Shown here in pieces: positions 1 to 24,713 of a DNA stretch of 24,713 nucleotides; positions within the stretch are counted from its first letter, which is position 1; each line of letters starts with the position of its first letter. Made by a program: the position numbers and the translations under genes. Source of the stretch: a virus (lineage: Duplodnaviria; Caudoviricetes); IMG/VR virus record IMGVR_UViG_3300030392_000027, positions 1 through 24,713 of that record; one strand, given 5' to 3'. The notes under the pieces are model-generated. The model had not been told where the DNA came from. It was given only the letters and a program-made list of their open reading frames with translations, and did no database searches.

Positions 1-83
1 TATTAAAGGCGTGTTCTTATTGCTTTAATGGTGAACGGTTGACCCAAAATTGAGAACCTAATATTCAATTGAACGTTATTTTT

Positions 84-452
84 CTAAAATTTCACCTTGA
101 ATCCTTTGCCAGATTTGTACTTATAATTAGATTCTGGCATTTTGTAAAAGTCATCATTCCAAGTTTCAACGGGTCTTTTTTTGTTATATCTGCCCCTTGC
201 TAATTGATTTCTATGATTTTTCTGCCCCATCTGTTGGGCGTATTTCCCAAAAGCATTGACTGTAGAACCTACTGAAAAGGCGTCATTTTGATATGTACGA
301 TTTTTCAAAATGCTTCCCGTATCACGGTTGCCCCATTCGTCTTTTAATTTACCTGTATTTATAAGGTATTCACGAGCTGTAAATGTATGACCCGTCTCAA
401 GTTCAAGATTTTTTTTGTCTTGCCTTTGAAGCTTGTCTAATTTGATAGCCAT
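84..452 (-). CDS. Hypothetical protein (122 aa, basic), divergent from the structural operon
   Basis: ATG start with an AAAGGA SD-like sequence upstream (reverse complement of 463-468); hydrophilic protein-like composition; no motif recognised. Confidence 0.7.
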   Translation of the reverse strand: MAIKLDKLQRQDKKNLELETGHTFTAREYLINTGKLKDEWGNRDTGSILKNRTYQNDAFSVGSTVNAFGKYAQQMGQKNHRNQLARGRYNKKRPVETWNDDFYKMPESNYKYKSGKGFKVKF

Positions 453-548
453 CAGATTTTAATCCTTTAAGTGCTTATTTATACAGTTCTTGTGAAATAA
501 TTATATACATAAAAGTCAACAAATAACAATGCTTGAAAAAACAATAGC

Positions 549-691
549 TAGGCACGAATTAACAAATATTCAGAGCAATATTGAAAAAAACAGTCTAAAA
601 CAGTGATTCAAGGGTCACTGGAGGCGAAAAAATAGCATTTTAGGCACGATTTACAGATATTAAAATCCAAAACTAGGTAAAAAATAGCATT
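549..691. repeat. Imperfect direct repeats in the non-coding region
   Basis: TAGGCACGAATTAACAAATATT (549-570) vs TAGGCACGATTTACAGATATT (641-661); AAAAAATAGCATT at 627-639 and 679-691; small inverted repeat CAGTGA/TCACTG at 601-620. Confidence 0.7.
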
Positions 692-1122
692 AAAAAGTGA
701 CTATTCAACAGTATTAAAAAACATAATACACTGGTGCAAAATAGTATTTAAAAATAGAATAATGAGCCATTTGAAAATACAGACGTACAGAGACACAGAA
801 TAAATAATTAAACAGCAAAATATATTAAATGGTTGGCGTTGCTGTATGAACCTAACAGATACCATCAAAAGTGTATGAATAAACAACATAGAAAATGACC
901 ATATTTCATAGAGCCATTTATATTGAATTAAGGTACTAACAGTCATAAATTAATTTTAAAGCTCTATTTCAAAATTAGCTAAATAGTACAAAACCTTAGA
1001 ACCTTAATACATGAAAATATAACCTTGATACCTAATACGGGAATAGTAATTAATGAAATGTACGACACTAATACAAAAAGAACCTACAACGCAGATACAT
1101 GAATATAAATAACAGAATATAG

Positions 1123-1243
1123 ATATAGTAACTTAAATACTGCACATTTAATTACTGAAATATATTTCCTGTGAATATTCTATAATCTATGATTCTTGAA
1201 TGTGAACAGAATAACCAGAATAGGAATATAGTAACTTAAATAC
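1123..1243. repeat. Perfect 18-bp direct repeat ATATAGTAACTTAAATAC
   Basis: Identical copies at 1123-1140 and 1226-1243; the related ATACATGAA occurs at 1007, 1095 and 1240. Confidence 0.9.
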
Positions 1244-1271
1244 ATGAAAAAAAGTTCCTATAAAAAAAATA

Positions 1272-1365
1272 ACCCACCCACTAACAACAGGAACGACAGT
1301 GACTACAACATCATCTTGGTGCGGTGGGTCTTGTATTTGGGGGATGGGTATTGGTCTATACCCGT
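1272..1365. other. GC-rich double hairpin at a strand-composition switch
   Basis: ACCCACC-CACTAA (1272-1284) pairs with TTGGTG-c-GGTGGGT (1316-1329); ATGGGTAT (1344-1351) pairs with ATACCCGT (1358-1365). Confidence 0.6.
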
Positions 1366-1450
1366 ATATATTTAATTTCTATAAAAGAGGAAGGGATAGT
1401 TTCTGGGTTCTGGGATTATTGGTACTGTATATTTTAAAAAATACAAAAAG

Positions 1451-1512
1451 AGAAAGAATAGTATAGTAACTAGTTACTAGTATCTTAGTAACTATCCTAT
1501 TCTATTCTTTCT
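1451..1512. repeat. Nested inverted repeat / palindrome
   Basis: Arms 1451-1466 and 1497-1512 are complementary at 15/16; perfect 16-bp palindrome TAGTAACTAGTTACTA at 1464-1479; inner arms TAGTTACTA (1471-1479) and TAGTAACTA (1486-1494). Confidence 0.9.
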
Positions 1513-1550
1513 TTTTATTAACTTTATTAGTATTAGTTACTGGGGATTAA

Positions 1551-1580
1551 ATTATACAAATAACAAATAAATATTGTCAA
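1551..1580 (-). promoter_or_regulatory. Consensus sigma70-type promoter pointing leftward
   Basis: Minus strand reads TTGACA-N18-TATAAT, perfect at both hexamers. Confidence 0.75.
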
Positions 1581-1609
1581 GGGAAGAATTATTACTGAAT
1601 TATTATGTA

Positions 1610-1655
1610 ATAAGAAAAAGCCTTATAAGACTGGTGATATAGTCCTATAAGGCTT
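1610..1655 (-). terminator. Intrinsic terminator on the minus strand
   Basis: 15-bp stem 1618-1632/1641-1655. Its single mismatch is A-C on plus but G-U on minus, and UUUUUCUU follows on minus. Confidence 0.75.
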
Positions 1656-1697
1656 AAGTTAAGAGAATCAATAGTTGATAGGAGGTAACTATGATTC
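1610..1697 (-). ncRNA. Putative ~88-nt small RNA with a CCUCCU (anti-SD) loop
   Basis: Extended -10 TGTGATACAAT (reverse complement of 1704-1714) predicts a start near 1697, the first base of hairpin 1697-1665 (loop ACCUCCUAUC); terminator 1655-1610 follows. Confidence 0.55.
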
Positions 1698-1731
1698 GTG
1701 GCTATTGTATCACATGGGGGCAACTAGGGGT

Positions 1732-1826
1732 GGTGGAAAGAACGCAGATTAGTCTAGAGCAACGTACTGCACGAAATGGTCAATGGTGGTGAGGCAAAGC
1801 ACCACGCTCTAGTTTCCGTTTCCACC
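1732..1826. ncRNA. Putative ~95-nt structured RNA (closing stem, internal loop, nested stems); minus strand favoured by promoter position
   Basis: GGTGGAAA 1732-1739/TTTCCACC 1819-1826; CTAGAGC 1754-1760/GCTCTAG 1806-1812; GTGGTG 1786-1791/CACCAC 1800-1805; GC-rich island in AT-rich DNA. Confidence 0.55.
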
Positions 1827-1832
1827 GAGTTT

Positions 1833-1842
1833 ATGCTAACAT
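1833..1842. promoter_or_regulatory. Candidate bidirectional extended -10 promoter
   Basis: Plus: TG-c-TAACAT (1834-1842), 7 nt before ATG 1850. Minus: TG-t-TAGCAT (1841-1833), predicting a start near 1826. Confidence 0.5.
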
Positions 1843-1849
1843 CATTTTT

Positions 1850-2251
1850 ATGGTTACGGTAAGAGGTTGTAGTAAGTGTTTAGGGGCAACTATTTCTAGT
1901 GATGACGGTAACAAATGTGTTATCTGTGGTTATACGGACTATTCAACTGCTCCAACTTATAAGATTAAACGAAATAAATATAGTGATTCACATGAACATG
2001 CGACTATTTTAATTCGTAAAAAGGGTCAGGTTTCTCTTTACCACGCCAAAACTGTTTATCTTATGACTTTTACTAATGGTTATGGTAACCAGGCGTTTAG
2101 ATATGAGATGAATTGTCCCTATGATAATTGCAAATATAGGTGTAGGACAAAACGATATTCCCATAAACGTGAATTTAAATACAAATGTAAGAATAAACAT
2201 ATATGGTATCTTATAATGAGAGATGGTGAACCCATATATTGGAGATATTAA
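1850..2251 (+). CDS. Cys-rich zinc-ribbon protein (133 aa), possible regulator
   Basis: CSKC...CVICG in the N-terminus and CPYDNC...CKNKH in the C-terminus; basic; TAATG overlap with the next gene; no SD visible. Confidence 0.7.
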   Translation: MVTVRGCSKCLGATISSDDGNKCVICGYTDYSTAPTYKIKRNKYSDSHEHATILIRKKGQVSLYHAKTVYLMTFTNGYGNQAFRYEMNCPYDNCKYRCRTKRYSHKREFKYKCKNKHIWYLIMRDGEPIYWRY

Positions 2252-2580
2252 TGCCAGCAAAGAAATATAAATCTGCAGCTTGGACGAGAAAGGCTGGACA
2301 AAATCCTAAAGGTGGACTCAACAAGAAAGGTCGGGCATCTTATAAGAAACAAACTGGTGGAACGTTAAAAGCTCCCGTTAAATCAGGAGATAATCCACGC
2401 AGAGCTTCTTTCTTAGCTAGGATGGGTGCTTCCAAAGGACCCGATAAAGACTCTAAAGGTAAACCCACTCGTAAATTAAAGTCATTACAAGCATGGGGTG
2501 CAAGCTCTTCTGCTGATGCCAGACAAAAAGGTAGAGCTATTAGTGCTAGAAACAAAGCTAAGAAGTCTAAAGGTAAATAA
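2251..2580 (+). CDS. Small basic phage protein of the 'AWTRKxGxNPKGGLNxKGRASY' type (DUF6321-like)
   Basis: Recognisable motif followed by RRASFLARM. ATG 2251 has GGAG at 2241-2244 and overlaps the upstream TAA, so it is preferred to the track start at 2239. Confidence 0.8.
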   Translation: MPAKKYKSAAWTRKAGQNPKGGLNKKGRASYKKQTGGTLKAPVKSGDNPRRASFLARMGASKGPDKDSKGKPTRKLKSLQAWGASSSADARQKGRAISARNKAKKSKGK

Positions 2581-2612
2581 CAATCGGCTAAAACAGCCAA
2601 AGGAAAAAGATA

Positions 2613-2693
2613 ATGCCTAAAGGAAAAGGAACATACGGCTCAAAAAGAGGACGACCTCCTAAGAAAAATAAGAAAAAATCTATGAAAAGGTAG
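2613..2693 (+). CDS. 26-aa basic peptide MPKGKGTYGSKRGRPPKKNKKKSMKR with an AT-hook-like motif (not in the ORF track)
   Basis: AAGGA upstream, ATG 2613 to TAG 2693; fills the gap before terS; contains KRGRPPK. Confidence 0.75.
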   Translation: MPKGKGTYGSKRGRPPKKNKKKSMKR

Positions 2694-2700
2694 GTTATTA

Positions 2701-3174
2701 ATGGCTAGTAACGCTGTCCCCGATATGCCAGGCAACAATCCTGAAGCTATTAAAGCTAGACAAGATTTATTTCTCGAAGCATTTGAAGAATTAGGTACGA
2801 TTACACACGCATGTAAGAAGACTGGTATAGGTAGAAGTACCTACAAACGCTGGAAACGAGATGATAAGTTTGATTTTGTTACCAGATTTAATGACGTTAA
2901 AGATGATTTCGCAGAAGAAATAGAACAAACTCTGTTTCAAAGAGCTAAAGACCCTAAATCTAATCCTGTTCTTTTAATATTTGCACTCAAAGGTCTACTA
3001 CCTGATAAGTATAAAGACAACGCACAGGTAAATGACGAGACTGCTAAAGATATTATGAAAGAACTTAAGACTAAATTTAGAGGTATTAAGTTTGATGAAA
3101 GCGAAAGTGTTGATATTAAAACAGCACAACAACAAGCAGAAGATATATTAAGAGGCAAAAGTGGAGAAAAATAA
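2701..3174 (+). CDS. terS: Terminase small subunit
   Basis: HTH-like FLEAFEELGTITHACKKTGIGRSTYKRWK, then a helical region and LLIFALKGLLPDKYKD; immediately upstream of terL. Confidence 0.85.
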   Translation: MASNAVPDMPGNNPEAIKARQDLFLEAFEELGTITHACKKTGIGRSTYKRWKRDDKFDFVTRFNDVKDDFAEEIEQTLFQRAKDPKSNPVLLIFALKGLLPDKYKDNAQVNDETAKDIMKELKTKFRGIKFDESESVDIKTAQQQAEDILRGKSGEK

Positions 3175-4522
3175 CAGCAACGTATCTGTTAATGAACTAG
3201 CTGATTTTATTTATGACAAAGTAGACTTTAAACCAACTCCATTACAATCGCCAATACTTAGGTCAAGAAAAAGATTTATCCTAGTAGCTGGTGGTGAACA
3301 AGCTGGTAAATCTATGGTTGCAGCTAAATATTTATTAGGTAGATTCCTGGAAACAGATGGACAAGGTCTGTTCTGGCTAGTTGCTGCCGACTACGAACGT
3401 ACCAGAGCTGAGTTTGAATACCTCGTACAAGACTTCGCTACACTAGGACTACTAAAAGAATCAACTAAAAGAGTAGACCCAGGTAGAATTGTACTCGCAG
3501 ACGGCACAAGAATAGAAACAAAGTCTGCTAAAGACCCAAGAACACTAGCTATGAGAGCACCTAATGGCATCATTGGTTGCGAAGCATCACAGCTAGACCT
3601 CGAAACTTTTCACAGATTACGTGGAAGATGTGCTCCAAAGAAAGGTTGGATGTTTTTAGCTGGTACTTTTGAAGGCTCACTTGGCTGGTATCCACAAATG
3701 TACCAGTCATGGCAACACTCAGCATCAGTAGATGAACAAGCGTTCTCATTACCCAGCTACTCTAACCAGTATTTATATCCAGGTGGTAGACAAGACCCAG
3801 AAATATTAGCACTAGAACGAGCTAGTTCTGATGATTTCTTCCTAGAAAGAATAGAAGGTATACCCAGCCCACCACAAGGTCTGGTATTCAATGAACTAAG
3901 AGCTGACATTCATGTGCGTGACGTAGAATACGAACCAGATATACCTGTACATATATGGATAGACCCTGGTTACTCAGAAGCATACGCCTGTGAAATAGTA
4001 CAAATAGTTAATGACCAAGTAAGAGTGATAGATGAAATCTATGAAAGGAATCTGGTTACAGATGAAATTATAGATATAGCACAATCAAGACCCTGGTGGA
4101 GAGATGCGCAGTTCGGAGTTATTGATATCGCAGGTTATCAACACCAAGCTATGGCTGCCCCTGCAGAAGTCTGGTTAGAACGAACAGGTATCTATTTTGA
4201 CTCACAAAAAATAAGAATTAACGAAGGAACTGAAAGATTAAAGTCGTTTTTAAAGACCGACCCAGTATCTAAAACAGAACCTATGATAGTATTTAACCCA
4301 AAGTGTGAAGGAATATTGTCAGAATTCGGTGTTAAGCCAAATCCCTTTGATGGACAAACTCGTTCCTATAGATGGAAGATGGATAGAGATGGTAATATTG
4401 TGGGACAAACACCTGAAGATAGATACAATCATGGTGTTAAAGCAGTAATTTACGGATTAATTAATCGTTATGGGTATGGCTATATTACCGATAATAAAAT
4501 TATAAAGGTTAGGCAATGGTAA
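3161..4522 (+). CDS. terL: Terminase large subunit
   Basis: PTPLQ adenine-binding motif, Walker A-like VAGGEQAGKS, Walker B-like GIIGCEA, nuclease IWIDPG and VIDEIY; lies between terS and portal; GTG start. Confidence 0.9.
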   Translation: MEKNNSNVSVNELADFIYDKVDFKPTPLQSPILRSRKRFILVAGGEQAGKSMVAAKYLLGRFLETDGQGLFWLVAADYERTRAEFEYLVQDFATLGLLKESTKRVDPGRIVLADGTRIETKSAKDPRTLAMRAPNGIIGCEASQLDLETFHRLRGRCAPKKGWMFLAGTFEGSLGWYPQMYQSWQHSASVDEQAFSLPSYSNQYLYPGGRQDPEILALERASSDDFFLERIEGIPSPPQGLVFNELRADIHVRDVEYEPDIPVHIWIDPGYSEAYACEIVQIVNDQVRVIDEIYERNLVTDEIIDIAQSRPWWRDAQFGVIDIAGYQHQAMAAPAEVWLERTGIYFDSQKIRINEGTERLKSFLKTDPVSKTEPMIVFNPKCEGILSEFGVKPNPFDGQTRSYRWKMDRDGNIVGQTPEDRYNHGVKAVIYGLINRYGYGYITDNKIIKVRQW

Positions 4523-6397
4523 ATGGCTAATTACAAAGCAGAAGAAATTATATCGCTAGTAGATAATCATTACGACTTAACAGAACCTATGCGTACCCGT
4601 ATGGATGATGACTATAAACTATACCGATTAGAAGAATTTGACGCAGGAGAAGGCTTCCAGTCTTACACCTCAAACGAACCTATGGTATATGCAGATAAAC
4701 TTATTTCTTGGATGACTTCTGCTGAAATGGTTGTACGAATACCTTATAACAATTCAGAAAGAGAAGAACGAGAAAATAATGACGCTAAAGAAAAGTTTTT
4801 AATTGGTATCCTAACATCTGCTGATGAAAGACTAACTAAAAGATTACAGCCAATAGTAAGACAACAACTAGCTTGGTACATAACTCTACGTGGCTGGTAC
4901 TCAGGCAGAGCCTTACTCGTTAAGAATAAAGATGGCGATACCTATGTTGATATTCAACCATGGGACCCACTTCATACTTATTGGGGAGAAGGTCCTGATG
5001 GGTTGTCATGGGCTTGTTATAAATCTAAAAAGTCACCGTCAGAAATTAATTTAACTTATGGCGTAACTGTAGGTTCAGATTCAGATACAGATGAACCTAT
5101 TGATGTTTACGATTTTTATGACAAAGAAGATAATATTGTTGTTACAGATTCAACTGTATTAAAGAAAAGAACTAAGCATGGAGCTGATGAAGTCCCAGTA
5201 TTTCTTGGACCAGTAGGCTCAACACCCATGATTCAAGCAATTACAGACACAAGAAACCAAGATACAATGGTAGATTTTGGTGAATCTTGTTATAAATCTA
5301 CTCGTAACTTGTTTGATAAACAAAACTTTATGATGAGCGTAATGCTTGAACTTACAGCCCGTTCACGAAAACAAGGATTGAAAGTTAAATCTCGTGACGG
5401 AACTAAAACACTAGAAGAAGACCCGTATAAAGAAGGCTCAGAGATAGCTCTTGGGCAAGGCGAAGACGTTGAACCTCTAGGTTTGTTAGAAATGGCTAAA
5501 GAATCAGGCGTATTTATGGGACTTGTGTCTGGTGAAATGCAAAGAGGTGGATTACCACACTCTATTTATGGGCAATTAGAATTTCAATTATCAGGATTTG
5601 CAATAAATACACTAAGACAAGGCGTTGAATCACAACTTGAACCAAGACTTCACTCTCTTGAACGTGCATATATGTGCATAGCAAAAATGATTTCAGACCA
5701 ATATATTACTGGTGCCTACAAAGCAGTTGAAGTTAGTGGTAAAGATAGAAATAGAATGTATTTTTCTGAGGAAATAACAGTCGATACTATCAAAAATGCA
5801 GGTGACCCTGAAATAGAATTCATCGGTCAGTTGCCACAAGACGATATGACAAAGATGTCAATGGCACAAATGGCACGAGAAGGACAAACCCCACTCTTGT
5901 CAGATACATTTATACGTGACCATGTACTTGGTTTGCAGTCTGCCGACCAAATGGATGACGCAATTAACGCACAGATAGCAGAAAGAACTTTACCTGAAGC
6001 TACATTGTGGACAATGTTACAAGCAGCTTTAAGACAAGGCAGAGAAGATTTAGCTAAGTTCTATCAAGGTGAACTTGAAAGATTATTCTTAGTTAAAGGA
6101 ATGGAACAGGCACAGATGATGCAACAGGCTGGAGCAATGGCTCAAGGCGTAGCTCCACCACAACCACAGGGTGGTCCACCACAACCACAAGGTATGCAAC
6201 CACCATTTCCAGGTATGGGTGGAGGTCCAACTGCTTCCCCTCAAGTAATGCCTGATGCTATGATGGGTGTACCACCTGTAGCTCCGACTGCTCCTCCTGG
6301 TCCGTCAGTTCCTCCTGGAACTCCTAGACCTGGAGCACAGGATGCAGTTACAAGATTAGAACAACAAGGATTGATACCACCAGAGGAAGGTGTATAA
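4523..6397 (+). CDS. Portal protein
   Basis: 624 aa directly after terL; portal-like segments (DIQPWDPLHTY, SGFAINTLRQ); Pro/Gln/Met-rich C-terminal tail typical of podovirus portals. Confidence 0.8.
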   Translation: MANYKAEEIISLVDNHYDLTEPMRTRMDDDYKLYRLEEFDAGEGFQSYTSNEPMVYADKLISWMTSAEMVVRIPYNNSEREERENNDAKEKFLIGILTSADERLTKRLQPIVRQQLAWYITLRGWYSGRALLVKNKDGDTYVDIQPWDPLHTYWGEGPDGLSWACYKSKKSPSEINLTYGVTVGSDSDTDEPIDVYDFYDKEDNIVVTDSTVLKKRTKHGADEVPVFLGPVGSTPMIQAITDTRNQDTMVDFGESCYKSTRNLFDKQNFMMSVMLELTARSRKQGLKVKSRDGTKTLEEDPYKEGSEIALGQGEDVEPLGLLEMAKESGVFMGLVSGEMQRGGLPHSIYGQLEFQLSGFAINTLRQGVESQLEPRLHSLERAYMCIAKMISDQYITGAYKAVEVSGKDRNRMYFSEEITVDTIKNAGDPEIEFIGQLPQDDMTKMSMAQMAREGQTPLLSDTFIRDHVLGLQSADQMDDAINAQIAERTLPEATLWTMLQAALRQGREDLAKFYQGELERLFLVKGMEQAQMMQQAGAMAQGVAPPQPQGGPPQPQGMQPPFPGMGGGPTASPQVMPDAMMGVPPVAPTAPPGPSVPPGTPRPGAQDAVTRLEQQGLIPPEEGV

Positions 6398-8785
6398 ATG
6401 GCAAGTTATTTTGATGACTTTTTAGATATAGGTGACAATCAACCAATGGATATAGGTGATATTCCTGACGCTTTCAAAGATTTAGCTGTTCTTGGTAATT
6501 TACCACCAGAGATTGCAGGTAACGCTATAACAAGTGCTTTAAAGGGACAAAATACTTCTACTACACCTTTAACAACATCACTATCTAGGCTTGACCCTAG
6601 TGACCCTTCAACATTTGATACCTATGAAGGTGTACCTGGTGGAATAATGGATTTTGTACAAAATGTTCCAGGTTTTACAGGTGAACCAACATTTGATTTA
6701 GACCCTGTTAGAGAAAGAACAAGAGAACTTGAATTATTAGCATTACTAGACCCTTATCAATTTAATCCTAACTATGGTATATCACCAATTAACCCACCAA
6801 TGTATGACCCGATTGCACCACCACCACCAGTAGCATTTGACCCATTAAGTGCTCCTCAATATGCTGGCGGTTATGTTAAACCATTAACTCCAGAAGAACA
6901 GCTTGCACAGCAAATAGGATTGTCTACTGTAGGTACTGGTGGTGGTTCATTTGGTCAAATACCTATTGCTCTAGGTAACTTTTATAATTTTCTTAAATCA
7001 CAAACTGACCAACAAGCTGTTACTACTAACACTGGACAATATAGGTCGGTTGACAAAGATTTAGTGTTTAAACCTGATGCTGCTGGTGATTATAGAAATG
7101 CTGCAGGAATACTTGGTGACTATGTTACACCTGAAGAACTTGCTAAAGAACCTACTGAAAAAGCTAGGGAAGAAGCCCTAAGAGCAACAATGGCAGAAAA
7201 ATTTGCTCAAGCACAACCTCAAGCATTTGGTGCTACAGACCCCAATGTTAATATTTCTTTTGGTGGAACCCAAGGAATGGGTGGTTATAACTTAAAGGGT
7301 TTATTAGACCAAAGATTACAACCAATAATTTCAAGTCAAGTACCACCAATATTTGATATGGGTATTGGTGGACCTACAGGATTACAAGGTAGAGATAGAA
7401 CAATTGGAACTACTGCAGGATATACTTATGCTACACCAGGTGAGGTTATAGATGAAGGTGCTAAACCTGTTAAACCAGTTAAACCTAAACCAGTTGATGT
7501 AGATTCTGATGATGCAGAAGCTACGGTTCAAAATGGTGGGATTGCAGACCCAGAGTTATTAACTGTAAAATCAAAAGTTAATGATAAAAATAAAATTGGA
7601 ACTGAAGGAAGAACAGAAGCATTTGATTTAGATGGTAATTTAATTCCAGAGGGTGAACGTAGGATGGGAGAATCTCTTTATATATATCGTAATGGAGAGT
7701 GGATACCCAGAGGAGAATTTGGAAATATAACTGAGACTGATGAACAATTTTTTGCTCGTCTTGATGACCAAACAGAAGATGTTCCATCAGCTCCACCATC
7801 AGCTCCTGGAGCTCCACAAACATGGTTTCCTCCTGTGCCAACAGTTAATTATGGTTCATCAATAAGTCCTAGTAGAACAGCTACAGACCAATTTGGACAG
7901 CCAGTAGTACAAGCTACAGGACAACCAATGCAACAAGTTATGAGAGCTCCTGCTACATATGGTGAAGTGTTGGGTGGTACTCCAATGCAACCAATGACTA
8001 CAACAGGTGGATTTTATGATGACCTATACCAACAGTCATTATCTCCAGTAGATGCTTTTAAACAATATCAATTATCTCAATTTCCTGGTGCTTCTTTAGG
8101 TAGTAGATTGGCTGCACAAGATGCGTTAGGTACAGGGTTTACTCCAGCGTTTGGTAGATTTTTACTTGGTAGTGCATCAGGCAGAATAGCTCCACAGGAA
8201 GGGGTAGATGCTAGTAGTGGATTTAGTGGATATTTAAGAGATAGACAACGAGCAGATTTGTCACAAGTTAGACAAGAGTTTGCTAATCTTGGTGGTGCAT
8301 TACGAGGATATGCTCCTGGTGGTACTCTTGACCAAAGGTTTCCTTCGTACTACGAAACATTTGGTGACCCATCAGACCCTACAGGTTTAAAAAATGCTGT
8401 TTTACAAGCCTCACAAGCTGCACTTGGTACACGACAAAGAACTGGTGCGTTAGGAAATATTTATGATGTTATGCAACAGCAATACGGAACAGGAGGAAGT
8501 TCAAGATTTGCAGACTTTATTAGTGGTGCTTTCAACCAACAACCAATGATGCAATCATTTGCACCAAATATGCCATCACGTTCTGCAAGTTATTCATTAG
8601 CACCACCAACATTCCCAGGATTACCAGCATATGACCCTTACAATCCTATTAATCGTCTTGGAGCAACTACAGCTGCTTCAGCTAGAGTTCAACCATTAGT
8701 TACACCAAATTATCAACCAATGTCAGGATTTGGTACCCCACTTACTAATCAACAATATGGACCTGCAGGAATAGCACAAGGTTAA
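6398..8785 (+). CDS. Putative internal virion / ejection protein (795 aa, Pro/Gly/Gln-rich, Cys-free)
   Basis: Long ORF coupled to portal with GAGGAAGG upstream; low-complexity composition; function inferred from context only. Confidence 0.55.
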   Translation: MASYFDDFLDIGDNQPMDIGDIPDAFKDLAVLGNLPPEIAGNAITSALKGQNTSTTPLTTSLSRLDPSDPSTFDTYEGVPGGIMDFVQNVPGFTGEPTFDLDPVRERTRELELLALLDPYQFNPNYGISPINPPMYDPIAPPPPVAFDPLSAPQYAGGYVKPLTPEEQLAQQIGLSTVGTGGGSFGQIPIALGNFYNFLKSQTDQQAVTTNTGQYRSVDKDLVFKPDAAGDYRNAAGILGDYVTPEELAKEPTEKAREEALRATMAEKFAQAQPQAFGATDPNVNISFGGTQGMGGYNLKGLLDQRLQPIISSQVPPIFDMGIGGPTGLQGRDRTIGTTAGYTYATPGEVIDEGAKPVKPVKPKPVDVDSDDAEATVQNGGIADPELLTVKSKVNDKNKIGTEGRTEAFDLDGNLIPEGERRMGESLYIYRNGEWIPRGEFGNITETDEQFFARLDDQTEDVPSAPPSAPGAPQTWFPPVPTVNYGSSISPSRTATDQFGQPVVQATGQPMQQVMRAPATYGEVLGGTPMQPMTTTGGFYDDLYQQSLSPVDAFKQYQLSQFPGASLGSRLAAQDALGTGFTPAFGRFLLGSASGRIAPQEGVDASSGFSGYLRDRQRADLSQVRQEFANLGGALRGYAPGGTLDQRFPSYYETFGDPSDPTGLKNAVLQASQAALGTRQRTGALGNIYDVMQQQYGTGGSSRFADFISGAFNQQPMMQSFAPNMPSRSASYSLAPPTFPGLPAYDPYNPINRLGATTAASARVQPLVTPNYQPMSGFGTPLTNQQYGPAGIAQG

Positions 8786-8794
8786 GGAGTTAAT

Positions 8795-9145
8795 ATGGCT
8801 AACTACAATACATTTGATGACTTCTATGAAACAATGCTTGAGGCAGAACCTCAGACAGCTTACATGGGTGCAGTTGGTAGACAAAACTTTGGTCGTTCAT
8901 TACCTGACCCCACGTTAGATAGAGCACGAGCAGGATTTAGAAATCAATTTAGTGATGTATATAATCAGTATCTTGGACAACGAGGTAGAGAATTATCTAG
9001 TAGAACAGACCCATCTAAAATGTCTACGTTTTCTAGTTTCTTAGAAAAGTATCCTTTTACACAAAGATATTCAAATATGAGTCCTTATCAAAAAGGTACT
9101 TCTATGAATAGATTTTCTCCTAGTACAAGGTTTATATATTACTAA
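8795..9145 (+). CDS. Hypothetical virion-associated protein (116 aa)
   Basis: AAGGAG SD; TAATG overlap with the next gene. Confidence 0.7.
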   Translation: MANYNTFDDFYETMLEAEPQTAYMGAVGRQNFGRSLPDPTLDRARAGFRNQFSDVYNQYLGQRGRELSSRTDPSKMSTFSSFLEKYPFTQRYSNMSPYQKGTSMNRFSPSTRFIYY

Positions 9146-12100
9146 TGCCACACATACCAGGACATCAATACACTCCTAGAGAAAAGTTGTCTTATGGTCG
9201 AACATCTCAACCAGTAACACCACCAATACAACCAATAGCACCACCTGTTCAGCCACAACCTGTTCAAGAAGACGGTGGATTTATGTCTAATATTTGGAAT
9301 GAATATTTACAGCCTGGATTAGAAACTGCTGTAGGGTTGCCTGGAGTTAAACAAACATTACAAGGACTAGAAGCAATACAGCAAAGAGCTGTTATTCCTG
9401 CAGTTAGTAGATTAATAGAACCATTACCAATTAGATTTGAAGAAACTCCTGGTGCCCCTGAAGTCCCATGGTATGACATTCCTGGTCAGTATGGTAGAGG
9501 AGATGTCACATTTAATGTTGACCAATATGTTACTCCAGAAGGCAAGTTTTCTCCAGCAGCATTAGCTGACCAATTGTTATTAAAGAATCCAGTAGTTGGT
9601 ATTCCAAATATTGCATTAGAAGTACTAGGAGAAAACTTAAATAGAGACTTTGACATATTTGAACCAGAAACAAGAAGAAGTCAAAACGTACAAAAAGAAA
9701 TTGATAAACAAGAACAAATAACAGGTAAACCTCTTACTCAACGTGAACGGAGATTAATAGAAGAAGACCTATATAAACAACCACCTGGAGTTAGAGGGTT
9801 GTTAGAAGAAGCTCCTTGGTTTGCATTGCCGCCTGCTAGAGCAGCTAGAGCTTCTGCACAAGCAGCACGTACTGGTGCGTTAGGTGCAAAGTCTCCAACA
9901 GCTAGAGCAGCTTTACGAGCAACAGAAATAGCTTTGAAACCAGTTGAATTAATAGAAGAAGGGTTAGCTAAAGTTATTGAAGCTCCCTTTAGAGCTGTAG
10001 GTAAAGGAATTAGTGCAACAAGTCGTAGCACTAATAGAGTAATTAATCTACCACAACTAAATAATTTAACTCAAAGAGCTTTAATTTATGGAGATAATAT
10101 TATTAGAGACAAAGCATTTGTCGGAGTATCAGGAAGTGCTTTACGTGCCTCTGATAAATTAAGATTAATTAATAAATCTTTTGAAAGAAAAACAGGTGTA
10201 CAAAATAGGTTTAATATTGAGCCTAAAGAAGTTGATGGAAAAACAGATTTGTTTTTAACAATTAATGATGACGCTGTTATTCCAGATAGGATACGTATAA
10301 GAACTAATGAAGAATTAGCTAATCTTCCACCAGAACGATTTGTTGCAAAACAAAGACAAGATGAGTTCTTAGACACTCTTGAAACACCTATTGGTCAAAA
10401 AGAAATTGAAAACTTTAATCTTAATCCAAGACCAGAAGATATGACTTTTGAATCGTATCAAGCAAGTCTTGCTCAGTCTCCTGTAGGAAATAGACTTGAA
10501 GCAATTTCAAATTCTATAAATAGTTCTAAAGTAAAACGTAAATTAGTTCAAGGTGGAGATAAAGCATACGAAACATTTAAAAAACGTATTACAGATAGAT
10601 TTCCTAGTGTTGGGTCAGCTGATTGGTTAGTTGATTTCTTTGGAAAATCTCATGACTCTGCATGGATTGTACGATTTGTATCTGATATACAAGCAAGAGG
10701 AGCTAATATATCTGATAAATTAGGACTTACTGAATCACTTCAAAATCTTGCTGTTACATTAAATAATAGTTTAAATAGAGGTACAGATAGAGCATCACGT
10801 AGATTATATAATTTTAAAAAAAATAGTTTAGACCCTTTAGTAAAACAAGGTATTAATGCAACTGATGTAGACCATTTAATTAAGGCTTTAAGATTTTCTG
10901 AAATTAAAAAGAAATTTCCAGATAGAGAACCACCTAAGGCTTTTGAAAAACAAAACGGAAAGACAGACCCTTTAGGAGATAATCCTAATAAAAAAATAAA
11001 TGAAATGACTGGTGGTAGTACAAATATAGATGACGCATTAGAAAAAGGAACAGATATAAATGGAGTTTTATTAAGAGAAAAATATTCACCAGAAAAAAGA
11101 GCTCGTATAAAACAAACAGTAGAAGAATATCAAGAAATGTATAGAGCTCAGCGTCAAGAATTATTAGACGAAGGAATAATAGATTTAAATGAATTTAACG
11201 CACTAAGAGATTCTTATGTTAACTATGCCCCTATTAATTATGTAGATTCTTTTGATATATCACCTAAAGTTAGATTTAACAATAAAACACCTAATGATAC
11301 TAATATTGTAGATACGGGAATTAATTCATTAACTAATCAACTGCATAAAGATGCTGTTGTTGAATCTATGTTTGGAGGAAGATTTGCTGCCAGTCTGGTT
11401 AAACATGAAATTACAATACAACAAAACAGAGCTACTAGAGATATAGCTAAATTATATAAAGAAGAATTTGGTCTTAAAGATGTCTCAGAGAATTTTGTTA
11501 CTAAGGTTGAAGATTCTTCAGGTAGGTTGACAGGTGAAGTTATTTTAAAAAAACCTGGATACAATCAAAAAGAAAAAACTGGATACTTTACATTTTTTGA
11601 AGATGGAAAAAGATTTGTATTTGGAGATATAGACGGAACAGAAGTTCCTAAATTATTATGGGACAGCGTTAATGGAAGAAATGGTCTTGCATTAAAAGGT
11701 GAGAAAGAATTTAACCATATTATTGCTATGACTAATGGTTGGTATCGTTCTATGTATACAACATTAAGCCCTGTATTTTGGGTTCGTAATATGTTGATAG
11801 ACTCCGTAACTGTTGCCATTAAAGGTGGAGTATTACCACATGAAGTTGGGCGTGATTTAATTTCTAACTTTATAGCAATAGTTAAAGGAACAGAAACAAA
11901 AAGTGCTGAATTTATGAGAGCTTCTGGTGGATGGACAGGAGGAGGATTTACTGGAGATAGTAAAGTTCTTAATAAAATGAAACGTTCTGTAGCTGATGTA
12001 GACCAAACAGAAAATGCAACATTTATTACTAGCACAAAACATTTACGTAACATATTATCTCAAAATGTTTTTCAAACAGGAGCAAATATATTTAGACGTG

Positions 12101-14403
12101 TTGGTGGAGCAATCGAGTCAGCACCAAGAGAAGCTGTATTTAAAAAATCTTTAAGGAAAACATTTGGAGATGCAGAAGCAAAAAGATTATATAAATTAAC
12201 TGATGAACAACGAAGAATAGAAATATACGAAAACTACAAAGCATTTGATGATACTGTTGCTGATACTAAAAAACCTTTTGCTGATACAGAGGGTGCTCGT
12301 AGAGCTGGAGCTAATAGTTTAGAAGCTACATTAGATTTTAGTCGTGGTGGTTCATCAATTCGGTTAGCTAATAATTATCTTTTATTTTTAAACGCAACTA
12401 TGGAAGGTGCTAAAGTTCCATTCAGAGCTCTTGGAATTGATTTAACACCTGTTATTAGACCTATACCTATAGAAAAAAGGGTAGCAAATGGACCACTTTT
12501 TGAATTTGGAAGTACAACTGAACAATTAAAAAAATACATGACACTTGGTATTAATAATAGAGGTATAACAGGAAAATCTTTTGATATAGTAGGTGGTGGA
12601 CCTAAAATGGTAGCACTAAGAGTAGGAAGTGCTGTAGCTGCTTATTACTATATTATGGAAGAATGGAATAAGTCTTTTAAATTTAATGGAACAGCTTTGT
12701 ATTATGATGTTCCTGAAGAAGTAAGATACAACAGTATAGTTTTTATGTTGCCACCAGATAAAGATGAAAATGGTGATTTAATTCTTGACCCAATAACACA
12801 ACGCCCTAAACCTAAGTATTTAGTTATTCCTCATAGATTAAGAGAATGGAATATGTTATTTCAATCAGCTACGCTTGTTTCAGAAGCATTTGATGACACA
12901 GGTATTGATACAGATATGAGCAAATTCTTTTATCAAATTTTTAAATCGTCATCTCCTATTTCTGAAATACCTGCTCCTGAAATTTTTACAACTGCTGTAG
13001 AAGAAATTAGTGGGTATGATACTTGGAGACAAGCTCCAATTATTTCTGAAGCAGAAACTGAAGGAGCATTGCAAGACCAATACGATAAATCAACATCTAA
13101 AACAATTCGTGAAGCAGCAGGTGTTTTTGAATCATTACCTGTTCCTGAACCATTTATGGATGTTATCGGTAGTCCTAAAAGATTAGAACATTTATCTGAA
13201 AGTATGTTTGGTGGAGTAGGAACTTTAACTACATCTTTTGCTGATTACATATATCAAACAATTACAGATATAAGTGAAGCAGATAATCCTAGACCTATGA
13301 AAGAACAGGTCAAAAAGTTTAGAGAAGAAATGAATCAGACAGAACGTACTGAATTTATTATGAAATTAGATGATAAAGAATATAAAGAATTTCAAAAAGA
13401 ATTAAAAGAACCAGAAAAAGGTATTCCGTTTTTTGATGCTTTAGGTAAGTCATTTAATCCACAAAGAAGTGGTGCTATATTTTTTGGTAAACAAGAAAAG
13501 CTACAAGAAGAATTTGGTTATTCAGCTAAAGATACAAGTAATGCTATAAAGTTAGCTAGAGAAGTTAATTTTGAATTAAAATTAGAACAAGATGAAAATG
13601 ACAAAAAATTAAGTGATTGGAGAAATGGACAAAGAGGAAAAGATGTTTTGTCTCCTTCTGAATGGCGTGAGGCTCGTTCTGCTAAGTATGATAAATATGA
13701 AGGTGCAACAATAGCTATACAAAAAGAATTTAAAAATTCTGTACAAGCAGGTGCTCCAGAAGAAAGAGAACAATATTATGACCAATTATATAATGGAGCA
13801 AATTCTAGTAAGAGTGGTGTTAATTTATTAATTGCAGAATTTAAATCTATTAAGTTAGAAGAAACACCTGACTCATCAGATTGGGATAAATACAATGCAG
13901 CTAGAAATGATTTTAAAGAAAACATTAGATTAAGGTCAGAAGCACAAGGTGATAATACTTATAATGATTTTATAAGAAGTCTTGAAGCAGATGATACAGA
14001 AACAGAAAAAATGTATCAAAAAGCAAGTGAACTTTTATCTGAGTACTGGAGTATAGGTAACAATATTGATAATTTATATGATGCTGGTTTTAGTGCTAGG
14101 CAACCTCAAATAGCACAACAATGGAATGATTATTTAAATGCTGATACAGGAACACAAAATCAAATAAGACGTAGTAACCCACAAATAAATACATTAGTTA
14201 AAAGACGTAGCGAATTAAGAAAACTATATGTTCAAAATCAAGCACCTATGAATGCCCCAAATGGAGTAGATGAAACTTTAGCTTTTTGGTATGGTGATTT
14301 TTATAGTCCTGTAACTCCAGGAGGTAAAGAAGTAATAAATAGAATTTATGGCAGAGCTCCATCAACAACAGCAATTTCAAACGTAGGGCTCATTCCACGT
14401 TGA
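9145..14403 (+). CDS. Large internal virion / DNA-ejection-type protein with an LPD38-like region (1752 aa)
   Basis: Motifs LSPVFWVRNMLID, LEATLDFSRGGS..RLANNYLLFLNATMEG and YYDVPEEVRYN..YLVIPH resemble large polyvalent phage proteins; Cys-free. Confidence 0.7.
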   Translation: MPHIPGHQYTPREKLSYGRTSQPVTPPIQPIAPPVQPQPVQEDGGFMSNIWNEYLQPGLETAVGLPGVKQTLQGLEAIQQRAVIPAVSRLIEPLPIRFEETPGAPEVPWYDIPGQYGRGDVTFNVDQYVTPEGKFSPAALADQLLLKNPVVGIPNIALEVLGENLNRDFDIFEPETRRSQNVQKEIDKQEQITGKPLTQRERRLIEEDLYKQPPGVRGLLEEAPWFALPPARAARASAQAARTGALGAKSPTARAALRATEIALKPVELIEEGLAKVIEAPFRAVGKGISATSRSTNRVINLPQLNNLTQRALIYGDNIIRDKAFVGVSGSALRASDKLRLINKSFERKTGVQNRFNIEPKEVDGKTDLFLTINDDAVIPDRIRIRTNEELANLPPERFVAKQRQDEFLDTLETPIGQKEIENFNLNPRPEDMTFESYQASLAQSPVGNRLEAISNSINSSKVKRKLVQGGDKAYETFKKRITDRFPSVGSADWLVDFFGKSHDSAWIVRFVSDIQARGANISDKLGLTESLQNLAVTLNNSLNRGTDRASRRLYNFKKNSLDPLVKQGINATDVDHLIKALRFSEIKKKFPDREPPKAFEKQNGKTDPLGDNPNKKINEMTGGSTNIDDALEKGTDINGVLLREKYSPEKRARIKQTVEEYQEMYRAQRQELLDEGIIDLNEFNALRDSYVNYAPINYVDSFDISPKVRFNNKTPNDTNIVDTGINSLTNQLHKDAVVESMFGGRFAASLVKHEITIQQNRATRDIAKLYKEEFGLKDVSENFVTKVEDSSGRLTGEVILKKPGYNQKEKTGYFTFFEDGKRFVFGDIDGTEVPKLLWDSVNGRNGLALKGEKEFNHIIAMTNGWYRSMYTTLSPVFWVRNMLIDSVTVAIKGGVLPHEVGRDLISNFIAIVKGTETKSAEFMRASGGWTGGGFTGDSKVLNKMKRSVADVDQTENATFITSTKHLRNILSQNVFQTGANIFRRVGGAIESAPREAVFKKSLRKTFGDAEAKRLYKLTDEQRRIEIYENYKAFDDTVADTKKPFADTEGARRAGANSLEATLDFSRGGSSIRLANNYLLFLNATMEGAKVPFRALGIDLTPVIRPIPIEKRVANGPLFEFGSTTEQLKKYMTLGINNRGITGKSFDIVGGGPKMVALRVGSAVAAYYYIMEEWNKSFKFNGTALYYDVPEEVRYNSIVFMLPPDKDENGDLILDPITQRPKPKYLVIPHRLREWNMLFQSATLVSEAFDDTGIDTDMSKFFYQIFKSSSPISEIPAPEIFTTAVEEISGYDTWRQAPIISEAETEGALQDQYDKSTSKTIREAAGVFESLPVPEPFMDVIGSPKRLEHLSESMFGGVGTLTTSFADYIYQTITDISEADNPRPMKEQVKKFREEMNQTERTEFIMKLDDKEYKEFQKELKEPEKGIPFFDALGKSFNPQRSGAIFFGKQEKLQEEFGYSAKDTSNAIKLAREVNFELKLEQDENDKKLSDWRNGQRGKDVLSPSEWREARSAKYDKYEGATIAIQKEFKNSVQAGAPEEREQYYDQLYNGANSSKSGVNLLIAEFKSIKLEETPDSSDWDKYNAARNDFKENIRLRSEAQGDNTYNDFIRSLEADDTETEKMYQKASELLSEYWSIGNNIDNLYDAGFSARQPQIAQQWNDYLNADTGTQNQIRRSNPQINTLVKRRSELRKLYVQNQAPMNAPNGVDETLAFWYGDFYSPVTPGGKEVINRIYGRAPSTTAISNVGLIPR

Positions 14404-14446
14404 CAACACATGTATACTATAAATTAAATTATATGAGGTATTAATA

Positions 14447-15262
14447 ATGGTTAATCAGGCAGAACAAGACAATACAAGTACCCCTGAAGTTACTCAGGAC
14501 AATAATAATGGAGACACACTAGTTGATGTAACTTCAGAATTTGAAGGAGCTGATACTTTTACAGATACTTCTGCTCCTACAGAAGAAGTAACTGACACTC
14601 CCCCACCACCTGAAAATACAGAAACTTCAACAGAAACACCAACAGAAACACCTGTTGAACCTGTAGCCGAACAAGCAAATACTAGTACAGAAACTCCTCC
14701 AGTAACCCCAGTACCTCAAGAAGACACTCAAACTACAGAAACTAGATTACGAGAACTTGAAACTAAAAATGCTGCATATGAACAACAGCAACAGCAGTCT
14801 CAACTTCAATCACAAGCTGGGCAATATGCACAGCAATTAGAAAAACAAGGTTATTTGCCAGACCAAGCAAATCAAATTGCTACTCAATGGATGGCACAAC
14901 AAAGTCGTGAAACACAGTTAGCACAACAACAGCAAGACCAAATTAGATATGTTCAAGGTCAAGCTGCAGCAGCAGAACATTTTGCTACTAAATATGACTT
15001 GAAGTTAAGCGACCTTGCAGAATTAAAAAAATATGACTCTCCTCCAGCTATGGAAGAAGCAGCTAAAAGTATTCAAGCTAATAGAGCTAAAGATGCTAGA
15101 ATAGCAGAACTAGAAGCAAAGTTAGTTCCACCACAGAGTTTTGACAGTAGTCAAAGCACACCTGGTGCTTCTAATAGTAACGAGAGTTGGTTAGACAAAT
15201 ACAATTCAGGTGATAGGTCACCGAATGCACTTGCTGCAGCACGAAGGGCTACAGGTTTATAG
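14447..15262 (+). CDS. Capsid scaffolding protein (putative)
   Basis: Acidic Thr/Glu/Pro-rich N-terminus, Gln-rich coiled coil, directly upstream of the capsid gene; GAGG SD. Confidence 0.75.
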   Translation: MVNQAEQDNTSTPEVTQDNNNGDTLVDVTSEFEGADTFTDTSAPTEEVTDTPPPPENTETSTETPTETPVEPVAEQANTSTETPPVTPVPQEDTQTTETRLRELETKNAAYEQQQQQSQLQSQAGQYAQQLEKQGYLPDQANQIATQWMAQQSRETQLAQQQQDQIRYVQGQAAAAEHFATKYDLKLSDLAELKKYDSPPAMEEAAKSIQANRAKDARIAELEAKLVPPQSFDSSQSTPGASNSNESWLDKYNSGDRSPNALAAARRATGL

Positions 15263-15303
15263 GGTAGTAGTTGTTTAACAAAAACAGCAGCACAAAGGGC
15301 TAC
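15236..15303 (+). repeat. 17-nt direct repeat GCAGCAC(G/A)AAGGGCTAC straddling the scaffold stop codon
   Basis: Copies at 15236-15252 and 15287-15303, 16/17 identical, 51 nt apart. Confidence 0.85.
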
Positions 15304-15344
15304 TGAGTTAATTAAAATTTAAGAATTAAATCAGGAGGGCTATC

Positions 15345-16217
15345 ATGGCTCAGACATCAACAACTGGAAATTTAGAAAATGCCCAGAGAATAATACTTAG
15401 TTCAGCTAGGTATACAGAAGAACATAATGCACCTGCATTGGCACTTATAGAACAATTTAGTTTACCTAAAGGTGCTAAGACAGTTACTGTTCCTAAAGTT
15501 GGCTCAATGACAATGAGTGACCTACAAGACGGAATAGACATTATTGACGAAGAAGATATCGGAATGACAACAGTTGACCTTACAGCTAGTGAGGTTGGAG
15601 CTAAAGTTATTCTTACAGATAAACTTGTAAGACAAGCAGCTGACAATGTTTTCTCAATTATTGGAAGACAGCTTGGTGATGGAATGGCTCGAAAGAAAGA
15701 CAATGATGTCATTGCTCTTTATACAGGATTAAATAGCGCAAGTAACTTTGGGGCTGACGGTAGAAGCATGACTGCTGCTAACGTACATGCAATTATTTCT
15801 AACGCTAAAGCAAACAAGTTTGGTTCTCAGTTATATATACTTCACCACCCAAATGCTATTGCAGCTCTATCTAAAGAAGCAGCAACAACTGCAGGCAACA
15901 ACGCTGAGATTACATCAGGTTGGTCAGCAGATTTGCTATCTAACTTTTATAGTGGTCTACGACCAATTAATGGTGTACCAATTTTTGAAGATGGAAACAT
16001 TCAAAAGGATGGAAGTAATGACTCAGGGTATGGTGTTATTGCTGACAAGACTGCATTAGCAGCTCTTACTAGCGTAGAAACCAGAACTGAAAGACAAAGA
16101 GATGCTTCTCTTAGAGCTACAGAAATTGTAATGACAGCAGACTATGGTGTCTTTGAATTAGATGACACTAAAGGAGCTGCAGTATTGTTTGAAATTGGTG
16201 ACTTAGCAACTACATAA
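15345..16217 (+). CDS. Major capsid protein (HK97 fold)
   Basis: 290 aa; GAKTVTVPK, QLGDGMARKKDNDVI, ILHHP, INGVPIFE and ADYGVFELD pattern; strong AGGAGG SD; follows scaffold. Confidence 0.88.
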   Translation: MAQTSTTGNLENAQRIILSSARYTEEHNAPALALIEQFSLPKGAKTVTVPKVGSMTMSDLQDGIDIIDEEDIGMTTVDLTASEVGAKVILTDKLVRQAADNVFSIIGRQLGDGMARKKDNDVIALYTGLNSASNFGADGRSMTAANVHAIISNAKANKFGSQLYILHHPNAIAALSKEAATTAGNNAEITSGWSADLLSNFYSGLRPINGVPIFEDGNIQKDGSNDSGYGVIADKTALAALTSVETRTERQRDASLRATEIVMTADYGVFELDDTKGAAVLFEIGDLATT

Positions 16218-16230
16218 AGTAGAGGTATAA

Positions 16231-16632
16231 ATGGCAAATATAACTGAACGAAACAAACAAAAAGTAGACTTGGCTAATGCTGGTTTTGCTATGAAATATA
16301 TAGATGATTGGCAAGCTAAAACTGTTTTATTTAGACATAAGGCTAGTGTAAATAGCGAAGGTAAAATTAGTGGAGCAGTTGGTACTACTATAACTGGAGT
16401 GCCAGGCAACCCTGATTATGTACTTAGAAAAGCTAAAATTGGTTTGTTTCCTTGGAAACCAGAAGAAAGTTGTACGTGCCAATGGTGCAGAGAAACTGAT
16501 TGGAAAGCTCAAGAACCTACGACTATTAAAGGATTCTGTAATTCCTGTGGATTTGAAGCAGAAGCTAAAAATAGTTCTGGTATTGGGGCTAAGTTGGCTT
16601 TTCATAAGAAAGCTGAACACCCTGATGTATAA
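16231..16632 (+). CDS. Zinc-finger protein (133 aa)
   Basis: CTCQWC and C2H2-like CNSC...HKKAEH; GAGG SD. Confidence 0.75.
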   Translation: MANITERNKQKVDLANAGFAMKYIDDWQAKTVLFRHKASVNSEGKISGAVGTTITGVPGNPDYVLRKAKIGLFPWKPEESCTCQWCRETDWKAQEPTTIKGFCNSCGFEAEAKNSSGIGAKLAFHKKAEHPDV

Positions 16633-16633
16633 T

Positions 16634-16740
16634 AGAATCCTGAAAGTTGTAAAGATTGACCGAGGCTTTCAGGGTTCTTAAAATAAAATCGGTTGGTCGC
16701 AGGGGTAAACCCTGTAAATAAATAAACCTTTAGGAGGTTT
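16634..16740 (+). promoter_or_regulatory. Structured RNA leader: H-type pseudoknot, hairpin and SD-occluding hairpin
   Basis: Stem 16634-16648/16664-16678; loop 16654-16663 pairs with 16689-16698; hairpin 16699-16715; AAACCT/AGGTTT hairpin 16724-16740 overlaps the SD. Confidence 0.7.
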
Positions 16741-16743
16741 GAT

Positions 16744-17484
16744 ATGTCTTTTAATCCAGTTCAAGGTGGTCGATATGGTTTTGAAAAAATAACCACGTCT
16801 GACCAACGACAAGTTCTCGGTGCAGAAATGGCGTTCCCTGATGGCAGAAAGTTTCGTTACGTAGCTAACGGAGGAACTGCAGTTGCAGAAGGTCTGGCTG
16901 TAGCTTCAGAAGCTCCAGCAGGTAATCATGATGAAGACTTGGTAATTACAACTAGTCCTGCAGTAGGTGCCACTACTATTGGTATTACATTGGGTGCTAC
17001 AGCAGCAGCTAAAAATTTGTATGCAGAAGGATACTTATTCTTTAACTTAGCTAGTACTACTCCACATGAAATGTACAAAATTAAATCTCATCCTTTAATT
17101 GCATCTACTGGTACTGGAACATTTACAATAGATGAACCTGATGGATTTCAGACTGCAATAACTGCAGGTACTGATGCAGCAGGTCTTATCAAGAGTCCAT
17201 ATAAGGACATTGTTGTTGCTCCTGCTGCTGTTGCAGGTAGATTTGTTGGTGTAACTGCTGCTGACCTAGAAGCTGACTATTATGGTTGGGTTCAGGTAGC
17301 AGGTTTAGCTACTGCTAAAATTGATGGTACTCCAGCAGTTGGTACATTAGTAGGTGCAAGCTCAAACCACGCAGGTCAACTACTTGCTGTTGCTGCTGAC
17401 ACTACTCCTGCTCTTGGACGACTACATGGTAAAGCTGGTGTGGACAATGAGTTCCATACTGTAATGTTAATGAATCTATATTAA
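16744..17484 (+). CDS. Putative capsid decoration/cement (minor capsid) protein
   Basis: Ala/Gly/Thr-rich; DGRKFRYV and YYGWVQVAG motifs typical of proteins following the capsid gene; AGGAGGT SD. Confidence 0.65.
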   Translation: MSFNPVQGGRYGFEKITTSDQRQVLGAEMAFPDGRKFRYVANGGTAVAEGLAVASEAPAGNHDEDLVITTSPAVGATTIGITLGATAAAKNLYAEGYLFFNLASTTPHEMYKIKSHPLIASTGTGTFTIDEPDGFQTAITAGTDAAGLIKSPYKDIVVAPAAVAGRFVGVTAADLEADYYGWVQVAGLATAKIDGTPAVGTLVGASSNHAGQLLAVAADTTPALGRLHGKAGVDNEFHTVMLMNLY

Positions 17485-17485
17485 A

Positions 17486-17848
17486 TTGGATTCTGTTAAA
17501 CTTTGGACACCTCAAGGTTCTACGTATGTAGGCGGCAATACTGCTGGCTATAACGGAAAAACTGGGGTGTCCATTGTTGTGCATACGTTTCAATTTAATG
17601 ACCCAGAAACAGGTCGAGGTCAGGTAGTTAAGATTCCTGCTGACCCTAGTATTTCTAAAGCTCATATAGAAGATATGGCAGCTCAAGCACTTGAAAACTT
17701 TTTAATCGAGTGTAGAGTTAAAGACAAAAAGAAACCTATTACTTCTGAGCAAAAGAAACAAATAGGTAAGCAGATAAAAGAATTTAAAGAATACGCAGAG
17801 AAACGTAGAGAGAGTACAAACAATAGAATATATTATAAAGGAATATAA
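17486..17848 (+). CDS. Hypothetical protein (120 aa)
   Basis: Fills the gap in the operon; TTG start uncertain. Confidence 0.65.
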   Translation: MDSVKLWTPQGSTYVGGNTAGYNGKTGVSIVVHTFQFNDPETGRGQVVKIPADPSISKAHIEDMAAQALENFLIECRVKDKKKPITSEQKKQIGKQIKEFKEYAEKRRESTNNRIYYKGI

Positions 17849-18049
17849 ATGGTCATTGAAAATCAGGCAGATAATGATTTTAATTTAACAACTGAAGATA
17901 TTAATGCAGCGTTTCAAGCTCATCCACAAGCTGCACAAACAGCACAAATAAATTTGTTAAGAAGATTACTTAACAATAAAGATGAGCAAATAGCTAATTT
18001 AAAAACAGAGATGGACAACTTGTTAGCTAAAGGAATTTCTGATAAATGA
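17849..18049 (+). CDS. Small coiled-coil protein (66 aa)
   Basis: AAGGA SD, TAAATG coupling, heptad pattern. Confidence 0.7.
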   Translation: MVIENQADNDFNLTTEDINAAFQAHPQAAQTAQINLLRRLLNNKDEQIANLKTEMDNLLAKGISDK

Positions 18050-18058
18050 GGTTAAGAT

Positions 18059-19345
18059 ATGCCTGTACAGGGAAGAACGAGAAAACAACTTAGACAGTCT
18101 ATAGGTTTTAATCTAGGGGCATTAAAAACTGGTACTGCTTATGATGCAGGTTCAACAACTACATTAATAGATACTAACCTTATCGGTGGTGATGATACTT
18201 ATAACGGTAGGTGGATTATAGTTTCTGATACTAGTGATTCTAGTAATGTTGAAACTAGGCTTGTTAGTGACTATACAGCATCAGCTTACAGGTTAACATT
18301 ACAGCAAGCATTATCTTTTGCTACGGCTGCTGGTGATACATACGAAATATATAATGAACCATATGACCCTGAGATTATTAATGATTTTATTAATCAAGCT
18401 GTTGTAGACGTAACAGGTCAGGCATATGACCCAATAGAATATCCTGATATGTCTAGTTCTCCACACACAGCTTTGTTTGGAGATGGAAGAACTTTAAGGT
18501 TTGATATTCCCAGTAACATCTCAATTATTAATCGTATTTATTATAGAAGTGCTGTTACTTCTACTATCTTACACAGTTGTAATTCTGCATTTGATGAAAC
18601 TATTGACTCAGACTTTACAGTAACAGTAGATACAGAAGATAAAAAACAAGGCACAGGTTGTAACAAGTTTGTTATTGCTGCTGGTGCTAGTGCTGGAGAC
18701 ATAGCAACTGACTCAATAGTTAGTAAAAATATTAGTAAATATGATTACTTAGAATGTTGGGTTAAAAGTACAGTTGCTACTTCTGCTGGTAACTTAAAGA
18801 TATTACTTGACGATTCTGCTTCGTGTGCGTCTCCATTAGAGACGTTATCTGTTCCAGCCTTATCAGCAGACACATGGACTTATGTACGCATCTTTTTGGC
18901 TAACCCAGAACTTGATACAGCAATTATATCTATAGGATTAGAATATGATTCTGACTTAGGTGCGTGTCAAATACGATTAGATGATATTAAAGTAGTTAAA
19001 AACGATACTGCTGTATTTCAAATATTTCCTAAACATTTATGGAAGATAGACAGAAGTGCTAGAGATTTAATTTTAAATGATGGTGCTGAATCAGAAGTTG
19101 GTTACAGTATGATAAAGCTATCAGGTGGAGACAAGCCTGCATTGCTAACTACTGATACATCTACAACTGAAATAGACGATTCATATATTATAGCTAGAGC
19201 TACAGGATTAGCGTTTGCTGCAGCATCAGGTGGTCCAAGTACAGACCCAGACGCTTTACGACAAGCAGCAGCTTTCTGGTTTGGATTAGCAGAACAAGCT
19301 AAACGTGCGTTCCCATTATTAATAACAGGTAGAGCAGTTGAATAA
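18059..19345 (+). CDS. Putative head-tail adaptor (tail tubular A-like) with inserted beta-sandwich domain(s)
   Basis: N-terminal TRKQLRQSIG, INDFINQAV, C-terminal helical YIIARATGLAF; internal jelly-roll-like ISKYDYLECWVKS..WTYVRI..IRLDDIKV; synteny. Confidence 0.6.
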   Translation: MPVQGRTRKQLRQSIGFNLGALKTGTAYDAGSTTTLIDTNLIGGDDTYNGRWIIVSDTSDSSNVETRLVSDYTASAYRLTLQQALSFATAAGDTYEIYNEPYDPEIINDFINQAVVDVTGQAYDPIEYPDMSSSPHTALFGDGRTLRFDIPSNISIINRIYYRSAVTSTILHSCNSAFDETIDSDFTVTVDTEDKKQGTGCNKFVIAAGASAGDIATDSIVSKNISKYDYLECWVKSTVATSAGNLKILLDDSASCASPLETLSVPALSADTWTYVRIFLANPELDTAIISIGLEYDSDLGACQIRLDDIKVVKNDTAVFQIFPKHLWKIDRSARDLILNDGAESEVGYSMIKLSGGDKPALLTTDTSTTEIDDSYIIARATGLAFAAASGGPSTDPDALRQAAAFWFGLAEQAKRAFPLLITGRAVE

Positions 19346-21282
19346 TGGTAAGCAAAGTTTTAGATAAAAACGAAATATACCTTAACGGTACATATTTTCC
19401 TTTAACTAGACCTGTACAAAGCACATTAGCTTCTTTGTATCCACCAAAGGTTACTATTGGGGATACAACCAGAGACTCACAAACAAGAGCATCTGTTATA
19501 TCCTGGTCTGATTGGCGTGGTGGTATAGGCGTAGAACGTATGCAAGGACCTGCAGATGCAGACAAGGCTTGGTATTCTACATTACAACTAAGATATAGAA
19601 GACATTTAGTATTACCTGCATTAGCTACAGAGACAAGAGCACAGCTATCAGATGCTACTGCTGTTAGTGGTGCTATTACTTTTATAGCTGAAAAAGGAAG
19701 TGATTTATATGTAGGGTTTGATAAAAGACCTTATGTATATTCAGAAGGTGGACAATCTCATGGAGCAGATTTTCTTACACAATTAACTAATAGTGGTAGT
19801 GCTTATAGTTTTCCAGATACGCCAACAGATTCCATAACTATTAGTATGGCAGGTACAGATTATATAGTCGTTGCTCATACAGGTGGATATAGTTATTACT
19901 CTGCTAATACCACAGTTACAGACAAAACAACTGATGCTAAATTTCTTACATCTTGGGATGACAGATTGTGGGGAATAGATTCTGGTGGTCAGCTTTGGTA
20001 CACACTTACTATTGGTGGTACACCTGTTAATGATGCGTTACTACCTGTACAAGATGGATTTGTTACAGATTTATTTGTAGGTAGAGATTCTACGGGAACC
20101 CAAATTATATATGCAGCTACTAAAGTAGGCTTGTATGCACACGATATGGCTAACGGAAGATTTGTTGAAACACAATTTCAATTACCTTTCCATGAATTTA
20201 ATGGTGTAGGGACTGTTAGATGGCGTGACGCAATATACAATCCTAGTGGTTTAGGCATATATAAATATATTAATGGTAATAACAATGCAGTCGTAACAGT
20301 AATGGGTCCAGATAGAGATGATGGATTGCCTGCAATACAACGAGGAACAATTAAAAAACTAGTAGGTACACACACAGAATTGTTAGCTGCAATAGACGCA
20401 ACTACTGCTCCAGCAGCACAAGCTAGTACAGACTGGTCTTTTCATGTTCCTGTTGGGCAAGGAAGCCGAACAGCAGTTATAGATGCTTCTACTGGACATT
20501 CATCAATCATAGGTTGGAATGATGTTGGGTGGGAAACTAAATGGTCTGCTACTACATCTGCAGCAGCTAAAGCTGTTAAGCATATGTTAGTAACTAATGC
20601 AGGTAAAGGTGACTACAGATTATGGTGGGGATTTAACGGTAAACTATGGAATCAATCTGTTCCATTTGATGTTCTTAATCCTTCACAGTTATCTAGGTTT
20701 GAGTATGATACAAGTGGTTATTTAGAAACACCTTGGTTTGATGCACAACAATCTGAAGTAGATAAGTTAGCATTACAACTAAAAGTAGAAGTACAAGATG
20801 CTTCTAGTACCGAAACTGTAGCTGTACAGTATGCTCTTGATTATTCAGAAGACTATACAAGCATGGGAACAATAACTAGTAACGGCACTACTAGTTATAC
20901 ATTTGGTTCTAACTTAGGAACTACATTTAGAGCTATAAAGTTTAAGATAACATTGGCTAGAGAAGCAGGTACAACTATAACAATTATGAAAAAATCTCCT
21001 GATGTGGTATCTCTTACTCTTGAATACAGAAAGAAATTAGCTGCTAAGTATGGTCATGCTGTAGAAGTAAACTTAAATGAAACTTACAAAGGTAAAGATG
21101 CTAAACAATTAAGAGCTGCATTGGTATCAGCTATAGAATCAAATACGTTAGTTGAATTTACATTTAGAGATGATAGTGGGGGTACACGTAACTATTACGT
21201 AGACGTAACCTCTGCAACAGGAATTGAATATACAGGACATGATGAACGAGGTTCATCAAGGATTACATTGGTAGAGCCATGA
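19345..21282 (+). CDS. Putative tail nozzle (tail tubular B / P22 gp10-like beta-propeller)
   Basis: 645 aa beta-rich; SDWRGGIG, WDDRLW, GYLETPWFD, FRAIKFKITL; follows the adaptor. Confidence 0.65.
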   Translation: MVSKVLDKNEIYLNGTYFPLTRPVQSTLASLYPPKVTIGDTTRDSQTRASVISWSDWRGGIGVERMQGPADADKAWYSTLQLRYRRHLVLPALATETRAQLSDATAVSGAITFIAEKGSDLYVGFDKRPYVYSEGGQSHGADFLTQLTNSGSAYSFPDTPTDSITISMAGTDYIVVAHTGGYSYYSANTTVTDKTTDAKFLTSWDDRLWGIDSGGQLWYTLTIGGTPVNDALLPVQDGFVTDLFVGRDSTGTQIIYAATKVGLYAHDMANGRFVETQFQLPFHEFNGVGTVRWRDAIYNPSGLGIYKYINGNNNAVVTVMGPDRDDGLPAIQRGTIKKLVGTHTELLAAIDATTAPAAQASTDWSFHVPVGQGSRTAVIDASTGHSSIIGWNDVGWETKWSATTSAAAKAVKHMLVTNAGKGDYRLWWGFNGKLWNQSVPFDVLNPSQLSRFEYDTSGYLETPWFDAQQSEVDKLALQLKVEVQDASSTETVAVQYALDYSEDYTSMGTITSNGTTSYTFGSNLGTTFRAIKFKITLAREAGTTITIMKKSPDVVSLTLEYRKKLAAKYGHAVEVNLNETYKGKDAKQLRAALVSAIESNTLVEFTFRDDSGGTRNYYVDVTSATGIEYTGHDERGSSRITLVEP

Positions 21283-21572
21283 TACTTAATTCAGGAACAA
21301 CAACTGTGGCTACGTCAGGTACGGAGCAACAATTATCTAACACAACTAATAAAGTTAGGTGGATAAAATTAAAAGCTCTTGCTGCAAACTCTGGCATTTC
21401 TTATTTTGGAGATAGTGGAATAACTACATCTAATGGGTATGAATTATCTGCAGGTAATACTTTAGAGATAAACTTTGCAGATGTAGGTGGAACAGTTATT
21501 TTTAGTTCTTTGTATGTTGATGTTGCTTCTAGTGGTGACAAAGTATCTTGGGTAGTTCTATTGGATGGCTAA
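21279..21572 (+). CDS. Small beta-rich virion protein (97 aa)
   Basis: ATGA overlap; LKALAANSGISYFG..NGYELSAG pattern seen in tail-region proteins. Confidence 0.7.
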   Translation: MILNSGTTTVATSGTEQQLSNTTNKVRWIKLKALAANSGISYFGDSGITTSNGYELSAGNTLEINFADVGGTVIFSSLYVDVASSGDKVSWVVLLDG

Positions 21573-21967
21573 TGACTACACAAAGTTCTTTAACAATACC
21601 ACCAGATAATTGGACAGGTTCTAAACCTGAATGGATGTTTTACGCATCTTTAATAGAACTAGGATACGAACCTGGTGAAGACTTTACTTACCAGTCACCG
21701 TTGATGGGTGGCAGATTAGATAAAGGTGGTTTAATAATAGACTTTATGTTTTATAATCCACCTAATTTAGCTGTTAACGTACAAGGTGTATACTATCACT
21801 ATGAATTAGGGTCAGAAACTAAAGCTAGAGATATATTTGCAAGACAGGCTTTAGCAGGACAGGGGACAACATTGATATTTGTAGACGAAGATGATTTAGA
21901 ACAAGACCCTTTAGGGGTCACAAGAGACGCTATCAACTTTAGAGATAGGTCAAGACTAGGAGGATAA
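21572..21967 (+). CDS. Vsr/DUF559-like PD-(D/E)XK-fold protein
   Basis: SKPE..L...G..F.YQ..IDF..LAVNVQGVYYH..RD..L..QG..LIFV pattern; ATG 21572 (TAATG overlap) preferred to the track start at 21548. Confidence 0.7.
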   Translation: MTTQSSLTIPPDNWTGSKPEWMFYASLIELGYEPGEDFTYQSPLMGGRLDKGGLIIDFMFYNPPNLAVNVQGVYYHYELGSETKARDIFARQALAGQGTTLIFVDEDDLEQDPLGVTRDAINFRDRSRLGG

Positions 21968-21969
21968 TA

Positions 21970-23499
21970 GTGGCAGCTCCAACTATAAACTTTGCAGGTT
22001 TTGTTTTTGATGACGTAGGAGATGCTGTCTCTGGTGCAGTCGTTCATATATATAACAAAAACGCAACAGACACAGCTAGAGAAGCCTCTAGCATAACAAC
22101 TAACTCTGATGGTTATTGGAGTTATGCTCACGCTACACCAGGTGAGTTTGACGTAGAGGTTGTTAGTGGGGCTTCTAAAAGACGATTTAAATTTGACGAT
22201 AAAATTCATTTAACTGAAATAGATGTAGAAGCATTAAGTATTCGGGGTAACGAAGGAGCAATTGCTCCTCTTTATTTTTATGCTGACCAAGGGGATGATG
22301 CAAGTGACCAATGGAGAATAGACGCTGGAACTGATGGCGTACTTGCTATAGGTAATGACGCTGCATCACAAGGAACGTTTGTTGACCATATAACATTTAC
22401 ACCACATGCAACTGTAGCTAGTTCAACAGTAGCATTTAAAGGTGGAGTTACAGTAGCAGGTGATTTAACTATTACTGGTGATGACTTAGTTATGGGAACT
22501 AACACAAGTGGTCATGTTCTTGTAGGTGATGGCACAAACTATAATCCTGTAGCAGTTAGTGGCGACATAACAATAGCTGCAAATGGAGCAGTAACAATAG
22601 CAAACAATGCTGTAGAAACAGCTATGATAAATGCTGATGCAGTTACAGCTGCTAAGTTAGCTGATGATGCAGTCGTAACTGCTAACATAACTGATGCTAA
22701 TGTAACTCTTGCAAAGATAGCTAACTCTGCAGCTAATACTGTTATTGTTAGAGATGCAAACAGTTCTGGAGTTCTTTCATCAAAAGCAGTTACTAACACA
22801 CAAATTCTTATAGGTGATGGAACAGGGTTTACTGCAGCTGCATTGTCAGGTGACGCTACTATGACTAACGCAGGAGTTGTTGCTATAGCATCTGGAGTTA
22901 TAGTTGATGCAGATGTAAATGCTAGTGCAGCTATATCAATTTCTAAGACTGCACTTGTAGCAGGGACAAACATTACCCTATCAACAAACACTTTAGCTGT
23001 TGATGACGCATTTATAAAGAATGATGCAGACGATACTACTTCAGGAATAGTTACTGTAGGTGGAATTGTTTTATCTGAAGCCAAACATGTAAATATTAGT
23101 ACTCCATTACTGGGAACTACTGACCATACATTTACAGGAACAACAGCACAAATGTTAGCAGGTGGAGCAATATCTGCATTTGATTTAGTTTGTATTCATA
23201 CAACAACATCAGAAGTAGTTGAAGCTGACGCTAGTGCGTATGCTACTGCTAGAGTAATTGGTATTGCTCCTGCAGCAATTAGCGATACTGCTACTGGAAC
23301 TATATTACTACATGGTTTTATTCGTGATGACACTTACAACTGGACTACAGGGGCAACTCTTTACCTATCAGAAACAGCAGGAGCTTTAACTGAAACTGCT
23401 CCTACTACAGACGGGGCTTTCGTTCAGGCTGTAGGTATAGCACTAAGCCCAGATGTGGTCTACATAAACCCTAGTATGGATGTTATAGAGCACGCATAA
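21970..23499 (+). CDS. Tail fibre / structural fibre protein (509 aa)
   Basis: N-terminal beta-sandwich-like segment, AVTxAKxADxAV repeats, duplicated LxGDGT..xSGDxTxxxxGxVxIA unit, C-terminal GATLYLSETAGALTETAP module; GTG start with AGGAGG. Confidence 0.75.
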   Translation: MAAPTINFAGFVFDDVGDAVSGAVVHIYNKNATDTAREASSITTNSDGYWSYAHATPGEFDVEVVSGASKRRFKFDDKIHLTEIDVEALSIRGNEGAIAPLYFYADQGDDASDQWRIDAGTDGVLAIGNDAASQGTFVDHITFTPHATVASSTVAFKGGVTVAGDLTITGDDLVMGTNTSGHVLVGDGTNYNPVAVSGDITIAANGAVTIANNAVETAMINADAVTAAKLADDAVVTANITDANVTLAKIANSAANTVIVRDANSSGVLSSKAVTNTQILIGDGTGFTAAALSGDATMTNAGVVAIASGVIVDADVNASAAISISKTALVAGTNITLSTNTLAVDDAFIKNDADDTTSGIVTVGGIVLSEAKHVNISTPLLGTTDHTFTGTTAQMLAGGAISAFDLVCIHTTTSEVVEADASAYATARVIGIAPAAISDTATGTILLHGFIRDDTYNWTTGATLYLSETAGALTETAPTTDGAFVQAVGIALSPDVVYINPSMDVIEHA

Positions 23500-24497
23500 T
23501 GGCTAATGAAATAGAAAAAGTTAATACGATAGCAATAGGTGATATTGAAAAGTTAAACACTATAACTGAAGCTAACATAGCAAAGTACAACACTTTTGAA
23601 ATGAGTTCTGTAAACGCATGGCAAGGTGACCGAGGAGTATTTGGTGGTGGCTATACAGGAAGTGCGTATGTAAATGTAATGGATTATGTGTCTATTGCAA
23701 GTCTTAACAACGCACAAGACTTTGGTGACCTTAGTAACACAATGTGGTACTGTCGTGCTGAGTCGAGTGGTGCGGGTGGTCGTATTGTTTTTTACGGAGG
23801 ACATGATGGCAGTAGTGATATAGCTCAGATAGATTACATTACTACTGCTAGTACTGGGAACGCTCAAGATTTTGGAGACACTCATGCAACTGGGTCTGCT
23901 CATGGAGCAAGTTCAAATGGGACTAGAGGAGTGTTCTCTAATGGTGTCGGTGGAAGAAATGGAGGCGATTCTACAGCATATGGATATATAACTTTTGCAT
24001 CAACTGGGAATGCTTCTACTGGGGGCAACCTACATGCAGGGGCTAACTTAGGTAGTTGTGGAAATAGCTCACGAGCTTTATTTGCGGGTGGTGCAAATAG
24101 TGGTGGTATCATAAACACAGTAGAGTATTTCAACATAACATCAACTGATGATGGTACAGATTTTGGTGACCTTACAAGTGTAAGGAGTGCCTTTGACATA
24201 GCTACAAATGGAACTAAAGCTGTCGTTGTTGGTGGACAAAATGCTTCTGCTACATTAGATACTATGGACAACATGACAATAGCATCAACAGGGGATGCTA
24301 CTGATGGGGGTGACCTTTCTTCTATTCGGAACAGAACTTCTACAGTAGACAACGACTCAAGTTCTGTGTTCTGGGGAACTACATCTGTTCATAATACTGG
24401 ACAGTTAGATACCCTGAATATAGCCAATAACTCTACAGCAGACTCATCATATGACAGGTTTGCAGCAGCAGGTGGCGGAGGAGCTTCAGGGTCATGA
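23499..24497 (+). CDS. Repeat (Kelch-like beta-propeller) virion protein, possible receptor-binding protein
   Basis: About six ~48-aa repeats of 'xDYxTIASTGNAxDFGDL'; N-terminal IEKxNTI tandem repeat. Confidence 0.75.
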   Translation: MANEIEKVNTIAIGDIEKLNTITEANIAKYNTFEMSSVNAWQGDRGVFGGGYTGSAYVNVMDYVSIASLNNAQDFGDLSNTMWYCRAESSGAGGRIVFYGGHDGSSDIAQIDYITTASTGNAQDFGDTHATGSAHGASSNGTRGVFSNGVGGRNGGDSTAYGYITFASTGNASTGGNLHAGANLGSCGNSSRALFAGGANSGGIINTVEYFNITSTDDGTDFGDLTSVRSAFDIATNGTKAVVVGGQNASATLDTMDNMTIASTGDATDGGDLSSIRNRTSTVDNDSSSVFWGTTSVHNTGQLDTLNIANNSTADSSYDRFAAAGGGGASGS

Positions 24498-24713
24498 ATG
24501 CATTAGCACAAATAGAACAAAGTTTGTTGGGAATGTCGAAGCATTTCTCAACTATGACTTCTGCAAAGATTTCCAAGATTTTTGGGGAGAAGATGATTCC
24601 CGTTGAACGTGCAAACAAAACACTTGGCAGACGTAACACTCAGCACACAAACCAGTTAATGACACTTACTATGTTGACCATGAGTCCTTACCGACAGATG
24701 CGTCAATGTCTTT
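24494..24713 (+). CDS. Hypothetical protein, truncated by the window end (MNALAQIEQ...SPYRQMRQCL)
   Basis: ATGA overlap with the upstream stop, GGAGG SD, 73 open codons to the edge; not in the ORF track. Confidence 0.75.
   Translation, partial: MNALAQIEQSLLGMSKHFSTMTSAKISKIFGEKMIPVERANKTLGRRNTQHTNQLMTLTMLTMSPYRQMRQCL

Follow-up and report, generated by a model that had tools for sequence, protein, structure and literature searches.

A putative two-gene small RNA cassette and a likely DNA signal region between the early and late arms of a tailed phage

The region separating the leftward early arm of a tailed phage from its rightward late operon appears to hold two minus-strand small RNA genes and a promoter that fires into a likely DNA signal region, an explanation that, taken as a whole, we consider on balance likely. 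Its first part is the firmer one, and it is very likely that the two units, called here units 1 and 2, are transcribed RNAs. The window (the whole stretch of DNA analysed, 24,713 nucleotides) is a tailed-phage contig, with terS at 2701-3174 and terL at 3161-4522 (PHROG matches for TerS and TerL) and the major capsid gene at 15345-16217, and the cassette lies next to the packaging genes. The anatomy of the cassette, its conservation in relatives, the covariation of unit 1 and the complementarity of unit 2 to early genes are supported directly.

TerL relatives at 50-57% identity were found in 16 cellular records, 15 of them named Dehalococcoidia or Dehalogenimonas and one Chloroflexota, which makes Dehalococcoidia the likely host. 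Several homologue contigs carry TARA names, and we take SAR202 to be the label for marine members of this host group. TerL relatives of the same identity (L185-L200) sit in many Dehalococcoidia chromosomes, as prophages or as a domesticated packaging element. Comparison by blastn with 50,697 annotated phages gave zero matches, ARAGORN called 0 tRNA genes, and a literature search of titles and abstract openings found no description of this cassette and nothing on regulation in phages of marine Dehalococcoidia. The first-pass annotation, made from the sequence, had recognised no known RNA family, and indeed the Rfam 15 covariance models returned 0 matches at gathering score in the whole window; at E up to 10, the region and nine homologue loci gave weak miRNA-like or generic hairpin matches only.

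That annotation read the region as three small RNA genes, each behind a leftward promoter-like element. The three elements are present, TGTTAGCAT at 1841-1833, TGTGATACAAT at 1714-1704 and TTGACA-N18-TATAAT at 1580-1551, and the starts predicted for units 1 and 2 (1826 and 1697) coincide with their first paired bases. It had also seen no credible minus-strand ORF; within 1435-1842 there is no ORF of at least 60 aa. Fold z-scores for units 1, 2 and 3 are -2.5, -7.1 and -3.9 on the minus strand and -1.1, -5.0 and -3.9 on the plus strand. The promoter patterns do not exceed chance: the extended -10 pattern was found 18 times against 27.7 expected, and is uninformative alone, and the perfect TTGACA-N18-TATAAT arises in 10 of 100 shuffles. 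The case therefore rests on conservation in relatives. Conservation of promoter plus fold had been set beforehand as the test, and units 1 and 2 pass it, leaving two of the three proposed genes standing and unit 3 unsupported as a small RNA.

Unit 1 (1732..1826, minus strand) is a predicted 95-nt non-coding RNA, which we assessed through its homologues, a covariance model and covariation. Homologue loci were collected by terS and terL searches and iterated nhmmer, which yielded 49 distinct unit 1 homologues. Of 49 selected loci, 44 match the covariance model, without exception on the minus strand and upstream of terL; the five loci lacking a match offer only 1.0-1.7 kb of upstream sequence and may be incomplete. 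All 42 of the 42 metagenome pattern matches also score above 65 bits with this model. Three near-complete relatives each carry one copy of unit 1, and two near-complete sister genomes have none. Unit 1 was found in 0 of 72 further terL loci (52 from distant phages, 5 close but probably incomplete, 15 from hosts) and in 0 of 5 host genomes, and a search of 151 host-class genomes, with limited candidate scoring, gave one weak match (E 0.08, 71 nt).

The first-pass annotation described unit 1 as a nested-stem unit. Covariation supports instead a fold into a probable compact double pseudoknot of six helices, one of them formed between loops. Helix P1 (1826-1819/1739-1732) closes the ends; Pa (1818-1816/1774-1772) and Pd/Pe (1771-1767/1747-1743 and 1763-1762/1753-1752) form two arms; the hairpin Pc (1805-1800/1791-1786) lies inside the first arm, and Pb, the loop-loop pseudoknot (1812-1806/1760-1754), joins the loops of both. 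The homologues share a mean identity of 60% (minimum 36%), and two-sided change is seen in 24 of the 27 pairs. In an alignment fitted to the nested helices, 94% of the cells pair, against 35-50% in slid-partner controls that ignore phylogeny. Pb is absent from the covariance model, yet it covaries, and does so again in an unfitted plain MAFFT alignment, a signal that is the same whether it pairs within or between molecules. A 12-sequence seed alignment supports P1, Pb and Pc. The cells contain 59 G-U against 11 A-C combinations, about half from one position, an excess that favours the minus strand. About a dozen junction and loop bases are near-invariant, and the conserved unpaired bases comprise AA after Pa, CUAA, and the Pc loop, which reads Y-U-G-Y-C in most homologues and U-G-Y-C in 57 of 58. 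A U tract follows P1 in only 5 of 59 homologues, so the 3′ end of unit 1 would be produced by trimming or else lie at 1612 after read-through.

The promoter element of unit 1 (1833..1842) is a palindrome, ATGnTAnCAT, that can be read as an extended -10 on either strand. On the minus strand it gives TGtTAGCAT, for unit 1; on the plus strand it gives TGcTAACAT (1834-1842), the predicted -10 of the late operon, an overlap that the first-pass annotation overlooked. The element is present in 51/51 distinct homologue promoters, for which the minus-strand pattern was the search key, while the positions required by the plus-strand promoter alone are kept in 50/51 and 48/51, and the G at +1 of unit 1 in 48/51. 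We infer that it is a bidirectional promoter, the alternative being that the palindrome is a dimeric operator. Host RNA polymerase would read the -10 both ways, making unit 1 together with the terminase operon. Bidirectional bacterial promoters have been described with overlapping -10 elements and divergent starts, a spacing of 23 bp being common and varying slightly (PMC12825309). The phage element resembles them in its predicted starts, 1826 on the minus strand and 1850 on the plus strand, which are 24 apart; unlike them, it would couple a late operon to a non-coding RNA, and in a Chloroflexota host, both starts being predicted.

The first ORF of the late operon (1850..2251, plus strand, from the ORF list) encodes 133 aa with CxxC motifs and is predicted to be leaderless. 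An ATG 7-8 nt past the plus-strand -10 opens at least 40 codons in 32 of the 51 homologues, and in 15 of the 51 no start codon stands at that distance. The ORF has no PHROG or Pfam match, and all its matches in the Atlas search scored under 0.9.

Unit 2 (1697-1612, minus strand) consists of a promoter, a hairpin with an anti-SD loop and a terminator, a layout that relatives keep while their seeds differ. Its extended -10 promoter, TGTGnTAyAAT (1704..1714), changes toward TATAAT in L002, L003, L011 and L013. The first hairpin (1664..1697) carries the unpaired anti-SD loop at 1686-1677, the predicted seed against early-gene ribosome-binding sites (RBSs), and is kept in 7 close relatives with one-sided changes only. 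The hairpin and U tract at 1612..1655 are called as an intrinsic terminator, which shows compensatory change in 4 of 13 pairs among the 7 close relatives and is predicted to end read-through from unit 1 as well. In distant relatives the sequence in second position is unrelated and the layout recurs. Of 48 distinct downstream regions, 34 have CTCC in the opening 30 nt, at +12 to +19 except for one at +25, and the motif is left unpaired in 30 of the 34; the core of the anti-SD is given as CCUCC (PMC10783764). Counting against unit 2, 14 of the 48 relatives have no anti-SD unit in second position. The anti-SD might be the mere reverse of a plus-strand RBS serving a small ORF (1691-1792, 33 aa), with a good SD and ATG at 1679-1693. 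This we regard as highly improbable, since the ATG is found in only 14 of 34 homologues, opening 11-49 aa in inconsistent frames, and the signature is one that opposite-strand early genes carry. We accordingly rejected a peptide encoded on the plus strand at 1691, the complementary RBS serving no conserved peptide.

Other elements are found in the relatives. A ~60-aa ORF with an RBS and a hydrophobic C-terminus, possibly an exclusion protein, replaces unit 2 immediately behind unit 1 in L054, L055, L057, L060 and L071 (G156 21680-21877). A GGGCUGG/CCAGCCC helix closes a further type of RNA in the cassettes of L050, L051, L076, L095, L101 and L091, in which an anti-SD often stands right after the 5′ helix. 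The second unit of L089, L090, L101 and L102 is a fourth RNA type, a 60-nt long hairpin that has a U tract and a promoter of its own and lacks an anti-SD. In the sister clade, G159 (~19000-19030) and G160 (~20490-20520) carry a leftward anti-SD hairpin before terS, with 6-nt matches only to their own genes.

Targets of unit 2 were evaluated with a 24-nt seed taken by a fixed rule, recording the longest exact match through GGAG at every predicted start. Across 17 genomes, matches of at least 9 nt were found at 37 of 171 early and at 0 of 77 late GGAG-bearing starts, counts that include near-identical genomes and use our own calls of start codons. Permutations of own against swapped genomes, with one genome per seed group, gave 1 of 5040 and 2 of 5040, and an own-genome permutation with two related seeds retained gave 1-2 of 40320. 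Natural changes in the seed point the same way. G157 and G173 (in which the fixed rule takes the second small RNA, the first having no anti-SD) differ in one seed base, and in 3 of 16 homologous early genes the RBS has changed accordingly; these genes match their own seed over 9-11 nt and the swapped seed over 4-5. Between G161 and G162, 2 of 14 homologous genes change their RBS with the seed, a 106-aa gene overlapping an AAA_25 gene and an ArdC-like metallopeptidase gene, and one pair changes the wrong way. On the other hand, the seed test fails against shuffles in 3 of the 14 genomes with at least 6 early genes and a seed (G158, 206/1000; G171, 559/1000; G164, which has 6 early genes, 133/1000), and the sister-clade hairpin, with its 6-nt matches, fails as well. 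The window holds a single early gene, whose RBS has no GGAG, and targets were therefore drawn from G162, which has an identical seed.

We think it probable that unit 2 represses early genes. Transcription, repression, its timing and the role of unit 1 are all inferred here from comparison of sequences. Unit 2 would accumulate from its own extended -10 promoter, and its loop would pair with a phage-specific signature of 9-13 nt that several early messages carry around GGAG, among them, in the closest relative, those of the AAA helicase-coupled gene and of the ArdC-like anti-restriction gene. The late messages would escape, as would the leaderless first late gene, and ribosomes would therefore shift from early to late genes. 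A role in the early/late switch had been suggested in the first-pass annotation, and for unit 2 the matches between seed and early-gene RBSs now lend that idea direct comparative support. Counted against it, extended -10 promoters should fire early, which leaves the timing of the switch unaccounted for.

Three known systems bear on this reading. The c4 (P1/P7) and sar (P22) RNAs pair through their loops with the RBS region of a phage mRNA, blocking translation (PMC12197685). Like them, unit 2 is predicted to be a small phage RNA that presents an exposed loop to RBSs with a specificity that differs between relatives. It has a predicted promoter of its own and a short, structured, non-coding body, and the seed exposed in its loop is complementary to phage starts and changes with its targets. 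As described, c4 and sar target one antirepressor message in temperate phages, whereas unit 2 matches the RBS signature of several early genes; unlike them, it has its own terminator and no Rfam match. Membership of the c4 family was rejected, as no Rfam c4 match was found and the best targets are diverse early genes. T4 RegB is an endoribonuclease that inactivates early messages at GGAG Shine-Dalgarno sites, the downstream context giving specificity (PMC3014915, PMC1702504). Unit 2 is likewise predicted to shut early messages selectively at GGAG sites; what a protein nuclease does in T4 (PMC3014915) would here fall to an RNA seed evolving together with its targets.

Covariation of seed and RBS could alternatively arise if RBS modules were repeats evolving in concert, with one copy in inverted orientation; we favour function because the seed has a fixed loop place behind a promoter and before a terminator. 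It is also conceivable, although unlikely, that unit 2 serves immunity or superinfection exclusion like c4 of P1/P7, a resident quiescent phage silencing the early genes of itself and its close kin, with the fast-changing RBS signatures marking immunity groups. The joint divergence of seeds and RBS signatures between relatives would fit such a role, as would a promoter requiring host polymerase alone, the replacement of unit 2 by the short ORF with a hydrophobic end in L054, L055, L057, L060 and L071, and the part of c4 in heteroimmunity (PMC12197685). However, no integrase or repressor was evident on inspection of the ORF lists of the near-complete relatives, and the cassette shares a promoter with the late operon.

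For unit 1, the most likely role is that of a stable trans-acting RNA that would bind a conserved host or packaging protein, because it has no terminator and no phage antisense partner and its conserved bases lie in junctions and loops; we hold this tentatively. Antisense action on phage genes was rejected, the best matches across 18 genomes being 9-17 nt long, with E of at least 0.03, and patternless. So was anticodon mimicry, the 2+3+2 loop geometry occurring in just 3 of 57 homologues, as well as a tRNA or tRNA mimic, given no cloverleaf (0 ARAGORN genes) and a failed 7-nt anticodon-loop geometry. A helicase module and a 97-aa late protein are among the protein families that occur in 5-6 of 6 genomes with unit 1 and in neither of the 2 sister genomes, but this co-occurrence is uninformative on a partner because the pattern is clade-level.

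Unit 1 might also be a new class of self-cleaving ribozyme or ligand-binding aptamer: its core is a small double pseudoknot, about a dozen bases in its junctions and loops are near-invariant, and in five relatives it forms the 5′ leader of an ORF. Nevertheless, we judge this unlikely: the window and nine homologue loci gave no Rfam ribozyme or riboswitch match at E up to 10, and a new promoter usually follows unit 1 within 40 nt, so that no target is left for regulation in cis. Twister, pistol, hatchet and HDV-like ribozymes have helix orders that can be compared as topologies; the helix order of unit 1 differs from all four, none of which gave an Rfam match, and they were rejected. The put RNA of HK022 is a processive antiterminator that acts in cis on RNA polymerase. 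Unit 1 is likewise a promoter-proximal, structured and unterminated leader of the put/EAR type, any effect on polymerase being a prediction, and it stands at the extreme 5′ end of the leftward transcript with a U tract after P1 in only 5 of 59 homologues; it might thus carry leftward transcripts through the cassette terminators into the early arm. This seems quite unlikely to us, as the early arm contains a promoter-like site of its own (529-500) and P1 joins both ends of unit 1, as in free stable RNAs. Less likely again is a packaging RNA whose molecules join through their Pb strands into rings on the prohead. Like phi29 prohead RNA (PMC5066667, PMC4201828), unit 1 is ~100 nt long, pairs its two ends and has a multiway junction along with two loops that are complementary to each other; these loops covary, and the RNA would be co-promoted with the terminase operon. 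Unlike the phi29 system, this phage has TerS and a conventional TerL, and unit 1 differs in an extra hairpin in one loop, a short closing helix and the lack of an Rfam match. Furthermore, prohead RNA is described as unique to phi29-like motors (PMC5066667), and the two near-complete sister genomes, with TerL 70% identical, have no unit 1.

The third promoter, P3 (1551..1580, minus strand), has the consensus sigma-70-type form and would fire into a repeat and pac-like region. Its spacer is 18 in close kin, 16-17 in L064/L067/L069/L095 and 7-8 in L010/L014 and the L054 type. In the early promoter region of the window (519-500, minus strand) we noted TTGACT-N8-TATAAT. Spacers of 7-8 nt between TTGACT/TATAAT-type boxes recur in L010, L014, L054, L071, L089 and L101, and a count of box spacers over 18 genomes peaks at 16-18 only.

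In unit 3 (1435..1546), AGTAAC/GTTACT repeats of either orientation lie between tracts of A and T, and at least 4 of these heptamer repeats are found in 28 of 45 relatives. The first-pass annotation saw here a long palindromic hairpin with a U-rich tail; the hairpin is there, but no terminator is called at the tail. The fold scores the same on either strand (z -3.9 each) and is lost in the closest relative, L001 (z +0.15). Of 7 close relatives, 5 keep the inverted repeat (z -1.8 to -3.2), and in distant kin it has grown into arrays of repeats. The alignment has 4 consensus pairs and 0 compensatory changes, with indels that weaken the test. We consider it likely that unit 3 is a DNA-level element, be it an operator, an origin or a terminase-binding region, and P3 may activate an origin or direct transcription into the early arm. 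It is doubtful that all three units are small RNA genes, with the strongest promoter producing a long-hairpin RNA as unit 3: the perfect promoter, the hairpin z-score, the U-rich tail and the inverted repeat kept in close relatives speak for it, and the strand-symmetric fold, the lack of covariation, the loss in L001 and the arrays in distant kin speak against it.

Adjoining unit 3, positions 1323-1390 contain a multi-part DNA signal that in minus reading comprises a T tract, AAATTAAAT, GGGTA, CAAGAC and a C tract. It is conserved in 30 of 45 relatives with at least 600 nt and, under a looser pattern, in 38 of 54 distant loci lacking unit 1; homology to close kin ends at 1319-1323. This signal, with its flanking repeat region, is a candidate pac or genome-end site. 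A 41-nt direct repeat (1100-1140 and 1203-1243, 80% identical) ends in the AGTAACT heptamer of unit 3.

Marine Caudovirales RNAs with predicted Dehalococcoidia hosts and lengths similar to those of the cassette units have been catalogued as the anonymous candidates DNAVirus_1399 (106 nt), 8626 (90 nt) and 8627 (62 nt) by Fremin et al. 2023, whose table rows for the three give no function or target (PMC10690425). Compared by length and host only, they may include units 1 or 2. The novelty of the cassette would lie in a new variant of phage antisense control and in one RNA fold outside catalogued families.

Unit 2 offers a directly testable RNA-only route by which a phage could silence a whole gene class, with the natural compensatory pairs of seed and RBS as ready-made experiments, and unit 1, as a strongly covarying double-pseudoknot RNA of 95 nt, could be assayed in vitro without the uncultured host. 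In its widest form, which is a possibility that we put forward with reserve, Dehalococcoidia (SAR202-type) phages, an abundant group, would run the early-to-late switch or sibling immunity by RNA alone, a programmable small RNA reading a phage-specific barcode in early RBSs, while unit 1, made from the back of the late promoter, would be a new class of functional RNA, whether a ribozyme, a protein decoy or a ring-forming packaging RNA in a TerS/TerL phage.

Follow-up and report, generated by a model that had tools for sequence, protein, structure and literature searches.

A conserved RNA pseudoknot of about 85 nt precedes the predicted capsid decoration gene in the 24,713-nucleotide stretch of Caudoviricetes DNA that we analysed (the window), and the same element is common to a large group of uncultured ocean phages. 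Covariation supports both of its interleaved stems, no Rfam family matches it, and the model of the downstream protein has a decoration fold. Together these results bear out a sequence-only reading that had proposed an undescribed cis-acting RNA pseudoknot on the mRNA strand in front of a decoration gene. As to its role, we favour, with a probability of roughly 0.38, the explanation that the pseudoknot and the hairpin abutting it act as an exonuclease roadblock, which would stabilise the decoration message without a phage protein.

The pseudoknot in the window

All helices of the proposed pseudoknot leader were found again on the plus strand at the same coordinates, with the same stems, loops and G-U counts:

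16634-16648, plus strand: stem 1 (S1), 5' strand; pairs with 16664-16678, 15 bp, 3 G-U
16649-16653, plus strand: loop 1 (L1), GUAAA, 5 nt
16654-16663, plus strand: stem 2 (S2, the pseudoknot stem), 5' strand; pairs with 16689-16698, 10 bp, 3 G-U
16664-16678, plus strand: stem 1, 3' strand; begins with the G of a U-G wobble
16679-16688, plus strand: loop 3 (L3), UAAAAUAAAA, A/U-rich, final base A
16689-16698, plus strand: stem 2, 3' strand, U/A-CGG...
16699-16704/16710-16715, plus strand: hairpin P3, 6 bp, 1 G-U, loop GUAAA; directly abuts stem 2
16723-16730/16734-16741, plus strand: weak hairpin over part of the SD AGGAGG (16732-16737), -6.1 kcal/mol

The window pseudoknot has no L2. Computed energies, for the duplex or hairpin, were -20.2 kcal/mol for S1, -11.0 for S2, -9.6 for P3 and -6.1 for the SD hairpin. 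The leader lies just after a stop, as the earlier reading had it: the upstream stop occupies 16630-16632, a second in-frame stop 16633-16635, and stem 1 begins at 16634. The stretch TGATGTATAAT at 16623-16633 contains a perfect -10 hexamer that overlaps the upstream stop and is kept in two loci (L011 and L024) where it is noncoding.

Taken singly, the window sequence is only moderately unusual, because candidates with two 9-bp stems are common both in dinucleotide shuffles (reached by 107 of 2000) and in the window, whose plus strand has 18 of them; a stem S1 of at least 12 bp with a stem S2 of at least 9 bp was reached by 6 of 2000 shuffles. The folding z was -3.45 on the plus strand against -2.35 on the minus strand. 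No second copy of the element was found in the window, where the next best score of the RNA model was 8.5 bits. It was the comparative evidence, rather than single-sequence statistics, that proved decisive for accepting the structure.

Conservation and covariation

We collected 80 viral loci solely by their downstream protein (70-94% identity), and the element was parsed in 79 of them; the sole miss (L048) failed the SD filter, with the motif visible in its sequence. The U-G pair at the top of stem 1, the L1 bases GUAA and an A-U or U-A pair at the junction were present in 79/79 parsed loci, and CCG and CGG each in 78/79. Stem S2 was fully paired in 69/79 and had at most one mismatch in all 79. 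The last base of L3 was A in 75/79, and in 146/152 elements of the tree set described below. Over the family, L1 takes the nearly invariant form GUAA(A/C/U). Since GUA and CG(A/U)G were the anchor letters of the parser, the conservation counts for these letters are circular, and many of the 79 loci are near-identical. Among 1250 cells in the same loci, 289 were G-U and 5 were A-C, which, together with the strand difference in folding z, upholds the claim of selection at the RNA level on the mRNA strand.

Pair counts were taken from an alignment of 37 rows, comprising the window and 36 of 46 unique elements, 10 near-duplicates having been dropped. Of its 842 cells, 95.8% were paired, against 22-41% for slid controls. 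Two-sided change was seen in 13 of 23 pairs (7/8 in S1, 5/10 in S2 and 1/5 in P3), and none of 500 shuffles of this alignment matched any of the five covariation measures. We also placed 152 elements, admitted on near-complete pairing of stem S2, on a tree built from their upstream 300 nt. At the junction pair, each side underwent 12 changes, of which 12/12 were joint and compensatory, swapping A-U and U-A; for the other stem S2 pairs, 15/20, 6/6, 5/6 and 9/15 changes were compensatory. By contrast, 618 non-paired column pairs gave a mean of 2% and a maximum of 57%, the latter for two adjacent columns. Homologs thus do carry compensatory changes in stem 2, a point on which the sequence-only reading had let its proposal depend.

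With two interleaved stems, each supported by covariation, the element is an H-type pseudoknot. The top 6 bp of stem 1 covary family-wide up to the invariant U of the U-G wobble, and the lower part is lineage-specific; the 5' strand of stem 2 carries CCG and an A/U adjoining the junction. Because the length of stem 1 (P1) and that of L3 have a nearly fixed sum, comparing the two lengths is uninformative. The invariant bases cluster at the S1/S2 junction, the pattern that a tertiary core would give, and H-type geometry predicts that loop 1 occupies the major groove of stem 2. Two parts of the original description needed correction. The stem of the abutting hairpin P3 is indeed kept with covariation, but its GUAAA loop is not family-wide, varying in length and sequence. 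The SD-masking hairpin is present in the window but in only 70 of 144 unique elements, about half of the family, and a conserved SD-masking switch was rejected on this count.

Because the compensatory pairs and the bias of G-U over A-C cells (289 versus 5) require a folded plus strand, a role at the DNA level, whether as an internal sigma-70 promoter or as a recombination linker between gene modules, is scarcely probable. The window does contain TTGACC-17-TAAAAT at 16656-16684, matching 10 of 12 consensus positions, and decoration alleles are swapped right behind the element. Of 144 elements, however, only 26 have the promoter pattern, and the spacer lengths do not peak at 17; the swapping of modules is more readily explained as a side effect of a conserved island. 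Hexamers resembling TATAAT, located 12-30 nt 5' of L1, were found in 31 of 144 elements, against 3 and 2 in control windows; this excess likely reflects one clade and the TAA stop.

Distribution and placement of the element

A scan of viral contigs by the motif alone gave at least 119 loci (about 230 estimated). In 112 of them the next gene was a homologue of the same downstream protein, with 33-94% identity among full-length ones; in the remaining 7 of the listed 119 our script called no ORF, and the sequence shows the same type of start. When the pattern was used without the P3 sequence, 107 of 119 matches listed lay in the capsid-decoration context, and none of the other 12 had both stems. 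The matches listed by these two scans come from 35 and 23 of the 64 parts of the viral collection. Among loci chosen by the capsid protein, 77/79 contained the element, and the other two end 55 and 96 nt past the capsid gene. With a divergent decoration protein as the query, the RNA model matched 29 of 49 loci; the 20 non-matching ones were the distant loci (30-38%), and in most of those compared the decoration gene came directly after the apparent end of the capsid gene. None of 6 loci with distant decoration homologues matched the model. A pattern run on a genome collection was too unspecific, with about 2600 matches. The RNA model recognised 0 of 100 tested among 120 loci; the lone Dehalococcoidia match from it is due to chance.

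Other structures occupy the equivalent position in some relatives. In L349-L366, a different two-hairpin leader lies about 50 nt upstream of a distant decoration homologue (for example L356:1860-1975); it has an invariant AAGCCAAU loop and two-sided change in 5 of 15 predicted pairs (9 sequences), and no Rfam match was found in the 4 loci tested. Judged by sequence comparison, it is a candidate second uncatalogued motif. A possible third leader, about 100 nt upstream of the decoration homologue in L367, consists of a 5-bp hairpin with a 7-nt loop complementary to sequence further downstream, as seen by eye in a single sequence type.

The element was 5' of the decoration start in 101/101 loci, and its end was 14-30 nt before the start codon in 100 of these. 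The distance from the end of stem S2 to the start codon was 27-51 nt (144 elements), stem 2 never included the SD, and the spacer from P3 to the SD varied from 1 to about 18 nt. The upstream stop, on the other hand, was found anywhere from -118 to +96 relative to L1 and in all frames (101 loci), and in 9/101 the upstream ORF, taken as the longest open frame and perhaps mis-called in a few cases, entered L3 or crossed the whole knot. The placement of the stop just 5' of stem 1 in the window could hint at recoding, by stop read-through or frameshift, that fuses the upstream and decoration proteins. The probability of this is close to nil, and as a family-wide role it is refuted: besides the variable stop, the upstream and decoration frames stand in mixed relation (33/31/37), the decoration frame is open across the knot in 0/101 loci, and double stops occur.

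Neighbouring genes and translational control

Among the matches listed, the element has a single context, in which the major capsid gene is followed by a small Zn-finger gene, the element and the beta-tulip decoration gene. The genes in the window are as follows:

15345..16217, plus strand: major capsid protein (PHROG 267, Pfam PF25209)
16231..16632, plus strand: upstream protein of 133 aa, assigned to no known family; the N-domain is conserved and carries CxCxxC, and a C2H2-like finger at the C-terminus is optional
16744..17484, plus strand: putative capsid decoration (cement) protein of 246 aa, acidic; predicted beta-tulip fold with an inserted beta-barrel (about residues 57-150)

The model of the downstream protein (pLDDT 87) matched capsid decoration chains through VIA with Z of 9.7-12.2 overall, namely 12.2 to HFTV1 8qsy (rmsd 2.5, 112 aligned), 10.1 to XM1 7kmx (rmsd 3.5, 118 aligned) and 10.1 to phi29 gp8.5; Foldseek alone gave no match to this model at E<=0.001. 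Its fold and its place near the major capsid gene predict that gene 16744-17484 encodes a beta-tulip capsid decoration protein, in agreement with the function first ascribed to it. Such decoration trimers occur in 1:1 stoichiometry with the capsid. The decoration proteins are acidic (median net -11.5, pI 4.6; 34 sequences). The upstream protein, which is mildly basic, is found together with the RNA in 106 of 107 listed pattern matches; its family comprises 105 clusters at 50% identity, with Zn motifs and no Pfam match, and two loci (L056 and L346) have a canonical RNA core behind an atypical upstream protein. A fold search with it gave nothing at Z>=5. Its weak rows at Z 2.1-2.5, a lead only, include lambda gpFI and small ribosomal-protein chains, and it is possibly a packaging chaperone.

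We then compared the RNA with its neighbours. Decoration proteins diverge to 27% identity while the RNA core stays fixed. Over 103 loci, RNA similarity correlated with the upstream DNA at rho 0.49, in part plain linkage, with the decoration protein at rho 0.10 (0.19 for its first 45 residues) and with the capsid C-terminus at rho 0.07. In 15 of 101 pairs, the RNAs were at least 93% alike and the decoration proteins less than 50% alike. Decoration alleles of 33-94% identity are exchanged just behind near-identical elements (window 16634-16752 and homologues), which marks the element as a module boundary, and in RNA-library contigs the window-type element runs on into other decoration alleles.

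These comparisons bear on translational control of the decoration gene, a reading that we hold to be possible but doubtful. The element would be an operator bound by the decoration, upstream Zn-finger or capsid protein, or else an enhancer or standby site that serves host 30S or S1, and it might be coupled to ribosomes as they complete translation of the upstream gene. Its steady position before the start codon, the one gene family downstream among the matches listed and the weak SD-masking hairpin in 70/144 elements all suit this role, and the tandem G-U pairs and invariant junction bases suit recognition by a protein. Operator pseudoknots upstream of the initiation site and an affinity of S1 for pseudoknots are documented (PMC10931766, available text). 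Because leader pseudoknots are established as operators and S1 ligands, and because the basic, Zn-motif upstream protein is a candidate binder, translational control stays close. Nevertheless, near-identical RNAs stand before exchanged decoration proteins, which are acidic, the variable spacer between P3 and the SD is poor for steric repression, ribosomes cross the knot in 9/101 loci, and the S1 of the likely host is of a short type (30/41 genomes).

Two further features of the window were noted. At 15240-15310, the capsid leader partly repeats the last codons of a scaffold-like gene, giving a short G+C hairpin in the close relatives of the window only. Between divergent ORFs, about 1.4 kb of AT-rich DNA at 453-1849 has no clear genes and carries a long imperfect inverted repeat near 1445-1515 and a hairpin near 1620-1655, resembling an origin or a packaging region.

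Relation to known RNAs

Rfam 15, searched in gathering and E-value modes, gave no match in the window or in 20 related loci (best 14.3 bits against 39). In the same loci, no family consensus of the SAM-II/V, preQ1 or guanidine-III riboswitches matched, nor did a covariance model of twister, pistol, hatchet, HDV-like, hammerhead or glmS RNAs, so the earlier impression that known riboswitch and ribozyme cores are not resembled has held. The best Rfam look-alike was PhotoRC-II (RF01717), a marine phage leader that shares ACCGAG with the element, in a hairpin loop ahead of an A-rich linker. No description of the motif was found in the literature within our coverage, which left out most subscription journals. 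A 2023 catalogue drawn from the same viral collection lists 8,495 candidates (PMC10690425, available part), among which the element may be an unnamed one. With this catalogue compared by motif strings in 4 of its 6 supplements, from which they were absent, we regard the element as a new RNA family of a known kind, the phage mRNA leader pseudoknot, with a candidate function.

Two of the functions first suggested lost ground here, given the lack of an Rfam match, the location of the SD outside stem 2 and the contigs that span L1. One is a ligand-sensing riboswitch of the H-type triplex kind, which is very improbable. SAM-II and preQ1-I are H-type aptamers with an L1-S2 pocket, and the conserved bases of the element lie where such aptamers build it. 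However, the start codon lies 27-51 nt beyond stem 2 with P3 between, and stem 2, a helix of 9-10 bp, is predicted to form ligand-free; neither a conserved alternative pairing nor an Rfam match was found, and the gene downstream is structural. The other, a self-cleaving ribozyme of an undescribed class cutting near the conserved U-GUAA, is quite improbable. The compact knot, the invariant unpaired G-U-A-A, the conserved junction A and the independence from phage proteins would fit it. On the other hand, it has a single conserved single-stranded stretch and no Rfam family match, cleavage within L1 would deprive the upstream ORF of its stop in 9/101 loci, and at least three RNA-library contigs span L1 uncut, DNA carry-over being possible.

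Cis-acting processive antitermination, as by B. subtilis EAR or HK022 put, would let polymerase read on into the head-closure and tail genes; we consider it improbable. A conserved host partner would suit an invariant core that does not depend on phage proteins, and more than 7 kb of same-strand genes lie downstream. EAR differs from this element in size and architecture, and the element matches no Rfam family. In the available text on EAR, it too is an intercistronic cis-acting RNA of a long operon (PMC7858274). The element, however, is mid-operon, its overlap with the upstream ORF is tolerated, and the sole terminator-like match on the plus strand within 14300-18200 is inside the decoration gene.

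Operators are among the closest analogues, and one of them is the autoregulatory pseudoknot of T4 gene 32 (PMC10690425). In general terms, the T4 element is likewise an H-type pseudoknot 5' of the RBS of a phage gene, followed by an A-rich stretch. Our element differs from it in a conserved 5-nt L1 and an extra hairpin; moreover, the gene 32 product is a cooperative single-strand-binding protein, whereas the decoration protein is acidic and does not co-vary with the RNA. Of the suggested operator of this type, therefore, the pseudoknot directly 5' of the RBS stands, and the proposal is weakened by the acidic decoration fold, by an RNA that does not track the protein and by the loose distance to the start. 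The rpsO/uS15 and alpha-operon/uS4 operators also place a pseudoknot with a conserved U-G pair in the leader, and the mycobacterial rpsO knot is likewise upstream of the initiation site (PMC10931766, available text). Unlike in these, the regulated gene is not ribosomal, and the pair adjoining the U-G is not a fixed C-G (G-C 65, C-G 50, U-G 20 and other 17, of 152).

Likely host

Among 401 Dehalococcoidia genomes, 5 contained decoration homologues and 3 capsid homologues. A prophage-like region in a 1.36-Mb contig (G110:C4, about 795000-817000; L455, L456) is syntenic with the phage, with identities of 56% for the terminase, 40% for the portal, 48% for the capsid and 37-54% for four downstream genes. 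From this one region, in the class that was searched, Dehalococcoidia are likely the hosts, and the region offers a host lead for the whole phage group. It has the same gene set with a 5-nt gap before the decoration gene and no knot; as this relative manages without it, the gene order does not require the element. The RNA model gave 0 matches in 151 Dehalococcoidia genomes. RNase J was found in 54/61 Dehalococcoidia genomes and an RNase E/G match in 0/61. For protein S1, the first ~350 of 516 model positions were matched in 30/41 genomes, none over the cut-off, indicating a short type.

A candidate exonuclease roadblock

We prefer the exonuclease roadblock over translational control, since divergence of the decoration protein leaves the RNA core unchanged and upstream ORFs can cross the knot. 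The stronger form of this reading, a natural, protein-free xrRNA of a bacterial virus that halts host RNase J and leaves a stable, translated sub-operon mRNA for the decoration protein, we rate as unlikely. In such a scheme, the late phage transcript would first be cut endonucleolytically upstream of the knot, in a host whose mRNA decay would rely on 5'-to-3' RNase J. RNase J would digest the short upstream gene together with the variable lower end of stem 1 and then stall at the knot, which stem 2 and groove contacts of loop 1 would keep from unwinding. The product would be a long-lived mRNA beginning about 80-110 nt before the decoration start codon, which could supply decoration protein near the capsid stoichiometry, assuming that capsid-level amounts are needed. 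The same knot could also protect the upstream capsid message from 3'-to-5' decay.

Several observations argue for the roadblock. The fold is under selection, with covariation in both pseudoknot stems, its helices are stable, and its invariant bases gather at the S1/S2 junction as a tertiary core would have them. The core is independent of neighbouring phage proteins (rho 0.10 and 0.07 for the decoration protein and the capsid C-terminus). The free position of the stop and the ORFs that run through the knot suggest indifference to translation, which fits a barrier needed only once the upstream ORF has been destroyed, and the loose distance between stem 2 and the start would be of no consequence. 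RNase J is present in the class of the likely host, where nothing matched RNase E/G.

Other observations weigh against the roadblock. Its prior is low, as pseudoknots in bacterial and phage leaders mostly serve as operators, enhancers or riboswitches. The syntenic relative in G110 has no knot, the host assignment comes from one prophage-like region, and in the subset of capsid gene leaders compared, no conserved structure of this kind was seen. At least three RNA-library records from two studies span loop 1 intact, DNA carry-over being possible. RNA-library contigs cover the capsid-decoration stretch far above the first 15.2 kb, a contrast that ranks no explanation because the runs were selected using that stretch.

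Known xrRNAs come from eukaryotic viruses, and their hallmark is a ring around the 5' strand (PMC8374639, available part); here only the presence of a pseudoknot is established. In the dianthovirus xrRNA, the pseudoknot is required and unwinding of P1 is tolerated before the block forms (10.1101/262683, available part). Plant-virus and flavivirus xrRNAs share with our element a compact, pseudoknot-dependent RNA inside a longer viral RNA, the likeness here extending to pseudoknot presence only. According to the available parts of these sources, some xrRNAs lie in protein-encoding subgenomic RNAs, and one blocks RNase J1 in vitro (PMC8374639, 10.1101/262683, PMC5760640); a flaviviral pseudoknot xrRNA stops purified RNase J1 through its fold alone (PMC5760640, available part). 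By contrast with xrRNAs from eukaryotic RNA viruses, as far as these sources describe them, our element lies in the mRNA of a dsDNA phage and has a 9-10 bp stem S2 and a stacked 3' hairpin. If real, a phage xrRNA would define a new class of fold and, as far as the literature was searched, would have no precedent in phages.

Implications

The element is an uncatalogued RNA family with unusually clean covariation, an easy target for in vitro work, in abundant uncultured marine phages that likely infect Dehalococcoidia. An unrelated, covarying leader before distant decoration genes suggests that this position repeatedly draws RNA control. If the element is instead an operator or enhancer, it would be a new way of matching the decoration protein to capsid number. 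If the element does block RNase J, resistance to exonucleases through RNA structure, so far described for viruses of plants and animals, would reach beyond eukaryotic RNA viruses to phages. The element would then offer a portable mRNA stabiliser for RNase J-containing bacteria, and it would explain how a mid-operon protein is made at capsid-level yield from a single late transcript.
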